In this document: positions 1-64,000 of the stretch, piece after piece
Layout of the letters: each line of letters starts with the position of its first letter
Position numbering within the stretch: position 1 is the stretch's first letter
Origin: Escherichia phage FP43
Sequence record: MN648445
Strand: one strand, 5' to 3'
Length of the DNA stretch: 64,000 bases
Program-made: the position numbers and the translations under genes
Notes under the pieces: generated by a model
Seen by the model: only the letters and a program-made list of their open reading frames with translations
Told to the model about the DNA's origin: nothing
Databases searched by the model: none

Positions 1-2
1 CT

Positions 3-164
3 AATAAATTGATGGACCTTATCCGTGACTTGCGTGAAGCCGATACTGATTTAAATGATGTAGCTTATCACGCAGTAAATGATAGCGGAGACTTCTATGA
101 AAAGCAAGTTGATGCTCGTCAGAACGATTTGGTGAATTTTGTTGAAACTTTAATTGGTGAATAA
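3..164 (+). CDS. 3' end of a gene that begins upstream of the window (C-terminal ~53 codons); product unknown
   Basis: Open frame 3 from window edge to TAA at 162-164; next gene ATG at 166. Confidence 0.4.
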   Translation, partial: NKLMDLIRDLREADTDLNDVAYHAVNDSGDFYEKQVDARQNDLVNFVETLIGE

Positions 165-165
165 T

Positions 166-702
166 ATGAAAACTGTAATTGAAACAACTGAAATGTTCGG
201 TGACTTGACTATCGAAAAACTCGGTAATACCTATCTTTTCACTCAAGAAGATGATAGTATTACTATTCTTCCTATGGAACTGGAAGAGATTTTATCTTAT
301 GCTCCTTCAGGATTTAATAGCGTAACTAGTATTGGCAACGAGCTACAAGTTCATTTTTATCGCGGGGAACGTGGTGCTAATATCGAAACTGAAGATATGT
401 GTCTTTCTATTGATAATTGGAAAACATTCGTTGATAAGGTTAAAGAATTCTTGAATTCTGAAACACCTGAAACACCCGAAAAGGCTAAACTTCAATGGGG
501 TAAAGGACGTGGTGCTTTTATTATTAATCCGGTAGCTCTAAACTATACCACGACGTTGGATGTACGGAATTCTTATGAAGATGGTGATGTCGTAACTATT
601 CGTCAAATTGATGATTTACGTTCACATATTACTACGTTTACCAAAGACGAAGCTGTTGCTCTTAAAGCTTATCTTGATTCTGTTATCCCGACTTTGAAAT
701 AA
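166..702 (+). CDS. hypothetical protein
   Basis: ORF track 154..702; first ATG at 166 directly after upstream stop. Confidence 0.55.
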   Translation: MKTVIETTEMFGDLTIEKLGNTYLFTQEDDSITILPMELEEILSYAPSGFNSVTSIGNELQVHFYRGERGANIETEDMCLSIDNWKTFVDKVKEFLNSETPETPEKAKLQWGKGRGAFIINPVALNYTTTLDVRNSYEDGDVVTIRQIDDLRSHITTFTKDEAVALKAYLDSVIPTLK

Positions 703-711
703 GGAATTATT

Positions 712-1185
712 ATGATTATCAATGAAAACTCTTGGCACTTTAAAATTTATGCCGCGTTCAATAGTACATGGAATCGTCCGAAAACGTTGTGTGCTTATTT
801 TTGGAAAACGTTAATCCCGGTATTGGCTGTTTCAATTATTGGATTTGCGATTTTAGCAGCAGTCACAATCATTGGCCAGGAAATTTTAACTAAATTCTTT
901 GTTTTTAGCAGTCTATGGACATTAGTTCCAACCTCAATTGGTGTAGGCATTTTAATTGTAGCAGTCATGGCTTTTATTGCTACCGGGTTAGTAATTGGTC
1001 CGTCTTGGTTGTTAGACAAATATAACGACAGAAAATATTATAAAGAAATTGAGCTCATTGCGCAAAACCAAGAACGAATTAAAAATGGACTTGAGCCTAT
1101 TGAACGTAAGAAATCATTAATAGGTGAATACCTTAAAGCTCGTAAAGAAAAAGTCTGTCCTACTCTTGAATATAAGGCTAAATGA
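712..1185 (+). CDS. membrane protein (two hydrophobic helices, charged C-terminus)
   Basis: 157-aa ORF; RBS GGAA upstream; hydrophobic segments VLAVSIIGFAILAAV and LIVAVMAFIATGLVIG. Confidence 0.55.
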   Translation: MIINENSWHFKIYAAFNSTWNRPKTLCAYFWKTLIPVLAVSIIGFAILAAVTIIGQEILTKFFVFSSLWTLVPTSIGVGILIVAVMAFIATGLVIGPSWLLDKYNDRKYYKEIELIAQNQERIKNGLEPIERKKSLIGEYLKARKEKVCPTLEYKAK

Positions 1186-2171
1186 TGAAAACAATTATGA
1201 AAGGCTACTTTGGTAGCCACCTTTATGGAACGTCTACTCCTGAATCTGACGTCGATTTTAAAGAAATTTATGTCCCTCATGCTCGTGATATCTTGACCGG
1301 TAACGTTAAAGAACACATGAGCAAGAACACGAATAACACATCTTCTAAGAACACAAAGGACGACGTGGACCATGAGTTATATAGTCTCAAATATTTCTTT
1401 AAACTAGCTGCAGATGGTGAAACCGTCGCATTAGATATGCTTCACACTCCACAAAGTCTAGTAGTTAAATCTGATTTGCCTGATGTATGGAAGTATATTC
1501 AAGATAACAGGTCTCGTTTCTATACCACTAACATGAAATCTTATTTAGGGTATGTCCGTAAGCAAGCTTCTAAATACGGTGTCAAGGGTTCTCGACTGGC
1601 TGTTCTTCGTCAAGCCCTTAAACGTTCTAATGAATGGGGACAATACTTTGATAATGGTGCAGTAATTCGTTTATCACATATGAAGAATGTTCTGCCTGTG
1701 GGTGAATTTGCTTCATGGGTTGAAACCGAAAACGAGAAAACAGGTAAGCAAACATTCTATAATCTGTTAGACCGTAAATTCCAAGATACGTTAACCAATA
1801 AAGAGTTCAATGCCATCCTGGTTAAACTGGAAGAGAACTACGGTGAACGTGCTCGTAAGGCAGAAGCCAACGAAGGTATTGACTGGAAAGCATTGAGTCA
1901 TGCATGTCGTGGTGGACTTCAATTATTGGAAATTTACAAAACCGGCGACCTGGTTTACCCACTTCAGGATGCTCCATTTATTCTCGATGTTAAGCTTGGT
2001 AAACATACGTTTAAAACTGTACAAGAATTCCTAGAAGATATTGTTGACCAAGTTGAACATGCGTCAGAACAAGCTGCCAAGAATGGTATGCAACAAAAAG
2101 TAGATATGAGTTTCTGGGATGATTTCCTTGAGCAAGTCTATCTCGAAAATCATAATTCTTACTATAAATAA
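1182..2171 (+). CDS. Pol-beta-superfamily nucleotidyltransferase-like protein
   Basis: 329 aa; N-terminal GS-x10-DVD motif (YFGSHLYGTSTPESDVDF) plus downstream acidic ALDMLH; ATGA overlap with upstream gene. Confidence 0.5.
   Translation: MMKTIMKGYFGSHLYGTSTPESDVDFKEIYVPHARDILTGNVKEHMSKNTNNTSSKNTKDDVDHELYSLKYFFKLAADGETVALDMLHTPQSLVVKSDLPDVWKYIQDNRSRFYTTNMKSYLGYVRKQASKYGVKGSRLAVLRQALKRSNEWGQYFDNGAVIRLSHMKNVLPVGEFASWVETENEKTGKQTFYNLLDRKFQDTLTNKEFNAILVKLEENYGERARKAEANEGIDWKALSHACRGGLQLLEIYKTGDLVYPLQDAPFILDVKLGKHTFKTVQEFLEDIVDQVEHASEQAAKNGMQQKVDMSFWDDFLEQVYLENHNSYYK
2163..2170 (+). promoter_or_regulatory. T4 late-promoter motif
   Basis: Exact TATAAATA, 33 nt upstream of 2203 ATG. Confidence 0.4.
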
Positions 2172-2202
2172 GTAGATAAATAACCCTTAACTTGAGGTAA
2201 AT

Positions 2203-2463
2203 ATGAAAAAATTAGCAATTGGTTTATTCGCAGTAATGATGGCATTCTCTGTTGGTGCTACCACAGGAGCTGGTGGTGACCAGTCTTCTGGGCCTTCCAA
2301 TGGTTCGGTAAATGCATCACATTCTCAGGGTATTGAGAACATTAAATCAAGCTATATTAATAGCACAGCCGGACAAGCAACTGAAGCATGGTCAAAGGGT
2401 CGAGTAGTTACACGCTCCGTATTCTGTGATATGCCTAATTATGTTGCTAAGTGCGATAAGTAA
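2203..2463 (+). CDS. small secreted Gly/Ser/Thr-rich protein with N-terminal signal peptide
   Basis: 86 aa; MKKLAIGLFAVMMAFSVGA signal-like N-terminus; TATAAATA motif 33 nt upstream; TTCG-loop terminator downstream. Confidence 0.55.
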   Translation: MKKLAIGLFAVMMAFSVGATTGAGGDQSSGPSNGSVNASHSQGIENIKSSYINSTAGQATEAWSKGRVVTRSVFCDMPNYVAKCDK

Positions 2464-2466
2464 ATG

Positions 2467-2487
2467 TGGGGACCTTCGGGTCCCTTT
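2467..2487 (+). terminator. intrinsic terminator (TTCG tetraloop hairpin)
   Basis: GGGGACC TTCG GGTCCC then TTT. Confidence 0.6.
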
Positions 2488-2514
2488 AGGGGGTCAAAAT
2501 ATTTTTAAAAAGTA

Positions 2515-2543
2515 GTGTACATGCTTTTAGGATATGTTATTAT
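2515..2543 (+). promoter_or_regulatory. T4-early-type promoter
   Basis: -35 GTGTAC, 17-bp spacer, -10 TATTAT; followed by TATAGACCTATCAA. Confidence 0.5.
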
Positions 2544-2571
2544 AGACCTATCAAAACAAGAGGAGAATAAA

Positions 2572-3552
2572 ATGTTCAACGTTCAAATCAAAAAAGGTAT
2601 CTATCGTAATAACGAAATCTCTGGTTCTTATGTTGCCACAAAGACCTGGTTCCCGGCAAAGCTTAATCCTGAATGTTCCCACTTAGGTGATGGTAAAATT
2701 TTCGTTATGATTGATGGTTCTGAACGTGGAGTATGGGTCTTCAAATCAGACATCGTAATGGAAGGAGTTGAGACATCACCAGTTGCAGTTGTTGAAAGCA
2801 CTGAAGATATGAAAACTCGTATCAACAAACGCTTTAAAGTAATGAACATGATGACGAATGGCATTATCGATGGCAAAATTCGTTCACTCATTATTTCAGG
2901 TGCAGCTGGTATTGGTAAGACGTATTCTCTGGATAAAGCACTTAATAATGCTAATGATAATGGTTTCATCAAATACAAAAGCATTAATGGTAAAATCTCT
3001 GGTATTGGCCTTTACGAACAACTTTGGCTCAACCGTGATGCAGACAGCGTTCTCTTAATCGACGACGTTGACGTATTCTCAGATATGGACATCCTGAACC
3101 TTCTTAAAGCAGCATTAGATACCGGTGATAAACGCAAAGTTTGTTGGAGCACTGCATCATCTTATCTTGATGATAAGGGTATCGATAAAGAATTTGAGTT
3201 TGAAGGTACTATCGTTTTCATTACAAACGTTGATATCGATAAAGAGTTAGAACGTGGTTCGAAACTTGCTCCTCACCTTCAAGCTTTAGTATCTCGTTCA
3301 GTATATCTCGATCTTGGAGTACACTCTAATGAAGAGATTATGGTTCGAGTTGAAGATGTAATATTATCTACTGACATGATGCAGAAACGTGGCTTGACTG
3401 ATGCTGAAACGTATAAAGCATTGTCCTGGATGAAGGCTAATGTATCTCGTCTTCGCAATGTATCATTACGTACGGCTCTTTATGTAGCAGATTTTATTTC
3501 AACCGATAAAGATGGTTGGGAGGAAATCTCCGAAGTAACTTTACTGAAATAA
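2572..3552 (+). CDS. P-loop NTPase (AAA-like ATPase)
   Basis: Walker A GAAGIGKTY and Walker B LLIDDVD; start ATG 2572 after GAGGAG RBS and early promoter. Confidence 0.6.
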   Translation: MFNVQIKKGIYRNNEISGSYVATKTWFPAKLNPECSHLGDGKIFVMIDGSERGVWVFKSDIVMEGVETSPVAVVESTEDMKTRINKRFKVMNMMTNGIIDGKIRSLIISGAAGIGKTYSLDKALNNANDNGFIKYKSINGKISGIGLYEQLWLNRDADSVLLIDDVDVFSDMDILNLLKAALDTGDKRKVCWSTASSYLDDKGIDKEFEFEGTIVFITNVDIDKELERGSKLAPHLQALVSRSVYLDLGVHSNEEIMVRVEDVILSTDMMQKRGLTDAETYKALSWMKANVSRLRNVSLRTALYVADFISTDKDGWEEISEVTLLK

Positions 3553-3690
3553 GCTTATAGGAAGTCCTGAGGTAACAAAAGCCATAAAGATGAATAATCA
3601 TATGGCTTACCTCAAAGAAGGACACCAGGAACTTACTGAGGGCATAGAAATATTTAAAAATAATGATGTACAAATCAAAGAGGATATGTT

Positions 3691-3978
3691 ATGGATTTTA
3701 TGCAAAAAATTAAAGCCGCAGTCGAACTCTATGCTCATCGTATGGTTAGTTCTACAATGCAATATAGCGAGGAGGTTCGCCAGGACTCTTCCTTGAAAGG
3801 AAAAACTAAAGCCTTAATTACCTTAGATCGTTTGCAAAAGAATGCCATAGAGATGCTCCAGTACGACAAGGGTGTATATAAGAAAGAACAGGAAGAGAAA
3901 CTTAAATCTGAAAAATTACAAAAAATCCCGAAGTCTGTTTGGTTCAGTGGAAAAAATACCGAAAAAAGTTTCTTTTAG
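3691..3978 (+). CDS. hypothetical protein
   Basis: 95-aa ORF with GAGGA RBS; overlaps alternative ORF 3590..3796. Confidence 0.35.
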   Translation: MDFMQKIKAAVELYAHRMVSSTMQYSEEVRQDSSLKGKTKALITLDRLQKNAIEMLQYDKGVYKKEQEEKLKSEKLQKIPKSVWFSGKNTEKSFF

Positions 3979-3980
3979 TT

Positions 3981-4009
3981 GTTTACAAGGTCTATGGTTG
4001 TGTTATTAT
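3981..4009 (+). promoter_or_regulatory. T4-early-type promoter
   Basis: -35 GTTTAC, 17 bp, -10 TATTAT (TGT extended); IR AGGTCTAT/ATAGACCT brackets the -10. Confidence 0.55.
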
Positions 4010-4036
4010 AGACCTATCAACTACTGGAGGTAAAAC

Positions 4037-4564
4037 ATGAACGCTAAAGATATTTTCAACCTGGTAAATTATAACGACGGTAAATTTAAATCTGAAGCAC
4101 AAAGCAAGTTCTTTAATGACGTTGCTTATGGTAATGAGATTACCGTGGACGGAGGTCAGATTTTCAAATCTCGCTGGAATTGGATTGTTATCATAGATTC
4201 AGTTGGAATTGTGGAAGTCTACAAAAACACTAACAAAAAACGTACATTATTCTGGTCTCGTGAAACTAACGAACAGTACAAAAAGGATAAAGCATCTCGT
4301 TTATCCAAAGTAACCCAGGAAGATATCGAGTTTATCAAGAAAAATATCGAGATGTACGAAAATTTAATCGCTGAAGACCAGGCAGTACTCGATAAGTTTG
4401 ATGAAATTAAAGCTTCTCGTGAAATCCCTGACTTCATGAAAGAAACAGTAAACGAACGATACGCTCTCACTTCAGAACGTATTGCAAACTATACAAAACA
4501 GAAAGCAGAACGTATTAGTACTCTTCGGAAATTTGAAGAACGTTTAAAGACGGTTCACGCATAA
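4037..4564 (+). CDS. hypothetical protein
   Basis: 175-aa ORF; early promoter and GGAGG RBS upstream. Confidence 0.55.
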   Translation: MNAKDIFNLVNYNDGKFKSEAQSKFFNDVAYGNEITVDGGQIFKSRWNWIVIIDSVGIVEVYKNTNKKRTLFWSRETNEQYKKDKASRLSKVTQEDIEFIKKNIEMYENLIAEDQAVLDKFDEIKASREIPDFMKETVNERYALTSERIANYTKQKAERISTLRKFEERLKTVHA

Positions 4565-4591
4565 ACGCTTTACCCAAGGACGGGTTATAAT
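4563..4591 (+). promoter_or_regulatory. middle-promoter-like element (MotA-box-like + -10)
   Basis: AAACGCTTTA then 13 nt then TATAAT; upstream of 4627 gene. Confidence 0.4.
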
Positions 4592-4626
4592 GGTTTTGAG
4601 TTCCAATTCAATCTGAGGAAATAGTT

Positions 4627-5622
4627 ATGAGCATTACATCTGATGCGGTAAAACATGAAATTAACGGTTTATGTGCTTCACAGATTAAAGTGTGGTTTAA
4701 AGACCATAACGATCGCAGAGCACTTAATTATGAGCAAATTGCTATCCAAGTTCATCAATTACTGACTAGTAAATTTGATTTTCATATGCCGTCTGAAATC
4801 TATACTAATCTGCCGCGAGCACTTATTAAAGCGTGTAAAGGTTATGGAAAATCAATGGCTGATGGAATCTTCAGCGCGCTGAATAAACTTAACGTTCTGT
4901 CGATGATTAACTCTAACAATATCCTGCGTAATCTAGGACGTACTGATTTGTTCGGTCGTGAACAGTGTAAAATGCCTTTGAAATGGATTGTTGCTCATCT
5001 TAACGAGAACCAAACACGTTTTATGGCCGTAACAGCACGTTTACAAATGGGCCTAGATCGTCAGATGAACTTTAAAACTCATCCACGTTATTCAGGTTCA
5101 ACAGACTTTTATAAATGTGAGCTTCAAAAGGTTGGTGGTAAAACTGTCTTAGTAGTTCGTGTAACGTTTGAAGGACGACGTCAAGGATATTTTGACATAA
5201 TCGGCTCTGGTCTTAAACATTGTGGATTTATCGACGAAGTTGATATCAAGCGAGACGGCATTGGATACCGTATTGGGTATGTTTGTACTCTTAAAGAAGA
5301 GATTTCAGGACCAGCTCCAGGTCTAAAAGACGTTAGATATAAAGACGAGCTCGTTGAAGAAATAAAAGAAGTTGAATATGATATCAACCAAGAAGATGCT
5401 CTTAAAGACCTTATTGATGAACTGAACCAAGATGTTATTCCTGTTCAGAAATTTGAATCAAAACATGCTGAGCAAATCAAATACTTTGAAGCTTTGATTA
5501 ACGAACTTAATGTAACTATTCAACAGACTGACGATGAAATCTCACGATTAGCAGGCTTAAACGGTAAAAATAAAACAGAACGAGCTAATCTTATTCAAGT
5601 AGTAAAACTTCTTAAGGAATGA
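4627..5622 (+). CDS. hypothetical protein with C-terminal coiled-coil
   Basis: 331 aa; heptad-like charged C-terminus; MotA-box-like promoter upstream. Confidence 0.55.
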   Translation: MSITSDAVKHEINGLCASQIKVWFKDHNDRRALNYEQIAIQVHQLLTSKFDFHMPSEIYTNLPRALIKACKGYGKSMADGIFSALNKLNVLSMINSNNILRNLGRTDLFGREQCKMPLKWIVAHLNENQTRFMAVTARLQMGLDRQMNFKTHPRYSGSTDFYKCELQKVGGKTVLVVRVTFEGRRQGYFDIIGSGLKHCGFIDEVDIKRDGIGYRIGYVCTLKEEISGPAPGLKDVRYKDELVEEIKEVEYDINQEDALKDLIDELNQDVIPVQKFESKHAEQIKYFEALINELNVTIQQTDDEISRLAGLNGKNKTERANLIQVVKLLKE

Positions 5623-5651
5623 TGTACAACCAAGGATGGTTGGAGTATAAT
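5623..5651 (+). promoter_or_regulatory. T4-early-type promoter (CCAAGGATGGTTGG family)
   Basis: TGTACA ... CCAAGGATGGTTGGAG TATAAT. Confidence 0.5.
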
Positions 5652-5677
5652 AAATTTTTCAACATGAGGAATATAAA

Positions 5678-6637
5678 ATGGCTTTTATTACACGTAGAGA
5701 ACTTATCAAAGAATTTACCTCGAACGCATATACTCCAGGACCTAATCCTATCCGTATGCCTGTAAAGACTCCTGAAGAGATTGAGGAAATCTGTTCATAT
5801 TATGGGATTACTTCTCGTATGTTTACCCAATTTGAATGCGTTACTAACACACCCGTTAAAGAGTTCATTAAAAATGGTGAGTTCAGCCGTTTATTGGCCA
5901 AACAGAAACTTCGTAATTTTTGTATTGGCGGTGAAGGTCAATATTTCGCTAAGCAGTTCCGGAATAACCTTAACAATCTGATGGCCATTGCTTCTCGTAT
6001 TCGTCCTCAAGCAATTAACATGAAACATTTGAAATATACTTACGATAAGTTAGAAATCATGGTTATCAGTGAGAACGAGTTCACTCTTACGTATAAACCT
6101 AAGAATGATAACGTTGCTCGTGTATTCCACCAAGCGTTGGAAGTTTTAGGTGATAATATCCACCAGATTAAAGCAATTTATTCTCGTGAGCTTAATATTA
6201 TCGACCCTATCAAGAATAAGGGCCATATCGCTATCCAGGCTCGTGTATCTATTAGTAAAAAGGTTCCTGCACCATGGTGGCACAAAGACTCTGAATATTA
6301 TCAAAATCTTAAAAAGGAAAATGCATTGTTTGAAGGCAATATTACAGCAACACCAGTCGGTAATGCAGAGGTTCTAGGCGCATATTCTCCAGCACAATCT
6401 GGTATGTTTAAAGGTTTGCCAAATGTGTGCAAACTGTCGACAGTAAAACTAAACGTTTCTAATGACCTTCTTCCTGCCGAAGACTACCATTATAATCAAA
6501 TCAAGGCCACTGTAGACCAACTATCCGTTGAACTTGATAAAGCACAAGCTAAGCTTCGTGATGCTCAACAGGTGGTGACCAATCTCCAGTTGCAGTACTC
6601 TAAACTTTTTAACGCAATGAATGCATTAAAATCATAA
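5678..6637 (+). CDS. hypothetical protein with C-terminal coiled-coil
   Basis: 319 aa; own promoter (TGTACAACCAAGGATGGTTGGAGTATAAT) and RBS. Confidence 0.55.
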   Translation: MAFITRRELIKEFTSNAYTPGPNPIRMPVKTPEEIEEICSYYGITSRMFTQFECVTNTPVKEFIKNGEFSRLLAKQKLRNFCIGGEGQYFAKQFRNNLNNLMAIASRIRPQAINMKHLKYTYDKLEIMVISENEFTLTYKPKNDNVARVFHQALEVLGDNIHQIKAIYSRELNIIDPIKNKGHIAIQARVSISKKVPAPWWHKDSEYYQNLKKENALFEGNITATPVGNAEVLGAYSPAQSGMFKGLPNVCKLSTVKLNVSNDLLPAEDYHYNQIKATVDQLSVELDKAQAKLRDAQQVVTNLQLQYSKLFNAMNALKS

Positions 6638-6641
6638 ATCA

Positions 6642-6671
6642 GTTTACAACCAAGGATGGTTGGAGTATAAT
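6642..6671 (+). promoter_or_regulatory. T4-early-type promoter (CCAAGGATGGTTGG family)
   Basis: GTTTACAACCAAGGATGGTTGGAGTATAAT. Confidence 0.55.
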
Positions 6672-6699
6672 GAACCTATCTTAACGAGAGGAAAATATT

Positions 6700-7647
6700 A
6701 TGACACGTTCACATTACATTGAATACTTTGCCGGTCTTATCGCTAACGCTCACGCTCAACGTGCTATTGGTGCTTGGACTGATGTTCCACATAAAGGTGT
6801 GGTTTATAGTATTCTTCGTGATTTTCTTACATACACAGGCCAAGAAAATCATATCTGTAAAGATACTCAGAATGCGTATTCTCATTCATTAGGGACCCTG
6901 CTTCAATGGTTCAAACGTTCTCGTTTATTATCTTCTACTGTAGCTCGTGATAACATCAAAAACTTTATGAAGCCGAGCTTTATTAAATCTGTGACATCTA
7001 AAACCGATTTGGTTGAATTCACTATTGTTAATGATGTTAAAAAGACTCATTTGGCTGATTGGTTATCTACCATTCCTGAAACTAAATTTGCTGATAAATT
7101 TGCTTATGAATTCAATAACCAAGTGAATATGCTTTTTAAACATTCTCGTAAATTATTCACGGGCGGTGATGGTCGTACAAATAAAGTTCATGTTAAAGAT
7201 TGGGTTACTGCAGTATTCAAACCAACAGGTAATGGTAACGCATCATTGTCAATTGATATCCAGGTTCCTTATTACTACTCACGTAATCTCGGTACCATGA
7301 AAGCCGAAGAAATTAATAAGCACAACAAAACTATTCGTTCGTTGTCTTATAAACTTATTACATTGTTAGAGACTATGGATGTTGTTGAAACGTTCGACGA
7401 ATCCGAAGATAACGGTTCAATGTTATACAGTTCTCGCACCCGAATTAAGCTGAAGAACCCTAACGAGTATAAACTTAAGACTATTAAAGAACCTAAAGTA
7501 GAAAAAGTTGACAACTTGAGCGAAGAACGTGAATATCTCAAATCTCGTCTGAAAGAAGTCGAAGCCCAGATTAAAGAACAGACTAAATCGTTAAAAGCTC
7601 TGAATGCGAAAGCGGACGGTTTACGAAATGCCATTGAGGTGTTATAA
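6700..7647 (+). CDS. hypothetical protein with C-terminal coiled-coil
   Basis: 315 aa; same promoter type as 5678 gene; RBS GAGAGG. Confidence 0.55.
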   Translation: MTRSHYIEYFAGLIANAHAQRAIGAWTDVPHKGVVYSILRDFLTYTGQENHICKDTQNAYSHSLGTLLQWFKRSRLLSSTVARDNIKNFMKPSFIKSVTSKTDLVEFTIVNDVKKTHLADWLSTIPETKFADKFAYEFNNQVNMLFKHSRKLFTGGDGRTNKVHVKDWVTAVFKPTGNGNASLSIDIQVPYYYSRNLGTMKAEEINKHNKTIRSLSYKLITLLETMDVVETFDESEDNGSMLYSSRTRIKLKNPNEYKLKTIKEPKVEKVDNLSEEREYLKSRLKEVEAQIKEQTKSLKALNAKADGLRNAIEVL

Positions 7648-7952
7648 TGAACCTACGTCTTCTAGAGGATATTGATATGAGCACTAATCATGGCTTAGTT
7701 AAGTTTATTGATGATAGTTCAAAGATTGAATTTGTCCAGCGAGATAAAATTCATGGTGAAGAAGAGTTCGTTCCTCCAGCATGGAACGAAATAATGAAAA
7801 TGGTTGAACGACGTGAAAATGCTGCCAAATCGGCAGCAAAACATCCGTGTCCGGAATGTGGAACTATCCAAGTCCAACTGGTTAACTGGACCAGTGATAA
7901 CTTGAAATTGAAATGCCGTAAATGCTTCCACAAATTTGAGAGAACATTATAA
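7647..7952 (+). CDS. zinc-ribbon protein
   Basis: 101 aa; CPEC...CRKC cysteine pairs; TAATG overlap with upstream gene. Confidence 0.5.
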   Translation: MNLRLLEDIDMSTNHGLVKFIDDSSKIEFVQRDKIHGEEEFVPPAWNEIMKMVERRENAAKSAAKHPCPECGTIQVQLVNWTSDNLKLKCRKCFHKFERTL

Positions 7953-8365
7953 TGAGATATAGCCTTCGTTGTTTTATTGCAGCTTTAGTTTTTGCCATTA
8001 TTCCATTCATTTGGAACAGCCAGAATACTTACATGGAAACTAAAGTAATTCCTGTGGAGGTAGTGGAATTAATCTCAGGCCAATCTACAGGAAAATATTC
8101 TAAATTAGAATTTATTGCAGTCTATAAAGACGAGCAAGGACGAGTTTTTGACAGACGTGTATCACCGTCGTTTTATACGCTTCTGAATAAAGGTGATACG
8201 ATAGCTATAGAAATTCGTGAGATGGATATCAAACAAACTACTAAAGATAACTTGATTTGGTTCTTTGGTACAGTGTTGTTGGTTTCTATCTGTATCACAG
8301 GTTTTATTACATGTATTGTATTTGGCATTGCATATTTAATCGATGAAAGGAAAAATAATGTTTAA
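7952..8365 (+). CDS. membrane protein
   Basis: 137 aa; hydrophobic N- and C-terminal helices. Confidence 0.5.
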   Translation: MRYSLRCFIAALVFAIIPFIWNSQNTYMETKVIPVEVVELISGQSTGKYSKLEFIAVYKDEQGRVFDRRVSPSFYTLLNKGDTIAIEIREMDIKQTTKDNLIWFFGTVLLVSICITGFITCIVFGIAYLIDERKNNV

Positions 8366-8621
8366 AGTGTACGGGTATGACTCTACTATTCATAAATGCA
8401 TTTATTGTGATAATGCGAAACGATTGCTGACTGTTAAGAAACAGCCGTTCGAATTCATTAATGTTATGCCAGAAAAAGGTGTTTTTGATGATGAGAAAAT
8501 TGCTGAGCTTCTGGTTAAGCTTGGACGTGAATCACAAGTTGGATTGACTATGCCTCAAGTATTTGCTCCTGATGGAAGTCACATTGGTGGATTTGACCAA
8601 CTGCGAGAATATTTTAAATGA
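8358..8621 (+). CDS. nrdC: glutaredoxin/thioredoxin (NrdC-like)
   Basis: MFKVYGYDSTIHKCIYCDNAKRLL matches T4 NrdC fold and CxxC motif; syntenic position upstream of gene 49. Confidence 0.8.
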   Translation: MFKVYGYDSTIHKCIYCDNAKRLLTVKKQPFEFINVMPEKGVFDDEKIAELLVKLGRESQVGLTMPQVFAPDGSHIGGFDQLREYFK

Positions 8622-8914
8622 GTATTGATTTAACTTTCCCTGGCCCTTATGACCAGGGTGAATTAGAAGCTTTATTATATCAAGAAATGTGCTCTCGTGC
8701 CAAGAACGATATTCAGTATGCTATCGATAATCCATGGGGCGAATTTCGAGTAATGATGGGTAATCGAATCATCGGTGTCCAATGGCGATTCGTTGGCCTT
8801 GAGCCTGAGGACTATGAAGAAAACGAGCACGGTGACTGGATTCCTGTTGGTGAATATCACTGGGAATACGGTGGTCCTGATTTTGAAGTCTCTTGTTCAT
8901 GGGTAGAACAATAA
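8618..8914 (+). CDS. hypothetical protein
   Basis: 98-aa ORF, ATGA overlap with nrdC. Confidence 0.5.
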   Translation: MSIDLTFPGPYDQGELEALLYQEMCSRAKNDIQYAIDNPWGEFRVMMGNRIIGVQWRFVGLEPEDYEENEHGDWIPVGEYHWEYGGPDFEVSCSWVEQ

Positions 8915-8932
8915 CCTGCGAGAAAATTTTAA

Positions 8933-9289
8933 ATGACATATTCATTAAATCTTAAAGATTTCCAGGATGTATACGAAGTTTGTGCCAATGAACTTGGTCC
9001 TGATGCTCCAACTATTATTGAAGTTTTAAATGTGCTCCCTTCATCATTAGCTTACGAAGCCAAATCATGGGGTTGGAACGACACTGTAGTTCGTGATGAC
9101 CTTTACGTCCTGATGAACGATATGATGGTTAAAAAGGCAGAACCGGTTGCACCAATGGTTACCATTACCGTTGAAGAATATAATCGCCTGCAAGCCATTG
9201 AAGAGCTTCTGTGGAACATTGAATGTGACCTGCCGTCAGGGCTAGAATCCTGGATTGATTATGAAGAGCTCAATAAACTCCGGGGTTAA
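8933..9289 (+). CDS. hypothetical acidic protein
   Basis: 118-aa ORF. Confidence 0.5.
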   Translation: MTYSLNLKDFQDVYEVCANELGPDAPTIIEVLNVLPSSLAYEAKSWGWNDTVVRDDLYVLMNDMMVKKAEPVAPMVTITVEEYNRLQAIEELLWNIECDLPSGLESWIDYEELNKLRG

Positions 9290-9417
9290 ACCGTGGTATT
9301 CTGCTCGATGGGAGACTGTCGAGCCAGACGTCGAAACGGTTTACAACGACGAAGAACCATGTTATGATGAACCTTCAATAAATGAATTAATTGATATGGA
9401 AATGGGAAGAGATTATT

Positions 9418-9588
9418 ATGCAAGTTAAATTATTGTACCGTTTATTAAAAAATGGCAAGCATGATTGGTATTTGCTTATTAAAACCGATCCGAATTTTTT
9501 CTCTGGACAACCGTTTACAGTTCGTCCTACTAAACGTCAGCTTCGCAAAGCTAAACGTTCTCATCGTAACTTTTATAGAGAATATTGA
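9418..9588 (+). CDS. small basic protein
   Basis: ATG at 9418 within ORF 9391..9588; basic C-terminus. Confidence 0.3.
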   Translation: MQVKLLYRLLKNGKHDWYLLIKTDPNFFSGQPFTVRPTKRQLRKAKRSHRNFYREY

Positions 9589-9589
9589 T

Positions 9590-10003
9590 ATGAATATTTC
9601 TGAAACTCGCGGTAAATGGTTCAAGATTGTTAAAGAAGACGAAGAACTACAAGTCAAGTTTCCTGAATTAAAGAAAGGAACAATCATCAAGGTAATTGGT
9701 ACTACTACCGAAGATGGTTATGGCGACCATGGCATTATCGAAGTGATGTTGAACACAGGTGAGAAACTTTGCATCTATGACCGTGATACTTCTCTTTGGT
9801 GCTTCTGGGAATCCCATTCAATAGATGAACTCGAAGAAATTGACCAAGTAGTTTGTGATGGTGGACTTGGTGAATTCGAAGGTGAACGTATTTCTTATGC
9901 TTTAGCTAAATTAGCTTGTCAAGAAAATAATGACGGTTATGAAGGTAATCTGATGCAAGCCGCAGCGGAATACATTGAATATTTAGAAAGACGTTTAAGT
10001 TAA
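9590..10003 (+). CDS. hypothetical acidic protein
   Basis: ATG 9590 immediately after upstream stop; 137 aa. Confidence 0.45.
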   Translation: MNISETRGKWFKIVKEDEELQVKFPELKKGTIIKVIGTTTEDGYGDHGIIEVMLNTGEKLCIYDRDTSLWCFWESHSIDELEEIDQVVCDGGLGEFEGERISYALAKLACQENNDGYEGNLMQAAAEYIEYLERRLS

Positions 10004-10037
10004 TAAATACCCTTATCTATTTAAGGTAAGGGTTTAT
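10002..10037 (+). promoter_or_regulatory. late-promoter-like AATAAATA plus RBS-sequestering hairpin upstream of gene 49
   Basis: AATAAATA then ACCCTTA-N11-TAAGGGT hairpin containing the SD-like AAGG; same architecture as described for T4 gene 49. Confidence 0.4.
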
Positions 10038-10038
10038 T

Positions 10039-10512
10039 ATGTTATTATCTGGCAAATTATACAAAGAAGAAAAACAAAAATTTTATGATGCACAGAACGG
10101 TAAGTGTCCTATTTGCCACCGTGAATTAGACCCTGATGTTCAAGGTAACCATCTTGACCACGACCATGAATTAAACGGGCCAAAAGCTGGTAAGGTTCGT
10201 GGTTTACTATGTAACCTGTGCAATGCAGCAGAAGGTCAAATGAAGCATAAGTTCAACCGTTCTGGTCTTAAAGGTCAAAACGTTGATTACCTCGAATGGC
10301 TTGAAGCTCTTCTTGCTTATTTGAAACAAGACTATTCTGATAATAATGTCCATCCTAATTTTGTTCCAGACAAAACTAAAGAGTTCTCAAGACTAGGTAA
10401 AGAGGAAATGATGACCGAGATGCTTCAAAGAGGATTTGAATATAATGAATCTGATACTAAAACACAATTAATAGCTTCATTCAAAAAGCAGCTTAGAAAG
10501 AGTTTAAAATGA
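10039..10512 (+). CDS. 49: endonuclease VII (Holliday junction resolvase), gene 49
   Basis: 157 aa; near-identical to remembered T4 EndoVII (MLLTGKLYKEEKQKFYDAQNGKC...HLDHDHELNGPKAGKVRGLLCNLCN). Confidence 0.9.
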   Translation: MLLSGKLYKEEKQKFYDAQNGKCPICHRELDPDVQGNHLDHDHELNGPKAGKVRGLLCNLCNAAEGQMKHKFNRSGLKGQNVDYLEWLEALLAYLKQDYSDNNVHPNFVPDKTKEFSRLGKEEMMTEMLQRGFEYNESDTKTQLIASFKKQLRKSLK

Positions 10513-12326
10513 AAATTGAAAAAGAAATTGAAGGATTAATTTATAAAACTAATAAAGATCTTTTGAACGAGAATGCTAATAAAGATTCTCGTGTTTTTCC
10601 AACTCAACGGGACCTTATGGCTGGTATTGTGTCTAAGCACATTGCCAAAAATATGGTCCCGTCTTTTATTATGAATGCGCATGAAAGCGGAATCATTCAT
10701 ATGCATGATATTGATTATTCTCCTGCTCTTCCATTTACTAATTGTTGTTTAGTCGATTTAAAGGGGATGCTTGAGAACGGATTTAAATTAGGCAATGCTC
10801 AAATTGAAACGCCTAAATCGATTGGTGTTGCTACTGCAATTATGGCACAAATTACTGCACAGGTTGCTTCACATCAATACGGCGGAACGACTTTTGCTAA
10901 TGTAGATAAAGTACTTTCTCCTTATGTTAAACGTACATACGCTAAACATGTTGAAGATGCAGAAAAATGGCAAATCGCTGATGCGTTGAATTATGCTCAA
11001 TCTAAAACAGAAAAAGACGTATACGATGCATTCCAAGCTTATGAATATGAAGTAAATACTCTTTTTAGTTCAAACGGGCAAACGCCTTTTGTAACAATTA
11101 CATTTGGTACGGGAACCGATTGGACCGAACGAATGATTCAGAAGGCAATTCTTAAAAACCGCATTAAAGGTCTTGGTCGTGATGGAATAACTCCTATTTT
11201 TCCTAAACTTGTTATGTTTGTTGAAGAAGGTGTTAATCTTTATAAAGATGATCCAAACTATGATATTAAACAACTTGCGTTAGAATGTGCAAGCAAAAGA
11301 ATGTATCCTGACATTATTTCGGTTAAGAATAATAAAGCTATTACCGGTTCTTCAGTTCCGGTTTCTCCAATGGGTTGCCGTAGTTTCTTGAGCGTATGGA
11401 AAGATTCGACTGGTAATGAAATTCTTGATGGACGTAATAATCTTGGTGTTGTAACACTGAATCTTCCTCGCATCGCGTTAGATTCTTATATTGGAACACA
11501 GTTCAATGAACAGAAATTTGTTGAGCTATTTAATGAACGAATGGATCTGTGCTTTGAAGCCTTGATGTGCAGAATTAGTTCTTTAAAGGGCGTTAAAGCG
11601 ACTGTTGCTCCTATTCTTTACCAAGAAGGTGCATTCGGGGTTCGTCTTAAACCTGACGACGATATAATTGAGATATTTAAAAACGGTAGAAGTTCAGTGT
11701 CTTTAGGATACATTGGTATTCATGAATTGAATATTCTTGTTGGTCGTGATATTGGACAAGAAATTTTAACTAAAATGAATGCTCATCTTAAACAGTGGAC
11801 CGAAAGAACTGGATTTGCTTTTAGCTTATATTCTACTCCTGCTGAAAACCTTTGTTATCGCTTCTGTAAACTTGATACAGAAAAATATGGAAGTGTAAAA
11901 GATGTCACTGATAAAGGCTGGTACACTAACAGTTTCCATGTTTCAGTAGAAGAAAATATTACTCCGTTTGAAAAAATTTCTCGTGAAGCGCCATATCATT
12001 TCATTGCGACAGGTGGTCACATTTCTTATGTTGAACTTCCTGATATGAAAAATAACTTAAAAGGACTTGAGGCTGTCTGGGATTATGCTGCACAACATTT
12101 AGATTATTTTGGTGTTAATATGCCAGTGGATAAATGTTTTACATGCGGAAGTACTCATGAAATGACTCCTACTGAAAACGGATTTGTTTGTTCAGTTTGT
12201 GGAGAAACTGATCCTAAAAAGATGAACACCATAAGAAGAACATGCGGTTATTTGGGAAATCCGAACGAGCGCGGATTTAATCTAGGCAAAAATAAAGAAA
12301 TCATGCATAGGGTTAAACACCAATGA
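10509..12326 (+). CDS. nrdD: anaerobic ribonucleoside-triphosphate reductase
   Basis: 605 aa, uninterrupted; C-terminal glycyl-radical region and Cys cluster (CFTCGS...CSVCG); T4 NrdD is 605 aa. Confidence 0.95.
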   Translation: MKIEKEIEGLIYKTNKDLLNENANKDSRVFPTQRDLMAGIVSKHIAKNMVPSFIMNAHESGIIHMHDIDYSPALPFTNCCLVDLKGMLENGFKLGNAQIETPKSIGVATAIMAQITAQVASHQYGGTTFANVDKVLSPYVKRTYAKHVEDAEKWQIADALNYAQSKTEKDVYDAFQAYEYEVNTLFSSNGQTPFVTITFGTGTDWTERMIQKAILKNRIKGLGRDGITPIFPKLVMFVEEGVNLYKDDPNYDIKQLALECASKRMYPDIISVKNNKAITGSSVPVSPMGCRSFLSVWKDSTGNEILDGRNNLGVVTLNLPRIALDSYIGTQFNEQKFVELFNERMDLCFEALMCRISSLKGVKATVAPILYQEGAFGVRLKPDDDIIEIFKNGRSSVSLGYIGIHELNILVGRDIGQEILTKMNAHLKQWTERTGFAFSLYSTPAENLCYRFCKLDTEKYGSVKDVTDKGWYTNSFHVSVEENITPFEKISREAPYHFIATGGHISYVELPDMKNNLKGLEAVWDYAAQHLDYFGVNMPVDKCFTCGSTHEMTPTENGFVCSVCGETDPKKMNTIRRTCGYLGNPNERGFNLGKNKEIMHRVKHQ

Positions 12327-12793
12327 ATTATGATAGATTTTATCCTTGCGATTTTGTGAATGGCCCTGGTTGTAGGGTCGTTCTTTTCGTTACAGGGTGT
12401 TTGCATAAATGCGAAGGGTGTTATAATAAATCAACATGGAATGCTAGAAATGGTGTTCCATTCACTGGTGAAACACTAGAACAATTAATTGAATGTTTGA
12501 ATAATGATTATATAGAAGGATTGACTATAACTGGAGGAGACCCTCTCTATCCTGATAACCGAGATGTTATTCATTGCATTGTCCAAACAGTAAAAAATCT
12601 TTATCCCAGTAAAAGCATTTGGTTGTGGACAGGATACAAGTTTGAAGATATTAAACAACTAGAAATGCTTAAATATGTTGATGTTATTATTGATGGGAAG
12701 TATGAGAAAAATCTTCCGACCAAAAAGCTGTGGCGAGGATCAGATAATCAGCGACTTTGGTCAAATACCGATGGGGTGTGGAAACATGATTAA
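12323..12793 (+). CDS. nrdG: anaerobic RNR activating protein
   Basis: 156 aa; Cys-rich N-terminus (CDFVNGPGCRVVLFVTGCLHKCEGC); ATGA overlap with nrdD. Confidence 0.9.
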   Translation: MNYDRFYPCDFVNGPGCRVVLFVTGCLHKCEGCYNKSTWNARNGVPFTGETLEQLIECLNNDYIEGLTITGGDPLYPDNRDVIHCIVQTVKNLYPSKSIWLWTGYKFEDIKQLEMLKYVDVIIDGKYEKNLPTKKLWRGSDNQRLWSNTDGVWKHD

Positions 12794-12903
12794 ATTGAAT
12801 TACATTATGGATACTATAAATGATATGATTTTTCGTTTTGGTCCAGAATTTTATTCACAATATAGTTTAATGATTATCAATGCTTAGTTAATTAAGGGTA
12901 AAT

Positions 12904-13119
12904 ATGTACAAATTTCGTAAAGGTTTAGCTGATTTTCTTACAACTGTAACGTTCTTTTTGTTTATGGCAGTTGGAGCTATTTTTCTTATTCCTTTTACTG
13001 GTGTATTTTTCGTGATTAGTTTAATTTCTCCAGAAAAAGGTTTATCCTCCAGCGAATTCAATGAACGTTTGGACAAAATTACTAATAAACTGAATTCTGT
13101 TCTTGATAAAAAGGCTTAA
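12904..13119 (+). CDS. small membrane protein
   Basis: 71 aa; long hydrophobic stretch. Confidence 0.45.
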   Translation: MYKFRKGLADFLTTVTFFLFMAVGAIFLIPFTGVFFVISLISPEKGLSSSEFNERLDKITNKLNSVLDKKA

Positions 13120-13121
13120 TT

Positions 13122-13439
13122 ATGATTAGTTTTGAGCGGTATGTGGTAGAGAGTTGGAAGGGTTTTGATATGTTCGGTAATGACTATTATTTTTACGAAT
13201 GTAATCTAAATCCTAGTTTTTGGGCTGGACGTGAACGAGATCTAGAAGAAATTAATGCTCGTGCCGAATTGTTAGGTGAATTGCCTACGGTTTATTTTAC
13301 CTTTGATGCATCTGGATTTGTTATCCAGGTTTATTTTCCTGAAGAAAACTCTGGTGAGGATTCTGTTAATCCTCCTTATTGGGCTTACCAAGGAATTATT
13401 TCTCGTGGAACAAAACTCGAACTTAAAGAACAAGATTGA
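13122..13439 (+). CDS. hypothetical protein
   Basis: 105-aa ORF. Confidence 0.45.
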   Translation: MISFERYVVESWKGFDMFGNDYYFYECNLNPSFWAGRERDLEEINARAELLGELPTVYFTFDASGFVIQVYFPEENSGEDSVNPPYWAYQGIISRGTKLELKEQD

Positions 13440-13728
13440 AATCTATGGCATCCCTGAAGAAGTAGGACGTTGTCCAGGATGTTATGCTGTTACAAAACTT
13501 TTAAAGGATCTCAATGCTCCTTATACATTTTATAAAGTCCTCACTAATAATGGTAAGATTGAATATGACCGTCCTTTAATCGTATCTCTTGCTAAACGTG
13601 CAGGATTCACTTCACTTAATATTCGTTATCCTGTCATATTTTTAAATGATAAGAAACAAAAGAATATTGCAGAGTTTAAAAAGTCCTTGATTTCATTAGG
13701 ATATGACTCTGATATCATAGAAGATTGA
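13435..13728 (+). CDS. glutaredoxin-like (NrdH-like) thioredoxin-fold protein; start codon uncertain (no in-frame ATG before the CPGC motif)
   Basis: KIEIYGIPEEVGRCPGCYAVTKLL redox-fold signature; frame continues upstream only with non-ATG starts. Confidence 0.45.
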   Translation: MEIYGIPEEVGRCPGCYAVTKLLKDLNAPYTFYKVLTNNGKIEYDRPLIVSLAKRAGFTSLNIRYPVIFLNDKKQKNIAEFKKSLISLGYDSDIIED

Positions 13729-13752
13729 CCAGGTGCCGCCTGGTCTTCTTTA
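13727..13752 (+). terminator. intrinsic terminator-like hairpin
   Basis: GACCAGG TGCCG CCTGGTC then TTCTTT. Confidence 0.45.
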
Positions 13753-13837
13753 TCTCATTTCTAATATAATCCATTGGAATCTTCACTTCACTATCTCCTT
13801 GTGCCCCTCTCAACTCAAAAATATTTTTCATAAAACA

Positions 13838-13866
13838 GTTTACATCCTCGATAGATATGTTAAGAT
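13838..13866 (+). promoter_or_regulatory. T4-early-type promoter
   Basis: -35 GTTTAC, 17 bp, -10 TAAGAT. Confidence 0.4.
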
Positions 13867-13894
13867 TAAACCATCTGCTATAGAGGAAAACAAA

Positions 13895-14077
13895 ATGACA
13901 ATTGAAGATAAAGAAATTAAGGTTGACCAGTACTATTCTGTCAACGGTAATGCAGTACAGATAACCAGAGTTTCAAGCCTGGATGTTTGGTACCGTTCAA
14001 TCAAATATTCGGAAATTGGTGAAATGCTTTGTGACCGTGGTATCTTCTGTTCAATTGCAAAGGAAATTAAACCATGA
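13895..14077 (+). CDS. small hypothetical protein
   Basis: ATG 13895 after AGAGGA RBS and promoter. Confidence 0.35.
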   Translation: MTIEDKEIKVDQYYSVNGNAVQITRVSSLDVWYRSIKYSEIGEMLCDRGIFCSIAKEIKP

Positions 14078-14322
14078 TTAGTTTAGACTCAAAGAAAGTT
14101 GTTCTAACCCTTAAAGTTAATGACGAGCGACTGGTATTCATTACCATTTCCGATTTGCATGTTGAAATTGCTAATGGCGTTCGTACTTATCAAACGTCTA
14201 AAACTCATTGGGACTATATCCCAATGTTGACGCTTACTCAGCGTTTAGAATCAATCGGACTTAAAGACCTTTCAGTAAGTGAAGTGAATTTTATCAAACG
14301 CATTGTATCAATCAACCTCTGA
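14074..14322 (+). CDS. hypothetical protein
   Basis: 82-aa ORF, ATGA overlap. Confidence 0.45.
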   Translation: MISLDSKKVVLTLKVNDERLVFITISDLHVEIANGVRTYQTSKTHWDYIPMLTLTQRLESIGLKDLSVSEVNFIKRIVSINL

Positions 14323-14329
14323 GGTACTT

Positions 14330-14623
14330 ATGGGTAAAACATATCGTCGTAAAGATTTGAAAGTTCGCGATTACGACTATTTTGGTAAGCGTAAAGCTCC
14401 TGACGGTGTTAGCCACAAAGACATGGTTGAAAACATCTTCCGCTCAGATAAATGGAAACGTATGAAAGGTGTTGATTCTGAAGTCAAGAATGAAATGAAT
14501 CGACAACTCCGCAAAGAAGTTCGTAAGTTGAAAAAAGATGTTTACAGTAAAGAAGAGTATGATTATAATACTTCTCATACTGAAGCCAAACGTAAAGCTA
14601 ACGAATGTTATCGTTACAGTTGA
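14330..14623 (+). CDS. small basic protein
   Basis: ATG 14330 after GAGG RBS; Lys/Arg-rich. Confidence 0.45.
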   Translation: MGKTYRRKDLKVRDYDYFGKRKAPDGVSHKDMVENIFRSDKWKRMKGVDSEVKNEMNRQLRKEVRKLKKDVYSKEEYDYNTSHTEAKRKANECYRYS

Positions 14624-14630
14624 GGAAATT

Positions 14631-14765
14631 ATGAATATTAAACGAATGCTTTTTAAGCAAGGATTATATACTTTAAATGTTAATCCAAAGGGTGATACAA
14701 CTAAATGGTCTGTAAATGACTGGATTAAGTTCATCGATGAAAATGGGGCGTGGAACACAAAATGA
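14631..14765 (+). CDS. small hypothetical protein
   Basis: ATG 14631 after GAGGAA RBS. Confidence 0.3.
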   Translation: MNIKRMLFKQGLYTLNVNPKGDTTKWSVNDWIKFIDENGAWNTK

Positions 14766-14962
14766 ATCCTGAATCTATGTTATCGCAAAAGCTTCGTGAA
14801 GAACGTGCAGAATTCTTTGCCAATATGAAACTCAACGGCGTTGAGGATGAAGACTTCTTACGCTGGTTCTGGATTTACAAATACAAAGAATGCCAGCACG
14901 CTGTACTATTGACTTGTGCAGCTATGTACGAAGGCTGGAAAGGCGCTAAAAAGTTCGGTTAA
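14762..14962 (+). CDS. small hypothetical protein
   Basis: ATG 14762 overlapping upstream stop. Confidence 0.4.
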   Translation: MNPESMLSQKLREERAEFFANMKLNGVEDEDFLRWFWIYKYKECQHAVLLTCAAMYEGWKGAKKFG

Positions 14963-14965
14963 TAA

Positions 14966-14994
14966 TGTACAACGATAGGAAGACATGTTATTAT
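14966..14994 (+). promoter_or_regulatory. T4-early-type promoter
   Basis: -35 TGTACA, 17 bp, -10 TATTAT; IR GATAGGAAGA/TCTTCCTATC brackets -10. Confidence 0.5.
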
Positions 14995-15025
14995 CTTCCT
15001 ATCGTCTTAAAATGAGGAAAATATC

Positions 15026-15265
15026 ATGGCCCAAGAATTAGATTTTATCAAATTCAAAAAACACCTCGACGTTAAAATTGGGAATTCAATTGTTAGGATT
15101 GAGTATGACATTTTAACAGATGCTATTACTGTTAGTTGTGATGGAAATAGTTTCAGCTTCGATACAACCGAAAACAAATACCCAATCTATAAAGGCATCT
15201 TTGATATGGGTGTTGATATTACTCCACGTGATACAAATTACTTACTTTTCATGCTTAAAAAATAA
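15026..15265 (+). CDS. hypothetical protein
   Basis: 79-aa ORF with GAGGAA RBS and early promoter. Confidence 0.45.
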   Translation: MAQELDFIKFKKHLDVKIGNSIVRIEYDILTDAITVSCDGNSFSFDTTENKYPIYKGIFDMGVDITPRDTNYLLFMLKK

Positions 15266-15294
15266 TATACAAACTCTTGAGAGATGAGTATAAT
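15266..15294 (+). promoter_or_regulatory. T4-early-type promoter
   Basis: -35 TATACA, 17 bp, -10 TATAAT; IR GAGAGA/TCTCTC brackets -10. Confidence 0.5.
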
Positions 15295-15331
15295 TCTCTC
15301 GTTGGATAATAAAATAACCGAGGAAAATAAT

Positions 15332-15664
15332 ATGTCTACTAAAATCAAAAACGTAGTTAATTCTTTCGCTTTCGATAAAGTTGTTGCTCTTCTGGAATCC
15401 GGCAATATTGTTACTCCTCAAGTTCTTGACGCGTGGGAATTCCGTCTTTATGAAATCATGCAAAAACACGACCAGAAAATTGGACGTAATTCTATTCGTG
15501 AAATTCTAGTACAATATATTCTTTCTGAATTTGACGTTGCTGCATTTGGTGTTGAATCTAAAGCTTATCAGAAACATGAAATCTCTGAAAAGACTATCCG
15601 TCGTATGAAAAATCAACGTAAGAAAAAATTCGTTGACCTTAAAATTGTTAAGGCGGTAAAATGA
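15332..15664 (+). CDS. hypothetical protein
   Basis: ATG 15332 after GAGGAAAA RBS; early promoter upstream. Confidence 0.45.
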   Translation: MSTKIKNVVNSFAFDKVVALLESGNIVTPQVLDAWEFRLYEIMQKHDQKIGRNSIREILVQYILSEFDVAAFGVESKAYQKHEISEKTIRRMKNQRKKKFVDLKIVKAVK

Positions 15665-15888
15665 GCGTATTAACAGAAACTTTGATTAATGACCTGCGTC
15701 TAGCTGGTTACGAAGTTGGTACAAATAGCCTAGGTCTTCCTCAGATTGAAGGTCCTGGATTTATTCTAGAATACGAATTCAAACAATGGTGGTTATATGC
15801 TACGGTTGACGATGCGTTGAATATTGATTTCGTTGACCAATTTGATTCGCTGGATGCTGCCTTATTTGCAGCAAAGGAACTAGAATGA
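15661..15888 (+). CDS. hypothetical protein
   Basis: 75-aa ORF, ATGA overlap. Confidence 0.45.
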   Translation: MSVLTETLINDLRLAGYEVGTNSLGLPQIEGPGFILEYEFKQWWLYATVDDALNIDFVDQFDSLDAALFAAKELE

Positions 15889-16154
15889 AATTAACTCGAA
15901 TCAGTATAACTGAAGAAAAGCTGGGCGAATTTTACGTCGACAACTTTATGAAAGTTACGTATTTTCCATTTGTTAAAGGTGTCGGTTTTTGGGAACCTCA
16001 TGTATCTCAATTAAACGAAGGCGACTATAACGAAACACATGAGAACTTTTTAGATTTTCTTTATGGAGCTGGATTAACCGAGCTTTATATTGATATACAT
16101 GAGTTCAAACGTTTAATGGAAAAAGTATTCCAGGCGTATTGTTTGCTCCGATAG
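15885..16154 (+). CDS. hypothetical protein
   Basis: 89-aa ORF, ATGA overlap. Confidence 0.45.
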   Translation: MKLTRISITEEKLGEFYVDNFMKVTYFPFVKGVGFWEPHVSQLNEGDYNETHENFLDFLYGAGLTELYIDIHEFKRLMEKVFQAYCLLR

Positions 16155-16160
16155 TATCTC

Positions 16161-16205
16161 GTGCTTTAAGATAGGTCTCTAAATATTATGATATAATAGA
16201 CCTAT
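16161..16205 (+). promoter_or_regulatory. promoter-like element upstream of gene 55 (MotA-box-like TGCTTTA, -10 TATAAT)
   Basis: GTGCTTTAAG ... TATAAT; IR ATAGGTCT/AGACCTAT flanks it. Confidence 0.35.
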
Positions 16206-16226
16206 GAATTGAGCCAAGAGGTACTT

Positions 16227-16784
16227 ATGACTGAACAAAAACCTAAAAATAACTATGTGAATAATAAAGAGCTTCTCGCCGCTATAATCGAGTGGAAAAA
16301 GGAGCTCTTAAATAATAAAGACCCAAACAAAATTATTCGTCAGAATGATACCATCGGTTTAGCAATTATGCTTATCGCCGAAGGCCTGTCCAAACGTTTC
16401 AACTTTTCAGGATATACCCAGTCTTGGAAGCAGGAGATGATTGCAGATGGGATTGAAGCCTCTATTAAGGGACTTCATAATTTCGACGAAACTAAGTACA
16501 ATAACCCACATGCATACATAACTCGAGCTTGTTTTAATGCTTTTGTCCAACGTATCAAAAAAGAACGTAAGGAAGTTGCAAAGAAATATAGTTACTTCGT
16601 TCATAATGTCTACGACAGTCATGACGATGATATGGTAGCGTTGGTAGATGAAACGTTTATTCAAGACATCTACGATAAAATGACGCATTATGAAGAATCC
16701 GCTTATAAAGCTCCTGGGGCTGAAAAGAAGGAAGTTGTTAGCGATTCGCCTAGTTTGGATTTTTTATATGAGGATGACAATTGA
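16227..16784 (+). CDS. 55: late-transcription sigma factor gp55
   Basis: Near-identical to remembered T4 gp55 ([20 protein letters not shown]...[24 protein letters not shown]). Confidence 0.9.
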
Positions 16785-16983
16785 CATCTCTAACTACTTA
16801 GAAGAACCTTTTGACGAAGCAATCCCTTATTTGGTAAAACTGTTGGGTCGTGAATTTAAAATTAATTTTGACATCGACCCTTTGAACCCACATGACGTGT
16901 CATTTTCGATAAATGGGACTCCAGTTGAGTACGAGTTCTGTATTGAAGAGGATGGACGTTTTTATTTTAATTTAATGAGATAA
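16774..16983 (+). CDS. small hypothetical protein
   Basis: ATG 16774 overlapping end of gene 55. Confidence 0.4.
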
Positions 16984-16984
16984 T

Positions 16985-17308
16985 ATGACTACCGAGATTA
17001 TTGAAAATAAAGAAGCAGAAGATGCAGTAGCTAAAATGCTACAAGAAATCCAAAAGAAAAATGAAGCTGAAGCACGTAAAAAATCCGAAAAGATTCTTAA
17101 AAAGAATCGTTTTGAACTAAACCGTCTTTATGCACATGCTCAAGAAGCAGCAATTCAAAACAACTTCGAAGCTTACGAATATGCTATTAAGAAATCTCGG
17201 GATATTCTACGACAACCATATAATGACAAGTTAATTAAAATCCAGTGGATTACTACTCGTCAGGCTATTGAGGACATCATTAATGGCGCTAGTTCAAACA
17301 AAGTTTAA
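16985..17308 (+). CDS. hypothetical protein
   Basis: 107-aa ORF. Confidence 0.45.
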   Translation: MTTEIIENKEAEDAVAKMLQEIQKKNEAEARKKSEKILKKNRFELNRLYAHAQEAAIQNNFEAYEYAIKKSRDILRQPYNDKLIKIQWITTRQAIEDIINGASSNKV

Positions 17309-17489
17309 ACGTCTGAAGCTGAACGCAGGGTTCTCCCTTAAATTGGGAGGTCCTCTTTGTGTTAAAATTTCTGAAAAGGAATATCACGACGGTTCTATTA
17401 CAGAAATTTGTCCGCCTATTGTAAAGGCAGACCCAAAACAACTCGTGTGGGTCGATTCATTTCAAGTTAAGAAATGGTGGAAACGATGA
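17283..17489 (+). CDS. small hypothetical protein
   Basis: ATG 17283 inside ORF 17268..17489. Confidence 0.35.
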   Translation: MALVQTKFKRLKLNAGFSLKLGGPLCVKISEKEYHDGSITEICPPIVKADPKQLVWVDSFQVKKWWKR

Positions 17490-17528
17490 GAGAAATTGAT
17501 TTAGGCATTTTCTGAGAGGTGCTTATGC

Positions 17529-17702
17529 ATGACGAACATCCCGACTTCTGAAAATTTCGATAAAATCCGTAAAGGCAAAGCAGAAAGAATGAGACGTTTT
17601 AAAGAGTCTTATGATAAAGCTAAAGCCGAAGGAACTATTACATACAAGCCCATTCGATTTAAAAGTTCAAATGAGCCTCTGTACGGTGTACTATGTGGAT
17701 AG
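17529..17702 (+). CDS. small hypothetical protein (57 aa, below ORF-track cutoff)
   Basis: ATG 17529 after GAGAGG RBS; stop immediately before TTCG terminator. Confidence 0.3.
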   Translation: MTNIPTSENFDKIRKGKAERMRRFKESYDKAKAEGTITYKPIRFKSSNEPLYGVLCG

Positions 17703-17727
17703 GAACTCTTCGGAGTTCCTTTTTTTG
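17702..17727 (+). terminator. intrinsic terminator (TTCG tetraloop)
   Basis: GGAACTC TTCG GAGTTCC then TTTTTTT. Confidence 0.7.
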
Positions 17728-17772
17728 CTTTATAAACGGATGATAAAATGAATTAACTAATGAGGAAATAAT

Positions 17773-18792
17773 ATGAAAATTTTGCACTTAGGCGACTTCC
17801 ATATCGGAGTCAAACAAGACGACCCATGGGTTCAAGATATTCAACGTGATGGTATTCGACAAGCAATTGAATACTCTAAGAAACACGGGATTAAAACTTG
17901 GATTCAGTACGGTGATTGGTTTGACGTCCGTAAAGCAATAACACATCGTACAATGGAATTCAATCGTGAAATCGTTGATATGATTTCTAAAGCAGGCATT
18001 CACGTTCATGTCACGATAGGAAACCATGACATGGCGTTTAAGAATACAATAACACCTAACACTGTTTCTGAATTGTTAACTCAATTTGAAAACTTTACTA
18101 TTTACGAGCATCCAACTACTGTAGATTTTGACGGATGTCTGATTGATATCGTTCCATGGATGTGTGAAGAAAATACAGGTGAAATCTTAGAGCACATCAA
18201 GACTTCTTCTGCTGCGTATTGTGTTGGTCACTGGGAACTGAACGGTTTTTATTTCTATAAAGGAATGAAGTCCCATGGGCTTGAACCTGATTTCTTAAAG
18301 ACCTATAAACAAGTCTGGTCCGGCCACTTCCACACAATCTCTGAAGCTGCTAACGTCAAATATATTGGGACACCATGGACCCTTACTGCAGGTGACGAGA
18401 ACGACCCACGTGGATTCTGGGTATTCGACACTGATGTTGAACGTATGGAATTTATTCCTAATGAAACAACATGGCATCGACGAATCACTTATCCGTTTAA
18501 AGGCAAAATCAATTATTCTGATTATACTAATCTAGCCGTACGTGTTATAGTATCAGAAATTGATTCAGAGTTGACTAAATTTGAATCTGAACTTGAAAAA
18601 GTAGTTCACTCTCTTCGTATGGTTTCTAAAGTTGATAACAGTGTTGAATCTGATGACGACCAGGAAATCGAGATTAAATCACTTCAAGATATCATTAAAG
18701 AATATATTGACGCGATTCCAGATATCTCAGACGAAGACAGAGAAGCGCTGGTCAAATATTCCAACGAACTTTATATTGAGGCAACACAATGA
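17773..18792 (+). CDS. 47: recombination endonuclease subunit gp47 (Mre11-like)
   Basis: 339 aa; phosphoesterase motifs (LGDFHIG, GNHD); strong match to remembered T4 gp47. Confidence 0.95.
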   Translation: MKILHLGDFHIGVKQDDPWVQDIQRDGIRQAIEYSKKHGIKTWIQYGDWFDVRKAITHRTMEFNREIVDMISKAGIHVHVTIGNHDMAFKNTITPNTVSELLTQFENFTIYEHPTTVDFDGCLIDIVPWMCEENTGEILEHIKTSSAAYCVGHWELNGFYFYKGMKSHGLEPDFLKTYKQVWSGHFHTISEAANVKYIGTPWTLTAGDENDPRGFWVFDTDVERMEFIPNETTWHRRITYPFKGKINYSDYTNLAVRVIVSEIDSELTKFESELEKVVHSLRMVSKVDNSVESDDDQEIEIKSLQDIIKEYIDAIPDISDEDREALVKYSNELYIEATQ

Positions 18793-19046
18793 CTTTAGAT
18801 GAATTTAACAATGCTGGGCTAGGGCTTGAAGTTGAAATAGACGTTAAAGATGATGATGGATTCGAGAACACTATCAAGTATTGGATTGAGCCATTACGCG
18901 TTGAAGGCAATGAAGTTAAAGCCGTTCATGTCTGTACCGACTGGGCTATTGAATTTAGCTTTAATATAATGGACAACGATACTCCTAGCTCTATTCTTAA
19001 AATGGCTGAAGCGTGTATTGAGGATGCGTATAATGACGAAGACTGA
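18789..19046 (+). CDS. hypothetical acidic protein
   Basis: 85-aa ORF, ATGA overlap with gene 47. Confidence 0.45.
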   Translation: MTLDEFNNAGLGLEVEIDVKDDDGFENTIKYWIEPLRVEGNEVKAVHVCTDWAIEFSFNIMDNDTPSSILKMAEACIEDAYNDED

Positions 19047-19272
19047 CTATGAAATCCATCGTCACGAATTTAGTATTGGCGACGGTTATATTGGTATCGT
19101 TGAATGGACTGAGAATTACGAGGAATCAACTCCTCGTTTCTTTGGAACAATGTATGTTATCTGTGAGTACGCACCAGGTGTTGTTATGTATGCAGAACTA
19201 GATGAATATTTTGCTGATAGGGATGACATGTTAAAATATGTAGAGGACTTCATTCGAAGAGAATACATATGA
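19024..19272 (+). CDS. hypothetical protein
   Basis: ORF 19018..19272; first ATG at 19024. Confidence 0.4.
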   Translation: MRIMTKTDYEIHRHEFSIGDGYIGIVEWTENYEESTPRFFGTMYVICEYAPGVVMYAELDEYFADRDDMLKYVEDFIRREYI

Positions 19273-20957
19273 AATCATTTAAATTAAATCGTGTTCGTTA
19301 TCAAAACATCATGTCGGTAGGTGGGAATCCTATTGATATCCAATTAGATAAAGTCCAAAAGACATTAATCACTGGTAAAAATGGTGGTGGTAAATCTACG
19401 ATGTTAGAAGCCATTACTTTCGGACTTTTCGGTAAACCATTTCGTGATGTTAAGAAAGGACAAATCATTAATAGCACGAACAAGAAAGAGCTCTTAGTTG
19501 AGCTTTGGATGGAATTCGATGATAAAAAATACTTCATTAAACGAGGCCAAAAGCCCAATATTTTCGAAATCTCCGTTGACGGTGTTCGTCTTGATGAATC
19601 TGCCAGCAGTCGCGACTTCCAAGAAGAATTTGAACGTAGCATCGGAATGTCATACGCGTCTTTTAAACAGATCGTTGTGCTTGGGACGGCAGGGTATACC
19701 CCTTTCATGGCTCTTAGCACCCCTGCTCGTAGAAAACTTGTCGAAGACCTTTTAGAAGTAGGCACACTCGCTGAAATGGATAAAATCAATAAGTCTCAAG
19801 TTCGAGAACTTAATTCCCAGGGACAAGTTCTCGATGCTAAGAAAGATGGTGTTATCCAACAAATTAAGATTTATAACGAGAATATCGAACGTCAAAAGAA
19901 ATTATCTGGCGATAATGTAGCGCGTCTACAGAATATGTATGACGACCTGGCTAAAGAAGCTCGGTCATTAAAAGCAGAAATCGAAGAAGCTAATGAGCGA
20001 CTACTTAATATCGTTCTTGATGAAGACCCTACTGAGGCATTCAATAAGATAGGACAAGAAGCATTCTTGATTAAATCTAAAATTGACTCATATAACAAAG
20101 TTATTAAGATGTATCATGATGGCGGTACATGTCCTACTTGCGCATCACAGTTGCACCAGGGTGATCCTATTGTCTCTAAGATTACCGATAAGCTTCATGA
20201 ATGTAATCACTCATTCGAGCAACTTACCTGCCACAGAGATAATCTGAGTGTCCTAGTGGACGAATATAGAGCTAATGTTAAGACTAAGCAGGACCTTGCA
20301 TCTGATATTCGTACCAAGAAACAAGCAATGATTGCCACTATTGATAAAGCTAAGAAAGTTAAAGCTGCAATAGAGCAAGCCTCGGCAGAATTTATCGACC
20401 ATGCCGATGAGATAGCTTTGCTTCAAAAAGAACTTGATAAAATCATTAAAACAAAATCAGATATCGTTCTTGAAAAATACCATCGTGGTATTATCACAGA
20501 TATGTTAAAAGATTCTGGTATTAAAGGTGCTATCATTAAAAAATATGTGCCTCTGTTCAACAAGCAGATTAACCATTATCTTAAAATCATGGAAGCCGAT
20601 TACGTGTTTTCTATTGATGAAGAATTCAATGAATCTATAAAATCACGTGGTCGTGAAGAGTTCAGTTATGCTTCATTTAGTCAAGGTGAAAAAGCACGTA
20701 TCGATATTGCACTGTTGTTTACATGGCGAGATATTGCTGAAAAGGTCTCTGGTGTTAAAATCAACACGTTGATTCTTGATGAGGTTTTTGACGGCGCTGT
20801 AGATTCTGAAGCTGTTAAGGCTATAGATACCATTCTTGGAAGTTTACAAAATACTAACGTGTTCATTATCTCTCATCGAGACCATGACCCTCAACGTTAT
20901 GGACAACATCTTCAGATGAGTAAAGTTGGACGATTTACTGTAATGACTGTTTCATAA
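19269..20957 (+). CDS. 46: recombination endonuclease subunit gp46 (Rad50/SbcC-like ATPase)
   Basis: 562 aa; Walker A GKNGGGKST, coiled-coil with CPTC zinc hook, C-terminal LILDEVFDG. Confidence 0.95.
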   Translation: MKSFKLNRVRYQNIMSVGGNPIDIQLDKVQKTLITGKNGGGKSTMLEAITFGLFGKPFRDVKKGQIINSTNKKELLVELWMEFDDKKYFIKRGQKPNIFEISVDGVRLDESASSRDFQEEFERSIGMSYASFKQIVVLGTAGYTPFMALSTPARRKLVEDLLEVGTLAEMDKINKSQVRELNSQGQVLDAKKDGVIQQIKIYNENIERQKKLSGDNVARLQNMYDDLAKEARSLKAEIEEANERLLNIVLDEDPTEAFNKIGQEAFLIKSKIDSYNKVIKMYHDGGTCPTCASQLHQGDPIVSKITDKLHECNHSFEQLTCHRDNLSVLVDEYRANVKTKQDLASDIRTKKQAMIATIDKAKKVKAAIEQASAEFIDHADEIALLQKELDKIIKTKSDIVLEKYHRGIITDMLKDSGIKGAIIKKYVPLFNKQINHYLKIMEADYVFSIDEEFNESIKSRGREEFSYASFSQGEKARIDIALLFTWRDIAEKVSGVKINTLILDEVFDGAVDSEAVKAIDTILGSLQNTNVFIISHRDHDPQRYGQHLQMSKVGRFTVMTVS

Positions 20958-20983
20958 ACGCTTTAACACGATGTGGTTATAAT
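20957..20983 (+). promoter_or_regulatory. middle-promoter-like element (MotA-box-like + -10)
   Basis: AAACGCTTTA then 12 nt then TATAAT; IR GATGTGGT/ACCACATC around the -10. Confidence 0.4.
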
Positions 20984-20999
20984 GACCACATCAAATTAA

Positions 21000-21200
21000 A
21001 TGGAGAACAACATGGAGTATTCAACCGGACAACATCTTCTTGTTGTCCCTGAAATTAAAAAATATGTTTTGACCAATACGTTTTCAGGTGAAGAACATAT
21101 TGTTACTGAACAAATGCTCAAATCTGCTTTTAAAGATGAGTATAATAAAATAATGTCTAATCGCAATTCCGCATGGACAGTTACTGACTTCTACGAATAA
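21000..21200 (+). CDS. small hypothetical protein
   Basis: 66-aa ORF between 46 and 45. Confidence 0.4.
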   Translation: MENNMEYSTGQHLLVVPEIKKYVLTNTFSGEEHIVTEQMLKSAFKDEYNKIMSNRNSAWTVTDFYE

Positions 21201-21212
21201 GAGAGAAATAAT

Positions 21213-21629
21213 ATGTTTACTACTGCTAAAGGTTTCACTGCTGCTGATCTGAAAGTTACTTCTATCCGTACTGACGCTAACCCGCATAACCATAATCGTG
21301 TTCGTAAAGCATGGGTCCTGCATTGTGATGACGCAAGTGCTAAAAAGCTTCAATCTTTGCCACAAGAAACTCGTTTTATGATTTATGGTTTTATTGATAA
21401 CGATGTATCTGATATGTGGATTCATCTGATGCGTAAGCACTATAAAGATTCTATTGAAGCCGGTGGAAAAATCGTTCTTGATAAAGATGGTTCTGAGCGT
21501 CTGGAAGATTTCTACTGTGTTGATGCCGACGAACAATTAATTGCAGCTGGCGAAATTGTTGCTTCTAAAATTCCAGAATATATTGAATCACTGCCTGAAG
21601 CTATTAAAAAGCAGATGGTTGCTGCATAA
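21213..21629 (+). CDS. hypothetical protein at the rpbA (RNA polymerase-binding protein) position
   Basis: 138 aa; assignment by synteny (between 46 and 45) only. Confidence 0.45.
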   Translation: MFTTAKGFTAADLKVTSIRTDANPHNHNRVRKAWVLHCDDASAKKLQSLPQETRFMIYGFIDNDVSDMWIHLMRKHYKDSIEAGGKIVLDKDGSERLEDFYCVDADEQLIAAGEIVASKIPEYIESLPEAIKKQMVAA

Positions 21630-21671
21630 TAAATTTGTTATAAACTTTGAATTGTCTTGAAAGGAAATAAA

Positions 21672-22358
21672 ATGAAACTGTCTAAAGATACTATCGCTAT
21701 TCTGAAAAACTTTGCCTCTATTAACTCCGGTATTCTGCTGAGTCAAGGTAAATTTATTATGACCCGTGCAGTTAATGGCACCACTTATGCGGAAGCAAAT
21801 ATCTCTGATGAAATTGATTTTGACGTAGCACTTTATGATTTGAATAGCTTCTTAAGCATTTTGAGTCTAGTGTCTGACGATGCTGAAATTTCAATGCACA
21901 CTGATGGCAATATTAAAATTGCAGATACACGTTCCACAGTTTATTGGCCTGCTGCCGACAAGAGCACTATTGTTTTTCCTAATAAGCCAATTCAATTCCC
22001 GGTGGCTTCTGTGATTACTGAAATTAAAGCTGAAGACCTTCAACAATTGCTTCGAGTTTCACGTGGTCTCCAGATTGATACAATTGCTATTACAAATAAA
22101 GATGGTAAAATTGTTATCAATGGTTACAATAAAGTTGAAGATTCTGGACTAACTCGTCCTAAGTATTCTTTGACTCTTACCGATTATGACGGTTCTAACA
22201 ACTTTAACTTCGTAATCAATATGGCTAATATGAAAATCCAGCCAGGTAACTATAAAGTAATGTTGTGGGGAGCTGGTGATAAAGTTGCAGCCAAGTTTGA
22301 AAGCTCTCAAGTAAGTTATGTTATTGCGATGGAAGCCGATTCTACTCACGACTTCTAA
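21672..22358 (+). CDS. 45: sliding clamp gp45
   Basis: MKLSKDTIAILKNFASINSGILL... matches remembered T4 gp45 across its length. Confidence 0.95.
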   Translation: MKLSKDTIAILKNFASINSGILLSQGKFIMTRAVNGTTYAEANISDEIDFDVALYDLNSFLSILSLVSDDAEISMHTDGNIKIADTRSTVYWPAADKSTIVFPNKPIQFPVASVITEIKAEDLQQLLRVSRGLQIDTIAITNKDGKIVINGYNKVEDSGLTRPKYSLTLTDYDGSNNFNFVINMANMKIQPGNYKVMLWGAGDKVAAKFESSQVSYVIAMEADSTHDF

Positions 22359-22433
22359 GTCAAAGCTTTACGTTTAATGTAGTACGATTATGGAGGAGAA
22401 ATCCTCCAGTTTAATGATAATGAGGAAAATTAC

Positions 22434-23396
22434 ATGATTACTATCAATTCCAAAGAGCACATTCTAGAACAGAAATATCGTCCTTCTTCCATTGACGAAT
22501 GTATTCTGCCTGCGTATGACCATGAAACATTCAAGTCTTTAGTATCTAAAGGAAAACTTCCTCATATTATTTTACACTCTCCATCTCCTGGTACCGGTAA
22601 AACAACCGTGGCAAAAGCATTATGTAATGATATCAATGCCGAAATGATGTTCGTCAACGGTTCTGATTGTAAGATTGATTTTGTGCGTGGTCCGTTAACT
22701 GCATTCGCTCGTTCAGTCTCAATGGAAGGCAAGCCTAAAGTTATTGTTATTGATGAATTTGACCGTAGTGGCCTCGCCGAATCACAACGTCACCTTCGTA
22801 CATTCATGGAAGAATTCTCTAGTAACTGCTCTATTATTATCACTGCTAACAATATTGATGGAATTATTGAACCATTACGTAGCCGTTGTCGAGTTATCGA
22901 ATTCGGACGTCCGACTGAAGAAGATAAAATCTCGATGATGAAGAAAATGATTCATCGTATGGTTGAAATCTGTAAGAACGAAAATATCGAAATCGCTGAT
23001 ATGAAAGTTGTTGCAGCTCTGGTTAAAAAGAATTTCCCGGACTTTCGTCGTACAATTGGCCAATTAGACCAGTACTCGTCTAAAGGTGTTCTTGATGCAG
23101 GTATTCTGTCTATCGTAACTAATGACCGTGGCACAGTCTCTGATGTTATCGAAGCAATGAAGAACAAAGATATCAAACAACTTCGTGCATTAGCTCCAAA
23201 ATATGCTGCAGATTATTCATGGTTCATCGATAAATTAGTTTCAGAATGTTATGACCAAGTTGCACCTGGTAAAAGTATTATTTCGCTTTACGAAATTGCA
23301 GGCGAAAATAATAAGTTTCATGGACTAGCAAGTAATATTGAATTACATGTTATGTATATGCTTCTTCAACTGACCTGCGAACTGACTTGGAAATAA
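22434..23396 (+). CDS. 44: clamp loader large subunit gp44
   Basis: [17 protein letters not shown]...[10 protein letters not shown] (Walker A), DEFDR; matches T4 gp44. Confidence 0.95.
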
Positions 23397-23397
23397 T

Positions 23398-23961
23398 ATG
23401 AACTTATTCGATGATGACGTCCAGCTTAACGAGCACCAAATTGCATGGAAGTCTAATGACGCTGATGCGATTCAAAAATGTGCTGATATGTTTAAAGAAA
23501 AACCTGAGAATGAATTCTTTAAAATCATTAATGCTATTAATGAAAAGAAATCTATGTCAATTGCTCAGGTCGACTACTCAAAATTTATGGTTGAGAACTC
23601 ATTATCCCAGTTCCCAGAATGTATGCCAGCCGTTTACATGATGAACTTAGTCGGTTCTGAATTAAGTGATGAAGCGCACTTCAACTATATGATGGCGGCA
23701 ATTCCGCGTGGTCGTCGATTCTCTAAATGGGCTAAACTAGTCGAAGACACTTCAGAGTTACTAGTTATCAAACTGTTGATGAAACATTACACAATCAACA
23801 TGAATGATGCTACCGAGTATAAGCGGCTCCTTGAAAAAAATAACAAGTTGCCAATAGTCCTTAAAGAACTGAAGGCCATGGTCACTGATGAATTTCTCAA
23901 AGAAGTTACTAAAAACGTAAAAGAACAAAAACAATTTAAAAAATTAGCATTGGAATGGTAA
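23398..23961 (+). CDS. 62: clamp loader small subunit gp62
   Basis: 187 aa, same length as T4 gp62; syntenic, TAATATG junction. Confidence 0.9.
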
Positions 23962-23963
23962 AA

Positions 23964-24332
23964 ATGATTGAAATTAAATTGAAGAACCCTGAAGATTTTC
24001 TGAAAGTCAAAGAGACTTTGACCCGTATGGGCATCGCTAATAACAAGGATAAAGTCCTTTACCAGTCTTGTCATATCCTCCAAAAGCAAGGTAAATATTA
24101 CATCGTCCACTTTAAAGAAATGCTGCGTATGGACGGACGTCAGGTTGATATTGATGGTGAAGACTATCAGCGACGTGATTCGATTGCTCAGTTGCTTGAA
24201 GACTGGGGATTAATTGTTATTGAAGACTCTGCTCGTGAAGATCTGTTTGGCCTGACTAATAACTTCCGTGTTATCTCTTTTAAACAGAAAGATGACTGGA
24301 CTTTGAAAGCAAAATATACAATTGGTAATTAA
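23964..24332 (+). CDS. regA: translational repressor RegA
   Basis: MIEIKLKNPEDFLKVKETLTRMGIANNKDKVLYQSCHILQK matches remembered T4 RegA. Confidence 0.9.
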   Translation: MIEIKLKNPEDFLKVKETLTRMGIANNKDKVLYQSCHILQKQGKYYIVHFKEMLRMDGRQVDIDGEDYQRRDSIAQLLEDWGLIVIEDSAREDLFGLTNNFRVISFKQKDDWTLKAKYTIGN

Positions 24333-24336
24333 AGCA

Positions 24337-24357
24337 ATGGGACTTCGGTCCCATTTG
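24337..24357 (+). terminator. intrinsic terminator (TTCG tetraloop) between regA and 43
   Basis: ATGGGAC TTCG GTCCCAT then TT. Confidence 0.55.
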
Positions 24358-24413
24358 GAGTATAATAAGTTCATCAACAAACAAAAGACAATAACTCGTC
24401 TAAAGGAAATTAA

Positions 24414-27125
24414 ATGAAAGAATTTTACTTAACGGTTGAACAGATTGGTGATTCAATTTTTGAACGTTACATCGATTCTAATGGCCGTGAACGTACTCGT
24501 GAAGTAGAGTATAAGCCATCGTTGTTTGCACATTGTCCTGAAAGTCAGGCTACGAAATATTACGATATCTATGGTAAACCTTGTACTCGTAAATTATTCG
24601 CTAACATGCGTGATGCCTCCCAATGGATTAAACGCATGGAAGATATCGGACTTGAAGCACTTGGCATGGACGATTTCAAATTGGCGTATTTGTCTGACAC
24701 TTATAACTATGAAATCAAATACGACCATACAAAAATTCGTGTGGCTAACTTCGACATCGAAGTAACATCTCCGGACGGGTTCCCTGAGCCGTCACAAGCA
24801 AAACATCCGATTGATGCTATCACCCATTATGACTCAATTGATGACAGGTTTTATGTATTTGACCTTTTGAATTCTCCATACGGTAATGTAGAAGAATGGT
24901 CTATCGAAATTGCGGCTAAGCTTCAAGAACAAGGTGGTGATGAAGTTCCATCCGAAATTATCGATAAAATCATTTATATGCCGTTCGATAACGAAAAAGA
25001 ATTGTTAATGGAATATCTCAACTTCTGGCAACAGAAAACTCCTGTCATTTTGACTGGATGGAACGTTGAGTCATTTGATATTCCATATGTGTATAACAGA
25101 ATCAAGAATATTTTTGGTGAATCTACTGCGAAACGTTTATCACCACATCGTAAAACTCGTGTTAAAGTTATCGAAAACATGTATGGTTCTCGTGAAATCA
25201 TTACATTGTTCGGTATCTCTGTTCTTGATTACATTGACCTTTACAAAAAATTCTCTTTTACCAATCAACCGTCGTATTCTCTGGATTACATTTCAGAATT
25301 TGAATTGAACGTTGGTAAACTGAAATATGACGGCCCTATTTCTAAGCTTCGTGAAAGCAATCACCAACGATATATTTCTTATAACATCATCGACGTGTAT
25401 CGTGTATTGCAAATTGATGCTAAGCGCCAGTTCATCAACTTGAGTTTGGACATGGGTTATTATGCTAAGATACAGATTCAATCTGTGTTCAGCCCAATTA
25501 AAACATGGGATGCTATTATTTTTAATAGCCTTAAAGAGCAGAACAAGGTGATTCCACAAGGTCGTTCTCACCCGGTTCAACCTTATCCCGGTGCTTTTGT
25601 TAAGGAACCTATTCCAAATCGATACAAATATGTAATGAGTTTCGACCTTACATCTCTGTATCCAAGTATTATTCGCCAAGTGAATATTAGCCCAGAAACA
25701 ATAGCAGGAACGTTTAAAGTAGCTCCACTGCATGATTATATTAACGCAATCGCTGAACGTCCTTCAGATGTGTACAGTTGTTCTCCTAACGGCATGATGT
25801 ATTATAAAGACCGTGATGGTGTAGTTCCAACTGAAATCACTAAGGTCTTTAATCAACGTAAAGAACATAAAGGTTACATGCTTGCGGCTCAACGTAATGG
25901 TGAAATAATTAAAGAGGCGTTGCATAATCCTAATCTTTCTGTTGACGAACCATTAGATGTTGATTATCGTTTCGACTTCAGCGATGAGATTAAAGAAAAG
26001 ATTAAAAAGTTGTCTGCTAAATCTCTTAATGAAATGTTGTTTAGAGCTCAACGTACTGAAGTTGCAGGTATGACTGCACAAATTAACCGTAAATTGCTCA
26101 TCAACTCGCTTTATGGTGCACTTGGAAACGTTTGGTTCCGTTATTACGATTTGCGTAATGCTACTGCAATCACAACATTTGGTCAAATGGCTTTACAGTG
26201 GATTGAACGTAAAGTTAATGAATACCTGAATGAAGTTTGTGGTACAGAAGGCGAAGCTTTCGTTCTTTATGGTGATACAGACTCTATTTACGTATCTGCT
26301 GATAAAATTATCGATAAGGTTGGTGAATCTAAATTCCGTGATACCAACCATTGGGTAGACTTCTTAGATAAGTTTGCTCGTGAACGTATGGAACCGGCTA
26401 TTGATAGAGGTTTCCGTGAAATGTGTGAATACATGAATAATAAGCAACATTTGATGTTCATGGACCGAGAAGCTATTGCTGGTCCTCCGCTCGGTTCTAA
26501 AGGTATTGGTGGATTCTGGACTGGTAAGAAACGTTATGCATTAAACGTGTGGGATATGGAAGGAACTAGATACGCTGAGCCTAAACTCAAAATCATGGGT
26601 CTAGAGACTCAGAAATCTTCGACCCCTAAAGCAGTACAGAAAGCTCTTAAAGAATGTATTCGTCGTATGCTTCAAGAAGGTGAAGAATCATTACAAGAAT
26701 ATTTTAAAGAGTTTGAAAAAGAATTCCGTCAATTGAATTATATTAGCATCGCGTCAGTATCTTCTGCGAATAACATTGCTAAATACGACGTTGGTGGATT
26801 CCCTGGTCCTAAATGCCCGTTCCATATTCGTGGAATTCTGACATATAACAGAGCTATCAAAGGTAATATTGATGCTCCACAAGTTGTAGAAGGCGAAAAG
26901 GTATACGTTCTGCCTTTACGTGATGGAAACCCGTTCGGTGATAAATGTATCGCATGGCCTTCTGGTACTGAAATCACAGATTTAATTAAAGACGACGTAC
27001 TTCATTGGATGGACTACACTGTTCTCCTTGAGAAGACATTTATTAAACCACTTGAAGGATTCACATCAGCAGCGAAACTCGATTACGAGAAGAAAGCATC
27101 TCTGTTCGATATGTTCGATTTTTGA
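24414..27125 (+). CDS. 43: DNA polymerase gp43 (family B)
   Basis: 903 aa; exo motif FDIEV, pol motifs DLTSLYPS and YGDTDS; N-terminus matches RB69-type pol from memory. Confidence 0.97.
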   Translation: MKEFYLTVEQIGDSIFERYIDSNGRERTREVEYKPSLFAHCPESQATKYYDIYGKPCTRKLFANMRDASQWIKRMEDIGLEALGMDDFKLAYLSDTYNYEIKYDHTKIRVANFDIEVTSPDGFPEPSQAKHPIDAITHYDSIDDRFYVFDLLNSPYGNVEEWSIEIAAKLQEQGGDEVPSEIIDKIIYMPFDNEKELLMEYLNFWQQKTPVILTGWNVESFDIPYVYNRIKNIFGESTAKRLSPHRKTRVKVIENMYGSREIITLFGISVLDYIDLYKKFSFTNQPSYSLDYISEFELNVGKLKYDGPISKLRESNHQRYISYNIIDVYRVLQIDAKRQFINLSLDMGYYAKIQIQSVFSPIKTWDAIIFNSLKEQNKVIPQGRSHPVQPYPGAFVKEPIPNRYKYVMSFDLTSLYPSIIRQVNISPETIAGTFKVAPLHDYINAIAERPSDVYSCSPNGMMYYKDRDGVVPTEITKVFNQRKEHKGYMLAAQRNGEIIKEALHNPNLSVDEPLDVDYRFDFSDEIKEKIKKLSAKSLNEMLFRAQRTEVAGMTAQINRKLLINSLYGALGNVWFRYYDLRNATAITTFGQMALQWIERKVNEYLNEVCGTEGEAFVLYGDTDSIYVSADKIIDKVGESKFRDTNHWVDFLDKFARERMEPAIDRGFREMCEYMNNKQHLMFMDREAIAGPPLGSKGIGGFWTGKKRYALNVWDMEGTRYAEPKLKIMGLETQKSSTPKAVQKALKECIRRMLQEGEESLQEYFKEFEKEFRQLNYISIASVSSANNIAKYDVGGFPGPKCPFHIRGILTYNRAIKGNIDAPQVVEGEKVYVLPLRDGNPFGDKCIAWPSGTEITDLIKDDVLHWMDYTVLLEKTFIKPLEGFTSAAKLDYEKKASLFDMFDF

Positions 27126-27165
27126 TATAATGCCATGGACGGTAAACTAATTAAATGAGAGAAAT

Positions 27166-27801
27166 ATGAAAACTACACCAATCACTATCGCTATTGACGC
27201 AATCGTAAAACAAGCTTCATCTCTTGCCACTATGGCTAAAGTAATTAGTCAAAACTCTGCCCGATATAATGCTATTCTTGAAACTCTTCGTCGCCCTGGA
27301 CTGAGTAATTATGAAAGCCGAGTAATTATTACAGGTGTTGGTAAGAACGCTAATATCGCAACTAAAGCTTCCGAGACTTTTGCTTCACTAGGTATTCCTA
27401 GCATGTATTTGAACACCGGGCATTATTCTCATGGCGACGCAGGATTTATTGCACCTAATGATGTATTAGTTCACATCAGTCGTTCTGGTAAGACTGAAGA
27501 AATGATAGGTGTTGCTAAACATCTTCGTATGATTCGTCCTCAGGTTAAACAGATTCTGTTACATTGTAACCCTGACATTCCGCAAGAATACGAAGCTCTT
27601 TTTGATTATACGTTCTGTACAGGCATCGCGGTAGAGGTTGATGAGAATTCTCTGGCTCCGACCATGTCCACTACATTGTTGTTAGCGCTTATCGATACGT
27701 TTGCTATCAACCTTTCGTCTGAACGTGGATTTACCTCTAATGACTTCCTTAAGTTCCACCCTGGTGGTGCACTAGGTGCCATGTTACGAGGCGAACAATG
27801 A
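27166..27801 (+). CDS. SIS-domain sugar-phosphate isomerase (arabinose-5-phosphate isomerase-like)
   Basis: 211 aa; ITGVGKNANIATK and SRSGKTEE SIS motifs; C-terminal FHPGGALGAML typical of KdsD/GutQ-type isomerases. Confidence 0.6.
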   Translation: MKTTPITIAIDAIVKQASSLATMAKVISQNSARYNAILETLRRPGLSNYESRVIITGVGKNANIATKASETFASLGIPSMYLNTGHYSHGDAGFIAPNDVLVHISRSGKTEEMIGVAKHLRMIRPQVKQILLHCNPDIPQEYEALFDYTFCTGIAVEVDENSLAPTMSTTLLLALIDTFAINLSSERGFTSNDFLKFHPGGALGAMLRGEQ

Positions 27802-27941
27802 AAGCAATAACAATAGGACTTTTACTATTGATGCTTGTCATGACTATCTACTGGAGCTTAACGGCTCCAGTAATGATTCCGACTCTTATAATCGGATGGA
27901 TTATGATTGGACTACAAGCAAAGTATGAATGCTTTAACTAG
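27798..27941 (+). CDS. small hydrophobic membrane peptide (47 aa), possibly Imm-like
   Basis: ATGA overlap with upstream gene; almost entirely hydrophobic. Confidence 0.3.
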   Translation: MKAITIGLLLLMLVMTIYWSLTAPVMIPTLIIGWIMIGLQAKYECFN

Positions 27942-27982
27942 AATAGTGTACGATACACCTACTTACCAATGAGGACCACAAC

Positions 27983-29668
27983 ATGAAAAAAGCTGTTATT
28001 CTTGGTGCTGGACTGGCAACTCGTTTGTATCCAATAACGCACCATATTCCTAAGGTGCTTGTTAACTATAAACAAGACACTATTCTGAGCAATTTGTATA
28101 CAATTTATTCTGACCTTGGCGCAGATGAAATTATTGTAGTAGTTCATTCAAAATTTGCTGAAACTGTTCGAGCTTATTGCGAGCAAGAAGGGTTCAATGT
28201 GACTATTCGTACAGTTGATGAAGCGTATGGTTCTGCTTATGCTCTTGCTAAATTATACAAAGATTTAGATGGCCATAACGTAATTGTTAACTGGTGTGAT
28301 ATTATTCCTGACTTTGGTTCATGGTCTTGGAATGTTAACGCAATCTATGTTAAGGGTGATGAATGTCGATATAATTTCGATGGTGAAAATATCACTAACG
28401 TAGGTTCAACAGGTGGTAATGTTGTAGGAATTTATCAGTTCAAAGACTGGGAATTCTACATGGGTTCTACTGATGAGGAAATTCACGAATACTGCAAAGG
28501 TCGTGATTTCGTAGAATTCCTTTACGGCAGTGCATTCAATAAATCAGAGCTTATGAATCTAATTGATTTAGGTGATATGCCTAAACTTGAAAAGGCTCAT
28601 GAAGTTCGTGAACTGAATCGTAGTTTTAATGCAGTTGAAATTGGCGAAGAAACTGTAACTAAATTCGCGTTAACCGAACAAGGTCGAGCTCTTCAAAAAG
28701 ATGAGATTTCATGGTATTTGAAAGTGAAATCAGATTCAGTTCCTCAGTTAGTTTCGGTAAATGAAAATAATTTTGAAATGGAACGTATTAAAGGTAAGCC
28801 GGCATTTGAATATATTAAATCCAAATCAAGTCTTGCTCGTCCACAAATTGTTGATGCAATTTTAGATGCACTGAAATTCAGCACGGACACTTATTTTGTA
28901 AGTCCTGAAACTGTTCGCCGTGATTTCACTAAAGAGTTCTATACGAAAGTTATTGATCGTTGTGAAAGCATTCAGCCATTGATTGATTCATTTGGTAAAA
29001 TCACACATGTGAACTACACTAAGATTGGACGTCTGAAGCCAATGTTGAAACAAGCTTTAGAACATCTTATTCGTTATCATAACCGTTCTCAGGGACAGTA
29101 CTCTGTTATTCATGGTGACCCGAACTTCAGTAATACTATGATTACCGATAACGGCGAAGTCAAGTTTATCGACCCTCGTGGATATTTTGGTGAAACCAAG
29201 ATTTACGGGCCAAAATTGTATGATGAAGCTAAAGTGCTTTATGCTGTTTCAGGTTATGATGAATTCAATGCTAATCCGACCTGGGGTCAGTTTACTATTG
29301 ATGAAACAACTTGTAATGTGACTATTAACATCAATCCATTAGTTTACAAATATGGAAAGATGAGTTCGTTTAACGAGTATCATCATTTGGCAGTAGCAAT
29401 TATCTGGATTGCATTAGGTGGTTATTTCAAGAATAATCCACTTAAAGCGGTTGCCGCATATTATAAAGGTATGGAACTTCTGACTAAGCAATTACGTAAC
29501 ATGGGCCGTGTACTTCAAGACGGCTCTATTAGTTATGACGTAGCAGAACCTGTAACGGCTACTCTGATTACAAAAAATCCTGGTAAATGGGTACTAACTG
29601 ATAAAGAAACTGGTGTTTCCTATCGTCCAATCGGCGGCGATATCACTCATCAATGGGAACGAATCTAA
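27983..29668 (+). CDS. bifunctional sugar-1-phosphate nucleotidyltransferase / sugar kinase (fusion)
   Basis: N-term MKKAVILGAGLATRLYPITHHIPKVLV (G-x-G-T-R-L nucleotidyltransferase signature); C-term HGDPNFSNTMI...IDPRG (APH/choline-kinase-like catalytic motifs). Confidence 0.6.
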   Translation: MKKAVILGAGLATRLYPITHHIPKVLVNYKQDTILSNLYTIYSDLGADEIIVVVHSKFAETVRAYCEQEGFNVTIRTVDEAYGSAYALAKLYKDLDGHNVIVNWCDIIPDFGSWSWNVNAIYVKGDECRYNFDGENITNVGSTGGNVVGIYQFKDWEFYMGSTDEEIHEYCKGRDFVEFLYGSAFNKSELMNLIDLGDMPKLEKAHEVRELNRSFNAVEIGEETVTKFALTEQGRALQKDEISWYLKVKSDSVPQLVSVNENNFEMERIKGKPAFEYIKSKSSLARPQIVDAILDALKFSTDTYFVSPETVRRDFTKEFYTKVIDRCESIQPLIDSFGKITHVNYTKIGRLKPMLKQALEHLIRYHNRSQGQYSVIHGDPNFSNTMITDNGEVKFIDPRGYFGETKIYGPKLYDEAKVLYAVSGYDEFNANPTWGQFTIDETTCNVTININPLVYKYGKMSSFNEYHHLAVAIIWIALGGYFKNNPLKAVAAYYKGMELLTKQLRNMGRVLQDGSISYDVAEPVTATLITKNPGKWVLTDKETGVSYRPIGGDITHQWERI

Positions 29669-30054
29669 TGCACCGTGTAGAAAACATGCTTAATCTTTGT
29701 TTTGATGTCGATGATTGTATAACAGAGTGGAATAACAATCGTGATTACGTGAACTTCAAACCAGACGTCGAAATGGTGTCTGCCATTAATGCCCTGTATG
29801 ATGCAGGGCATACCATAACGCTTTACACTGCCCGTGGTATGAAGTCGGTAGGTCCTGGTCGTATAGCAATTGACATTCTCCCAAGTCTGATTCAGAACTT
29901 GGAAAACATTGGTTTGAAGTACCATAATTTGCTAACACATAAACCAGTATATGATTGGATTATCGACGACAAAGCTATGCGTCCTGACGAATTCAAAGCT
30001 CTTATGAATAAAGGCGAATTCGAAACATTTAAATCATATAAACCAAATCTATAA
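29668..30054 (+). CDS. HAD-superfamily phosphatase
   Basis: FDVDDCIT motif I (DxDx[TV]); TAATG overlap with upstream kinase gene. Confidence 0.5.
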   Translation: MHRVENMLNLCFDVDDCITEWNNNRDYVNFKPDVEMVSAINALYDAGHTITLYTARGMKSVGPGRIAIDILPSLIQNLENIGLKYHNLLTHKPVYDWIIDDKAMRPDEFKALMNKGEFETFKSYKPNL

Positions 30055-30100
30055 TAATTTAAGTAAGACCTGCAAAAACCATCGCATCAATTAACGCGAG

Positions 30101-31273
30101 ATGCAAAAAAAAATGAATACTTTTAAAATCGGAACGAATTTTGATTTAGCTCTTCTTGATAAAATCGTAGAGCTCAATAAAACCTATCCTAATAGCTTGA
30201 TAAACGAAGTATATGGCTCTACAAGAGAAATGGCTTTTGTAGCAGCCAGACCTGATTTTAGGCTTCCTGACGTTGACAAAAAGATGTTAGAAGATTACGT
30301 TAAACGTTGTAACGAATTAGGTATTTGCTTTAACTATACACTCAACACGATAAATCCTGGTTCAAAAAGAGAACTAGTTGAGTGGAAGAAGAAAGCTATT
30401 CAGGATTATGTTCAGTATCTTTGGTCAATAGGCGTATGGCGTATTACTATCGCTAACCCTGTTGTTATGGAAATTGTTCGTGAAGTCAATAAAGATATTG
30501 AGATTGAAGTTTCAACAATTCTACATGTTGATGCTGTAACTCAAATCAAATACTTGCATGACCAATATAACATCAAAAAGGTCTGTTGCGGAATTCATAA
30601 GAACCGTTCAGTTTCTTTCCTGAAGCGTGCAGCAGAGTTTTGCAATAAGAACAATATAATATTTGAAGTTCTTGTAAATGAGTTCTGTTCTAATGCTGGT
30701 AAAGGGTATACAACACATTGTAGCTATCGTGACTCTTGCTATATTTTCCATAGTACTGATGTTACCGCTGATGATGCTAAATCCTTAAATGGATATCCTA
30801 TGCAGCACTGTATTAAAGCTCGTGATACAGACCCATTTAACTGGTTGAGAACTCGTTTTGTTCGTCCTCAAGATTTGAAACTTTATAATGATATTGGTAT
30901 CACTCAATTTAAAGTTTCAGGACGTACAGGTAGCACAGACTACATTTTGAAAGTTCTTGAAGCATACGCTTCTGAAAAGTTTGAAGGTAATTTGTTAGAA
31001 CTGTGGAAGCCTTTAGAGACTATTTTCACTCTTGAAAATGAGACTGAGTTTTCACATACAGTAAATATTGAAACCTCTTTGTTAGATGGCTTTTTAGAAA
31101 AAAGGTGGTTCAGACATCCAGATTTTGATTGTGCTAATGAAATCTGTGGGTCAACGTGTACATATTGTGAAAGGTATTATAAACGTCAATTATCTAAAAA
31201 CGGGTTAGCAGAAAACTCCATATCTATTATTGATATAACTAACTCTGATGACGCTTTGAGGTACCCGGAATGA
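30101..31273 (+). CDS. Cys-rich TIM-barrel-like protein (tentatively peptidase-U32-like; C-terminal C-x4-C-x3-C-x2-C cluster), possible Fe-S enzyme
   Basis: 390 aa; alternating beta/alpha pattern; CANEICGSTCTYC near C-terminus; alternative start at 30113. Confidence 0.5.
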   Translation: MQKKMNTFKIGTNFDLALLDKIVELNKTYPNSLINEVYGSTREMAFVAARPDFRLPDVDKKMLEDYVKRCNELGICFNYTLNTINPGSKRELVEWKKKAIQDYVQYLWSIGVWRITIANPVVMEIVREVNKDIEIEVSTILHVDAVTQIKYLHDQYNIKKVCCGIHKNRSVSFLKRAAEFCNKNNIIFEVLVNEFCSNAGKGYTTHCSYRDSCYIFHSTDVTADDAKSLNGYPMQHCIKARDTDPFNWLRTRFVRPQDLKLYNDIGITQFKVSGRTGSTDYILKVLEAYASEKFEGNLLELWKPLETIFTLENETEFSHTVNIETSLLDGFLEKRWFRHPDFDCANEICGSTCTYCERYYKRQLSKNGLAENSISIIDITNSDDALRYPE

Positions 31274-31509
31274 TTTCTAGAAAAAGTTTTAATTATAAAC
31301 TTAACGAAGAGATTTTGACTATGAAACTGAACACTAACGAACAAATTCTTAAAAAGGCCCTTATGGGCCTGTTTGAAACCAAAGCGGCTAAAGTGATTAA
31401 AGAACCTGTTCAATTGGAATACTACACTGATGCATTCCTTCATAGTGTTCTTGGAAGTATAGATTCTGAAGCTTTACGTTATATCAACATTGTCAAGAAA
31501 TTCAAATAA
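31270..31509 (+). CDS. small hypothetical protein
   Basis: 79-aa ORF, ATGA overlap. Confidence 0.35.
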   Translation: MISRKSFNYKLNEEILTMKLNTNEQILKKALMGLFETKAAKVIKEPVQLEYYTDAFLHSVLGSIDSEALRYINIVKKFK

Positions 31510-31568
31510 GCTTTACGAATTGAGTATATAATAAATTGTATTGAGGTAAACATGGAAAATATAACACA

Positions 31569-32267
31569 ATGAAATATATCAAAGCCGCAGATTTTCAAGC
31601 CGCATTTAAAGCAGTCAATCGTGAAATTTTAGAAAACCCCGAATTCGTAACTGATTCTCGTATTGGACGTTGTAATGAAATCGGGTCCATGACAGTAGTT
31701 GTTGACAATCCATCATCATTCAAAATGACCGACCCACGTATTAACCGCATCTCTTATGAATATGCCGAAGACTTCTGGAAGTTTATGATTTCTGGTGGTA
31801 CTGATGCAGAAGAAGCGTTTAAGGCATATCCTAATGTCGCTAAATTCATTTCTAAACCAAAATCAGATGCTTTGCCTGCGAACTTCAACACTTTCTACGG
31901 TCCTCGCATTGTGGCCCAATTACCAGCTCTTCTAAAAGAACTTAAAGAGAAACCTAACTCTCGAAGAGTTGTGTTCCAAATTCTAGAAAGTTCTGATCAG
32001 GCTTTGCTTGATTCAGACGAAACACTTGAATATCCATGTACTGACTCAGTGACTTATTATATTCGTGATGGTAAGCTTTATACCCACTGCCATATGCGTT
32101 CTCAGAACTGTGCTGTTGTTATGCAGTTGGATTTTTATCTCCAAGGAAAATTACTTCATTATATCGCTAACGAATGTGGTGTAGAAGTTGGTGATTATAC
32201 TCATACCATGGTAAGTGCCCATGTGTTTGAACGTGATTTTGATTATGTTAAAGGATTCCTTGACTAA
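31569..32267 (+). CDS. 42: dCMP hydroxymethylase-like (thymidylate-synthase fold), gene 42
   Basis: 232 aa; PNSRRVVFQI and CTDSVTYYIRDGKLY...MRSQN align with remembered T4 gp42 active-site region; syntenic. Confidence 0.75.
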   Translation: MKYIKAADFQAAFKAVNREILENPEFVTDSRIGRCNEIGSMTVVVDNPSSFKMTDPRINRISYEYAEDFWKFMISGGTDAEEAFKAYPNVAKFISKPKSDALPANFNTFYGPRIVAQLPALLKELKEKPNSRRVVFQILESSDQALLDSDETLEYPCTDSVTYYIRDGKLYTHCHMRSQNCAVVMQLDFYLQGKLLHYIANECGVEVGDYTHTMVSAHVFERDFDYVKGFLD

Positions 32268-33166
32268 TGGCTATTTTCCGCGTACCAATCTTAAGTATGC
32301 GGTCTTATGAAACTGGACAGTATGCTATCCTTAAGGATGGCAACTTCCAACTTCATTTGCACCGTGCTAATCCAGGTGATGTGATTACATATCCACGTAA
32401 TGCATCTGATATTAAAGAATGTGAACGTCTTTTCCCGGAATTTAAGTTTGTTCCATTATGGTATAAAGATAACGCGTATAACACTCGTAAATATTTCTGG
32501 TCTGAAAATGAATTTGTGGTTGATTCATTAATTGCTTATTATGATTGTGATTTTCTAATAACAGATATCACTGGATATGACGGCGCTTTTGATGTAGAAT
32601 TCAATTTCAATATCACGGCAGACCCTAATAAACCACGTTTTTATATTGACGAATTCTTAAAAACCGATATGTTGTCAGTTAATCGTTCACTTCAAACTAC
32701 TGTGTTGAATGAACGTCAAAAAGAAGTGCTGGTTAACGCCGGTGCAGATGTTAATAAGATTATCGTAACGCAGAAAGTTATACGTCCTTCCATCATGCAG
32801 CGTCTTGTAGGTGATTTGGCTCCTATTCATCTAGATGGTATTTTTCATCCATTTCGAATTAGTGACCCATGTTATCGTTTTGAACAAGTGGTTGAATGTG
32901 CAATTCAATTAGGACAACCGCTTTATATAACCGATCCAAATAATAGCTTTGACAGAAATAAGTATCCTGAAGAAGCGCTGATTCGAATTTTTAAACCAAC
33001 TAAAACTGAGTACTATCAAATTCTTAAAGGACGTCCGAAAATTCAATATTTCGAAAATCCTGAAGAAGTATTCCATCCAGGTCTTGGTGAGTTCATCTAC
33101 TTTAATGCTTTAATTTCTTCACCGTATAATATACCTAAATACGAAGATGTCGTAATCGAGGAATAA
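32267..33166 (+). CDS. hypothetical protein occupying the T4 beta-glucosyltransferase position
   Basis: 299 aa; TAATG overlap with gene 42; no motif recognised. Confidence 0.5.
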   Translation: MAIFRVPILSMRSYETGQYAILKDGNFQLHLHRANPGDVITYPRNASDIKECERLFPEFKFVPLWYKDNAYNTRKYFWSENEFVVDSLIAYYDCDFLITDITGYDGAFDVEFNFNITADPNKPRFYIDEFLKTDMLSVNRSLQTTVLNERQKEVLVNAGADVNKIIVTQKVIRPSIMQRLVGDLAPIHLDGIFHPFRISDPCYRFEQVVECAIQLGQPLYITDPNNSFDRNKYPEEALIRIFKPTKTEYYQILKGRPKIQYFENPEEVFHPGLGEFIYFNALISSPYNIPKYEDVVIEE

Positions 33167-33167
33167 A

Positions 33168-33716
33168 ATGGCTAAAATTATTTTAGTAGACGGCCCGGAT
33201 AATGCCGGTAAAACAACTTTCATTAATGACATAATGGAAATTAGTGAAAGATATGTGAAGATTGATTTCCCTAAACGAACAGTTGATGGACGTTTCGATG
33301 TTAAGTCTCGAAATGAAGTTGGCTGTTTCGAAACGATGTTGAATTATTTAGACCCTACTAAGATTTATCTGTTAGACCGTGGATATATTAGTAACTGGGT
33401 TTATGGACGTATTCGACAAGATGCGGACTCGGTTCTTGACGTTTATGAACAGGACTATGTTCGTCTTTGCCAAAACCATGATGTGTTCACAATTATTTTA
33501 ACACGTAACGAAATGACTGAAAGTTTTGAAGACGACCTTATTACTTTGTCTTCATTCGGTTTTAATACAGTCATTTCACATTTTGAAGAGTTTGCAATTC
33601 ATAACAAAATCCAAACGTATCAATTACTTAATCATGATGGTGCTAACAAAGTTATAGGATTTAATGCAAGCGAACGTAATGGTTTGATTACAGAAATCAT
33701 CAAATGGGCTCGTTAA
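33168..33716 (+). CDS. P-loop nucleotide/nucleoside kinase (thymidylate-kinase-like)
   Basis: Walker A GPDNAGKTT; LLDRGYISNWVYG resembles the TMPK DR[YH] motif. Confidence 0.5.
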   Translation: MAKIILVDGPDNAGKTTFINDIMEISERYVKIDFPKRTVDGRFDVKSRNEVGCFETMLNYLDPTKIYLLDRGYISNWVYGRIRQDADSVLDVYEQDYVRLCQNHDVFTIILTRNEMTESFEDDLITLSSFGFNTVISHFEEFAIHNKIQTYQLLNHDGANKVIGFNASERNGLITEIIKWAR

Positions 33717-33815
33717 GAGCCTATTTAAAGTTTTAAATGCTGTATAACCCTTAGTATATAATCGTTTTATCTTTTAAACATGAGTAAAATATAATGATGC
33801 CTATGGAAAAATACA

Positions 33816-34988
33816 ATGTCTGATTTAAAATCTCGTCTGATTAAAGCTTCTACTTCTAAAATGACTGCAGACTTGACTAAGTCTAAGCTGTTTAATAATC
33901 GTGATGAAGTCCCTACTCGTATTCCGATGTTGAATATCGCACTAGGTGGTGCTCTGAATGCAGGATTGCAATCAGGCTTGACTATTTTTGCTGCACCTTC
34001 TAAACACTTTAAAACGCTGTTTGGACTGACTATGGATGCAGCGTATATGAAGAAATATAAAGATGCAATCTGTTTGTTTTATGACTCGGAATTTGGTGCT
34101 TCAGAATCTTATTTTCGTTCAATGGGTGTTGATTTAGACCGTGTAGTTCATACACCAATTCAGTCCGTCGAACAACTTAAAGTTGATATGACTAATCAGC
34201 TTGACGCTATTGAACGTGGTGATAAAGTTATTATCTTTATCGATTCAATCGGTAATACTGCATCTAAGAAAGAAACCGAAGATGCATTGAACGAGAAAGT
34301 CGTAGGTGATATGTCCCGTGCTAAGGCACTTAAATCTCTGTTCCGTATTGTGACCCCTTATCTGACTATTAAAGATATTCCGTGTGTTGCAATCAACCAT
34401 ACAGCAATGGAAATCGGCGGACTATATCCTAAAGAGATTATGGGTGGTGGTACAGGTATTCTTTACTCTGCTAACACTGTATTCTTTATCTCTAAACGTC
34501 AGGTTAAAGAAGGTACAGAATTGACCGGTTATGACTTCACGTTGAAAGCAGAAAAATCTCGTACAGTTAAAGAGAAATCTACTTTCCCAATCACGGTTAA
34601 TTTTGATGGCGGTATCGACCCATTCAGTGGCTTGTTAGAAATGGCAACTGAAATTGGATTTGTTGTTAAGCCTAAAGCCGGTTGGTATGCTCGTGAATTC
34701 CTTGACGAAGAAACAGGTGAAATGATTCGTGAAGAGAAATCGTGGCGTGCTAAAGCTACTGATTGTGTAGAATTCTGGGGACCGTTGTTTAAACACAAAC
34801 CTTTCCGAGATGCAATTGAAACTAAATATAAACTAGGTGCTATCTCTTCTATTAAAGAAGTTGATGACGCTGTTAACGACCTTATTAATTGCAAAGCAAC
34901 AACTAAAGTTCCTGTTAAAGCTTCTGATGCTCCGTCTGCAGCAGATATAGAAAACGACCTTGACGAAATGGAAGATTTCGATGAATAA
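33816..34988 (+). CDS. uvsX: RecA-like recombinase UvsX
   Basis: 390 aa; MSDLKSRLIKASTSK...; matches remembered T4 UvsX throughout. Confidence 0.95.
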   Translation: MSDLKSRLIKASTSKMTADLTKSKLFNNRDEVPTRIPMLNIALGGALNAGLQSGLTIFAAPSKHFKTLFGLTMDAAYMKKYKDAICLFYDSEFGASESYFRSMGVDLDRVVHTPIQSVEQLKVDMTNQLDAIERGDKVIIFIDSIGNTASKKETEDALNEKVVGDMSRAKALKSLFRIVTPYLTIKDIPCVAINHTAMEIGGLYPKEIMGGGTGILYSANTVFFISKRQVKEGTELTGYDFTLKAEKSRTVKEKSTFPITVNFDGGIDPFSGLLEMATEIGFVVKPKAGWYAREFLDEETGEMIREEKSWRAKATDCVEFWGPLFKHKPFRDAIETKYKLGAISSIKEVDDAVNDLINCKATTKVPVKASDAPSAADIENDLDEMEDFDE

Positions 34989-35322
34989 TCTCGATGATTT
35001 AAATCTAGAAATCGTTGATGAATCCCCTTCTTCGGAAGGGGAAGACATTCGCAAAGAACGAGTGTTTAATGAATCTCTTAAAATTATCCGTTCAGCAATG
35101 GAAAATGTCATTCAAGAGATTCTGATTACACTTGAAGACGGTTCCCATCATATAGTCTATATTACAAAACTAGACTGGGTTGATGGTAAAATCGTAATGG
35201 ACTTTGCAGTTCTTGACCAGGACAGAAAAGCAGAACTTGCACCACATGTTGAAAAATGTGTTACAATGCAAGTACAACAAGCTTTTAATGAACGAACCAA
35301 GAAAAAATTTAAATTCTTTTAA
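34981..35322 (+). CDS. 40: protein at the gene 40 position (head vertex assembly chaperone in T4)
   Basis: 113 aa; assigned by synteny between uvsX and 41. Confidence 0.5.
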   Translation: MNNLDDLNLEIVDESPSSEGEDIRKERVFNESLKIIRSAMENVIQEILITLEDGSHHIVYITKLDWVDGKIVMDFAVLDQDRKAELAPHVEKCVTMQVQQAFNERTKKKFKFF

Positions 35323-35331
35323 GGAGTTATC

Positions 35332-36774
35332 GTGGTAGAAATTATTTTGTCTCATCTCGTATACGACCAGGCTTATTTTTCTAAGGTCTGGCCTTATATG
35401 GATTCTGAGTATTTTGAGCGTGGACCGGCAAAAAATGTCTTTAAAATTATAAAGAGCCACGTTAACGAATATAATGCAATGCCATCTATCAATGCATTAA
35501 AGGTGGCTTTAGATAACAGTTCTTTAACTGAAGCCGAATATAAAGGAACTTCAGACCTAATTGAAAAATTGGCTGATACTCCTGAAGACCACGAATGGTT
35601 GGTTAAAGAAACTGAGAAATATGTCCAGCAAAAAGCGATGTATAATGCTACATCCAAAATCATTGAGATTCAGTCTAATGCTGAACTACCTCCAGAACAA
35701 CGTAACAAGAAAATGCCTGACGTAGGAGCTATTCCTGATATTATGCGTCAAGCACTTTCAATTTCGTTTGATAGTTATGTTGGTCATGACTGGATGGAAG
35801 ACTATGAAGCACGCTGGCTTTCTTATCTAAATAAAGCACGTAAGGTCCCGTTCAAATTAAACATTCTTAATAAAATCACCAAAGGTGGCGCAGAAACAGG
35901 TACACTGAACGTTTTAATGGCCGGTGTTAACGTTGGTAAATCTTTAGGCCTTTGTTCACTTGCTGCAGATTATCTTCAAACAGGACATAATGTTCTTTAT
36001 ATTTCCATGGAAATGGCTGAAGAAGTTTGTGCTAAGCGTATAGATGCAAACATGCTTGACGTATCACTCGATGATATCGATGATGGTAACGTATCTTATG
36101 CTGAATATAAAGCCAAGATGGAAAAATGGCGTTCAAAATCAACATTAGGACGTTTAGTAGTTAAACAGTATCCTACTGGTGGAGCTAACGCTAATACATT
36201 TCGTGCATTGCTTAATGAGTTAAAACTTAAGAAGAACTTTGTGCCATCTGTAATCATGGTTGATTACTTAGGTATTTGTGGGTCTTGTCGTATCAGAGTT
36301 TACACTGAAAATAGCTACACATTAGTTAAAGCTATCGCAGAAGAACTTCGTGCATTAGCAGTAGAATCTGAAACAGTTCTATGGACTGCAGCCCAAGTAG
36401 GACGTGCAGCATGGGATGCTTCAGACATGAACATGAGTGATATCGCAGAATCAGCAGGTTTACCAGCAACGGCAGATTTCATGTTGGCTGTAATTGAAAC
36501 CGAAGAACTTGCACAAGCTGAACAACAACTTATCAAACAAATCAAATCACGATATGGTGATAAGAATAAGTGGAATAAATTCCTGATGGGTGTACGTAAA
36601 GGTAACCAGAAATGGATTGAGATTGAGCAAGAAGGCATGAACACACCTAACACAGTAAATGAAAACGCAGGTGCTCAGATGCGTCAGGCAGAGGTGAATC
36701 GTACGGAACGCGTAGGTAAAGCCAAAGCAACACGTGCTGACCTAGATAGCTTAGCCAATGAGTTAAAATTTTAA
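35332..36774 (+). CDS. 41: replicative DNA helicase gp41 (DnaB-like)
   Basis: GTG start after AAGGAG RBS; MVEIILSHLVYDQAYFSKVWPYMDSEYFE matches T4 gp41; Walker A GVNVGKS. Confidence 0.95.
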   Translation: MVEIILSHLVYDQAYFSKVWPYMDSEYFERGPAKNVFKIIKSHVNEYNAMPSINALKVALDNSSLTEAEYKGTSDLIEKLADTPEDHEWLVKETEKYVQQKAMYNATSKIIEIQSNAELPPEQRNKKMPDVGAIPDIMRQALSISFDSYVGHDWMEDYEARWLSYLNKARKVPFKLNILNKITKGGAETGTLNVLMAGVNVGKSLGLCSLAADYLQTGHNVLYISMEMAEEVCAKRIDANMLDVSLDDIDDGNVSYAEYKAKMEKWRSKSTLGRLVVKQYPTGGANANTFRALLNELKLKKNFVPSVIMVDYLGICGSCRIRVYTENSYTLVKAIAEELRALAVESETVLWTAAQVGRAAWDASDMNMSDIAESAGLPATADFMLAVIETEELAQAEQQLIKQIKSRYGDKNKWNKFLMGVRKGNQKWIEIEQEGMNTPNTVNENAGAQMRQAEVNRTERVGKAKATRADLDSLANELKF

Positions 36775-36777
36775 TAA

Positions 36778-36800
36778 AAAGGAGACTTCGGTCTCCTTTC
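36778..36800 (+). terminator. intrinsic terminator (TTCG tetraloop) after gene 41
   Basis: GGAGAC TTCG GTCTCC then TTT. Confidence 0.6.
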
Positions 36801-36803
36801 GGG

Positions 36804-36832
36804 GTTTACATCTTCCTCTAGGCATGATATGA
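36804..36832 (+). promoter_or_regulatory. T4-early-type promoter
   Basis: -35 GTTTAC, 17 bp, -10 TATGAT. Confidence 0.4.
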
Positions 36833-36862
36833 TGTACTTACACCAACCAAGAGGAAAACATT

Positions 36863-37237
36863 ATGAATATGTCTCAAGCAATTTTTACTGCAATCACCGA
36901 AAACACAACTGTTGAAGTAGTTTCTCCGCTAGCAACCTACGTTATTCTTGCTCCTAAAACTATTGTATCTCGTATGGAAAACATGGGCAAACGTATCGTA
37001 CAAATTGTTGGAGCCGGAAATCAAAAACTTGATTATCTGCGAACCATCAAAGCTTATGAACATTTCCAACTCGAAAAAGGTTCTCCTATCCAGGTAGAAC
37101 TCGTAAATGGTGATATCGTTCGAGCAATGTTCCATCATTTCTATGCATTGAATGACCCATCTAAAGCGGTTCGTTTAATTGCATACGACGCAAACCAAAA
37201 CGAAATCAACGCAGATATATCTAAATTACGTTTTTAA
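36863..37237 (+). CDS. hypothetical protein
   Basis: 124-aa ORF with promoter and GAGGAAAA RBS. Confidence 0.5.
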   Translation: MNMSQAIFTAITENTTVEVVSPLATYVILAPKTIVSRMENMGKRIVQIVGAGNQKLDYLRTIKAYEHFQLEKGSPIQVELVNGDIVRAMFHHFYALNDPSKAVRLIAYDANQNEINADISKLRF

Positions 37238-37266
37238 GTTTACTTCTCCAGTAGTTGTGTTATTAT
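37238..37266 (+). promoter_or_regulatory. T4-early-type promoter
   Basis: -35 GTTTAC, 17 bp, -10 TATTAT; 10-bp perfect IR CCAGTAGTTG/CAACTACTGG brackets -10. Confidence 0.55.
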
Positions 37267-37292
37267 AGACCTATCAACTACTGGAGAACAAA

Positions 37293-37610
37293 ATGAAAAC
37301 CATCGATTGTAAAGCAGAATTTAAGATTTTTTATCACGGTTCAAGTAGTTCAGCTAACATCGAAAACATGCTTTGTCCTCCTGAAGAAACAGGAGTTCTG
37401 TCTGAAACCGGACGTAAGAAAAACTTGAATCGTGTATTCTTTACTGAAGATATCGGTTTAGCAAAGATTTATGCAGGACGAGCCGCACGCTCTTATGGAG
37501 GTGAACCGCGTCTCTATCGAGTAATTTCTCCGGTAGACGTAGTTCAAATGAATAATACTAAAGGTGCTACAGTTTATCACGCTGAATGGGCATTTTGCGA
37601 GGAAATATGA
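37293..37610 (+). CDS. hypothetical protein
   Basis: 105-aa ORF with early promoter. Confidence 0.45.
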   Translation: MKTIDCKAEFKIFYHGSSSSANIENMLCPPEETGVLSETGRKKNLNRVFFTEDIGLAKIYAGRAARSYGGEPRLYRVISPVDVVQMNNTKGATVYHAEWAFCEEI

Positions 37611-37795
37611 GCAAATTAACTAAAGTTACTTTTATTGGCTGGTTTAAAAGCGGCGAGATGTTCACTAAAGATATCATGTTATCAGGTGATCGTGAAGAAA
37701 TCGAGTGGGTTGCGGTACAACTTGCTGAAGTGAACAATGCATTAGTTAAAGCATTTATTAATGACGAGAAAGTTTTTGAAGCTGATTTTCGATAA
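37607..37795 (+). CDS. dmd: Dmd-like (discriminator of mRNA degradation; antitoxin against host RnlA/LsoA in T4)
   Basis: MSKLTKVTFIGWFKSGEMFTKDI...NNALVKAFINDEKVFEADFR resembles remembered T4 Dmd. Confidence 0.7.
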   Translation: MSKLTKVTFIGWFKSGEMFTKDIMLSGDREEIEWVAVQLAEVNNALVKAFINDEKVFEADFR

Positions 37796-37807
37796 TTTTA
37801 AAATAGC

Positions 37808-37838
37808 TGTTTACAAGCACCACATACTGTGTTACTAT
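37808..37838 (+). promoter_or_regulatory. T4-early-type promoter
   Basis: -35 GTTTAC, -10 TACTAT. Confidence 0.4.
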
Positions 37839-37866
37839 CTTTCTATCAACTACAGAGGAAATTGAA

Positions 37867-38235
37867 ATGAAAAAATTAATCGCTTTAGCAATGGTATTTG
37901 GATTAACCGGATGCGGTGCTCATGGCTTTATCCCTAATAACGTTGGCCAATTGATTTACAATCCGAATGTTAAACAGTATGACCAACCTAAAGTTGAAGT
38001 GGAAGACCCGGTTACTGTAGGTAATCGAATGATTCAAGCTGATGCCCATGCTCAACGTTATCGTGATTCTGATACTATAGCATTGACAAAAGAACAACGC
38101 GTTAAAGAACATTGTCTACAGGCTACTGAAATCGCATTCATTCGCTATGTTGAAACAACGGGTAAAGAGCCTACCCAGAAACAAATCGCGAATAACTACG
38201 TCCGGTGTATTGAACGTTTAAACAAATTTAATTAA
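37867..38235 (+). CDS. putative lipoprotein
   Basis: Signal peptide with lipobox LTGC (MKKLIALAMVFGLTGC). Confidence 0.5.
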   Translation: MKKLIALAMVFGLTGCGAHGFIPNNVGQLIYNPNVKQYDQPKVEVEDPVTVGNRMIQADAHAQRYRDSDTIALTKEQRVKEHCLQATEIAFIRYVETTGKEPTQKQIANNYVRCIERLNKFN

Positions 38236-38238
38236 TTG

Positions 38239-38268
38239 GTTTACGCCAAAGTTAAAACAAGATACTAT
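38239..38268 (+). promoter_or_regulatory. T4-early-type promoter
   Basis: -35 GTTTAC, 18 bp, -10 TACTAT. Confidence 0.4.
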
Positions 38269-38296
38269 AAACATAACAAATCAAGAGGAAATTAAC

Positions 38297-38545
38297 ATGG
38301 AATTATTCGTAGCTAGTTCAGTAGCAGTTTTAATCGCAGGTATTGGTTCAATCATCATTTACATGTTGCCTTGGGTAATCGCACTTATTCGTGGCACAAA
38401 AAGCACAACAGCAATCTTCTTTGTATCTTTACTCTTTAACTGGACGATGGTTGGTTGGATTGGAACTTTAATTTGGTCTATCGTTGCCGAAAAGAAATCT
38501 TCTCAGCAGCCTCAACAAGTAATTATTATTCGCGAAAAAGAATAA
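38297..38545 (+). CDS. small membrane protein
   Basis: 82 aa; two hydrophobic helices. Confidence 0.45.
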   Translation: MELFVASSVAVLIAGIGSIIIYMLPWVIALIRGTKSTTAIFFVSLLFNWTMVGWIGTLIWSIVAEKKSSQQPQQVIIIREKE

Positions 38546-38549
38546 ACTT

Positions 38550-38579
38550 GTTTACATTATAGATGGACTATAGTATAGT
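38550..38579 (+). promoter_or_regulatory. T4-early-type promoter upstream of sp
   Basis: -35 GTTTAC, -10 TATAGT; GGACTA/TAGTCC inverted repeat. Confidence 0.4.
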
Positions 38580-38608
38580 AGTCCTATCAAATCAACTAAG
38601 GAGTTAAA

Positions 38609-38902
38609 ATGAAAAAGTTATCATTGGCAGCAATCTTACTTGCAGTATCATGTGCACCGGCTCCAGTTACAGCAGGTTATGATAAAGACCTCTGTGAGTG
38701 GTCAATGACTGCAAATCAAGAAGATGTTGAACATCAAATCTTCGCTGATATCATGAACATTACTAAACGAGACCGTCCTAATATGGTTAATAAAGTTGTT
38801 GAACAACTTAAGTCTGGCGGTATCATGCAGTACAACTATGTTTTGTATTGTGACCCTAATTTCGATAACAAAGATATCGTAACCGAAATCACAGGTGAAT
38901 AA
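38609..38902 (+). CDS. sp: Spackle-like periplasmic protein (superinfection exclusion / lysozyme inhibitor in T4)
   Basis: 97 aa with signal peptide; GYDKDLCEWSMTANQ...GGIMQYNYVLYCD matches remembered T4 Sp. Confidence 0.7.
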   Translation: MKKLSLAAILLAVSCAPAPVTAGYDKDLCEWSMTANQEDVEHQIFADIMNITKRDRPNMVNKVVEQLKSGGIMQYNYVLYCDPNFDNKDIVTEITGE

Positions 38903-38903
38903 T

Positions 38904-39554
38904 ATGATTTATTACATGCACAAAAACGCACCGTTTAAATATGGTAAATTTCCTAATGCACAATGTTATAATATAACGCCGAATGAAAATAATAACGGAT
39001 ATCATATTGGTGTAATTTTTGTAATTGTTAAAGATAACGAAATCGTTGCCTGGGCAGATTTTAAAGGTACAACGTATGACGTTAATCCAGTTCCGTTCAC
39101 ATATTATAATTTAATGGATTTGGCATACGACTATAATTGGTTTACTCATGATACTCTAGCACATGTTGAAGGCGTAGGATTTGACATCTCTTATTCTAGT
39201 TATTCATTATGTCCTATGAGCCGAGCTCACGGTAAAGATGTATCATATCTTTCAATTCGGAAACGTGTAAACTTCAAACGTAGTACAGAGTATGTTGGTG
39301 GACTCTTTGTTAAAGATAATAAAATAACCCGTATTAGTTATCCTTTAAGTGTAGGTCAAAAAGATGTTGATGTTGATTTAGACTTAACTGAAAATAACAT
39401 TAATCATATTGCTTCTGTATATTTTGATATCGATGAAAAAATTGTAGTGTGTGGATATGAATTACCACCTGAAGAAAAGGCTGAAACAATTGAAGTCGAA
39501 TTAGAAATTTCTGTTGATGACCAAATATTTAATGCATTTATGAATCGAGGTTAA
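38904..39554 (+). CDS. hypothetical protein
   Basis: ORF 38895..39554 (GTG) with ATG at 38904. Confidence 0.45.
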   Translation: MIYYMHKNAPFKYGKFPNAQCYNITPNENNNGYHIGVIFVIVKDNEIVAWADFKGTTYDVNPVPFTYYNLMDLAYDYNWFTHDTLAHVEGVGFDISYSSYSLCPMSRAHGKDVSYLSIRKRVNFKRSTEYVGGLFVKDNKITRISYPLSVGQKDVDVDLDLTENNINHIASVYFDIDEKIVVCGYELPPEEKAETIEVELEISVDDQIFNAFMNRG

Positions 39555-39555
39555 A

Positions 39556-39753
39556 ATGACTACTGCAATTTGCACTGGTTCTAAAATTAGTGTTTTTACA
39601 AGTTTTGAAGATTATGAAGTTGTTTCAAAACACCAATACCATATTAGCGTAAAAGCTAATGATGGTGTAATTTGGAATATTCCACACTATGAAGACACTA
39701 CATATGAAGTCACAGATGCGAACGGTGATAAAGCGATCTTTGTGATTGATTAA
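39556..39753 (+). CDS. small hypothetical protein
   Basis: 65-aa ORF. Confidence 0.4.
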   Translation: MTTAICTGSKISVFTSFEDYEVVSKHQYHISVKANDGVIWNIPHYEDTTYEVTDANGDKAIFVID

Positions 39754-39772
39754 ATATACTCAGGAGGTACCT

Positions 39773-40240
39773 ATGGGTATTATTAACACTGCAATAGATT
39801 CAGTTTATGCATATAAGTTTATTCGACTAATGCAAAAACCTTTTACCGAATGGAAAGCGTACGAAGCCAAAATCATCGACGAACGTGGAAGTGTTCTTAA
39901 ACGTCCTTCCACTCCTGAAGAGAAAGCGGCTTATACACCTTTTCATGCTTCAGTTCGTTCAATGAAGCGAATGATGAGTACTGTTCCAGGTCTTAATGGA
40001 ATGGCCTCAATGATGTCTGCCTGGAGTGCCGTAGCATCCCGCTATAACATTACAGAAGAACAACAGAAAGAAATATTTAAAGAACTCCCTTTATTTGAGG
40101 ATATGGTTGCTGGTGATTCAGGTGGCAGCCCTCAAGCTATTGCATCAGGAACAACTACAGGTGCAGTCGTAAATAAAGGTCCAGAACAAATTCCTTCCAA
40201 GAAAAGAAAGCGAATTAAAGTAAATATTAATAAGTTGTGA
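39773..40240 (+). CDS. hypothetical protein
   Basis: ATG 39773 after AGGAGG RBS. Confidence 0.45.
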   Translation: MGIINTAIDSVYAYKFIRLMQKPFTEWKAYEAKIIDERGSVLKRPSTPEEKAAYTPFHASVRSMKRMMSTVPGLNGMASMMSAWSAVASRYNITEEQQKEIFKELPLFEDMVAGDSGGSPQAIASGTTTGAVVNKGPEQIPSKKRKRIKVNINKL

Positions 40241-40279
40241 TATGATGGCCTTATTAATTTAAGGCCTCTGGAGAATACT

Positions 40280-41302
40280 ATGGCTGAATGGATAGATAAT
40301 GAATTTGCTTATCGTGCGTTTTCTCACCTCCCTCGTTTTAGACAAATCAATAATTCAAGCACATTTAAATTAACATTTCGATGCCCAGTTTGTGGCGACT
40401 CTCAGACAGATGCAATGAAAGCCCGCGGATGGTATTACGGCGGTACTCCAGGTAATGTGCATTGCTATAACTGTCAATACCACAATACAATTTCCGGATA
40501 CTTAAAAGAGTATGATGAAGAGCTTTATCGCGAATATCTAATGGAAGTTCGTAAAGAAAAAGCTAGAATGGAACCGAAGATTGAAAAGGTTCCTGAACAT
40601 AAACCAGAACCGGAGAAAAAGACTATAAATTCTTTGCCGTCTTGTTCTCGTCTGGACAAACTGCCTGAAGAGCATCCTATTGTGAAATATGTTAAGTCTC
40701 GGTGTATTCCTAAAGAATCGTGGAATAGATTATGGTTCACATTAGAATGGCCTAAATTGGTCAACAAGATTCAACCTGGTACGTATAAGAAAGAGATTCC
40801 CGAGCCACGTTTAGTGATTCCTATTTTTAATAAAGATGGGAAGGCCGAGTCATTCCAAGGACGTGCACTTCGTAAAGATGCTCCTCAGAAATATATCACT
40901 ATTAAAGCGTTTGAGTCTGCAACAAAAATTTATGGTGTTGAACGTGTTAAGGAAGGAGACGTCTGGGTAATGGAAGGCCCTATTGATAGTTTATTCATAC
41001 CCAATGCAATCGCTATTACAGGCGGCTCGATAGATTTAGATGTGGTACCATTTAAAGAACGTCGGGTATGGGTAATGGATAATGAACCTAGGCATCCGGA
41101 TACTATAGCTCGCATGAAGCGATTAGTTGATGCAGGCGAACGTGTCATGTTCTGGGATCGAGCTCCATGGAGTTCAAAGGATGTGAATGATATGGTAATG
41201 AAAGAAAATGCAACACCACAAGAAATTTTAGAATATATGAAACAGAATATTTCAAGTGGGTTGCATGCTAAAATGAGATTATCTCGTTATTCGAAGATTT
41301 AA
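40280..41302 (+). CDS. 61: DNA primase gp61
   Basis: 340 aa; zinc-binding CPVCGDS...CYNC and TOPRIM region; matches remembered T4 gp61. Confidence 0.95.
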   Translation: MAEWIDNEFAYRAFSHLPRFRQINNSSTFKLTFRCPVCGDSQTDAMKARGWYYGGTPGNVHCYNCQYHNTISGYLKEYDEELYREYLMEVRKEKARMEPKIEKVPEHKPEPEKKTINSLPSCSRLDKLPEEHPIVKYVKSRCIPKESWNRLWFTLEWPKLVNKIQPGTYKKEIPEPRLVIPIFNKDGKAESFQGRALRKDAPQKYITIKAFESATKIYGVERVKEGDVWVMEGPIDSLFIPNAIAITGGSIDLDVVPFKERRVWVMDNEPRHPDTIARMKRLVDAGERVMFWDRAPWSSKDVNDMVMKENATPQEILEYMKQNISSGLHAKMRLSRYSKI

Positions 41303-41496
41303 ACAAGCCCTATAATAGCAAAGGCCAAATCAACTACAGTATCCAATGGAACAGAAGGAACTATAATACCATGGGCAACTAACAATGGTGCAATCCCGAA
41401 GTTCCATGAAATAATGCCACCTACAACTATTGCAGCGATAGCAGTTTTCTTTTTATTGCCTTTAATAGCGTTGATTAACGATGGAAGTTTAAACAT
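41299..41496 (-). CDS. small membrane protein on the minus strand (convergent with gene 61)
   Basis: 65 aa; strong SD AAGGAGAT 3 nt before ATG (reverse complement of 41497-41508); two hydrophobic helices. Confidence 0.55.
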   Translation of the reverse strand: MFKLPSLINAIKGNKKKTAIAAIVVGGIISWNFGIAPLLVAHGIIVPSVPLDTVVDLAFAIIGLV

Positions 41497-41584
41497 AATA
41501 TCTCCTTAGTTACCTATTATTTATTACGCTTTATAAAATTAATGTTAGAATTAACTCTCTTATACTGAATTGAAAGGAAAAATA

Positions 41585-42106
41585 ATGGCACACTTTAACG
41601 AATGTTCACAACTTATTTCTGGTGTTGATAAAGCAGAAGAAGCTTATTTTAATGCTCTGATTCACGAAGATAAAGACCCACTGCAGGTAATGCTTGATAT
41701 GCAGAAATCTTTACAGGTTCGTCTGGCAAATGACAAGCCTGAACATAACAAACATCCTGATGAATTGGCTACTGCTGGTGATGTTGTTGATTGGCTGCGT
41801 AATCAGAAAGATTATATTGATGATGAATTCCGTGAACTGCTGACTTCACTTGGTGGTATGAGCAATGGTGAAAAAGCCGCTAGCAGTGTATGGAAGCCAT
41901 GGAAAGCACAACATGCTGAATATCGAAATCGTCGTATCGATGAACTGTCTCCTGAAGACCAGCTTGAAATTAAATTTGAAATGATTGATATTCTGCATTT
42001 CGTTCTGAACATGTTCCAAGGTCTTGGTCTTTCTGCTGAAGAAATCTTTAAACTTTACTACTTGAAAAACCAACACAACTTTGAACGTCAGGATAATGGT
42101 TACTAA
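41585..42106 (+). CDS. 56: dCTP pyrophosphatase gp56 (MazG-like)
   Basis: MAHFNECSQLISGVDKAEE...; resembles remembered T4 gp56; syntenic next to 61. Confidence 0.8.
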   Translation: MAHFNECSQLISGVDKAEEAYFNALIHEDKDPLQVMLDMQKSLQVRLANDKPEHNKHPDELATAGDVVDWLRNQKDYIDDEFRELLTSLGGMSNGEKAASSVWKPWKAQHAEYRNRRIDELSPEDQLEIKFEMIDILHFVLNMFQGLGLSAEEIFKLYYLKNQHNFERQDNGY

Positions 42107-42112
42107 TTAAGT

Positions 42113-42120
42113 TATAAATA
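42113..42120 (+). promoter_or_regulatory. T4 late-promoter motif upstream of soc
   Basis: Exact TATAAATA, 32 nt upstream of soc ATG; soc is a late gene in T4. Confidence 0.55.
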
Positions 42121-42151
42121 CACCTGTAATTAAACAACAAAGGAGTTAATT

Positions 42152-42388
42152 ATGGGTGGTTATGTAAACATCAAAACCTTTACGCATCCTGCTGGTGAAG
42201 GTAAAGAAGTTAAAGGTATGGAAGTTTCTGTGCCGTTTGAGATTTATTCAAACGAACATCGGATTGCAGATTCTCATTACCAAATCTTTCCATCAGAAAA
42301 GGCAGCTTATTCTACTGTAGTTTCTGATGCAGCTGACTGGAAAACTAAGAACGCTGCAATGTTTACCCCTACACCAGTAAGTGGTTAA
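42152..42388 (+). CDS. soc: small outer capsid protein Soc
   Basis: GYVNIKTF...HYQIFPSEKAAYSTV matches remembered T4 Soc; exact TATAAATA late promoter upstream. Confidence 0.75.
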   Translation: MGGYVNIKTFTHPAGEGKEVKGMEVSVPFEIYSNEHRIADSHYQIFPSEKAAYSTVVSDAADWKTKNAAMFTPTPVSG

Positions 42389-42397
42389 ATAATTTAA

Positions 42398-42422
42398 GGA
42401 ATCCTTCGGGATTCCTTTTTTG
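42398..42422 (+). terminator. intrinsic terminator (TTCG tetraloop) after soc
   Basis: GGAATCC TTCG GGATTCC then TTTTTT. Confidence 0.7.
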
Positions 42423-42430
42423 TTTCTACA

Positions 42431-42460
42431 GTTTACAACCACTAAAAACTGTGTTAAGAT
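42431..42460 (+). promoter_or_regulatory. T4-early-type promoter
   Basis: -35 GTTTAC, 18 bp, -10 TAAGAT. Confidence 0.4.
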
Positions 42461-42488
42461 ATTCTTACTTACTCAAGAGGAGAACAAT

Positions 42489-42716
42489 ATGTTAAATCGT
42501 TGGATTAAACCTAATAACACATTAGGTGCTTTGATTGCTCAAGAAGTTTCGTTGAAATACGGTCTTGGATATTACGATGATGTAGTCGTACACTCATTCA
42601 TGATGGATGGTGAAGACGTCAAATTTAATGCCGAAATCCGTTGGGATGATGGTGGTGTTCGTTTTGTTCGAGGAACAATTAATGCTTACGATGCTGAAGA
42701 AGTTTTTTGCTGTTAA
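42489..42716 (+). CDS. small hypothetical protein
   Basis: ATG 42489 after AAGAGGAG RBS and early promoter. Confidence 0.4.
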   Translation: MLNRWIKPNNTLGALIAQEVSLKYGLGYYDDVVVHSFMMDGEDVKFNAEIRWDDGGVRFVRGTINAYDAEEVFCC

Positions 42717-42729
42717 ACCAGGCGAAGGT

Positions 42730-42930
42730 ATGATGCCTATTCCTGATACACATGAAAAAAGTTGGGAATATATTGGTGACGGAATGATGGAAGAAGTTAT
42801 TCATCCAAAAACAAAACAGGTTAATGCTTCAAGCTCTTCAAGTTATAATCATTCATACGTATCGTCTTGGTCTGGTGATTCTGGTTCAAGTTATTCTGAT
42901 TGTAGTTCGGACTCAGGGAGTTGTGATTAA
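42730..42930 (+). CDS. small protein with Ser-rich low-complexity C-terminus
   Basis: ATG 42730; C-terminus SSSSSYNHSYVSSWSGDSGSSYSDCSSDSGSCD. Confidence 0.35.
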   Translation: MMPIPDTHEKSWEYIGDGMMEEVIHPKTKQVNASSSSSYNHSYVSSWSGDSGSSYSDCSSDSGSCD

Positions 42931-43109
42931 TGAACAGAATAGTTAAATGGTTTAAAAGCTGGGACGATGGTGTCGGTCCAGAAGATTGGCTGGATGTTCT
43001 TGAAGAGAATATGGCTAAAGAATTCCAGAAACATGAAGAAAAGCTCGTCGAAGATGAAGGCGAACGTATTGTAAAACTTTATATGGGTGAACCATCGAGG
43101 AAATTATAA
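42930..43109 (+). CDS. small hypothetical protein (59 aa, below ORF-track cutoff)
   Basis: TAATG-coupled at both ends. Confidence 0.3.
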   Translation: MNRIVKWFKSWDDGVGPEDWLDVLEENMAKEFQKHEEKLVEDEGERIVKLYMGEPSRKL

Positions 43110-43573
43110 TGGATGCTATGCTATTTAAAATGTATTTGCTTGAAGCCAAGTCATTTAAACATATACCAGTGGAAGATAAGACTCCACTAGAAATAGCTAT
43201 TCTCATTAACAAAAGTCTAAATAATCCGCAATATATCGTAGAAGAATTCTGCAAATTGCAGATTCCTAAAGGTTACAAAATTCGTGTAGAGCGAGTTGGA
43301 GCTATTACTCGTTCTAAAAATTCTCCGTTTAGTCTTGAAGAAGGCATAAAGGACTTAGGTTATGAATCCACGGAAAATGCTGTTTATGTGAATCCTGAAA
43401 AGCGTTTAGACTTGTTTGAAAAGCGAGACCATAAGTATTTTGCCAAAAAATACTTTATTACATCATTAGCAGATTTAGTCCATTTGCAACGAGCTATTTG
43501 GAAATTTTTTAAGACAAAAGGTGTAGCGCTAGAAACATTCTCTGAACCTGTTAGTTTTTATCTCGGTGAATAA
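43109..43573 (+). CDS. hypothetical protein
   Basis: 154-aa ORF, TAATG overlap. Confidence 0.45.
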   Translation: MDAMLFKMYLLEAKSFKHIPVEDKTPLEIAILINKSLNNPQYIVEEFCKLQIPKGYKIRVERVGAITRSKNSPFSLEEGIKDLGYESTENAVYVNPEKRLDLFEKRDHKYFAKKYFITSLADLVHLQRAIWKFFKTKGVALETFSEPVSFYLGE

Positions 43574-43754
43574 TATGGACCTTATGAGTATGTTTGACGA
43601 GCCTGAAGTTGAGGCTCCTAAAGTGCATCGTAGTGAACTTGTTGATGAACTAGATAGTATTATACAACGACACGGCTTTAGTTTACCTGTCGAAGCCCTG
43701 AAAGACCTTGCCTCTTATTATGACGACCCTCCACCATGGAGTCCTTGGAAATGA
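43566..43754 (+). CDS. small acidic protein
   Basis: 62-aa ORF. Confidence 0.35.
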   Translation: MNNMDLMSMFDEPEVEAPKVHRSELVDELDSIIQRHGFSLPVEALKDLASYYDDPPPWSPWK

Positions 43755-43915
43755 AAGATAAATTGAAAGAGAAATTCTTACTAGAAATCAAGGAAAAAGA
43801 CTTTGAGACATGGTATCGAATGGTGAAAGGGTTGACATTGCTTTTTAAAGCGTCCTTATTCATGTTAGAACAACCTGGCCCAGATGGTCCTTTAGTAGGA
43901 AAGCTTAAAAAGTAG
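43751..43915 (+). CDS. small hypothetical protein (54 aa, below ORF-track cutoff)
   Basis: ATGA overlap at 43751. Confidence 0.3.
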   Translation: MKDKLKEKFLLEIKEKDFETWYRMVKGLTLLFKASLFMLEQPGPDGPLVGKLKK

Positions 43916-43943
43916 TTTACATTCCCTCCTCTCGTGTTATGAT
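43915..43943 (+). promoter_or_regulatory. T4-early-type promoter upstream of modB-like gene
   Basis: -35 GTTTAC, 17 bp, -10 TATGAT. Confidence 0.45.
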
Positions 43944-43970
43944 AGGCTTATCTTTAAATGGAGGTCTATC

Positions 43971-44552
43971 ATGACATGTCAATCTGAACTTCAAGAACGT
44001 GAATACCTAACAAATCTGATTGATAGCAAATTCACCCGCCAAGAACAAAACATTCTCTGGGCTTGCACCGATTCTAAGGAAGACCCGGATTTCCACTATG
44101 AATTAGACCATCTTGTTCGTAAGCATATGACTTCTACAGTACCAGTAGAACTCTACCGTGGTGTAACTCCAGAAGAAGTAGAACGTCTTTCTCTTCTTTC
44201 TGTTGGATGCCATTGGTCTCCTGGACGAGTAACATCGTTCACAACTGATTTCAGTACAGCTCGTCAATTCTCCGGGAGATGGGAATATCAGACGTACACT
44301 ATTCTTAGTCTCAGGAATGCTCCATTCATTTTTGATTACTACCAAAACATGGTTAACATTGTACTTGCCGGAAAGAATCCTAAGCATGTTATGGAAGAAA
44401 CGCGTGTTGATGTCCTAGATATGATTGAATCTGAACAAGAGTACATGGTCTCAGGTATCTCTAGATTTGAGATTGTGGAAATTGAAGACTTAGAATATGA
44501 CCCTTTATCTCGACTATACAAAATCATTCATTTAAAAATGTTGAATTTTTAG
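43971..44552 (+). CDS. modB: ADP-ribosyltransferase, ModB-like
   Basis: 193 aa; paralog of the next gene (shared ILW.C...VR...TS.VP...YRG); position matches T4 modB. Confidence 0.55.
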   Translation: MTCQSELQEREYLTNLIDSKFTRQEQNILWACTDSKEDPDFHYELDHLVRKHMTSTVPVELYRGVTPEEVERLSLLSVGCHWSPGRVTSFTTDFSTARQFSGRWEYQTYTILSLRNAPFIFDYYQNMVNIVLAGKNPKHVMEETRVDVLDMIESEQEYMVSGISRFEIVEIEDLEYDPLSRLYKIIHLKMLNF

Positions 44553-44581
44553 TGTACAAACTCTACCGACGATGATACTAT
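44553..44581 (+). promoter_or_regulatory. T4-early-type promoter upstream of modA-like gene
   Basis: -35 GTGTAC, 17 bp, -10 TACTAT. Confidence 0.45.
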
Positions 44582-44609
44582 ACCTTTATCAACCACAGGA
44601 GAAACCTAA

Positions 44610-45218
44610 ATGTTTATGCCGTATAATGAATGTGAAATTGAGGAAATGGTTCGCCGTGCTCAATGCCCTGAATATCAAGATGAATTGCAGTACGAAATTG
44701 ATAGTCAATTCAACGATAATGAACAAAGCATCCTTTGGCAGTGTATGGAAAACAAGCCAGACTGTATTCAACAGGAGTTAAGTTCAATCGTTCGTAGAAA
44801 TTGGACGTCTTCAGTTCCTGAGACAATGTATCGTGGAATCTCTAAGAAAACTATGGCCACACTCGACGATAAAGATGTTGGTAGTATTATTAAATTTGAT
44901 AGAGTAATGAGCTTTAGTCCAGTGTTCGGTGTAGCACGTAACTTCGCTTCATATAATTTTTATGGAACATTTAATATGTTCTGCATCAAAGATGCACCAT
45001 TTGCTTTCAACTTCCGTGAACATATGCTTAACATGATTCTGGCTGCGCCATCTTGTGAGTTCAATGGAGCTTTCCCTGAAGCGACAAGACGGTCTAATGC
45101 TAGACTTATATCTGACGAATGCGAATTTATGCTCCCTATAGGGACTACACTGCGTGTAGATTCTATTATTCAAGATGGACGTTATACAATCTGGAATCTG
45201 TCTATTGTCGGTTACTGA
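44610..45218 (+). CDS. modA: ADP-ribosyltransferase, ModA-like
   Basis: 202 aa; paralog of preceding gene; own early promoter. Confidence 0.55.
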   Translation: MFMPYNECEIEEMVRRAQCPEYQDELQYEIDSQFNDNEQSILWQCMENKPDCIQQELSSIVRRNWTSSVPETMYRGISKKTMATLDDKDVGSIIKFDRVMSFSPVFGVARNFASYNFYGTFNMFCIKDAPFAFNFREHMLNMILAAPSCEFNGAFPEATRRSNARLISDECEFMLPIGTTLRVDSIIQDGRYTIWNLSIVGY

Positions 45219-45292
45219 CTGGATTGGAATAACCGGATGGAACTCAGAACCATTATAACACATAAAAAATTAAAGCATTTTATGAAAAAAGA

Positions 45293-45321
45293 GTGTACAC
45301 TACCTGAGGGCATGATATTAT
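45293..45321 (+). promoter_or_regulatory. T4-early-type promoter
   Basis: -35 GTGTAC, 17 bp, -10 TATTAT; followed by TATAGACCTATCAG. Confidence 0.5.
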
Positions 45322-45370
45322 AGACCTATCAGCTAAATGACCTAACGTCCGTAAGACAGAGGAAAATATT

Positions 45371-46117
45371 ATGTTATCAAATAATAAAATTAACAAAATA
45401 AATCGTCGTCTTGACCACACCAGAGCTTCTGCGAAGAGACGCTCTAAGGATTTTAACTTAGACTTTAATTACCTTAAAAACATTCTTGATCAAAAGGTCT
45501 GCGCTTACTCAGGTGAATCTTTCAATAACTCTGTTGAAGGTGAGAAATTATCCTTAGAACGTTTTAATAACGATATCGGCTACATTAAAGGTAATGTTAT
45601 CCCAGTTAAGAAAAAATATAACACGGCTCGTTCTGATTTAACATTAGAAGAACTTATTGAGAAACGTGATGCCATTGCAAGGCGTATCGCTAATCCTTCT
45701 GCCCGTAAAGTAGAGAAACTTAATCTCGACGAGAAGAAATGGGCCCAAATTAAAAAGGTTTATGGTACTATTTTAAAAATCCGAGCAAAACGTGAAAATC
45801 GTGTTAAGCATATGGCGAACATGATGAAAAATCAACCTTTATCTAACGAATCTAAACTTAGAATTGTTGCTTTGAAAGCACGCATTAATGGCTCACATCA
45901 AGCAGAAGGCCATGAACTTACTAAACTCAACGTTCTTCTTAAAGGCTCTGACTGGAAAACTAAAACTAAATTAACTGACGCTGAATCGCTTTTCGATACA
46001 TATGATAAAGTTATCCAAGGTCTGCGACGTTTTGAAAAGATTGGTTTCATTGGTAAATTAAAATTGAAACGTGGCTTACCACTTAGCGCATCATTATTCC
46101 AACTGATTAAAGGTTAA
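45371..46117 (+). CDS. protein at the srd position (sigma-70-related in T4)
   Basis: 248 aa; assigned by synteny upstream of dda only. Confidence 0.45.
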   Translation: MLSNNKINKINRRLDHTRASAKRRSKDFNLDFNYLKNILDQKVCAYSGESFNNSVEGEKLSLERFNNDIGYIKGNVIPVKKKYNTARSDLTLEELIEKRDAIARRIANPSARKVEKLNLDEKKWAQIKKVYGTILKIRAKRENRVKHMANMMKNQPLSNESKLRIVALKARINGSHQAEGHELTKLNVLLKGSDWKTKTKLTDAESLFDTYDKVIQGLRRFEKIGFIGKLKLKRGLPLSASLFQLIKG

Positions 46118-46119
46118 TT

Positions 46120-46431
46120 ATGGTTTATGTATATGCAATAGTTTATCGAGATATGGAAGGATTTACTGTCCCGGTTCCACTTGATGAGCATCGTCCTGCA
46201 GTATTTTTTAGAAAGGATATTGCAGATAAAGTTTTCGATACTTTGAAAACACAGTATAAAACAGATTTAAAAATGGGAGTTCTAAGAATGGTCGAAACTC
46301 CGCGTAAGTTCTGGTTTAATAAGCTTGAAATGAAACACGTTAAACTAGATGCGGAGACGCAAAGATTGTATCAACGAATTCTGGACACAGGCCGTATTGT
46401 TAGTATTCCAATTGCAGGGACTTTACGATGA
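46120..46431 (+). CDS. hypothetical protein
   Basis: 103-aa ORF, ATGA overlap with dda. Confidence 0.45.
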   Translation: MVYVYAIVYRDMEGFTVPVPLDEHRPAVFFRKDIADKVFDTLKTQYKTDLKMGVLRMVETPRKFWFNKLEMKHVKLDAETQRLYQRILDTGRIVSIPIAGTLR

Positions 46432-47741
46432 CATTTGATGATTTGACTGAAGGCCAGAAAAACGCCTTCAACGTTGTTATGAACGCTATTAAAGAAAAGA
46501 AACATCACGTAACTATTAATGGGCCTGCTGGTACAGGTAAAACAACCCTTACTAGATTCATCGTTGAAGCCCTTATTTCTTCTGGAGAATCAGGTATTAT
46601 TTTAGCAGCCCCTACACATGCTGCTAAAAAGGTTCTAAGCAAACTTGCAGGTCAAGAAGCATCGACTATTCATAGCATTCTTAAAATCAACCCAACTACA
46701 TACGAAGAAAACGTATTATTTGAACAGAAAAAGGTTCCCGACTTAGCCTTGTGTCGTGTACTGTTATTTGATGAAGCGTCAATGTGTGACCGTTCTCTGT
46801 TTAAAATAATGTTAGCTAGTATCCCTAAATGGTGCACAGTAATTGGAATCGGCGACCGATGCCAGATTCGTCCGGTAGACCCAGGCGAATCAACGGCGTA
46901 TCTAAGTCCTTTCTTCACTCACAAAGACTTCGTGCAATGCAACCTTACAGAAGTTAAACGTAGCAATGCACCAATTATTGATGTTGCGACTGATATTCGT
47001 AATGGCAAATGGATTTATGATAAAGTAGTTGATGGGCACGGTGTTCATGGATATACAGACCTTAAATCATATATGATGAACTATTTTAATGTCGTTAAAA
47101 CTCCTGAAGACCTTTTCGAAAATCGAATGATGGCATTCACAAATAAGTCAGTAGATAAGTTGAATTCAATTATTCGCCGAAAACTTCTCGAAACAGAAAA
47201 GCCATTTATTAAAGATGAAGTCATTGTTCTACAAGAGCCGTTTACCAAGACGTATAAGCTAGATGGCAAAAATATGTCTGAAATGCTTTTCAATAACGGG
47301 CAATTCGTTCGTATTCGAGATGCTGTAGAAACGTCTACATTCGTTAAAGCACGTGGTGTTTCGGGCGAATATATGATACGATACTGGAATCTTACAGTAG
47401 AAACATATGGGGATGATGAAGAATACATCCGCGAAGATATAAAGGTTATTTCTTCTGAAGAAGAGCTTTATAAATTCAATTTGTTTTTGGCTAAGACTGC
47501 AGAAACATACAAATTCTGGAATAAAGGTGGTAAAGCTCCATGGAGCGAATTCTGGGATGCTAAACGTATGTTCACTAAGGTGAAGGCACTACCAGTATCA
47601 ACCTTCCATAAGGCCCAGGGTATGTCTGTTGACACGGCCTTTGTTTATACACCGTGTATCCATTATGCTGATTCAGAATTAGCTAAACAGTTATTGTATG
47701 TCGGCACAACTCGTGGTCGTTTTGACGTCCATTTTATTTGA
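46428..47741 (+). CDS. dda: Dda DNA helicase (SF1)
   Basis: MTFDDLTEGQKNAFNVVMNAIKEKKHHVTINGPAGTGKTT matches remembered T4 Dda. Confidence 0.95.
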   Translation: MTFDDLTEGQKNAFNVVMNAIKEKKHHVTINGPAGTGKTTLTRFIVEALISSGESGIILAAPTHAAKKVLSKLAGQEASTIHSILKINPTTYEENVLFEQKKVPDLALCRVLLFDEASMCDRSLFKIMLASIPKWCTVIGIGDRCQIRPVDPGESTAYLSPFFTHKDFVQCNLTEVKRSNAPIIDVATDIRNGKWIYDKVVDGHGVHGYTDLKSYMMNYFNVVKTPEDLFENRMMAFTNKSVDKLNSIIRRKLLETEKPFIKDEVIVLQEPFTKTYKLDGKNMSEMLFNNGQFVRIRDAVETSTFVKARGVSGEYMIRYWNLTVETYGDDEEYIREDIKVISSEEELYKFNLFLAKTAETYKFWNKGGKAPWSEFWDAKRMFTKVKALPVSTFHKAQGMSVDTAFVYTPCIHYADSELAKQLLYVGTTRGRFDVHFI

Positions 47742-47750
47742 GAGAAAATT

Positions 47751-48428
47751 ATGAGCACTGATGTTATTATAGATTTTGAAACATTCGGCAATACGTCAAA
47801 AGCTGCTGTTATTGACCTTGCGGTTATTGCATATAATTCGGACCCTGAAATTGTTGAATCATTCGAAGAACTTGTTCAACGAGGTAAGCGAATTAAATTT
47901 AATTTAGCTTCTCAGAAAGGGAAGCGAGTTTTCGCTAAATCCACTATGAAATGGTGGAAAGAACAATCAGCAGAAGCACGTAAAAACCTGGCCCCGTCTG
48001 AAGACGATGTCACTACGCTTGAAGGCGTTAAAATCTTTTTAGATTATTGTCGAGCTAATAAAGTTGACCAATGGAAATCACAGATGTGGTGCCGTGGTAT
48101 GAGCTTTGACTTCCCGATATTGGTCGATTTGATTCGTGACCTCTATCGTGATGAAGGTGTTCTTGAACCAGATATTGATACCGATAAATTAGAACCGGTT
48201 AAATTCTGGGCTCAACGCGATATTCGTACGGCAATCGAAGCTTACTCGTTGACACGAGGATTAAGTATGTGTCCATTACCGATGGGTACGCTAAAAGGAT
48301 TCGTTGCCCATGATAGTATTCACGATTGTGCTAAAGATATTTTGATGTTAAAATATGCTCAGCGTTATGCGCTTGGCCTTGAAGATGTCCCTGAGAATCC
48401 TGACCCGTTAAGTGTAAAACAGCGATAA
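47751..48428 (+). CDS. dexA: exonuclease A (DnaQ-like 3'-5' exonuclease)
   Basis: 225 aa; N-terminal IDFETFG exo motif; syntenic after dda. Confidence 0.8.
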   Translation: MSTDVIIDFETFGNTSKAAVIDLAVIAYNSDPEIVESFEELVQRGKRIKFNLASQKGKRVFAKSTMKWWKEQSAEARKNLAPSEDDVTTLEGVKIFLDYCRANKVDQWKSQMWCRGMSFDFPILVDLIRDLYRDEGVLEPDIDTDKLEPVKFWAQRDIRTAIEAYSLTRGLSMCPLPMGTLKGFVAHDSIHDCAKDILMLKYAQRYALGLEDVPENPDPLSVKQR

Positions 48429-48433
48429 AAACA

Positions 48434-48463
48434 GTTTACAACCAAGGATGGTTGGAGTATAAT
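48434..48463 (+). promoter_or_regulatory. T4-early-type promoter (CCAAGGATGGTTGG family)
   Basis: GTTTACAACCAAGGATGGTTGGAGTATAAT. Confidence 0.55.
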
Positions 48464-48493
48464 CTTTCTATCTTAACCAAACAGGAAAACATT

Positions 48494-48988
48494 ATGAATA
48501 TCAATACCACGGCTACTTACATCCTGAAAGATGAAAAACAAATCAACTGGTACGGTGCTTCAGTGCGAGCTTATGAAAAGTTTTGTGAAATTTTAGGTGC
48601 CACTCAAGGTAATAGTTTCACTATTGTTAACTTCATCAAACAAGTTGAAGGCCCTTGGTTATTCTTAGAAATTAAAAATTCATATGGTACAATTTCTACT
48701 ACCGCCCTTCCAAGCACCGACTTTGAACTGTTGATTGAAGAAGTAGAACCCGTTAAAGATATCTGTATTGATATGGATATCGCTTGTATGTACGGTACTC
48801 TGATTAAGCCTATTGAGCCTACTGATTTGTTGTGTAAATATGTTTCAATTCGACGTCCGTTCGCAGGTCCAGTAAATGGATGGGTAACTGACCAATGGAT
48901 TGAAGACGGTGTTGAACTTCTGAACGTTGTTCATGCAGGTGATTTTAGTGTAGTTCCACGTAGTGCTGTGGTTAATATCCTTAATTAA
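48494..48988 (+). CDS. hypothetical protein, paralog family member 1 of 3
   Basis: C-terminal GWVTDQWIEDGVELLNVVHAGDFSVVP shared with the next two genes. Confidence 0.5.
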   Translation: MNINTTATYILKDEKQINWYGASVRAYEKFCEILGATQGNSFTIVNFIKQVEGPWLFLEIKNSYGTISTTALPSTDFELLIEEVEPVKDICIDMDIACMYGTLIKPIEPTDLLCKYVSIRRPFAGPVNGWVTDQWIEDGVELLNVVHAGDFSVVPRSAVVNILN

Positions 48989-48992
48989 TGTT

Positions 48993-49020
48993 GTACATCC
49001 AAGGACGGATGGAGTATAAT
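48993..49020 (+). promoter_or_regulatory. T4-early-type promoter (CCAAGGA family variant)
   Basis: TGTACATCCAAGGACGGATGGAGTATAAT. Confidence 0.5.
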
Positions 49021-49050
49021 GAATTCAATTTAAACAAAGAGAGAGAAATT

Positions 49051-49506
49051 ATGATTACTATTGGTGAAATTAAGCGTGTATCGTCTGCATCTCGTTCTAA
49101 AGCTGCAGGTCGTCTAGTTGAAGTGGTAGGACTTCGTACTAATGGTACTGGACGTGTTAAAGAAGTTAAAGTTCGAATCATTCCTAGTTCTGGAAAAACT
49201 GAAACTCAGTACGCTTACGTAAGTCCTAAATTCTTGGAAACTCATGTGAGCGCTCATTTTGCTTCTACTGAACCTAATGTACAGTTCAAATGGGCCCTTT
49301 GCAAAGGCGTTGAATTCCGGACTGATAAAGAATTTGATTTCATCGACGAATATGGTTATCCAAACAAAACTGATATTATGTGCGGCTTCATCAGTGACCA
49401 ATGGGTTGAAGATGGTGAAAAGTTATACAATATCGTATTCTTAGGTGACTTCCGAGTTGTTAAAGAATCTGAAATCACTCGCTATGTGTCTCCTCGTAAA
49501 GCTTAA
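49051..49506 (+). CDS. hypothetical protein, paralog family member 2 of 3
   Basis: C-terminal GFISDQWVEDGEKLYNIVFLGDFRVV. Confidence 0.5.
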   Translation: MITIGEIKRVSSASRSKAAGRLVEVVGLRTNGTGRVKEVKVRIIPSSGKTETQYAYVSPKFLETHVSAHFASTEPNVQFKWALCKGVEFRTDKEFDFIDEYGYPNKTDIMCGFISDQWVEDGEKLYNIVFLGDFRVVKESEITRYVSPRKA

Positions 49507-49515
49507 GGAATTATT

Positions 49516-49935
49516 ATGAATATTGTAAATCTCTCTACAGGTGATTACGTATATGTATCTGTTGCTTCTCGCTCTAAAGTTGCCGGGAAGTTGGTTGAAG
49601 TTCTTTCTGTGAGTGATCCGGTTTTTGGTCGTAACCAAGTTAAAGTTCGTGATGCTAATGGTAATATTGGCTACGTCTCAAGCCAGTTCATTGAGCCAGA
49701 AGAAAAAGCGTTCAAATGGGGACTATGCAGATCAGTTTCTGTTGAAAAAGACCATGAATTCACTATTGCTGCGGCAACTGATGGAACGCCATGGAAAACT
49801 AAGCAAATCGCCGGATTTATTAGCGACCGTTGGGTAGAAGATGGTGTTAAGCTTTATAACATCGTTTTCGCTGGTCAGTTCATGGTAGTTCCTGAATTCC
49901 AAATTAAAAAATATAGCCCAGCTGCTTTCGCATAA
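49516..49935 (+). CDS. hypothetical protein, paralog family member 3 of 3
   Basis: C-terminal GFISDRWVEDGVKLYNIVFAGQFMVVP. Confidence 0.5.
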   Translation: MNIVNLSTGDYVYVSVASRSKVAGKLVEVLSVSDPVFGRNQVKVRDANGNIGYVSSQFIEPEEKAFKWGLCRSVSVEKDHEFTIAAATDGTPWKTKQIAGFISDRWVEDGVKLYNIVFAGQFMVVPEFQIKKYSPAAFA

Positions 49936-49939
49936 AGTT

Positions 49940-49969
49940 GTTTACTTCTCCTCTGGTTTTGATATTATA
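49940..49969 (+). promoter_or_regulatory. T4-early-type promoter
   Basis: -35 GTTTAC, -10 TATTAT; 11-bp IR CTCCTCTGGTT/AACCAGAGGAG brackets -10 and covers the RBS. Confidence 0.5.
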
Positions 49970-49994
49970 ACCATATCAACCAGAGGAGAATAAT

Positions 49995-50519
49995 ATGTTA
50001 GTTTACCGCGTAGAACGTAGTTTTTGTACTCAACGTGAATCATTACCAGGAATTGTTATCGAAGACGGTAAAGCCGTCAGAATTTGGGAAACCTCTTGGA
50101 ATAAAGAACCTCGCTCACCTTACGGTTGGTCTGGCACTGACAACTCTGAAGAAACATGGGAGTTCCTTGATAAGCATGGAATACTCTCAGGTAACTTCTA
50201 CCATCACGGCGACAACTATAATGTCCCTAATCGTCCTACAGTAAATGAAGACAAACTTCTTGAACAAAATATCTTAAGATACCATAGAATTGAGTACACA
50301 TTTGAATTGAGTGAAGATTGGGCTCAAGGGTTCTATTTTGGATTTGAAAGCGTTGACGCGGTTTATGCATGGTTTGATGACCAGGTGGATGTTGAACTCT
50401 TGAAAGCTAAAGGATACTACATCGCGGTCTATGAAGCACCTGATTTCATCCTCGGAAGTTGTCAATTAATGTTTAGACGTTCATTGGCAGAACAAGTTGA
50501 TTTTATTTTGCTAAAATGA
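49995..50519 (+). CDS. hypothetical protein
   Basis: 174-aa ORF with promoter and GAGGAG RBS. Confidence 0.5.
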   Translation: MLVYRVERSFCTQRESLPGIVIEDGKAVRIWETSWNKEPRSPYGWSGTDNSEETWEFLDKHGILSGNFYHHGDNYNVPNRPTVNEDKLLEQNILRYHRIEYTFELSEDWAQGFYFGFESVDAVYAWFDDQVDVELLKAKGYYIAVYEAPDFILGSCQLMFRRSLAEQVDFILLK

Positions 50520-50548
50520 TGTACAACAACTATGGCCTATGATACTAT
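50520..50548 (+). promoter_or_regulatory. T4-early-type promoter
   Basis: -35 TGTACA, 17 bp, -10 TACTAT; followed by TATAGACCTATCAA. Confidence 0.5.
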
Positions 50549-50576
50549 AGACCTATCAAAACAAGAGGAGAATATT

Positions 50577-50804
50577 ATGAAACGTCAAATCATTAAAAAC
50601 GTAACTACTGATTCAAACATCGATGAGTTTGAAGATGTTCTGTTTAATCCTGATTTAGTTGTTGTACAGAAAAACTGGACCGGATTTTTATGCTACACCG
50701 AAGTGGTTTACGTTTACGAAAAACTCGGTGATGAAATGCCTATCTACGGTATCTTCCGTGAAATCACTGAAAACGGTACAACTTATTGGAAGGAAACTTA
50801 CTAA
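50577..50804 (+). CDS. small hypothetical protein
   Basis: ATG 50577 after AGAGGAG RBS (cassette near-identical to 2538-2574). Confidence 0.4.
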
Positions 50805-51214
50805 TGGCTAATAAATTCCGCGTTAACTCGTGGTACCAATTTAAAGATAAACGTGCCCAAGAAGAGTTTATTAAGGACCACACCGATAATGGGATTTATG
50901 CACGACGTCTTGGCATGGAACCATTTAAAGTATTAGATGTTGACCATCTTGGTCGTCCTACTAAAATTGTGACATCTACTGGCATGGTTGGATACGCAAC
51001 AGGTGGTGATATCCTTGATGAAAACTTTATCTGGCTCTCCACGAATGAAGCAGAGTTCTTTGACGAAGTTGGAAATCCATATCAAGCGTCCGAAGAGCAA
51101 GATTCTAGTGAACTTGGTGAATTGTCTGAATTTCCGGTGATGTCGATTACTATCGAAAATAACGACCAGGCATGGTCTTTGTATCAAATGTTGAAAGCAC
51201 ATTTTAAGGAATAA
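50804..51214 (+). CDS. hypothetical acidic protein
   Basis: ATG 50804 overlapping upstream stop. Confidence 0.45.
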
Positions 51215-51216
51215 TA

Positions 51217-51396
51217 ATGCCGTTATACGACTATAAATGTCAATCTGAAGATTGTGGTCATGAATATGAAAAAATTAAAAGGATTTCTGAACGAGAAAAC
51301 GATGTTTGCCCTGAATGTCATCGTCTGTCTACTCGTCGGGTTTCTGCTCCTAAACATGTGAACGGTGGTTTTTACGACTTACTTAAGAAGGGATAA
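51217..51396 (+). CDS. zinc-ribbon protein (FmdB-like C-x2-C...C-x2-C; 59 aa, below ORF-track cutoff)
   Basis: MPLYDYKCQSEDCGHEYE...CPECH. Confidence 0.35.
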   Translation: MPLYDYKCQSEDCGHEYEKIKRISERENDVCPECHRLSTRRVSAPKHVNGGFYDLLKKG

Positions 51397-51398
51397 TT

Positions 51399-51824
51399 AT
51401 GGCTTTTAAAGGTTTTGAAGTTGGTAAGAAATATCATATTATCAAAGGTCAAGAAGATAATTTCTTGAGAATTCTTAATACGACTGGTAAACGTCTTAAT
51501 ACTAATCTGCATACTACTTTATTGTCCAAAGATTTTATTGTGGAAGAGATGATTGGTTACGGTGTTTCGGTTATTGCTGTAGAAGCCGTAGGCGATTATG
51601 GCCGAACTATTCATAGTATGCAAGGTGATATTCTGCTTTATGGTGCAGAATTTAAATTCTTTGAAGAAGTTCAGGAACCAGATACAGCTGTCGATTTCAA
51701 AAAAGGCTCTATAGAATTTGTTGATGGTTCGGTGATCGTATCAGGTGATGTGGTCATTACAGTTAAAAGTGAACAAGGGCGTTTGGCTGCAATTGATGCA
51801 CTTCAGAAAATTAAATTTAAATAA
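51399..51824 (+). CDS. hypothetical protein
   Basis: 141-aa ORF; TTCG-loop terminator downstream. Confidence 0.45.
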   Translation: MAFKGFEVGKKYHIIKGQEDNFLRILNTTGKRLNTNLHTTLLSKDFIVEEMIGYGVSVIAVEAVGDYGRTIHSMQGDILLYGAEFKFFEEVQEPDTAVDFKKGSIEFVDGSVIVSGDVVITVKSEQGRLAAIDALQKIKFK

Positions 51825-51843
51825 GGGCTTCGGCCCTTTTTGC
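51825..51843 (+). terminator. intrinsic terminator (TTCG tetraloop)
   Basis: GGGC TTCG GCCC then TTTTT. Confidence 0.55.
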
Positions 51844-51887
51844 TTTAGATTTCGGATGATAGAATACCTTCATAACGAGGAGACAAC

Positions 51888-53705
51888 ATGATTAAAAATG
51901 AAATTAAGGTATTGTCAGATGTAGAACATATTAAGAAACGTAGTGGTATGTATATTGGTTCTTCGGCCAAAGAAGCCCACGAGCGTTTTTTGTTTGGTAA
52001 ATATCAACAAGTTGAATATGTTCCTGGTCTGGTTAAATTAATCGATGAGATTATTGACAACTCGGTTGATGAAGCTATTCGTACATCATTTAAGTTTGCA
52101 AATAAAATTGATGTGCAAATTAAAAATAATCAAGTTTCGGTGGAAGATAACGGACGTGGTATTCCTCAAGGTTTAGTTACCGACCAAACAGGTGAACAAA
52201 TTCCTGGGCCTGTAGCAGCCTGGACTATTCCAAAGGCCGGTGGTAACTTTGGTGATGACTCTGAACGCAAGACTGGTGGTATGAACGGCGTCGGGAGTAG
52301 TTTAACTAATATCTTCTCTACGTTGTTTACAGGCATCACGTCAGATGGCGAAAATGAAATCACTGTTAACTGTTCAAACGGAATGGAAAACAAATCATGG
52401 TCTTCTAAGAAATCTAAAGGTAAAGGCACTAAAGTAATCTTCACTCCTGATTTCACTTCATTTGAAGAGCATAATTTATCTCAAATTTATTTAGATATTA
52501 CTTTAGACCGACTTCAAACATTGGCAGTCGTTTATCCTGATATCACGTTCACATTTAATGGTAAAAAGGTTGATGGTAATTTTAAACGATTTGCTAAACA
52601 ATTTGGTGAAGATAATATCATTCAAGAAAATGATAAAGTCTCTATAGCATTCACAACATCACCAGATGGCTTCCGTCATTTAACTTATGTGAATAACATC
52701 CATACTAAAAATGGTGGACATCATGTTGAATGTGTAATGGACGATATCTGCGAACATCTTTTGCCGGGTATTAAAAAGAAATATAAGGGTATTGAAGTCA
52801 CTAAAGCTCGTGTTAAAGAATGTCTCACAATGTTGATGTTTATTAGAGACATGAGCAACATGCGTTTTGATTCTCAGACTAAAGAACGTTTAACGTCAAC
52901 GTATGGTGATATTCGTAATCATATCCAATTAGATGCTAAGAAAATTGCTCAGGCACTTCTTAAAAATGAAGCCTTGATTATGCCTATTGTTGAAGCAGCA
53001 TTAGCTCGTAAATTGGCGGCAGAAAAGGCTGCAGAAACTAAAGCAGCTAAAAAGGCAACTAAAGCTAAGGTTCATAAGCATATTAAAGCTAACCAATGTG
53101 GTAAAGATGCAGATACGACATTGTTTTTAACAGAAGGTGATTCGGCAATTGGATATCTCATTGATGTTCGTGACCGTGAACTACACGGCGGATTCCCGTT
53201 ACGTGGTAAGGTGATGAATAGCTGGGGTATGTCATATGCTGATATGATGAAGAACAAAGAGCTCTTTGATATCTGTGCTATCACAGGTCTTATTCTTGGT
53301 GAAAAGGCAGAGAATACGAACTATCGTAATATTGCAATTATGACCGATGCCGATCATGACGGCCTTGGAAGTATTTATCCTGCTTTGCTTGCTTTCTTTA
53401 GTAATTGGCCTGAATTGTTTGAACAAGGACGTATTCGCTTTGTTAAAACACCTGTAATTATTGCACAAATTGGCAAAACTCAAAAATGGTTTTATACTGT
53501 AGCTGAGTATGAAGAAGTTAAAGATACACTGCCTAAGCATAGTATTCGATACATCAAGGGATTGGGCTCCCTTGAAAAGTCAGAGTATCGTGAAATGATT
53601 CAGAACCCTGTGTACGACGTAGTTAAACTTCCTGAAAATTGGAAAGAACTCTTTGAAATGCTGATGGGTGATGATTCAGAACTTCGTAAAGAATGGATGT
53701 CCTAA
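51888..53705 (+). CDS. 39: DNA topoisomerase II large subunit gp39 (GyrB-like), continuous 605-aa form (T4 39+60 equivalent)
   Basis: MIKNEIKVLSDVEHIKKRSGMYIGS...; ATPase and TOPRIM regions in one frame. Confidence 0.95.
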   Translation: MIKNEIKVLSDVEHIKKRSGMYIGSSAKEAHERFLFGKYQQVEYVPGLVKLIDEIIDNSVDEAIRTSFKFANKIDVQIKNNQVSVEDNGRGIPQGLVTDQTGEQIPGPVAAWTIPKAGGNFGDDSERKTGGMNGVGSSLTNIFSTLFTGITSDGENEITVNCSNGMENKSWSSKKSKGKGTKVIFTPDFTSFEEHNLSQIYLDITLDRLQTLAVVYPDITFTFNGKKVDGNFKRFAKQFGEDNIIQENDKVSIAFTTSPDGFRHLTYVNNIHTKNGGHHVECVMDDICEHLLPGIKKKYKGIEVTKARVKECLTMLMFIRDMSNMRFDSQTKERLTSTYGDIRNHIQLDAKKIAQALLKNEALIMPIVEAALARKLAAEKAAETKAAKKATKAKVHKHIKANQCGKDADTTLFLTEGDSAIGYLIDVRDRELHGGFPLRGKVMNSWGMSYADMMKNKELFDICAITGLILGEKAENTNYRNIAIMTDADHDGLGSIYPALLAFFSNWPELFEQGRIRFVKTPVIIAQIGKTQKWFYTVAEYEEVKDTLPKHSIRYIKGLGSLEKSEYREMIQNPVYDVVKLPENWKELFEMLMGDDSELRKEWMS

Positions 53706-53727
53706 GCTCCTTCGGGAGCTTCATTTT
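53704..53727 (+). terminator. intrinsic terminator (TTCG tetraloop) after gene 39
   Basis: AAGCTCC TTCG GGAGCTT then CATTTT. Confidence 0.55.
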
Positions 53728-53747
53728 AATTTTAATAAGGCTTAATT

Positions 53748-54848
53748 ATGAAAGTTATGTTTATCCCATCTCGCGCAGTCCCATTTAACCCAGAACGTGT
53801 ACAAGGTGGTCTTGAAGCAGTACATTTAAATGTATTGAAATATCTTGTGTCCATCGGTGCTGATATTGATTATATCGGCTTTGATAATGACACGTTTGGT
53901 GACTGGAAGGTTAATCATCATCCTGTTGGTCATCTGACTAAATTCAGTCTAGGTATGAGTTATACTATGGCTCGTAAGATTGTTGAACTAGCCGGCATCC
54001 ATGAATACGATTTTGTTGTTACTATGGAACCGACCAAACTAACCGTTCAGGCAATTAAAGACGCAGGTCTCTCTAAAGTTCATAAGAATTTTATGGCAAC
54101 ACCATTTGAACCGGTATCTCGTGGCATTGTTCAAATTTGGGACCAGACTATTCAAATTCATAAGAACGGTGGTAAGAGTTATGCTCCTACTAAAGCCTTC
54201 CGTGAATTTGAACGCAAATATTGTTATATGACTTCAGGTCTGACTGACAAAATTGATTATGATTATTGGCGAGCAAATCCGTTGTTTGAAGCCGAAGATT
54301 ATCCGGTTATTTGTTTGAATGAGAAACCTGAAGTTCTTCCGGCGACTGATCTGATTATTAGTGCACAACGTTATGACACTAAAATGCGTCGTACTGATGT
54401 TGCTCTTGAAGCGATTAAAGCACTAGGCGAAAATGGTGCAGGATACTGTCCTAGTAAATGGGCACCACCAGCTAAATATCCTGTTATTATTGATGCTCCA
54501 CACAGTGAAATCATGGAACGTCTTAAAACAGCTAAAGCACTTATCAATACGTGTCCTGACACGGGTACGGTAGAGAATAGTTCTATTGAAGCCATCTCTA
54601 AAGGTGTCCCTGTGATTCAGTTAGTTTTTAAGGATTATCCGCACGCGACATTCGAATATGACCCAGATACTGTGCGTGTAGAAATTGATTCCTCTACTCC
54701 TAAGAAAGAAGTAGTTGCGCTTTACACAAAAGCTGTATTAGAATTCACTGACACATACGAAGCTCGAGTTAAACGTGCTGAAGCAGTATGGAAGAAGTAT
54801 AACCGAGATGCAGTTGTTGCGATGTGGGATAAAATCTTCACAGCGTAA
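53748..54848 (+). CDS. putative GT-B fold glycosyltransferase (candidate DNA hmC glycosyltransferase)
   Basis: 366 aa; N-terminal MKVMFIP...GGLE and C-terminal TGTVENSSIEAISKGVPVI resemble GT-B donor-binding region; lies between 39 and rIIA. Confidence 0.5.
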   Translation: MKVMFIPSRAVPFNPERVQGGLEAVHLNVLKYLVSIGADIDYIGFDNDTFGDWKVNHHPVGHLTKFSLGMSYTMARKIVELAGIHEYDFVVTMEPTKLTVQAIKDAGLSKVHKNFMATPFEPVSRGIVQIWDQTIQIHKNGGKSYAPTKAFREFERKYCYMTSGLTDKIDYDYWRANPLFEAEDYPVICLNEKPEVLPATDLIISAQRYDTKMRRTDVALEAIKALGENGAGYCPSKWAPPAKYPVIIDAPHSEIMERLKTAKALINTCPDTGTVENSSIEAISKGVPVIQLVFKDYPHATFEYDPDTVRVEIDSSTPKKEVVALYTKAVLEFTDTYEARVKRAEAVWKKYNRDAVVAMWDKIFTA

Positions 54849-54940
54849 ATCCTGAATCGCCTGAGGCACTATTACACATAAGATGATAGATTATATGGTC
54901 TTTAGTAATAGTGCCCTAGGAATCTACTGAAGAGAATATT

Positions 54941-55141
54941 ATGAGAACATATAACGTGGACTTGGAACTTTTTGATAAAGCGGTGCTCCGGGAATTCCGG
55001 CTTATCCAAAGATTTTTTGATATCGAGTCAGCAGAGTCCTTTAAAGAACGCTTTAAAGAAATTCGATATAAAATACAAACCGATACAGCTACTAAAGAAG
55101 AACTTCTTGAAGTAGCAGAAATTTTTAAACGTAACTTGTGA
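54941..55141 (+). CDS. small hypothetical protein (rIIA.1 position)
   Basis: 66-aa ORF upstream of rIIA. Confidence 0.4.
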   Translation: MRTYNVDLELFDKAVLREFRLIQRFFDIESAESFKERFKEIRYKIQTDTATKEELLEVAEIFKRNL

Positions 55142-55153
55142 TGAGAGAAAAAT

Positions 55154-57367
55154 ATGATTATTGAAACGGCTAAAGAAACGATTATTGGTTCAGGCGGTAA
55201 GAGCACAGCATTTACTATTCAAGGCAATAGCAAAGTTTATAAGATTTTGTCTAATGACCTTTATACAAACAAAGAATTGGCTTGTGTACGTGAATTAATC
55301 ACAAACTGTATCGATGGACAAATTCTTAATGGTTGCACTGATAAGTTTATTGTTCAGGCTCCAGGTCGTTTAGACCCACGTTTTGTAGTTCGAGACTTTG
55401 GTCCTGGTATGAGTGATTTCACCATTCGAGGTAATGACGAAGAGCCAGGAATCTATAACTCATATTTTGCTTCAACTAAAACATCGAGTAACGATTTCAT
55501 TGGTGGATTCGGACTCGGCTCTAAAGCTCCACTAGCATATACCGACACATTTAACCTTACGTCTTATCACAACGGCGAAGTTCGTGGTTATGTAATTTAT
55601 CAAGATGACACAGGTCCACAGATTAAGCCGACCTTTGTAGATAAGATGGGTCCTGATGACCGTACGGGTGTAGAAGTAGTTGTACCGGTTAACCCGGAAG
55701 ATTTTGAAAAGTTTGCATCCGAAATTGCATATGTTATGCGTCCTCTAGGTGACATTGCAGAAGTTCGTGGTGTTAAAGATATCAAATACTTTCCTGAATT
55801 TGATGATGTATATTTGGCCAAGGAAGCTCCATGGGGTGAACGCGGTAATATCATGGCTGTTTATGGCGGTATTGTATATCCAATCGGAAGTGTTATTAAA
55901 GAACAAACGTGGATGATGACGCGATGCACTACAGCTTATATTAAATTCCCTATGGGTGAACTAGATGTAGCTCCGTCTCGTGAAGCATTGTCATTTGATA
56001 AACGTACAGTAGCAAATATCCATAAACGCGTTGCAGAAATCGATGCTAAATTGTTCGCTGAAGATTCTAAGAAATGGATTGATTGTAAATACCCACGTCA
56101 TGTGTTCCGTGAAATTGATTCTCTTGGCTATACCGCTCGTAAATACATGGAAAAGGCCGGGTCTAATATTGAATCACTGAAATACTCTAAAGAACAACTA
56201 ACTTATTCTGAGTTGTACAAACGTTTTAAAATGGGGCCTGAGTGGTGTAATCTTGGTGTCGTATACGATATCGTTGAATCCCCTCGTCTTCGTCGTATTC
56301 GTGAAAGCGGCAGCTCAACGGCAACCATTTCAATTAACAGTCTGATTGGCATTAACATTAAAAATGTTGAAATTGTTATTGACGACGTTAAGGGACGCGT
56401 TCCATTAATGCGAGCTCTTAATTCAATTGAAATGTCTAAAGACGAGGTTAAATTAACCGGTAAAGTTCCACGCGGTTTTGGTAAAAGCGTACTATTCGTT
56501 GACCCTACAGACGAAGATGCAATGAAACTTCTGGAACGCCTTAAAGTTATCTTTGATGGCGACAACATTAACATGTACAAGACTTCAGAGCTTTTACAAA
56601 TCGTTAAGCCATGGATTGAAGTCAGGAAACGGACTAATGAGCCTCGTCCTAAATCGCCAAGTGCTCATCGATTCTTTAAGAATGAAAACGATGTTTGGGT
56701 ATCAGAAGACCTCTTTATTCCGGCAAGTGAAGCAGATGAAATCCAAGGTTATGCTATAGTTCGTAATCGTTCTAATGCTGAATGTCTTGACGCAGATAAA
56801 GGTTGGTTGAACTATGACTCCAATTTCTTAACCCGTATTGCTGATTTGTCAGGTATTAAAGAGTTCACTGTAGTTCGTCCACAGATTGCTAAGAAAGTTC
56901 GTAAACTTGGTGAAGTAGAATGCTTGTTCGAAAAATCAATTAATGACTATATTACGCTAATCGATAAAGTGGATTATGATGAGTATGTATCACCAAGTCG
57001 TAGAGCACAGCCTTATTTGAATCATATTACTCGTAATGAAGAGCTTAACTTCCTTAGTAAGTATTTTAGCTCTAAGAACAAAGAAATCAGTAAAGACTTT
57101 GCAAAACTCTCAACAGTAAATAATCGTTGGGGATGGAATCGATTCGCAGGTGCTACTAATACAGACCTGAATAAGAAGTTAGAACTGTGTGCTAAAATTT
57201 TCGATAAGCTTAAAGATAATGCTTACGATAATGATGATAAAATGGTTATTGAATTCGAAACCAATTATCATATTGTGTCAGACTACATGGGACGACGTGG
57301 TACTCTTTCTAAAGAACAAGTCGCTCAAATCGTTAAATTCATGAAGGCTGTGGAAGCAGCCAAATAA
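55154..57367 (+). CDS. rIIA: rIIA membrane-associated protein (GHKL-ATPase-like N-terminus)
   Basis: 737 aa; VRELITNCIDG, RLDPRFVVRDFGPGMSDF, NDFIGGFGLGSKAP match remembered T4 rIIA. Confidence 0.9.
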   Translation: MIIETAKETIIGSGGKSTAFTIQGNSKVYKILSNDLYTNKELACVRELITNCIDGQILNGCTDKFIVQAPGRLDPRFVVRDFGPGMSDFTIRGNDEEPGIYNSYFASTKTSSNDFIGGFGLGSKAPLAYTDTFNLTSYHNGEVRGYVIYQDDTGPQIKPTFVDKMGPDDRTGVEVVVPVNPEDFEKFASEIAYVMRPLGDIAEVRGVKDIKYFPEFDDVYLAKEAPWGERGNIMAVYGGIVYPIGSVIKEQTWMMTRCTTAYIKFPMGELDVAPSREALSFDKRTVANIHKRVAEIDAKLFAEDSKKWIDCKYPRHVFREIDSLGYTARKYMEKAGSNIESLKYSKEQLTYSELYKRFKMGPEWCNLGVVYDIVESPRLRRIRESGSSTATISINSLIGINIKNVEIVIDDVKGRVPLMRALNSIEMSKDEVKLTGKVPRGFGKSVLFVDPTDEDAMKLLERLKVIFDGDNINMYKTSELLQIVKPWIEVRKRTNEPRPKSPSAHRFFKNENDVWVSEDLFIPASEADEIQGYAIVRNRSNAECLDADKGWLNYDSNFLTRIADLSGIKEFTVVRPQIAKKVRKLGEVECLFEKSINDYITLIDKVDYDEYVSPSRRAQPYLNHITRNEELNFLSKYFSSKNKEISKDFAKLSTVNNRWGWNRFAGATNTDLNKKLELCAKIFDKLKDNAYDNDDKMVIEFETNYHIVSDYMGRRGTLSKEQVAQIVKFMKAVEAAK

Positions 57368-57376
57368 GGAAACATT

Positions 57377-58312
57377 ATGTACAATATTAAATGCTTGTCT
57401 CAAGAAGAACAGTTAGAAGCTTACGGTCTGGTTAAATCAGGCCAATGGACCCGTCGGGAAATTGCTGATTACTTCAATATTTCCACTGACACTCTTCGTA
57501 AGATTGTTAAGAATTTTAAAGCTGAAGAGAAAGCCGCTGAATTTGAAGACGAAGAACAAGTCCAAGAAAATAATGAACCTATTATTACAGGTCATCGTCC
57601 AGAAATCGTATGGAACGCATCATCTAAATTTATTTCAATCATTGAAGGACGCGTAGCATACAATGCGACCCCATCAAGTCATGCAAATTTTGAAGAAATT
57701 AAAGCTAATTTGGTCGCAGGAAACCTTAGTAAAGCTGTCGAACTTATTAACATCAAGAAAGCTATTACTAAGTTTGTTGACGGTAATGTTACTATTGAAG
57801 GTGGTAGTTTATTTTATCAAGGTATAGAAATTCGTTCAGGACTGGTTAATCGTATTATTGATTCTATGGAAAAAGGCGAAGACTTTAAATTCTATCTGCC
57901 GTTCCTTGAAAACCTGTTAGAAAACCCAAGCGAAAAAGCTGTACAACGTTTATTCGACTTCTTGGTTGCAAACGATATTGAAATCACTGAAGATGGGCAT
58001 TTTTATGCATGGAAAGTAGTTCGTAAAGACTATTTAGACTGCTATAGTGGTACATTTGATAACTCCCCAGGTAAAGTTGTTTCAATGCCTCGTACTCGAG
58101 TTAACGACGATGATACTCAAACCTGTTCTCGCGGTCTCCATGTTTGTGCTAAATCTTATATTCGCCACTTTGGTTCAAGCTCAGATAAAGTTGTTAAGGT
58201 TAAAGTTCATCCACGTGATGTTGTATCCATCCCAGTTGACTATGGTGATGCTAAGATGCGTACTTGTCGTTATGAAGTAATTTCAGACGTTACTGAATTA
58301 TTTGCAGAATAA
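57377..58312 (+). CDS. rIIB: rIIB protein
   Basis: 311 aa; MYNIKCL...GGSLFYQ.IE.RSGLV.RI.DSMEKGE.F.FY.PFLENLLENPS matches remembered T4 rIIB. Confidence 0.9.
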   Translation: MYNIKCLSQEEQLEAYGLVKSGQWTRREIADYFNISTDTLRKIVKNFKAEEKAAEFEDEEQVQENNEPIITGHRPEIVWNASSKFISIIEGRVAYNATPSSHANFEEIKANLVAGNLSKAVELINIKKAITKFVDGNVTIEGGSLFYQGIEIRSGLVNRIIDSMEKGEDFKFYLPFLENLLENPSEKAVQRLFDFLVANDIEITEDGHFYAWKVVRKDYLDCYSGTFDNSPGKVVSMPRTRVNDDDTQTCSRGLHVCAKSYIRHFGSSSDKVVKVKVHPRDVVSIPVDYGDAKMRTCRYEVISDVTELFAE

Positions 58313-58317
58313 TAATT

Positions 58318-58340
58318 GGGGACTTCGGTCCCCTTTTCTT
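58318..58340 (+). terminator. intrinsic terminator (TTCG tetraloop) after rIIB
   Basis: GGGGAC TTCG GTCCCC then TTTTCTTT. Confidence 0.7.
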
Positions 58341-58351
58341 TAGGGGTAATT

Positions 58352-58639
58352 ATGATTCATCCATTTGACGTATCAGAAACCAAAATTGCTAATCTTCGTG
58401 GTCATCATAAGTGTAAATCAGTTTATTGTGCTAAATTGGTAAAACATCCTGGTGATGCACACTACGGCTGGTTAGAATGCGACGAAGTTGTTATTGAAAT
58501 CCCGCCGGTAGATGCAGAATATCTTGAAGAAGGAGACCGCATTTATTTTGGTGAACTACACATCAGAGGTATTTATGGTAAAGACGAACTTGGGACTGTT
58601 GAGACTGAAGAATCTTCCGACATTTATCCTGTCGAATGA
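58352..58639 (+). CDS. hypothetical protein
   Basis: ATG 58352 just after TTCG terminator. Confidence 0.4.
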   Translation: MIHPFDVSETKIANLRGHHKCKSVYCAKLVKHPGDAHYGWLECDEVVIEIPPVDAEYLEEGDRIYFGELHIRGIYGKDELGTVETEESSDIYPVE

Positions 58640-58655
58640 GTTTTTGACTAGTGAA

Positions 58656-59132
58656 ATGAAAGTGAAGATTGCTGACACTGCTCGATATTCGTTGAGCCAA
58701 AATCCAGACCAAAATAAAGAAGATGTAGTTCGACGTTGTAAGGTTGCAGTCTTTGCAGAGTATGTAGTAGCAAATTGGCTAGACGGATATGTTAATAAAG
58801 GTATTGAAGATGTAGAAGACCCGTATACGTATGCATGGGACGTGTTAGCTCATCCCAAATATTGTGGAATTCGTGTAGAAGTCAAGACACATCAGATGGA
58901 TTCTAAATGGATTTCTGTTACCACAGGATACAGTGGTGATTATCCAGGCGGCAACGGAATCAACATAGGGCCCTTCCTTAATCATCGAGTCGCTGACTGT
59001 ATTATTATATTGAATGTCAAAGAAACCTCACCTGACGTCTTCTCTTATTCTATAAAGTTCGTGGGAGACCATGAAGACCTAAAGAAAATCGTCCGCAAGA
59101 GCAACTACAACGGCTGGTATCTTCATCTTTAA
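58656..59132 (+). CDS. hypothetical protein
   Basis: ATG 58656 within ORF 58512..59132. Confidence 0.45.
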   Translation: MKVKIADTARYSLSQNPDQNKEDVVRRCKVAVFAEYVVANWLDGYVNKGIEDVEDPYTYAWDVLAHPKYCGIRVEVKTHQMDSKWISVTTGYSGDYPGGNGINIGPFLNHRVADCIIILNVKETSPDVFSYSIKFVGDHEDLKKIVRKSNYNGWYLHL

Positions 59133-59144
59133 TTTCATAAAAGT

Positions 59145-59174
59145 GTTTACAACTAAGTAGGACTATGATATAGT
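59145..59174 (+). promoter_or_regulatory. T4-early-type promoter
   Basis: -35 GTTTAC, -10 TATAGT; inverted repeat TAGGACTA/TAGTCCTA. Confidence 0.4.
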
Positions 59175-59200
59175 AGTCCTATCTAAAAGAGGATAACATC

Positions 59201-59464
59201 ATGAAATTTAAATTTTTCTACGCAAAACATAAAGTGACTGGTGAGTTTGTTTCAATGTACAACACCGCAGATGACGAAGGGATGATTTATACTCATTTAG
59301 GTCTATCTCATTGGGACTCGGACGTGCCTTATATGTCATCTGAAGCCGAAATAACTCGTCTGGTTAACGGGCATATGAACGACCATTTTAATGTTATTCT
59401 TTCTAAAGACCTTAAAGAGGTTATCAACAAAGGATATATGGAACTTGCGGAAGTTGAGATATGA
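59201..59464 (+). CDS. hypothetical protein
   Basis: 87-aa ORF with promoter and AGAGGA RBS. Confidence 0.45.
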   Translation: MKFKFFYAKHKVTGEFVSMYNTADDEGMIYTHLGLSHWDSDVPYMSSEAEITRLVNGHMNDHFNVILSKDLKEVINKGYMELAEVEI

Positions 59465-59656
59465 GCTCTAAAATGTGGATAGGAATATGGTTGCTTAGTA
59501 TCCCAATGATTTGTATAATATTTTCAATTGTATTGAGGTACTTATGAAAAATGCACTTCTTATTGTACTAAGAACAATTTGTGATACGGGTTTTTACATT
59601 GCATGTTCGTTCACTGGAACATGGTTGGCTTTAACATATTTTAATGTAATTTAATT

Positions 59657-59686
59657 GTTTACAACAAGGTAGGATTATGGTATAGT
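59657..59686 (+). promoter_or_regulatory. T4-early-type promoter
   Basis: -35 GTTTAC, 18 bp, -10 TATAGT; IR GTAGGA/TCCTAC. Confidence 0.4.
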
Positions 59687-59714
59687 AGTCCTACTGAAAC
59701 ATGAGGAACACAAA

Positions 59715-59915
59715 ATGGCTAAGCTTTTTAAAGATGTTGAAATTGGTGAAAAATTTGTTCTGAATAATGGTCAGCAGCTTATTCGTGTAGCTTCTATCGC
59801 CGGACAAACTCATAACTGTATCGCCCCAACGTGTTGGACTCGATTCTTTATTGAAGATGACACTGAATGTTTAACTGTTGAAGAGCTTTTTGAACGTTCT
59901 GATATAGCCGAATAA
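59715..59915 (+). CDS. small hypothetical protein
   Basis: 66-aa ORF with promoter and GAGGAA RBS. Confidence 0.4.
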   Translation: MAKLFKDVEIGEKFVLNNGQQLIRVASIAGQTHNCIAPTCWTRFFIEDDTECLTVEELFERSDIAE

Positions 59916-59919
59916 AATT

Positions 59920-59948
59920 GTACAAACTCTTGAGAGCAGAGTATAATG
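59920..59948 (+). promoter_or_regulatory. T4-early-type promoter upstream of ndd
   Basis: -35 TGTACA, 17 bp, -10 TATAAT; IR TGAGAGC/GCTCTCA brackets -10. Confidence 0.5.
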
Positions 59949-59992
59949 CTCTCATGGATTACAAAAAACATTAATCAATTGAGGAAATTAGC

Positions 59993-60439
59993 ATGTCCAA
60001 ATATTTAACTCGTAAAGACCTTCTGGCAGTTGGCGGTGAAGTTGTTGCAGTGGTTCGTAACGGCGAATACGGTTCTGAAGTTTCTAAAGAGTTTCGTTCT
60101 CGTGAAGGTTTTTACTTCTTTGTTAAAGGTTCATCTGATTGGCGACAAGTAGCAGCACGATTCTTTGTAGGACGTCAACGTTCTAAACAAGGGTTGGATG
60201 CAATTCTTTCTCACATTCGTCAAGGCCGTTCGCAACTAGCCCGTACCATGGGTACTAATAATATTGAATATGACGTAATCTTTGTTTCAGCCAAGAACAT
60301 GAAACCACTGACCACTGGTTATGGTAAAGGTCAATTGGCTCTGGCATTCACTCGCAACCATACATCAGAATATCAAACACTCACTGAAATGAACCGTCTT
60401 CTGGCCGATAATTTCAAATTCATTCTGCAGAGTTACTAA
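59993..60439 (+). CDS. ndd: nucleoid disruption protein Ndd
   Basis: FYVGNQRSKQG..SHIRQ.RSQLART...[37 protein letters not shown] matches remembered T4 Ndd. Confidence 0.85.
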
Positions 60440-60445
60440 TTTATA

Positions 60446-60480
60446 CAGGCCTATTAAGTTAGGCCTTTAATTTATTTTTG
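60446..60480 (+). terminator. intrinsic terminator-like hairpin after ndd
   Basis: AGGCCT-N8-AGGCCT then T-rich tract. Confidence 0.45.
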
Positions 60481-60491
60481 AGGTAATTAAA

Positions 60492-60638
60492 ATGATATCA
60501 TGGATTATTGCATTGTTGTGTTGGTCGTTTTTATTCGTTAACACTTTAGTTACAGGCGAAACAACAGTATTTCAACAGGCCGTATCACAAGGCACCTTAG
60601 CGGTCTTAGCTCTTTTTAACGTGTTAAAAGGCGAGTAA
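60492..60638 (+). CDS. small hydrophobic membrane peptide (48 aa), Ac-like position
   Basis: ATG after AGGTAA; hydrophobic; TAATG-coupled to next ORF. Confidence 0.35.
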   Translation: MISWIIALLCWSFLFVNTLVTGETTVFQQAVSQGTLAVLALFNVLKGE

Positions 60639-60778
60639 TGATTAAGAAAATCTTAGCAGGAGCCTTCGGGCTCTTGTTGTTGCTTACGGTTCTGTACTAT
60701 GGTGTGATGTTTGGACTAATCCAAGTAGTGCTTTTCATTTCAGATGTTATAATGGATATTCGTTCATTAATATGGTGA
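60638..60778 (+). CDS. small hydrophobic membrane peptide (46 aa)
   Basis: TAATG-coupled; stop 4 nt before gene 52 ATG. Confidence 0.35.
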   Translation: MIKKILAGAFGLLLLLTVLYYGVMFGLIQVVLFISDVIMDIRSLIW

Positions 60779-60782
60779 AAAT

Positions 60783-62108
60783 ATGCAATTGAATTCTCGT
60801 AATCTAAAAAGTATTATTGATAACGAAGCCTTAGCATATGCGATGTACACCGTTGAAAACCGTGCAATCCCAAACATGATTGATGGATTTAAGCCGGTTC
60901 AACGTTTTGTGGTTCATCGTGCATTAGATTTGGCTCGTGGTAATAAAGAAAAATTTCATAAACTTGCGTCAATTGCAGGCGGTGTTGCAGATTTAGGTTA
61001 TCACCATGGTGAATCTTCTGCACAAGATGCAGGTGCATTGATGGCTAACACATGGAACAACAACTATCCACTGTTAGATGGCCAAGGCAACTTTGGTTCT
61101 AGAACAGTCCAAAAAGCTGCAGCATCTCGTTATATTTTTGCTCGTGTAAGTAAAAATTTCTATAACGTATATAAAGATACTGAATATGCTCCAGCTCATG
61201 AAGATAAAGAACACATTCCACCAAAATTCTATCTTCCTATTATTCCGACAGTTCTTTTGAATGGCGTCTCTGGTATTGCAACCGGTTACGCAACAAATAT
61301 TCTGCCTCATAGTTTTAAATCGGTCAAAAAGGCTGTATTACAAGCTCTTCAAGGTAAAAATGTCACTAAGCCAAAAGTTGAATTCCCGGAATTCCGTGGT
61401 GAAGTGCATGAAGTTGATGGGCGTTATGAGATTCACGGAACATACAAGTTCACATCTCGTACTCAAATGCAGATAACTGAAATCCCATATAAATTCGACC
61501 GTGAAACGTATGTGAGTAAGGTTCTTGACCCGTTGGAAGACAAAGGTCTAATCTCATGGGAAGATGATTGTGGTGAACACGGCTTTGGGTTTAAGGTGAA
61601 GTTCCGTAAAGAGTACTCGCTTCCTGATGATGAAGAGCTACGTCATGAAAAAATCATGAAAGATTTTAGTCTCATCGAACGTCGTTCACAAAACATCACA
61701 GTGATTAATGAAAAGGGTAAATTAGCGGTCTACGATAATGTAGTAGACTTAATCAAAGATTTTGTTGAAGTCCGTAAGACTTACGTTCAGAAACGTATTG
61801 ACAACAAAATCATTGAATCTGAAAAAGCATTTAAACTGGCTTTTGCTAAGGCACACTTCATCAAAAAAGTTATCAGTGGCGAAATTGTGATTCAAGGCAA
61901 GACCCGTAAAGCTTTGACTGAAGAGCTAGCACAAATCGAAATGTACAAAGAACATGTCGATAAACTGGTGGGTCTTAACATCTTCCATATCACTTCCGAT
62001 GAAGCACGTAAACTAGCAGAAGAAGCTAAAGCTAAGAAAGAAGAAAATGAGTATTGGAAGTCTACTGATGTTGTGACAGAGTACACTAAAGACTTGGAGG
62101 CACTTTGA
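60783..62108 (+). CDS. 52: DNA topoisomerase II medium subunit gp52 (GyrA-like)
   Basis: MQLNSRNLKSIIDNEALAYAMYTVENRAIPNMIDGFKPVQR matches remembered T4 gp52. Confidence 0.95.
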   Translation: MQLNSRNLKSIIDNEALAYAMYTVENRAIPNMIDGFKPVQRFVVHRALDLARGNKEKFHKLASIAGGVADLGYHHGESSAQDAGALMANTWNNNYPLLDGQGNFGSRTVQKAAASRYIFARVSKNFYNVYKDTEYAPAHEDKEHIPPKFYLPIIPTVLLNGVSGIATGYATNILPHSFKSVKKAVLQALQGKNVTKPKVEFPEFRGEVHEVDGRYEIHGTYKFTSRTQMQITEIPYKFDRETYVSKVLDPLEDKGLISWEDDCGEHGFGFKVKFRKEYSLPDDEELRHEKIMKDFSLIERRSQNITVINEKGKLAVYDNVVDLIKDFVEVRKTYVQKRIDNKIIESEKAFKLAFAKAHFIKKVISGEIVIQGKTRKALTEELAQIEMYKEHVDKLVGLNIFHITSDEARKLAEEAKAKKEENEYWKSTDVVTEYTKDLEAL

Positions 62109-62184
62109 GTGCCCTAGCCTTAGGATTTCTAGGTGCAATAGCTGCACTAGTGATTTGGCTGTATTGGTTAGACAAACATGATTA

Positions 62185-62215
62185 GGGAGCTTCGGCTCCC
62201 TTTTGTGTTTTTTTC
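62185..62215 (+). terminator. intrinsic terminator (TTCG tetraloop) after gene 52
   Basis: GGGAGC TTCG GCTCCC then TTTTGTGTTTTTTT. Confidence 0.7.
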
Positions 62216-62224
62216 TCACAAAAC

Positions 62225-62253
62225 AGTTTACATGTGCTTCAAACGTGATATTA
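62225..62253 (+). promoter_or_regulatory. T4-early-type promoter
   Basis: -35 GTTTAC, 17 bp, -10 TATTAT; followed by TATAGACCTATCAA. Confidence 0.55.
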
Positions 62254-62293
62254 TAGACCTATCAAAACAAAACAACCAAATTGGAGAAATAAA

Positions 62294-62509
62294 ATGTCTA
62301 AAATGAAATTAACCCAAAACACAACTACTCGTTTCGGTAAAGTTAAACCTGGTATGAATGCTCCTCGTAAAGCACTTGTTGAAGAATTAAATTTCTTAGA
62401 AGTTGAAATCAATTCTTTAGTGGTTCGCGGTTCAAATGGACGTCATTTAGAAAAGCTTCGTTCTAAAAAGGCAAAACTTATTGGCCTTATTAAAGAAATG
62501 AGTTTGTAA
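62294..62509 (+). CDS. small basic protein
   Basis: 71-aa ORF with early promoter. Confidence 0.45.
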   Translation: MSKMKLTQNTTTRFGKVKPGMNAPRKALVEELNFLEVEINSLVVRGSNGRHLEKLRSKKAKLIGLIKEMSL

Positions 62510-62546
62510 ATTTTACCAGGGCTTTTTAAAAAGAGCCCAAAATAAA

Positions 62547-62575
62547 GTTTACTTTTGCTTCAAACATGATATTAT
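62547..62575 (+). promoter_or_regulatory. T4-early-type promoter upstream of motA
   Basis: -35 GTTTAC, 17 bp, -10 TATTAT; near-duplicate of 62225 cassette. Confidence 0.55.
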
Positions 62576-62612
62576 AGACCTATCAAAACAAATACTAATT
62601 TGGAGAAATAAA

Positions 62613-63245
62613 ATGTCTAAAGTTACTTACATCATCAAAGCTTCTGAAAACGCTCTGAATGAAAAAACTGCTGCAATAATGGTTTATATCATTAAGAACA
62701 ACTTCACCACTGCTGCCAATGTCCGTGAAGCCCTGGAAGCAGAATACAGTGCATCAGTTGTTAACTCTAACATTGGTGTATTGATTAAGAAAGGTTTAGT
62801 CGAAAAATCCGGTGATGGACTTGTAGCAACAGGCGAAGCAATGGATATTATCCAAAAAGCTGCAGACCTCTTTGCCCAAGAAAATGCTCCAGAACTTCTT
62901 CAGAAACGTAACACCAGAAAAGCACGTGGAGTTACTCCTGAAATGCATGAATTAGCAAACTTTGTTTTTGAAAATATTAAAGATAAAGTTGAAGTTAAAG
63001 AAATTGGTGAAAACCGTAGTAACTTAGAAGTTCGATTCGCTAAACGAGTTCTAGGCATTCGCCAAATTGAAATTCGACGAGATGGCGCTCTTAGAATCTT
63101 TGCATACAACATGTCAGAAACTGAATCAAAGCTGTTTACTTCTCTTGAAAATGATGTTAAGATTAAGATCGGTGGTAAATATACTTACATTGACTTCCCT
63201 AATGTGTCTAAAGAAATCATTACCCTTGTAACTAACGTACTGTGA
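62613..63245 (+). CDS. motA: middle-transcription activator MotA
   Basis: MSKVTYIIKASENALNEKTA...NSNIGVLIKKGLVEKSGDGL matches remembered T4 MotA. Confidence 0.9.
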   Translation: MSKVTYIIKASENALNEKTAAIMVYIIKNNFTTAANVREALEAEYSASVVNSNIGVLIKKGLVEKSGDGLVATGEAMDIIQKAADLFAQENAPELLQKRNTRKARGVTPEMHELANFVFENIKDKVEVKEIGENRSNLEVRFAKRVLGIRQIEIRRDGALRIFAYNMSETESKLFTSLENDVKIKIGGKYTYIDFPNVSKEIITLVTNVL

Positions 63246-63255
63246 GGAATACATA

Positions 63256-63585
63256 ATGAATAAGCTGAATATTATTAACGAACTTCGTAAATGTGCAGAA
63301 CCTACTCAGGAAGGATGGGATATTTGGTACCACGGGGCTTATTTAGGGACAATTGTAAAGATTAAAGCAGGCCAATATACGGTTATTCGTGAAAATAATG
63401 ACGCGCCATTTGGCCTTCGTAAAAACTACATGGCAGCGATCAGTTCATTTGTTGATGCAGCTTACGAAATCTATAAAGAAGATTATAAAGAATATCAGCA
63501 GTCACAACCAGTTATTCGTTCGATTGGTGTAAATAAACAAGCACAAAAATCTATTTGGCAACGTATTAAGGAATGGTTTAAATGA
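63256..63585 (+). CDS. hypothetical protein
   Basis: 109-aa ORF. Confidence 0.45.
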
Positions 63586-64000
63586 AAACTTTTAAAGAAC
63601 GTTTAGCTCTGTTAGATAAAGCTTTGTCGCGTGAGACTCCGGAAAGTCTGGCTGCTAAATTAGCTTCTTACGGTGGTGAATATACAGAACAAAATGTTTT
63701 AGACGAAGTTCCTGAAATCTGTTGGCAGACTCTGTATTGGGATGAAAACCAAAAGTATCAACGACGAATTGTCTGCGCAGCCAACCGTTTTAAATTAAAA
63801 GATGGACGAACTCTTATTATTCCAGGTGCTCGTCATTATTCTAAAGATATGGCAGAAGTTTTAGATGTAGTTAAACCTCAATTAGTTACTCAACAAGTTT
63901 GTGATGATGACCAAGGGTTTATTGACCAATATAGTAATTATTGGACACGTGAAGAAGCAATGATTATTGCAACTTACGCTGGACAAGTACGTATTGAACG
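63582..64000 (+). CDS. hypothetical protein, 5' part only (runs off window end)
   Basis: ATG 63582 (ATGA overlap); open to the window end. Confidence 0.45.

Follow-up and report, generated by a model that had tools for sequence, protein, structure and literature searches.

The stretch of DNA analysed here (the window, 64,000 nucleotides of Escherichia phage FP43, MN648445) belongs to an RB69-like Mosigvirus, a T4-type phage, and carries three consecutive genes of the nrdC region on its plus strand. Their positions and sizes (331, 319 and 315 aa; Table 1) agree exactly with those of the original prediction. The product of the first gene, nrdC.6, is 98-100% identical to RB69 nrdC.6 and relatives and 31-33% identical to T4-type NrdC.6, and it matches phrog_2257 and the precomputed family PF26899. 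The product of the second matches Pfam DUF7235 (PF23882) with E = 1.1e-119 and 399.9 bits (cut-off 30) along its full length (residues 15-318 against model positions 1-307 of 307), as well as phrog_2351; it is a divergent ortholog of T4 nrdC.5. The third protein is orthologous to T4 NrdC.3 and paralogous to T4 NrdC.4, with matches to phrog_1435 and the precomputed PF26897. For NrdC.6 and NrdC.3, NCBIfam and Pfam returned nothing informative apart from weak coiled-coil noise. Word-seeded homolog searches retrieved relatives of at least 56% identity only, and a pattern scan of IMG/VR yielded 3 loci. The 'thioredoxin' labels that these genes bear in GenBank were taken to stem from the annotation of nrdC and were rejected, since a family-library search detected no thioredoxin domain. 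It should be noted that records of RB69-type phages call the NrdC.3 ortholog 'nrdC.4', and that a true NrdC.4 copy is absent from these phages.

Table 1 Features of the nrdC.6-nrdC.5-nrdC.3 cluster and its repeat elements in the window; all promoter assignments are predictions from consensus matches.
Feature	Coordinates	Strand	Description
Middle-type (MotA-box-like) promoter of nrdC.6	4567-4591	+	GCTT 4567-4570, 15 nt, TATAAT 4586-4591
nrdC.6	4627-5622	+	331 aa
NrdC.6 heptad tail	5467-5619	+	aa 281-331; broken by the G-containing turn RLAGLNGKNK
PeSL copy 1	5622-5651	+	ATGTACAACCAAGGATGGTTGGAGTATAAT; weakened -35, stem-loop in the spacer, TATAAT -10
nrdC.5	5678-6637	+	319 aa; flanked on both sides by PeSL copies
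NrdC.5 heptad tail	6488-6634	+	aa 271-319
PeSL copy 2	6642-6671	+	GTTTACAACCAAGGATGGTTGGAGTATAAT, exact; early-promoter consensus, spacer stem-loop 6647-6652 / 6657-6662
NrdC.3-type gene	6700-7647	+	315 aa
NrdC.3-type long helix/heptad tail	7519-7644	+	aa 274-315
Early-promoter consensus	7619-7648	+	GTTTAC N18 TATAAT; within the 3'-terminal part of the NrdC.3-type gene, reads into nrdC.2; annotated likewise in SA79RD
PeSL copy 3	48434-48463	+	exact; ~42 kb off, with dexA on one side and a series of small paralogous ORFs on the other

The repeat that flanks nrdC.5 has the form TTTACA-N17-TATAAT, its spacer containing the hairpin CAACCA/AGGA/TGGTTG, and three copies of it lie within 64 kb, where none is expected by chance. 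As an intergenic repeat that joins a stem-loop to a promoter consensus of the early sigma-70 type, it fits the definition of PeSLs (promoter-early stem-loops; PMC2839356, PMC4122927). The two near-identical promoter elements that had been noticed before are indeed present: the 30-nt element is exact at 6642 and has two mismatches at 5622, both within the -35 box (ATGTAC). This copy 1 overlaps the stop codon of nrdC.6, and its stem is formed by CAACCA (5627-5632) and TGGTTG (5637-5642). As its -35 box is degraded, its promoter activity is uncertain, and terminator activity of the element is doubtful because the stem is just 6 bp long, with no U-tract. The third copy is a potential recombination partner of those in the cluster. 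Upstream of nrdC.6, the MotA-box site is marked as matching the T4 middle promoter in the annotation of phage SA79RD (97.5% identical) too; this promoter holds a short stem (ACCC 4572-4575 / GGGT 4582-4585, loop AAGGAC) that resembles a shortened PeSL core. A generic sigma-70 scan gave no enrichment over shuffles. Each gene is preceded by a promoter-like element, as the original prediction proposed, but the one before nrdC.6 is of the middle, MotA-box type, and the other two are better seen as PeSL recombination/regulatory cassettes. Both the genes and this kind of element are already known.

Comparison with related phages revealed that the cluster contains from one to four genes, in any subset, with decay remnants present. 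Phage ESCO47 has no nrdC.5, and at the corresponding junction it carries a single chimeric PeSL, flanked on the left as copy 1 is and on the right as copy 2 is. We thereby show, at the level of sequence, that nrdC.5 appears to be gained and lost as a cassette between PeSL copies. The identity to T4 is 31% for NrdC.6, 24-27% for NrdC.5 and 57% for NrdC.3, against 78-99% for the products of the flanking genes (NrdC.11, NrdC.10, NrdC.8, NrdC, gp49 and NrdD). By this measure the cluster is shown here to be a divergence hotspot, the genes of which evolve much faster than their neighbours. In T4, nrdC.3-nrdC.6 are non-essential in transposon saturation, and no phenotype is recorded on the laboratory host.

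The three proteins of the window are not significantly similar to one another by pairwise BLASTP (E 0.25-4.5), and at this level the N-terminal domains are as divergent as had been described. Profile comparisons told more. NrdC.3 and NrdC.4 are detected by BLASTP itself (E = 1e-8 across nearly the full length) and by HHalign (97.9%, E = 6e-13), and NrdC.5 matches NrdC.4 (86.1%, E = 5e-6, 187 columns) and the combined NrdC.3+NrdC.4 profile (86.9%, E = 4e-6). These alignments span 146-240 columns of the N-terminal and central parts, whereas the nine comparisons with NrdC.10 and NrdC.11 that served as negative controls all gave P >= 0.16. NrdC.5, NrdC.4 and NrdC.3 are shown here, as judged from their profiles, to be distant paralogs that derive from one ancestral gene, and we propose them as a superfamily. 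The diversifying family of the original prediction is borne out for these three, which are linked by the profile-profile matches, more diverged than their neighbours and variable in copy number.

The position of NrdC.6 is less clear. Its HH alignments with the others gave P = 0.0018-0.0035 in mutually consistent registers, and it shares with them, in the same order, motif 1, K..(L/F)S..hh.+..(I/L)+N(F/L), and motif 2, F(R/N)N(N/Q)....h..(A/H)S(R/K)h. An HMM of the motif region of NrdC.5, NrdC.4 and NrdC.3 scored T4 NrdC.6 at E = 0.22 and did not place the window NrdC.6 among its top 12 hits. An exhaustive HMMER search found only 6 representatives of the NrdC.6 family, so that its profile could not be deepened. 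NrdC.6 is built on the same plan and could represent a fourth branch, further removed from the others, its membership being weakly supported. In the distant Acinetobacter T4-like phage Acj61, the syntenic slot is occupied by a pair of neighbouring genes with the same size and tail type; they share the architecture, and their sequence-profile links are not significant.

All three proteins end in a heptad-like tail. When 80 non-overlapping plus-strand ORFs of at least 80 aa were scored over their last 35 residues (hydrophobic at a/d, polar elsewhere), the three genes ranked first, second and third (0.59, 0.52 and 0.28; next 0.22), which corroborates the charged heptad-like C-terminal regions (~45-50 residues) noticed before. 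At least four heptads are found in the predicted C-terminal helix, and the pattern L..[AV][ILMV]..L, defined post hoc, is found at the C-terminal end of four ORFs, including all three genes. The hydrophobic a/d positions of the tail are kept within each family, even though the orthologs are only 24-57% identical. Between families, no sequence conservation was detectable in the tails: tail-to-tail HH alignments gave P = 0.006-0.16, and leave-one-family-out tail HMMs did not recover the omitted family (best rank 6, E = 0.25), which rules out the tail as a conserved sequence module. What the tails have in common is thus only their architecture and position. The original prediction had placed a shared oligomerisation module behind variable target-recognition heads, and this arrangement is not borne out as stated, since the detectable homology, with its two ordered motifs, sits in the N-terminal/central 'head' and the tails show no conservation across families. 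Shortened natural remnants of NrdC.6 retain the C-terminal tail. Head swapping on a conserved tail was also considered and rejected: the tail-only tblastn matches in ACG-C40 and Pinarejo proved to be deletion remnants, and the candidates P0056, P0061 and P0062 are in fact truncations or fusions.

A classification by structure was attempted and rejected. The AF2 models of NrdC.6 and of the NrdC.3-type protein, built from alignments of close homologs, are poor (pLDDT 48-50), and the secondary structure of NrdC.6 drawn from them is of low confidence: a helical N-terminal region, a beta-rich middle, a low-complexity acidic linker and a C-terminal helix-turn-helix tail (helix 281-309, turn, helix 316-330). 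The NrdC.3-type protein is modelled with a 41-residue terminal helix (274-314, pLDDT 64-80). The secondary-structure elements of the two models come in the same order, and in Foldseek searches of BFVD both matched the same two third-party phage proteins (E ~1e-3), with TM-scores of only 0.2-0.3 because the models are poor. Foldseek found no match in the PDB below E = 0.06, and sequence-profile searches of the PDB gave nothing significant.

A role in host takeover or anti-defence had been suggested for these proteins. The anti-defence role is published for T4 NrdC.5, since T4 nrdC.5 restores infection on cells that carry the bacterial immune system Dsr1 and, expressed from a plasmid, complements by itself the loss of the region on such cells (Srikant et al. 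2022, eLife, PMC9391042), and for neighbouring genes, as the nearby nrdC.1 inhibits Septu and gp49.2 inhibits OLD; for the genes of the window we infer it. The window NrdC.5 most likely inhibits a SIR2 NADase of the Dsr1 type, or some variant; its identity of only 24-27% to the tested T4 protein means that the target may differ, and direct binding of T4 NrdC.5 to Dsr1 is an assumption. The explanation that we consider best, and reasonably probable, is that the RB69-type nrdC.6, nrdC.5 and nrdC.3 genes form a fast-evolving, PeSL-separated tandem array of dispensable early/middle counter-defence genes.

Three other explanations were weighed against it. The proteins could be takeover factors that redirect a housekeeping machine of the host (RNA polymerase, the replisome, proteases or metabolism) early in infection, docking there through the coiled-coil tail. 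Many T4 early accessory genes target host housekeeping functions, the genes carry consensus matches to early or middle promoters, and the lack of a recorded phenotype on the laboratory host is what this explanation would also expect, although it is equally compatible with anti-defence. However, the only member that has been tested shows a defence-specific phenotype, frequent gene loss is not expected of genes with housekeeping targets, and, since such targets are conserved, neither are identities of 24-57% between phages of the same host; we regard this explanation as improbable. The genes could also encode the parts of a single hetero-oligomeric complex joined by the C-terminal helices, instead of independent inhibitors. 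Their adjacency, the similar length of the terminal helices and a similar h-x-x-A-h-x-h-L ending would fit, but natural phages hold any subset of the genes, T4 nrdC.5 acts alone from a plasmid, and every gene is set apart by a predicted promoter or a cassette boundary of its own, all of which makes such a complex very unlikely.

Finally, there might be no family at all, the genes being unrelated ORFans of ~320 aa with generic amphipathic ends, adjacent through ORFan build-up in a hyperplastic region. The non-significant BLASTP scores, the assignment to three separate families by PHROGs and Pfam, the tail HMMs that fail to cross-detect and the sub-threshold links of NrdC.6 all agree with this. 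Against it stand the NrdC.5-NrdC.4 and NrdC.4-NrdC.3 profile matches (86-98%) with their clean controls, the detection of NrdC.3-NrdC.4 by plain BLASTP, the three tails at the top of 80 ORFs, and the paired genes of the Acinetobacter phage, so that this explanation is very unlikely for the set as a whole. For NrdC.6 alone it is a serious contender, if still not the expected outcome.

The tandem array sits in a hyperplastic region of T-even phages. NrdC.5, NrdC.4 and NrdC.3 share one plan, in which a helical N-terminal region with two motifs in a set order is followed by a beta-rich middle, then by a variable linker and, at the end, by an amphipathic helix of ~45 residues. The PeSLs, as putative early promoters with a stem-loop in the spacer, separate the genes, and homologous recombination between them could delete or insert a whole gene together with its own promoter. 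In the counter-defence reading, the proteins would be made early in infection and would each probably bind and neutralise a different host immune protein through the fast-evolving N-terminal/central part, and the terminal helix would probably self-associate as a coiled coil and thereby bind oligomeric defence proteins with higher avidity. A bolder version, which we hold only tentatively, makes NrdC.3-NrdC.6 one anciently duplicated, Straboviridae-wide family of immune antagonists, with hypervariable heads directed at different oligomeric defence proteins, coiled-coil multimers and PeSL exchange that shifts host range; if it is true, NrdC.6 and NrdC.3/NrdC.4 would be inhibitors of further defence systems. 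The family would then extend to Acinetobacter and Serratia T4-like phages, where the corresponding slot holds adjacent genes of ~300 aa with this architecture.

Phage therapy against E. coli relies mainly on T-even phages as its chassis, and which wild strains these phages can infect depends on functionally unassigned accessory genes. Treating NrdC.3, NrdC.4, NrdC.5 and possibly NrdC.6 as one family offers a hypothesis for four large 'hypothetical' genes in hundreds of phages, and a concrete one, given the anti-Dsr1 phenotype already known for one of them. It further suggests that target specificity maps to the head and not to the tail. With the ESCO47 junction, the RB69 group supplies a case from nature of the cassette mechanism put forward for RB49/phi1, which can account for differences in the gene content of the cluster between therapeutic phages that are otherwise near-identical.

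Among known systems, the elements are closest to the published PeSLs (Arbiol et al. 2010, PMC2839356; Comeau et al. 2014, PMC4122927), which likewise lie in hyperplastic regions directly upstream of non-essential ORFs, are associated with genes present or absent between related phages, and leave a chimeric single element at the junction. The -35/-10 boxes of the window fit the published PST/T4-type consensus TTTACW-N17-TAYWAT. The CAACCA/TGGTTG stem differs in being specific to this phage group, with only three copies in 64 kb, and the papers searched make no mention of RB69. For the proteins, DSAD1 of SPbeta-like Bacillus phages is reported to bind directly to a defence NADase of the SIR2 family and so to counteract it; the likeness to NrdC.5 is by analogy only. 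DSAD1 acts on DSR2 and not on Dsr1 and comes from another phage group. Further counterparts are in T4 itself, where NrdC.3 corresponds to the third gene product of the window (57% identity) and NrdC.4 is a paralog of the same product at the profile level. T4 NrdC.5 differs from the window NrdC.5 in its low identity and by extra insertions in its N-terminal half, one of ~20 and one of 20-30 residues, and the Dsr1 phenotype is that of the T4 protein. Both are DUF7235 proteins of similar length with a C-terminal heptad tail, encoded in the slot between nrdC.6 and nrdC.4/nrdC.3 by an early gene that is dispensable in the laboratory.

The open reading frames had been placed and sized correctly by the original prediction (see the table), and at the DNA level their region shows 97% identity with RB69-like Mosigvirus phages (Straboviridae, Tevenvirinae), with a gene order collinear with the T4 segment nrdC.11–nrdC–49–nrdD. 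T4-type phages carry four successive genes of about this size: nrdC.6, nrdC.5, nrdC.4, and nrdC.3. The third of the three proteins shares 57% identity with T4-type NrdC.3 and has only weak similarity to T4 NrdC.4; the RB69 "NrdC.4" is the NrdC.3 ortholog. It should be noted that many GenBank phage records label the entire nrdC.1–nrdC.11 cluster, these three genes included, as "thioredoxin". No thioredoxin domain was detected in the three window proteins, and the labels therefore look like a carry-over from the gene name nrdC. In addition, an NrdC.7-like membrane protein is encoded downstream of nrdC.2 in the window, whereas NrdC.7 lies between nrdC.8 and nrdC.6 in T4-type phages; a local rearrangement has thus taken place inside the same hyperplastic region.

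Coordinates of the genes and regulatory elements in the window
Feature	Position	Strand	Remarks
86-aa ORF	2203-2463		between NrdC.11 nucleotidyltransferase and NrdC.10 ATPase; N-terminus signal-peptide-like (MKKLAIGLFAVMMAFSVGA…); no match in T4-type loci
Early-promoter-like element	3981-4009		upstream of nrdC.8; GTTTACAAGGTCTATGGTTGTGTTATTAT
MotA-box middle-promoter pattern	4567-4591		before nrdC.6; GCTT-N15-TATAAT, consensus match
RB69 nrdC.6	4627-5622	+	331 aa
PeSL copy 1	5622		two mismatches, both within the -35 box
nrdC.5	5678-6637	+	319 aa; Pfam DUF7235, E = 1e-119
PeSL copy 2	6642		exact
NrdC.3-type gene	6700-7647	+	315 aa; named nrdC.4 in RB69-type records
Early-promoter consensus	7619-7648		-10 box overlaps ATG 7647, which opens the nrdC.2 ORF
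NrdC.7-like membrane protein	7952-8365
dexA	47751-48428
PeSL copy 3	48434		exact; directly after dexA
Three consecutive ORFs	about 48495-48988, 48988-49506, 49516-49935		common C-terminal motif …DQWVEDG.KLYNIVF.GDF.VV…

Pairwise BLASTP between the three window proteins gave no significant match, and PHROGs and Pfam assign them to three separate families. Pairwise alignment of family profiles, built from orthologs at 16 loci in four genera, linked NrdC.4 to NrdC.3 (97.9%, E = 6e-13, 214 columns) and NrdC.5 to NrdC.4 (86.1%, E = 5e-6, 187 columns) or to a merged NrdC.3 and NrdC.4 profile (86.9%, E = 4e-6). Nine control comparisons, made with the NrdC.10 and NrdC.11 families, which are neighbours of similar size, gave P values of at least 0.16. 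NrdC.3 and NrdC.4 also matched by plain BLASTP over nearly their full length, with E down to 1e-8. An apparent BLAST link between NrdC.5 and NrdC.3 was discarded, as its source was a chimeric protein, P0056 (NrdC.5(146-272)::NrdC.3). NrdC.6 was marginal in HH comparisons with NrdC.4 and with the merged NrdC.3/NrdC.4 and NrdC.5/NrdC.4/NrdC.3 profiles (P = 0.0018-0.0035), and its membership was not confirmed by HMM-versus-sequence tests. Its alignments are mutually consistent in register (NrdC.6 position 82 pairs with NrdC.5 60 and NrdC.4 75), and the families, NrdC.6 included, carry two motifs in a common order: motif 1, FSALNKLNVLSMINSNNILRNL / VKEFIKNGEFSRLLAKQKLRNF / KKTFKESRLLSYLVNRDILGNF / LQWFKRSRLLSSTVARDNIKNF, and motif 2, NENQTRFMAVTARLQ / FRNNLNNLMAIASRIR / FRLFKGQILKSASKL / FNNQVNMLFKHSRKL. 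On balance, we lean towards placing NrdC.6 with the other three families.

The heptad-like C-terminal regions of the original prediction were borne out, as the final ~45-50 residues of each place the three proteins 1st, 2nd, and 3rd by a simple heptad score among the 80 non-overlapping plus-strand ORFs of the window. They also represent three of the four such ORFs ending in L..[AV][ILMV]..L, a motif defined post hoc from these very sequences. Hydrophobic a/d positions are kept within each family, whose orthologs are only 24-57% identical. AF2 predicts a single helix at 274-314 in the NrdC.3-type protein (pLDDT 64-80), and a helix at 281-309, a turn, and a helix at 316-330 in NrdC.6. The tails have length, position, helicity, and a loose terminal pattern in common and are no conserved sequence module: tail HMMs based on three of the families never picked out the tail of the fourth among 278 ORFs (best, rank 6, E = 0.25). 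The similarity is thus placed the opposite way round from the original prediction, which had a shared oligomerisation module and variable heads: it is the N-terminal and central region that holds the homology signal. The observations of that prediction were confirmed, and its interpretation was supported in part.

The two AF2 models, obtained for NrdC.6 and the NrdC.3-type protein from window sequences and close homologs only, were poor (pLDDT 47.7 and 49.5) and alike in their order of secondary-structure elements. Some five helices make up the N-terminal part; motif 2 lies in a helix at ~130-145, a beta hairpin follows from ~162, and after more beta/alpha elements comes a disordered linker that leads to the terminal helix. 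In BFVD, Foldseek returned the orthologs of each model first. The next matches, common to both, were proteins of Serratia phage CBH8 and Acinetobacter phage Acj61 (E ~1e-3, TM-scores only 0.2-0.3), which hints weakly at relatedness. Between nrdC and nrdC.10 in Acj61 lie two adjoining genes (330 and 304 aa) whose heptad tails terminate in …TLNKALEIMML and …ILAKALVVSEARLNKK; the 304-aa gene, being of equal length, is probably the Foldseek match. Profile links to these two genes were not significant, and neither sequence nor fold searches of the PDB turned up a relative.

The expectation that each gene has its own promoter was upheld with two corrections. A near-identical 30-nt element, GTTTACAACCAAGGATGGTTGGAGTATAAT, precedes nrdC.5 and the NrdC.3-type gene, with a degraded -35 box at the former; the first gene has a middle-class signal, annotated at the same place by another group in a 97.5%-identical phage. 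No copy of the element was expected by chance. It matches PeSLs, the repeated early promoters joined to stem-loops of T4-type phages, which cluster ahead of ORFans in hyperplastic regions and recombine with each other, so that flanked genes are deleted, inserted, or circularised (PMC2839356, PMC4122927). It also fits the published PST/T4-type consensus TTTACW-N17-TAYWAT. Copies 1 and 2, with 1020 bp between them, flank nrdC.5 in the window. In phage ESCO47, nrdC.5 is missing and there is one element, its left side (TGTACA -35 box and nrdC.6 3' end) being that of copy 1 and its right side (5'UTR and start of the NrdC.3-type gene) that of copy 2. Such a junction is what PeSL-PeSL recombination is expected to leave. 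The nrdC.6 signal may be a shortened relative of the PeSL core (TTTAC-CCAAGGA-CGGGT-TATAAT), now reading as a middle promoter.

Other elements were observed nearby and elsewhere. The element upstream of nrdC.8 has an AAGG…ATGGTTG core in common with the PeSL copies, which suggests a wider family in the region. The ORFs behind copy 3 form a second tandem paralog set in the window. For nrdC.2, a second Met at 7677 is preceded by a good RBS (GAGGAT); given the -10/ATG overlap, translation may start there, at least on the transcript from this promoter.

Identities to T4 are 78-83% for NrdC.11, 78% for NrdC.10, 81-84% for NrdC.8, 92% for NrdC, 90% for gp49, and 99% for NrdD among flanking genes; within the cluster, they are 31-33% for NrdC.6, 24-27% for NrdC.5, and 57% for NrdC.3. 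The RB69-type NrdC.5 was found in Mosigvirus only (132 records, each with 80% identity or more). Among 1.84 billion proteins, NrdC.6 has just six representatives at 50% identity, three being full-length types and the others truncations with the tail kept. The 16 loci hold one to four genes each. Decay remnants were found in ACG-C40 (4805-5213; only the first ~71 aa of NrdC.5, then the NrdC.3 tail) and Pinarejo (5001-5135; the NrdC.6 tail alone); P0056 and two short ORFs that end in the NrdC.6 tail (P0061, P0062) are likewise natural remnants of deletion or fusion.

On the laboratory host, T4 withstands transposon insertions in every one of nrdC.3-nrdC.6 (HIDEN-SEQ supplement). Evolved T4 clones without this region no longer infected ECOR17, a block traced to the Dsr1 (SIR2) defence gene, and expressing T4 nrdC.5 by itself was enough to restore infection of cells with Dsr1 (PMC9391042). 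The neighbouring nrdC.1 and gp49.2 counter Septu and OLD, respectively. Because of these roles, the early/middle signals, the dispensability, the fast divergence, and a gain and loss resembling that of cassettes, the evidence best supports reading the window proteins as counter-defence factors. In this reading, the head would serve to recognise an immune protein of the host, with self-association as the likely task of the terminal helix; the proteins may thus bind defence proteins directly and oligomerise, possibly with a separate target for each paralog. On the minus strand of Acj61 (1229-3938), a nicotinamide phosphoribosyltransferase gene adjoins one for ribose-phosphate pyrophosphokinase, a pair that resembles the NAD+ reconstitution pathway published for phages, which acts against NAD-depleting defences such as Dsr1.

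These genes had been catalogued as NrdC.x hypothetical proteins with Pfam DUFs, and both the PeSL concept and the phenotype of one T4 member, nrdC.5, were already published. To these, the present sequence comparisons add the profile-level paralogy of NrdC.5, NrdC.4, and NrdC.3, a tentative link to NrdC.6, conservation that sits in the head and not in the tail, the corrected naming of RB69 "NrdC.4", and a naturally occurring PeSL junction at which nrdC.5 is deleted.

Follow-up and report, generated by a model that had tools for sequence, protein, structure and literature searches.

The window analysed here, 64,000 nucleotides in all, comes from a T4-like phage and shares 99% identity with the Mosigvirus (RB69-like) Escherichia phage LF82-41. 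Gene 49 lies between a homologue of pin and the genes nrdD and nrdG, in that order, and the neighbouring genes are all on the + strand (Table 1). Its product, endonuclease VII, cuts branched DNA. Since the match to pin is confined to part of the upstream reading frame (residues 51-183), the true pin start is probably downstream of 9452. The pin stop codon (TAA, 10001-10003) overlaps the octamer AATAAATA, whose last A stands 30 nt from the gene 49 ATG. The leader, running through this motif, a hairpin and the ATG, reads GTTAATAAATACCCTTATCTATTTAAGGTAAGGGTTTATTATG.

Table 1. Coordinates of gene 49, its leader elements and associated genes in the window
Feature	Position	Strand	Details
pin (inhibitor of host Lon protease), upstream gene	9452-10003	+	phrog_2167, E = 6e-51, residues 51-183
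Outer A-U helix, 5' strand UAAUAA	10001-10006	+	pairs with 10034-10039
gp55-type late-promoter motif AATAAATA, A(-13) variant	10002-10009	+	sequence; same in T4
Hairpin 5' arm ACCCUUAUCU	10009-10018	+	RNA folding, covariation
Predicted late transcription start, A	10015	+	-13 to -6 rule; 6 nt past the last A of the motif
Hairpin loop AUUUA, 5 nt	10019-10023	+	RNA folding
Hairpin 3' arm AGGUAAGGGU, both Shine-Dalgarno-like runs within	10024-10033	+	RNA folding
Outer helix, 3' strand UUAUUA, ending on the A of AUG	10034-10039	+	RNA folding
Gene 49, recombination endonuclease VII, 157 aa, regulated gene	10039-10512	+	ATG 10039-10041; phrog_423, E = 3e-60
Gene 55 homologue, late sigma factor	16209-16784	+	phrog_234 'late sigma transcription factor', E = 4e-68

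In megablast, homology to T4 sets in exactly at position 10001. From there to the ATG, 41 of 41 nt agree with the T4 gene 49 leader: AATAAATA, the two arms of the hairpin with their loop, the spacer and the start codon. Identity drops to about 85% in the coding region, which places the leader under stronger constraint than the gene. The same pin lies upstream in T4 and the same genes downstream (49, nrdD, nrdG). In T4 the pin stop does not reach the octamer but ends 4 nt short of it; in the window the two overlap. In T4, translation also starts at an internal GTG, codon 53, to give the 12-kDa gp49' (AF158101 annotation). This codon (10195-10197) is GTT in the window and GTA in close T4 relatives, and GTG was found in only 5 of the 47 sequences tallied (46 loci and the window). 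With GTG replaced by GTT, the 'two nested proteins' part of the T4 arrangement probably does not apply here, and the nested product is probably not conserved.

A late-promoter-like motif upstream of the ATG had been proposed from the letters of the sequence, and AATAAATA was found exactly as described. The T4 late-promoter consensus is TATAAATA at -13 to -6 (PMC1524935), from which AATAAATA departs at -13. The listed T4 late promoters number 50, of which 32 match perfectly and 9 carry A at -13 (PMC2988020). Such motifs are scarce in the window although it is AT-rich, with 2 copies of TATAAATA observed against 7.4 expected and 2 of AATAAATA against 9.8. ATAAATA is depleted about four-fold over both strands (7 sites vs 28 +/- 5.4 expected), and the only four copies on the coding strand each lie just upstream of an ORF start (4/4). 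From this deficit, stray late promoters seem to be selected against in this early-gene region. The gene 55 product, the trans-acting factor needed by the motif, is encoded in the window. Transcription is predicted from motif spacing to start at about A10015, within the 5' arm; the GenBank and RefSeq records of T4 annotate no promoter features for the gene 49 leader region. Tandem late motifs, TATAAATA at 2163-2170 and GATAAATA at 2175-2182 (+), also precede the ORF at 2203-2463 (86 aa, phrog_2243). No significant hairpin was detected at 2163-2182 (z = -0.3; opening cost 4.6 kcal/mol), so the motif alone does not imply a switch.

Transcription could also reach gene 49 from further upstream. There is an early-type promoter, with an extended -10, at 7620-7648, and the terminator-like sites before gene 49 are all weak. 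A regular-expression search for MotA boxes upstream of the gene gave a single site, near 7127, too little to define the read-through promoters; in T4, the mapped middle promoters PnrdC(1,2) lie upstream of the operon/nrdC. An RNA-seq time course of T4 classed gene 49 mRNA as 'early', like that of e, whose protein is 'late' (PMC9697503 Table S2); gp49 protein was not detected in the proteome set of the same study (PMC9697503 Table S2). Given the identical sequence, this early RNA indicates that read-through does occur in T4. By analogy, gene 49 probably belongs to an early/middle unit in the phage studied here as well, and read-through RNA would be made. Within gene 49 itself, a MotA-type middle-promoter motif (TGCTT-N15-TATAAT, 10421-10446, +) matches the position of T4 PnrdD+ (46440) and of an annotated middle promoter in SA20RB. 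This motif presumably lets nrdD be transcribed independently of gene 49.

Folding of the gene 49 start region

The sequence-only reading had drawn a hairpin between ACCCTTA (10009-10015) and TAAGGGT (10027-10033) that would hide the Shine-Dalgarno sequence. Both arms are present, but the minimum-energy stem has 10 bp, including one G.U pair (U10016-G10025), and closes on a 5-nt loop, in place of the 7 bp and 11-nt loop first drawn. In this 10-bp geometry both purine runs, AAGG and AAGGG, are paired and neither falls in the loop, so the proposed sequestration held. The best anti-Shine-Dalgarno match in the 3' arm is GUAAGGGU at 10026-10033. A competing 5-bp inner hairpin (CCUUA at 10011-10015 with UAAGG at 10022-10026) was rejected, the 10-bp stem holding 69% of the ensemble.

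RNA folding, which had been suggested as a check, gave a stable core hairpin (-12.4 kcal/mol, z = -4.1), equalled by 1 of 200 shuffles. The 41-nt element as a whole folded at -14.7 kcal/mol (z = -4.1), and none of 200 shuffles was as good. Its antisense folded more weakly (-10.7 kcal/mol) because the U10016-G10025 wobble turns into a C.A mismatch, and this asymmetry points to an RNA element of the sense strand. An Rfam search of the element returned chance-level matches only (<=27 bits vs gathering thresholds of 54-140). We also computed the cost of opening the ribosome-binding site (RBS; positions -16 to +5) for the 79 plus-strand genes of the window. At 17.1 kcal/mol, gene 49 ranked 4 of 79 (median 5.7, sd 3.7).

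The two kinds of transcript differed sharply in the same calculation. For read-through RNA starting 50-140 nt upstream, the probability that AAGGGU is unpaired was about 0.013, and opening 10024-10044 cost 15-17 kcal/mol. For RNA starting at 10013-10017 the corresponding values were about 0.55 and 3.3-4.6 kcal/mol, with about 3.5-3.6 kcal/mol at the predicted start, A10015. The predicted late RNA lacks 10009-10014, which removes six of the ten bases of the 5' arm. It retains a 5'-terminal AUCU that may pair weakly with AGGU, for which the probability of being unpaired was about 0.33.

Other start sites in the window were sequestered as well. A gene for a Soc-like small virion protein (phrog_1715; ORF 42152-42388, +) follows gene 56. 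It is preceded by a perfect TATAAATA (42113-42120) and then a 13-bp hairpin (42121-42133 with 42147-42159) that pairs the AUG; its RBS opening cost was 12.9 kcal/mol (rank 7/79). This element looks like the T4 soc version of the late-promoter/hairpin switch. The most sequestered sites belong to the ORFs starting at 49995, 37293 and 43971 (+), at 21.0, 20.0 and 18.4 kcal/mol, respectively, with phrog_1106, phrog_2110 and an ADP-ribosylase-like protein as products. Each of these hairpins has an early-promoter-like extended -10 inside it, as in CCTCTGGTT-TTGATATTATAACC-...-AACCAGAGGAG. Placing a promoter inside a hairpin thus seems to be a logic also used with sigma-70-type promoters.

Gene 49 leaders of relatives and competing explanations

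IMG/VR was scanned twice with gp49, giving loci that span 98% to about 32% protein identity. Fifty of the 57 distinct 45-nt leaders place TAAATA 18-34 nt ahead of the start codon, at the same position relative to gene 49. All 50 motif-bearing leaders are from T4-like phages (gp49 identity 37-98%). The other seven leaders, which lack the motif, served as negative controls; they comprise L107 and homologues from outside the T4-like group, several being G+C-rich. In 49 of the 50 motif leaders, starting the RNA at the predicted +1 made the RBS at least 5 kcal/mol cheaper to open relative to read-through RNA. Across the 28 closer leaders the mean opening cost fell from 15.7 kcal/mol in read-through RNA to 4.4 kcal/mol in the predicted late RNA. 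TAAAT is invariant in these 28 distinct leaders, as is the A of alignment column 14, equivalent to position 10015 (28/28), and the predicted +1 is A in 26 of them.

Pairing was conserved as well. On a MAFFT alignment, RNAalifold found 6 of the 10 pairs and no more, since the loops differ in length and four divergent leaders fall out of register; an explicit 10-pair helix was therefore scored with slid and shuffled controls. Over the 28 distinct leaders, 90% of the cells of this helix were paired, against 36-48% when the partners were slid by 1-3 columns. Cells changed on both sides numbered 54 in the helix and 0-15 in the slid controls. The covariation score was 0.464 (slid controls <=0.13), a value reached by none of 500 shuffles. 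Pairs 9-39 and 10-38 each occur as CG, GC, AU and UA, and the position of the conserved G.U pair is U-G in 24 of 28 leaders.

The arms differ completely in sequence from clade to clade: CCCUUAUCU/AGGUAAGGG, GGUUCAUCU/AGGUGAACC, CCUCUAUA/UAUAGAGG, GAGUCAU/AUGACUC and AUGACACC/GGUGUUAU. At a 44RR-like locus the arms are AAGAGCAU/AUGCUCUU, and the start codon itself is paired. Aeh1-like gene 49 leaders (L041-L044) combine (A/G)CTAAATA with the GAGUCAU/AUGACUC stem, and CTAAATA-type sequences are the divergent late-promoter consensus reported for the Aeh1 lineage. A motif that tracks the late-promoter specificity of each lineage, next to a stem conserved in structure alone, is what a translational switch predicts. 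Arms that are complementary yet unrelated, together with such a motif, provide strong evolutionary evidence that the structure is functional.

The cassette might do more than time translation. The junction at the promoter is mosaic. Homology to T4 starts at 10001 in the window, and the joint also involves the loci L002, L003 and L128 (864-1043). In LF82-41 and other closest relatives, pin and gene 49 are separated by an additional small ORF of about 190 bp, and in L002 and L003 TATAAATA replaces AATAAATA and the upstream sequence is different. Taken together, the abrupt start of homology and the differing upstream modules and -13 base of the relatives mean that the cassette may be a recombination joint for T-even modules. 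The stem might further attenuate transcription weakly, or ribosomes terminating at the overlapping pin stop might open it. Early output of endonuclease VII would then be coupled to pin translation. We consider such additional roles rather unlikely.

Another explanation is that the hairpin serves chiefly as an intrinsic terminator or attenuator, ending early transcription of the pin operon ahead of gene 49, and that hiding of the RBS is incidental. A permissive consensus scan did score 10009-10033 followed by TTATTATGTT as terminator-like, with 10 pairs, four of them G-C, and a T-rich tail. Nor is read-through strictly needed for nrdD, which in T4 has its own middle promoter inside gene 49, matched by the motif at 10421-10446 described above. 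However, the stem is A/U-rich, with G-C at only 4 of 10 pairs, and the U tract of the tail, UUAUUAUG, is interrupted. The tail is also not T-rich elsewhere: it is TAATGCTC in Aeh1-like and ATGCTGAC in RB43-like leaders, and in the 44RR-like leader the 3' arm coincides with the start codon. Pairing of the Shine-Dalgarno sequence or AUG, and the fixed join to the late motif, are kept in all of these clades. The early classing of gene 49 RNA in T4, whose leader sequence is identical, likewise argues against efficient termination at the hairpin. As a Rho-independent terminator, judged on a G+C-rich stem, an uninterrupted U tract and conservation in relatives, the element was rejected, and we hold it improbable that termination is its main function.

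The hairpin could instead serve RNA processing or stability, for instance by being cut by a nuclease or by shielding the 3' end of pin mRNA, with the late 5' ends arising by cleavage and not by initiation at AATAAATA. Some T4 'late promoter' 5' ends come from primer extension, which is blind to initiation versus processing (PMC2988020). Yet the TAAAT that abuts the stem on its 5' side never varies, although the stem itself changes freely in sequence, and the motif becomes CTAAATA exactly in the lineage that uses CTAAATA late promoters. A cleavage site is not expected to track promoter specificity, and this explanation appears very improbable. It is least likely of all that the inverted repeat acts in DNA, as an operator or cruciform, or is a chance palindrome beside a real promoter: although the near-perfect repeat overlaps the promoter, like the I-TevI operator over its late promoter (PMC2988022), the arms keep complementarity and not sequence across clades, the conserved G.U pair is a mismatch in DNA and weakens the antisense fold, the 3' arm always covers the Shine-Dalgarno sequence or the AUG, and shuffle z-scores of about -4 together with the covariation exclude chance.

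Proposed two-promoter switch and known counterparts

We consider it very likely that gene 49 is controlled by a two-promoter translational switch, as described for T4; this is the reading we prefer. Early and middle transcripts would start upstream, cross pin and carry the whole inverted repeat. On this RNA, the 10-bp hairpin and the 6-bp outer helix would pair the Shine-Dalgarno purines and the A of the AUG. The 30S subunits would bind it poorly, and little full-length endonuclease VII would be made. The pin stop ends 6 nt before the 5' arm, however, and ribosomes terminating there could melt the hairpin, making early repression leaky. After the onset of replication, RNA polymerase carrying gp55 would recognise AATAAATA and start at about A10015. 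The resulting late RNA, devoid of most of the 5' arm (6 of 10 bases) and of the whole outer helix, should have an open RBS. Endonuclease VII would thus be made late, when branched DNA needs resolving for packaging. Produced too early, the enzyme is expected to damage replication and recombination intermediates, so a delay until packaging makes sense. The effect of the switch on translation in this phage is a prediction of the folding model.

The switch in the T4 gene 49 leader was reportedly described by Barth, Powell, Trupin and Mosig in 1988 (Genetics 120:329), who are also said to have discussed processing within the gene 49 hairpin. We judge the element to be a genuine and conserved switch, with predicted early silence and late translation, already known from T4. 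It has been textbook knowledge since 1988, and the copy studied here is identical in sequence to that of T4. What the present analysis adds is modest and comparative. The promoter-in-hairpin design is kept before gene 49 in T4, RB69, RB43-like, 44RR-like and Aeh1-like phages, and at loci with about 37% gp49 identity. These leaders form a clean set on which the annotation of late promoters and regulated starts in T4-like genomes can be tested.

According to one review, the Shine-Dalgarno sequence and/or the AUG of T4 genes 49, e, soc and I-TevI is covered by an inhibitory RNA helix (PMC3014915). With T4 gene 49 in this review list (PMC3014915) and its leader matched base for base, the suggestion from sequence that the T4 architecture is conserved here was supported. 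A second review sets out the promoter-inside-hairpin logic for e, soc and I-TevI, citing Barth et al. 1988 (PMC2988022). These three follow the same logic as gene 49: a late gene lies in an early unit, its Shine-Dalgarno sequence and/or AUG is paired on the long RNA, and a TATAAATA-type promoter is placed so that the late RNA loses the 5' strand, as predicted here. They are different genes, and their hairpin sequences are unrelated to that of gene 49. For e, the 5' ends and a roughly 100-fold effect on translation were measured (PMC3014915; PMC2988022), whereas here the 5' end and an effect on translation are predicted from sequence. In Aeromonas phage Aeh1, a distant T4-like phage, the mobE hairpin (Gibb and Edgell 2007, 2009, cited in PMC2988022) also sequesters an RBS and is coupled to a late promoter, in front of a different gene. 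This case shows family-wide use of the device.

Follow-up and report, generated by a model that had tools for sequence, protein, structure and literature searches.

The interval at positions 27,166 to 31,273 of the window (the whole 64,000-nucleotide stretch analysed, from Escherichia phage FP43, MN648445) very likely encodes the sugar-donor half of an arabinosyl-5-hydroxycytosine DNA hypermodification system, and its fourth gene most likely encodes a prephenate-using U32 hydroxylase. By sequence, the source phage is an RB69-like Mosigvirus, with 99.6% DNA identity between the window and phage p000v (Mosigvirus), about 99% identity between the window and RB69 proteins, and 99-100% identity of the polymerase, U32, and ORF003c homologues to proteins of RB69 or other Mosigviruses. 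Gene order in the interval is that of RB69 ORF055c-045c. At least 80% of the interval is covered in 152 phage records, at DNA identities mostly of 95-99.6%, indicating that the genes at 27166-31273 are not chance open-reading frames. An earlier sequence-only reading had described four open-reading frames here, all of which are present on the plus strand where it had placed them, and its proposals of a sugar-nucleotide module, of arabinose, and of an RB69-like phage were likewise upheld. Comparison with T4 confirmed that the T4 interval between genes 43 and 42 holds imm.1 and imm alone; in this window, these two genes lie at 37867-38545.

The arabinose-donor module of RB69-like phages has been published previously (Thomas 2018, PMC6024577; Lee 2026 NAR, PMC13326640), and the chemistry and enzyme roles for the known part of our explanation are drawn from these papers and PMC13390438. 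That part rests on near-identity to characterised proteins and on published biochemistry, which concerns homologues and not this phage. PMC13326640 further gives an account of He 2026 and refers to Mahler 2025. The sole gene of the module still lacking an explanation in the literature is the fourth, of the U32 family, to which these two studies, represented here by their mention in PMC13326640, may assign or deny a role. The features are:

27166..27801, plus strand, single-domain SIS arabinose-5-phosphate isomerase (RB69 gp55 homologue), 211 aa, C-terminus ...FHPGGALGAMLRGEQ
27798..27941, plus strand, hydrophobic 47-aa small ORF, with a 4-nt overlap between its start and the SIS stop codon
27983..29668, plus strand, bifunctional kinase/nucleotidyltransferase (RB69 gp52:53, HY126 AfhE-like), 561 aa
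29653..30054, plus strand, small HAD phosphatase (RB69 gp51, AfhF-like), 133 aa, DxD motif FDVDDCIT
30101..31273, plus strand, U32-family Cys-rich TIM-barrel protein (RB69 gp50), 390 aa
31270..31509, plus strand, 79-aa ORF (RB69ORF049c), Mosigvirus-specific, with homologues at 73-96% identity alone
31569..32267, plus strand, thymidylate-synthase homologue, 5-hydroxy-dCMP synthase (RB69 gp48), taken for gene 42 in the sequence-only reading; Pfam Thymidylat_synt E 1.2e-15
32267..33166, plus strand, putative DNA arabinosyltransferase 1 (RB69 gp46:47), intact 299-aa ORF
33168..33716, plus strand, P-loop thymidylate-kinase-like nucleotide kinase (RB69 gp45), Walker A GPDNAGKTT, weak dTMP kinase match
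41585..42106, plus strand, dCTP pyrophosphatase (T4 gp56-like), sharing 65% identity with the dCTPase annotated in Shewanella phage Thanatos-2
53748..54848, plus strand, second DNA arabinosyltransferase (RB69 ORF003c / gp3), flanked by the topoisomerase gene and rIIA

Profile searches matched the SIS, NTP_transferase, and HAD families and gave weak kinase matches. The SIS protein, at the position of RB69ORF055c, had been called a KdsD/GutQ-type isomerase, and this was borne out by Pfam SIS (E 9.6e-10), NCBIfam KpsF/GutQ (E 8.5e-32) and KdsD (E 3.4e-30), and PDB entries 3etn (E 9.7e-25) and 2xhz (E 2e-18); the NCBIfam matches are confined to the SIS part, and the protein carries no CBS domains. 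It is predicted to convert host ribulose-5-phosphate to D-arabinose-5-phosphate. The proposed nucleotidyltransferase/kinase fusion also held, as the 561-aa protein matches Pfam NTP_transferase at residues 3-99 (E 1.3e-9), NCBIfam sugar-1-phosphate nucleotidylyltransferases (E down to 1.3e-13), and PDB 1jyk (E 2.4e-5), with the weak kinase matches at residues 308-409 and an HGDPNFSN motif; its reading frame is uninterrupted, in line with the RB69 correction in PMC6024577. From the account of He et al. 2026 in PMC13326640, the kinase domain turns arabinose-5-phosphate into arabinose-1,5-bisphosphate, the HAD enzyme then strips the 5-phosphate to give arabinose-1-phosphate, and the N-terminal domain yields UDP-arabinofuranose. 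By homology, the APH/choline-kinase-like C-terminal domain would thus be the arabinose-5-phosphate 1-kinase acting at C1 and the N-terminal sugar-1-phosphate nucleotidyltransferase domain the UDP-arabinofuranose pyrophosphorylase, with the phosphatase acting between them. Since phosphorylation of arabinose-5-phosphate by the kinase is reported to precede the phosphatase step, no free sugar intermediate is expected, and the earlier proposal of a route via free sugar is contradicted by that account. The assignment of the small DVDDCIT protein as a HAD phosphatase was supported by NCBIfam TIGR01689 'capsule biosynthesis phosphatase' (E 1.9e-13) and by identity to PDB 9iqw at 128/129 residues. Its gene probably starts at the ATG at 29668, which shares 1 nt with the stop codon of the gene before it and agrees with the RB69 annotation and the crystallised 9iqw construct. 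The sequence-only reading left two small ORFs unmentioned, that at 27798-27941 (47 aa) and that at 31270-31509 (79 aa, just past the interval); the former shares 62% identity with its positional counterpart in Serratia phage LC53, likewise 47 aa long and labelled 'transmembrane'.

Outside the interval, the neighbouring gene had been identified as gene 42 dCMP hydroxymethylase, which does not stand, as the protein shares 25% identity with T4 gp42 and 21% with E. coli ThyA but matches the phage enzyme of crystal structure PDB 9iqu at 227/232 residues (about 98%), and its RB69 homologue (gp48) has been demonstrated to synthesise 5-hydroxy-dCMP in a flavin- and O2-dependent manner (PMC13326640). 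Identity to the solved structures 9iqu/9iqc/9ir2 and 9iqw is 98-99% for the thymidylate-synthase-like and HAD proteins. In the acceptor branch, this flavoenzyme would use O2 to convert dCMP to 5-hydroxy-dCMP, which kinases and the dCTP pyrophosphatase would steer into DNA; the latter removes dCTP, so that the modified nucleotide alone is incorporated. RB69 gp45 is listed as a 'nucleotide kinase' in Table 1 of PMC13326640. The two glycosyltransferases (32267-33166 and 53748-54848) would then place one or two arabinoses on the C5 hydroxyl. Arabinosyltransferase 1, which gave no Pfam, NCBIfam, or PDB sequence match, is assigned from structure comparison in PMC13326640 and stands in the slot of T4 beta-gt, while the second is 99.5% identical over 366 aa to RB69 ORF003c, for which this role was proposed in PMC6024577 and PMC13326640. 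As had been noted for the T4 glucosyltransferases, no beta-glucosyltransferase homologue was found in the window.

The fourth protein matches Pfam Peptidase_U32 (PF01136, E 7.4e-11, with 42 bits where the cutoff is 22), and its AlphaFold2 model (pLDDT 93) has the U32 TIM-barrel structure 5d88 as its best PDB match. Across genera, no other protein of the cluster is as well conserved, its identity being 79-89% compared to 42-72% for AfhE. When the clade profile was aligned with three E. coli paralogues (RlhA, TrhP, and UbiU, with UbiV left out), RlhA scored best (probability 85%, E 6e-6), compared to 14.5% for TrhP and 6.7% for UbiU. RlhA is a cytidine-C5 hydroxylase. In 111 homologues, E194, C207, and C213 never vary, and they line up with E161, C169, and C176 of RlhA; both RlhA and TrhP require these Glu/Cys/Cys residues (PMC6599085, PMC5727448). 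The clade has ten invariant cysteines. The canonical four-cysteine motif CX6CX15CX3-4C is half conserved in the phage protein, which would leave C196, C237, or the C-terminal CX4CX3CX2C to supply the remaining ligands.

In 54 phage records, a chorismate mutase gene comes immediately after the U32 gene or overlaps it, and the two stay together even in a rearranged cluster such as that of Thanatos-2. The phage enzyme matches Pfam CM_2 (E 1.7e-11) and keeps EcCM residues R11, R28, K39, E52, S84, and Q88; in two metagenomic phages, DAHP synthase follows U32. Prephenate, the product of chorismate mutase, is the oxygen donor in U32 hydroxylation (PMC10990095). No chorismate mutase was found in this window or in Klebsiella phage Marfa. 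The 79-aa ORF occupies the slot of the chorismate mutase gene in related genera; it showed no Pfam match and no similarity to phage chorismate mutases, its model is of low confidence with no fold match, and some homologues are shortened to 47-58 aa. We also compared 36 distinct distant loci, from uncultivated phages or binned with anaerobes (U32 at most 58% identical), counting neighbours within 10 kb. Homologues of GT1 (the glycosyltransferase arabinosyltransferase 1) were near U32 in 22/36, TMK-like kinases in 18/36, AfhE in 12/36, and SIS in 9/36, and about a third showed other contexts, such as a methyltransferase-U32 operon. A thymidylate-synthase-family gene was near U32 in 1/36 within the 10 kb fetched, beyond which others could sit. 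Because these loci hold GT1 and kinase genes but a thymidylate-synthase-family gene in one alone, U32 appears to fill the hydroxylase slot. The genome bins with members of this clade came mostly from strictly anaerobic taxa, namely Oscillospiraceae, Romboutsia, Erysipelotrichales, Gastranaerophilaceae, Phocaeicola, and Tannerella. AfhE occurs in 57 Acinetobacter phage records, with U32 possible in at most about 2 (the genus is missing from the list of U32-bearing organisms); Acinetobacter is an obligate aerobe. E. coli Dhakaviruses such as Bp7 have the whole cluster without U32, indicating that U32 is dispensable for some phages of facultative anaerobes.

The route given in the sequence-only reading, with 5-hydroxymethylcytosine (hmC) from a gene-42 hydroxymethylase, passage of a pentose phosphate to free sugar (HAD), sugar-1-phosphate (kinase), and NDP-sugar, and the Cys-rich protein as fourth enzyme, is very improbable. 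The thymidylate-synthase-like gene does occupy the T4 gene 42 position, Thomas et al. 2018 first named the base arabinosyl-hmC (PMC6024577), and free-arabinose wording persists in Table 1 of PMC13326640, but the protein itself resembles 9iqu and not gp42, the substrates given for He et al. in PMC13326640 are arabinose-5-phosphate for the kinase and arabinose-1,5-bisphosphate for the phosphatase, and the acceptor base of RB69-like phages is 5-hydroxycytosine with arabinose ether-linked straight to C5 (NMR and MS in PMC13326640; PMC13390438, which terms the hmC assignment erroneous). Thus, a non-glucose sugar on the phage cytosines stood, and hmC did not. For RB69, arabinosyl-hmC is refuted by the published structure determination. 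That U32 belongs to the sugar branch, as a reductase, epimerase, or other tailoring enzyme of arabinose phosphate or UDP-arabinose, or is a heterocycle reductase, seems unlikely. This would match its place between the HAD and thymidylate-synthase-like genes, the frequency of TIM barrels among sugar-phosphate enzymes, the SIS, AfhE, and HAD homologues adjoining U32 in many metagenomic loci, and the label 'sugar or heterocycle reductase' of RB69 gp50 in Table 1 of Lee et al. (PMC13326640). However, the clusters of Acinetobacter phage Maestro, whose DNA is reported to carry arabinosylated 5-hydroxycytosine (PMC13326640), and Dhakavirus Bp7 are otherwise complete without U32, so that of the earlier claim of a Cys-rich TIM-barrel route enzyme the barrel is retained and an evident part in the sugar route is not. 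Moreover, eight loci have U32 with kinase and GT1 alone and zero sugar-activation genes. The association with chorismate mutase and DAHP synthase makes no sense in sugar chemistry, and to our knowledge no U32 member acts on sugars.

Hydroxylation of RNA by U32 (with chorismate mutase where present), giving ho5U34 in tRNA or ho5C2501 in 23S rRNA and tuning translation during infection, appears quite improbable given that the gene lies inside a DNA-modification cluster in all genera examined, that in metagenomic phages it adjoins GT1, TMK-like kinase, dCMP deaminase, dUTPase, and TAGT glycosyltransferase genes, that the protein, at 390 aa, has neither the DUF3656 domain of RlhA nor the C-terminal domain of TrhP, and that RlhA and TrhP are already present in the host. 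In its favour, T4-like phages encode tRNAs and RlhA is the best-aligned paralogue of the clade. The known nucleic-acid substrates of U32 proteins are also RNA only (PMC5727448, PMC6599085). A true peptidase or collagenase with no tie to DNA modification, as the family name and the 'peptidase' and 'collagenase-like protease' annotations in GenBank and JGI would have it, is scarcely credible beside the conserved nucleotide- and DNA-modification neighbourhood, the ten invariant cysteines, and the characterised E. coli members, which are hydroxylation factors (PMC5727448, PMC6599085, PMC10990095).

The fourth gene (30101-31273) is, therefore, most likely not a sugar enzyme, and its product may be an Fe-S, prephenate-dependent, O2-independent pyrimidine C5 hydroxylase, possibly acting on cytosine. 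Taking oxygen from prephenate instead of O2, such an enzyme would provide a second, O2-independent route to the 5-hydroxypyrimidine acceptor for an anaerobically growing host. E. coli has pairs of the same kind, UbiI/H/F with UbiU/V and TrhO with TrhP.

The four open-reading frames at 27166-31273 lie on the plus strand, where the sequence-only reading had placed them, closely spaced or overlapping and 3′ of the DNA polymerase gene. These frames, together with the other genes of the window that bear on the modification, are as follows.

24414-27125, DNA polymerase gene, upstream of the module and recognizably RB69-type
27166-27801, plus strand, SIS ORF, 211 aa, C-terminus FHPGGALGAMLRGEQ
27983-29668, plus strand, bifunctional fusion ORF, 561 aa
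29653-30054, plus strand, HAD ORF, 133 aa, with the motif FDVDDCIT
30101-31273, plus strand, U32 ORF, 390 aa, Cys-rich
32267-33166, putative first arabinosyltransferase (GT1), homologue of RB69 gp46:47
33168-33716, TMK-like kinase
41585-42106, dCTPase
53748-54848, putative second arabinosyltransferase, 99.5% identical to RB69 ORF003c

The gene order corresponds one-to-one to RB69ORF055c to 045c, between gene 43 and uvsX, and the window belongs to the RB69 gp45-gp55 / HY126 Afh arabinosyl-5-hydroxycytosine DNA modification system. Where window proteins were measured against those of RB69 (rIIA, topoisomerase, ORF003c, U32), identity was 92.7-100%; deposited crystal structures match the TS-like and HAD proteins at 98-99% identity. 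At the DNA level, the module interval and Mosigvirus p000v share 99.6% identity, and 152 phage records, mostly 95-99.6% identical, cover 80% or more of the interval. Both putative DNA arabinosyltransferases, the gp46:47 homologue and the ORF003c homologue, are present in the window, with functions that are predicted (PMC13326640). The composition profile showed no GC or skew break that would point to a recent insertion of the module. The RB69 GenBank record (AY303349) divides 053c/052c and 047c/046c, for which the window has intact ORFs of 561 and 299 aa; these two splits correspond to two single-base errors in the record, consistent with the sequencing errors described in PMC6024577 and PMC13326640.

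Promoter-like sites within 26900-33900 numbered 20, compared to 27.9 in shuffled sequence, and the T4 late-promoter motif TATAAATA had zero occurrences in the cluster. A sigma-70-like site (TTTAAA, 16 nt, TATAAT) is present at 30028-30055 on the plus strand, 46 nt 5′ of the U32 start codon, and is not taken as promoter evidence because such sites are rarer in this region than in the shuffles. The T4 region between genes 43 and 42 holds imm.1 and imm only, as the sequence-only reading had stated. Homologues of imm.1 (34%) and imm (65%) are found in the window at 37867-38235 and 38297-38545 on the plus strand, 3′ of gene 41 and about 10 kb downstream of the module, and since they are present but relocated, the module is not a simple replacement of them.

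The arabinose-donor module has already been published, which partly supersedes the framing of the earlier reading. Thomas et al. 2018 reported arabinose attached to the DNA of RB69, demonstrated that ORF053c and 052c of that phage form a single 561-aa gene, and suggested a UDP-arabinose role for ORF055c and ORF53_52c (PMC6024577). Using MS and NMR, Lee et al. 2026 identified the base as 5-hydroxycytosine carrying one or two arabinoses, with a direct ether link from the sugar to C5. They also showed that the thymidylate synthase homologue gp48 makes 5-hydroxy-dCMP with O2 (18O2 labeling) and carries a flavin, and assigned gp55, gp52:53 and gp51 to UDP-arabinofuranose synthesis (PMC13326640). 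The 5-O-arabinosyl linkage was confirmed in another Mosigvirus, where the earlier hmC assignment was called erroneous (PMC13390438), and mono- or di-arabinosyl-5-hydroxycytosine in virion DNA has been shown for RB69 and Mosigvirus NP (PMC13326640, PMC13390438). An arabinose-donor module beside a base-modifying enzyme, as had been proposed, therefore stands, while hydroxymethylcytosine as the modified base gives way to 5-hydroxycytosine (PMC13326640, PMC13390438). The neighboring gene (31569-32267), previously read as gene 42 and a dCMP hydroxymethylase, encodes a hydroxylase instead: its product is identical to PDB 9iqu at 227/232 residues and 64-85% identical to the TS-like proteins of other arabinosylating phages, and shares 25% identity with T4 gp42 and 21% with E. 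coli ThyA. By homology to RB69 gp48, in which the activity was demonstrated (PMC13326640), the gene is predicted to be of the 5-hydroxy-dCMP synthase type and not a T4-type hydroxymethylase. No homologue of T4 beta-gt was found in the 64 kb of the genome that the window covers (best tblastn match, E 1.9), which bears out its reported absence there, and this absence, with the 25% identity to gp42, speaks against membership in the T4-type hmC glucosylation system.

Profile-HMM searches matched the four proteins of the module to SIS, NTP_transferase, kinase-like and HAD families, with the fourth falling in Peptidase_U32. The isomerase with its HPGGALG motif was recovered as described (Pfam SIS, E 9.6e-10), matching the KpsF/GutQ model TIGR00393 at E 8.5e-32, with 110.8 bits against an NCBIfam cutoff of 203.7 and only positions 2-153 of 268 in the model aligned. 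At 211 aa it is without the tandem CBS domains and resembles the single-domain structure 3etn (E 9.7e-25); 5uqi and 2xhz were also matched. The 561-aa protein is indeed a nucleotidyltransferase/kinase-like fusion, with an N-terminal sugar-1-phosphate nucleotidyltransferase domain (E 1.3e-9; NCBIfam matches down to 1.3e-13) and a C-terminal APH/choline-kinase-like region containing HGDPNFSN. The small HAD phosphatase likewise agrees with its prior assignment, matching the capsule biosynthesis phosphatase model TIGR01689 at E 1.9e-13 and PDB 9iqw at 128/129 residues (99%). Its true start is probably the second ATG, at 29668, because the alignment to the crystallized construct in 9iqw and the RB69 annotation agree on it; a start at that position overlaps the upstream stop by one base, which suggests translational coupling.

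The isomerase, the AfhE-like bifunctional protein and the HAD protein have predicted activities that fit UDP-arabinofuranose synthesis, and we hold the identity and function of these predicted enzymes, as a three-gene sugar route, with very high confidence. The order of steps differs from the free-sugar route drawn earlier, in which the phosphatase acted before the kinase. He et al. 2026, as reported in PMC13326640, describe a bisphosphate route, in which AfhE converts Ara-5-P to Ara-1,5-bisphosphate, the phosphatase AfhF takes off the 5-phosphate, and AfhE later makes UDP-Araf. The module explains how RB69-like phages make a sugar donor that is absent from the host and thereby protect their DNA against restriction enzymes and CRISPR. 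A strongly hydrophobic 47-aa ORF (27798-27941, plus strand) separates the isomerase gene from that of the bifunctional enzyme, and its start overlaps the SIS stop. It is probably a genuine small membrane protein, because Serratia phage LC53 has a 62%-identical 47-aa ORF in the same slot; the RB69 record annotates another ORF there, of 36 aa.

Given that the arabinose module itself is already known, the residual value of the finding is the U32 gene. Its product, which had been described as a Cys-rich TIM-barrel-like protein, is a U32 TIM barrel by its AlphaFold2 model (pLDDT 93.3) and matches Peptidase_U32 at E 7.4e-11, with 42.2 bits compared to the Pfam gathering score of 22.4. The best PDB match of the model was 5d88 (E 2.9e-7, TM 0.71 on the target), an uncharacterized protein and the only U32 among the best 50 Foldseek matches, the rest being unrelated TIM-barrel and other enzymes. 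Sequence search gave no solved structures of U32, GT1 or the TMK-like kinase. The RB69 homologue gp50 has been labeled as having "homologs among peptidases" (PMC8056088) and as a "sugar or heterocycle reductase" (PMC13326640 Table 1), and the Discussion of the latter mentions RNA pyrimidine-hydroxylation pathways with gp50 not connected to them.

The U32 proteins characterized in E. coli are hydroxylation factors that work without O2. RlhA makes 5-hydroxycytidine in 23S rRNA (ho5C2501) (PMC5727448), TrhP makes 5-hydroxyuridine in tRNA (ho5U34) and is paired with the O2-dependent TrhO (PMC6599085), and UbiU/V hydroxylate ubiquinone precursors anaerobically with prephenate supplying the oxygen (PMC10990095). 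When 111 homologues of the phage protein were aligned, E194 and ten cysteines showed complete or near-complete conservation, and hhalign placed E194, C207 and C213, all invariant in the 111 sequences, onto RlhA E161, C169 and C176. These RlhA residues, and E162, C170 and C177 of TrhP, are essential (PMC6599085, PMC5727448). The clade profile aligned to RlhA over 202 columns with 85% probability (E 6e-6), compared to 14.5% for TrhP and 6.7% for UbiU, UbiV being left out of this profile comparison. In the family motif CX6CX15CX3-4C, the first two cysteines align, and the third and fourth are missing at the aligned positions. Other invariant cysteines of the phage protein are C196, C237 (aligned near UbiU C232) and C344/C349/C353/C356, which form a C-terminal CX4CX3CX2C; judged from this conservation, C196, C237 or the C-terminal motif could serve as substitute Fe-S ligands, giving a non-canonical set. 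RlhA also depends on C-terminal cysteines. The C-terminal motif, written as C-x4-C-x3-C-x-Y-C (31130-31170, residues 344-356), includes a CxxxCx(aromatic)C triplet similar to the motif with which radical-SAM proteins bind their cluster.

The U32 gene was present in 221 phage records, and its product is better conserved across genera than any other protein of the cluster (79-89% identity, compared to 42-72% for AfhE and 46-69% for GT1). In 54 records, a small gene for a chorismate mutase type II domain adjoins U32 or separates it from the TS-like gene. The carriers are phages outside Mosigvirus that infect Serratia, Klebsiella, Yersinia, Proteus, Enterobacter, Erwinia, Edwardsiella, Providencia, Pectobacterium, Morganella, Kosakonia and Shewanella, as well as E. 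coli phage EcS1. The phage domain matches Pfam CM_2 above cutoff (E 1.7e-11) and keeps R11, R28, K39, E52, S84 and Q88 of EcCM, R51 not being kept. The product of chorismate mutase is prephenate. A 4-nt overlap of the two genes is common, and they are still adjacent in Shewanella phage Thanatos-2 despite its rearranged cluster order. A published link between phage U32 proteins and prephenate or chorismate mutase was not found in the searchable literature.

The distribution of these genes is not uniform. Chorismate mutase was not found in the Mosigviruses, including the window, nor in Klebsiella phage Marfa, and a search across the window gave one spurious fragmentary match (best domain E 0.31). 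The clusters of Acinetobacter phage Maestro and the E. coli Dhakavirus Bp7 are complete except for U32, and Acinetobacter, with AfhE in 57 phage records, is not among the organisms with U32. Homing endonuclease genes are found within the cluster, between HAD and U32 in LC53 (L001:4352-4990, NUMOD3) and between U32 and the chorismate mutase gene in Proteus phage PM2 (L005:7205-7888). In the Mosigviruses, the slot taken by chorismate mutase in related genera holds a 79-aa ORF (ORF049, 31270-31509, plus strand) with no similarity to that enzyme. As a candidate AroQ chorismate mutase, this ORF was rejected, having no Pfam match at E 10, no BLASTP alignment to the phage enzymes, an hhalign probability of 0.1%, and an AF2 model of pLDDT 64 with no significant fold match. 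ORF049 is Mosigvirus-restricted, is only 47-58 aa long in some genomes, and evolves much faster than U32 (73-96% identity, compared to about 99%); it is possibly a gene in decay or a replacement.

Homologues of U32 at 44-58% identity are abundant in metagenomes. Distant loci were taken from the encoding contigs, IMG/VR and GTDB genomes and fell into 36 distinct clusters, in which genes were called and searched with HMMs built from the window proteins, together with a six-frame search using a broad TS-family HMM, with ThyA and T4 gp42 among its members. Counts refer to homologues within 10 kb of U32 on each side, so that an absence is local.

Homologues encoded near U32 in the 36 distant clusters
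GT1: 22/36 (E 1e-24 to 1e-81)
TMK-like kinase: 18/36
AfhE: 12/36 (E 1e-59 to 1e-164)
SIS: 9/36
Chorismate mutase: 6/36
Thymidylate-synthase family: 1/36, within 10 kb

Three architectures recurred, namely "TMK-like, GT1, U32, PolIII-alpha", "GT1, SIS, AfhE, HAD, U32" and "U32, (CM), GT1, AfhE, HAD ... TMK-like". Other direct neighbors of U32 included dCMP deaminase, dUTPase/dCTP deaminase, UDG, a TET-associated glycosyltransferase and UDP-galactopyranose mutase. In two loci (L014:9145-9891 and L033:9384-10130), a class I-beta DAHP synthase gene lies directly 3′ of U32, scoring 221-237 bits as DAHP synthase in NCBIfam compared to 61-67 as KDO8P synthase. DAHP synthase is the first enzyme of the shikimate pathway, and its presence is a second, independent tie of phage U32 genes to the shikimate/prephenate pathway. 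Genome bins carrying the U32 clade were mostly from strictly anaerobic taxa, namely Oscillospiraceae, Romboutsia, Erysipelotrichales, Gastranaerophilaceae, Tannerella and Phocaeicola faecalis.

Two further contexts were observed among the distant loci. In uncultivated phages of ~45-60 kb (L016:9098-10000 with neighboring genes, and L041), GT1 is on one flank of U32, and a TET-associated glycosyltransferase (TAGT, E 4e-8), dUTPase/dCTP deaminase and UDP-galactopyranose mutase are on the other, a layout that suggests furanosyl-hexose decoration of a hydroxypyrimidine in the local absence of TET and TS enzymes. Roughly one-third of the distant loci place U32 in different surroundings, most notably together with a methyltransferase gene in bins of Bacteroidales and others. 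In this second conserved context (L011/L069 and L075-L078, from metagenome and genome bins of Bacillota, Tannerella, Phocaeicola, BRC1 and Woesearchaeota), a GP88-like protein, a 414-435-aa methyltransferase and a ~265-aa protein precede U32, and in L011 these are followed downstream by a 5′(3′)-deoxyribonucleotidase, a deoxynucleoside kinase, a radical SAM protein, a second U32 and a nucleoside deoxyribosyltransferase. Such a gene set is reminiscent of a deoxynucleoside that is hydroxylated and then O-methylated.

The simplest reading of the distant phages is that U32 sits in the hydroxylase slot held in RB69 by the TS-like enzyme. On homology and gene neighborhood, we put the chances that phage U32 is an O2-independent, prephenate-dependent hydroxylase at even or slightly better, and the fuller proposal, that RB69 gp50 and its phage relatives are deoxypyrimidine C5 hydroxylases of this kind and the first U32 enzymes assigned to DNA modification, is to us evenly balanced. 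In the enterobacterial T4-like phages, U32 and the TS-like enzyme would coexist as anaerobic and aerobic alternatives, with U32 as a backup to the 5-hydroxy-dCMP synthase, which depends on O2 and flavin, allowing hypermodified DNA to be produced in the anoxic gut. Among uncultivated phages of strict anaerobes, many would have U32 as their only hydroxylase, within minimal modules of U32, nucleotide kinase and glycosyltransferase, in which a phage chorismate mutase or DAHP synthase would often supply the oxygen donor.

This hypothesis is specific and can be tested, and the searchable literature shows no earlier publication of it. The published hydroxylase requires O2, yet these phages prey on gut bacteria, and a U32 protein acting as its anaerobic counterpart would explain the replication of hypermodified phages without oxygen. 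If true, prephenate-driven hydroxylation would extend from RNA and quinones to DNA precursors, and many uncultivated phages of anaerobes would be flagged as likely carriers of glycosylated hydroxypyrimidine DNA, which would matter for phage therapy, sequencing bias and the discovery of new restriction systems. In vitro reconstitution has yet to be achieved for any U32 protein, leaving the field without an in vitro U32 assay (PMC10990095), and the phage protein would, if the assignment is correct, provide a strongly conserved U32 enzyme that is soluble, has a single subunit and acts on a simple nucleotide.

Compared to known systems, the RB69/HY126 Afh cluster has the same genes in the same order as the window, with no substantive difference. 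The T4 hmC glucosylation system follows the same logic, in which dCMP is modified by a TS-family enzyme, a dCTPase and kinases steer the product onward and DNA is the target of the glycosyltransferases, and it occupies the same genomic neighborhood, from gene 43 to uvsX. The base in T4 is 5-hydroxymethylated, whereas that of the window's system is 5-hydroxylated, and the TS-like enzyme is of a flavin- and O2-dependent type only 25% identical to T4 gp42. While T4 uses host UDP-glucose with gp42, alpha-gt and beta-gt, the arabinose donor is not a host metabolite, and donor synthesis is therefore encoded by the phage. The phage isomerase shares the SIS domain and C-terminal HPGGALG with KdsD/GutQ/KpsF but is without the tandem CBS domains of KdsD and GutQ, and its product leads to UDP-Araf as opposed to Kdo or capsule synthesis; its nearest form is 3etn, the single-domain arabinose-5-phosphate isomerase of Bacteroides fragilis.

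For U32, the closest parallel to the proposed division of labor is found in E. coli, where TrhO/TrhP and UbiI/H/F with UbiU/V each pair an O2-dependent hydroxylase with a U32 protein giving the same product. In the window, the genes for the TS-like flavoenzyme and U32 are ~300 bp apart, and their redundancy, unlike that of the E. coli pairs, is deduced from gene content alone. Some phages of facultative anaerobes have the O2-dependent enzyme only, and E. coli Dhakaviruses manage without U32. The phage protein is only 18-20% identical to RlhA, TrhP and UbiU/V, is without DUF3656 or the U32 C-terminal domain, and differs from them in cysteine spacing, the C-terminal CX4CX3CX2C being unique to the phage clade. 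It shares with them the U32 TIM-barrel core and retains the Glu and both Cys that are essential to RlhA and TrhP. Known U32 substrates include pyrimidine C5, and the presumed substrate of the phage protein is a deoxynucleotide or DNA. Some of its relatives are encoded beside genes for a predicted supply of prephenate, the oxygen donor of UbiU/V.
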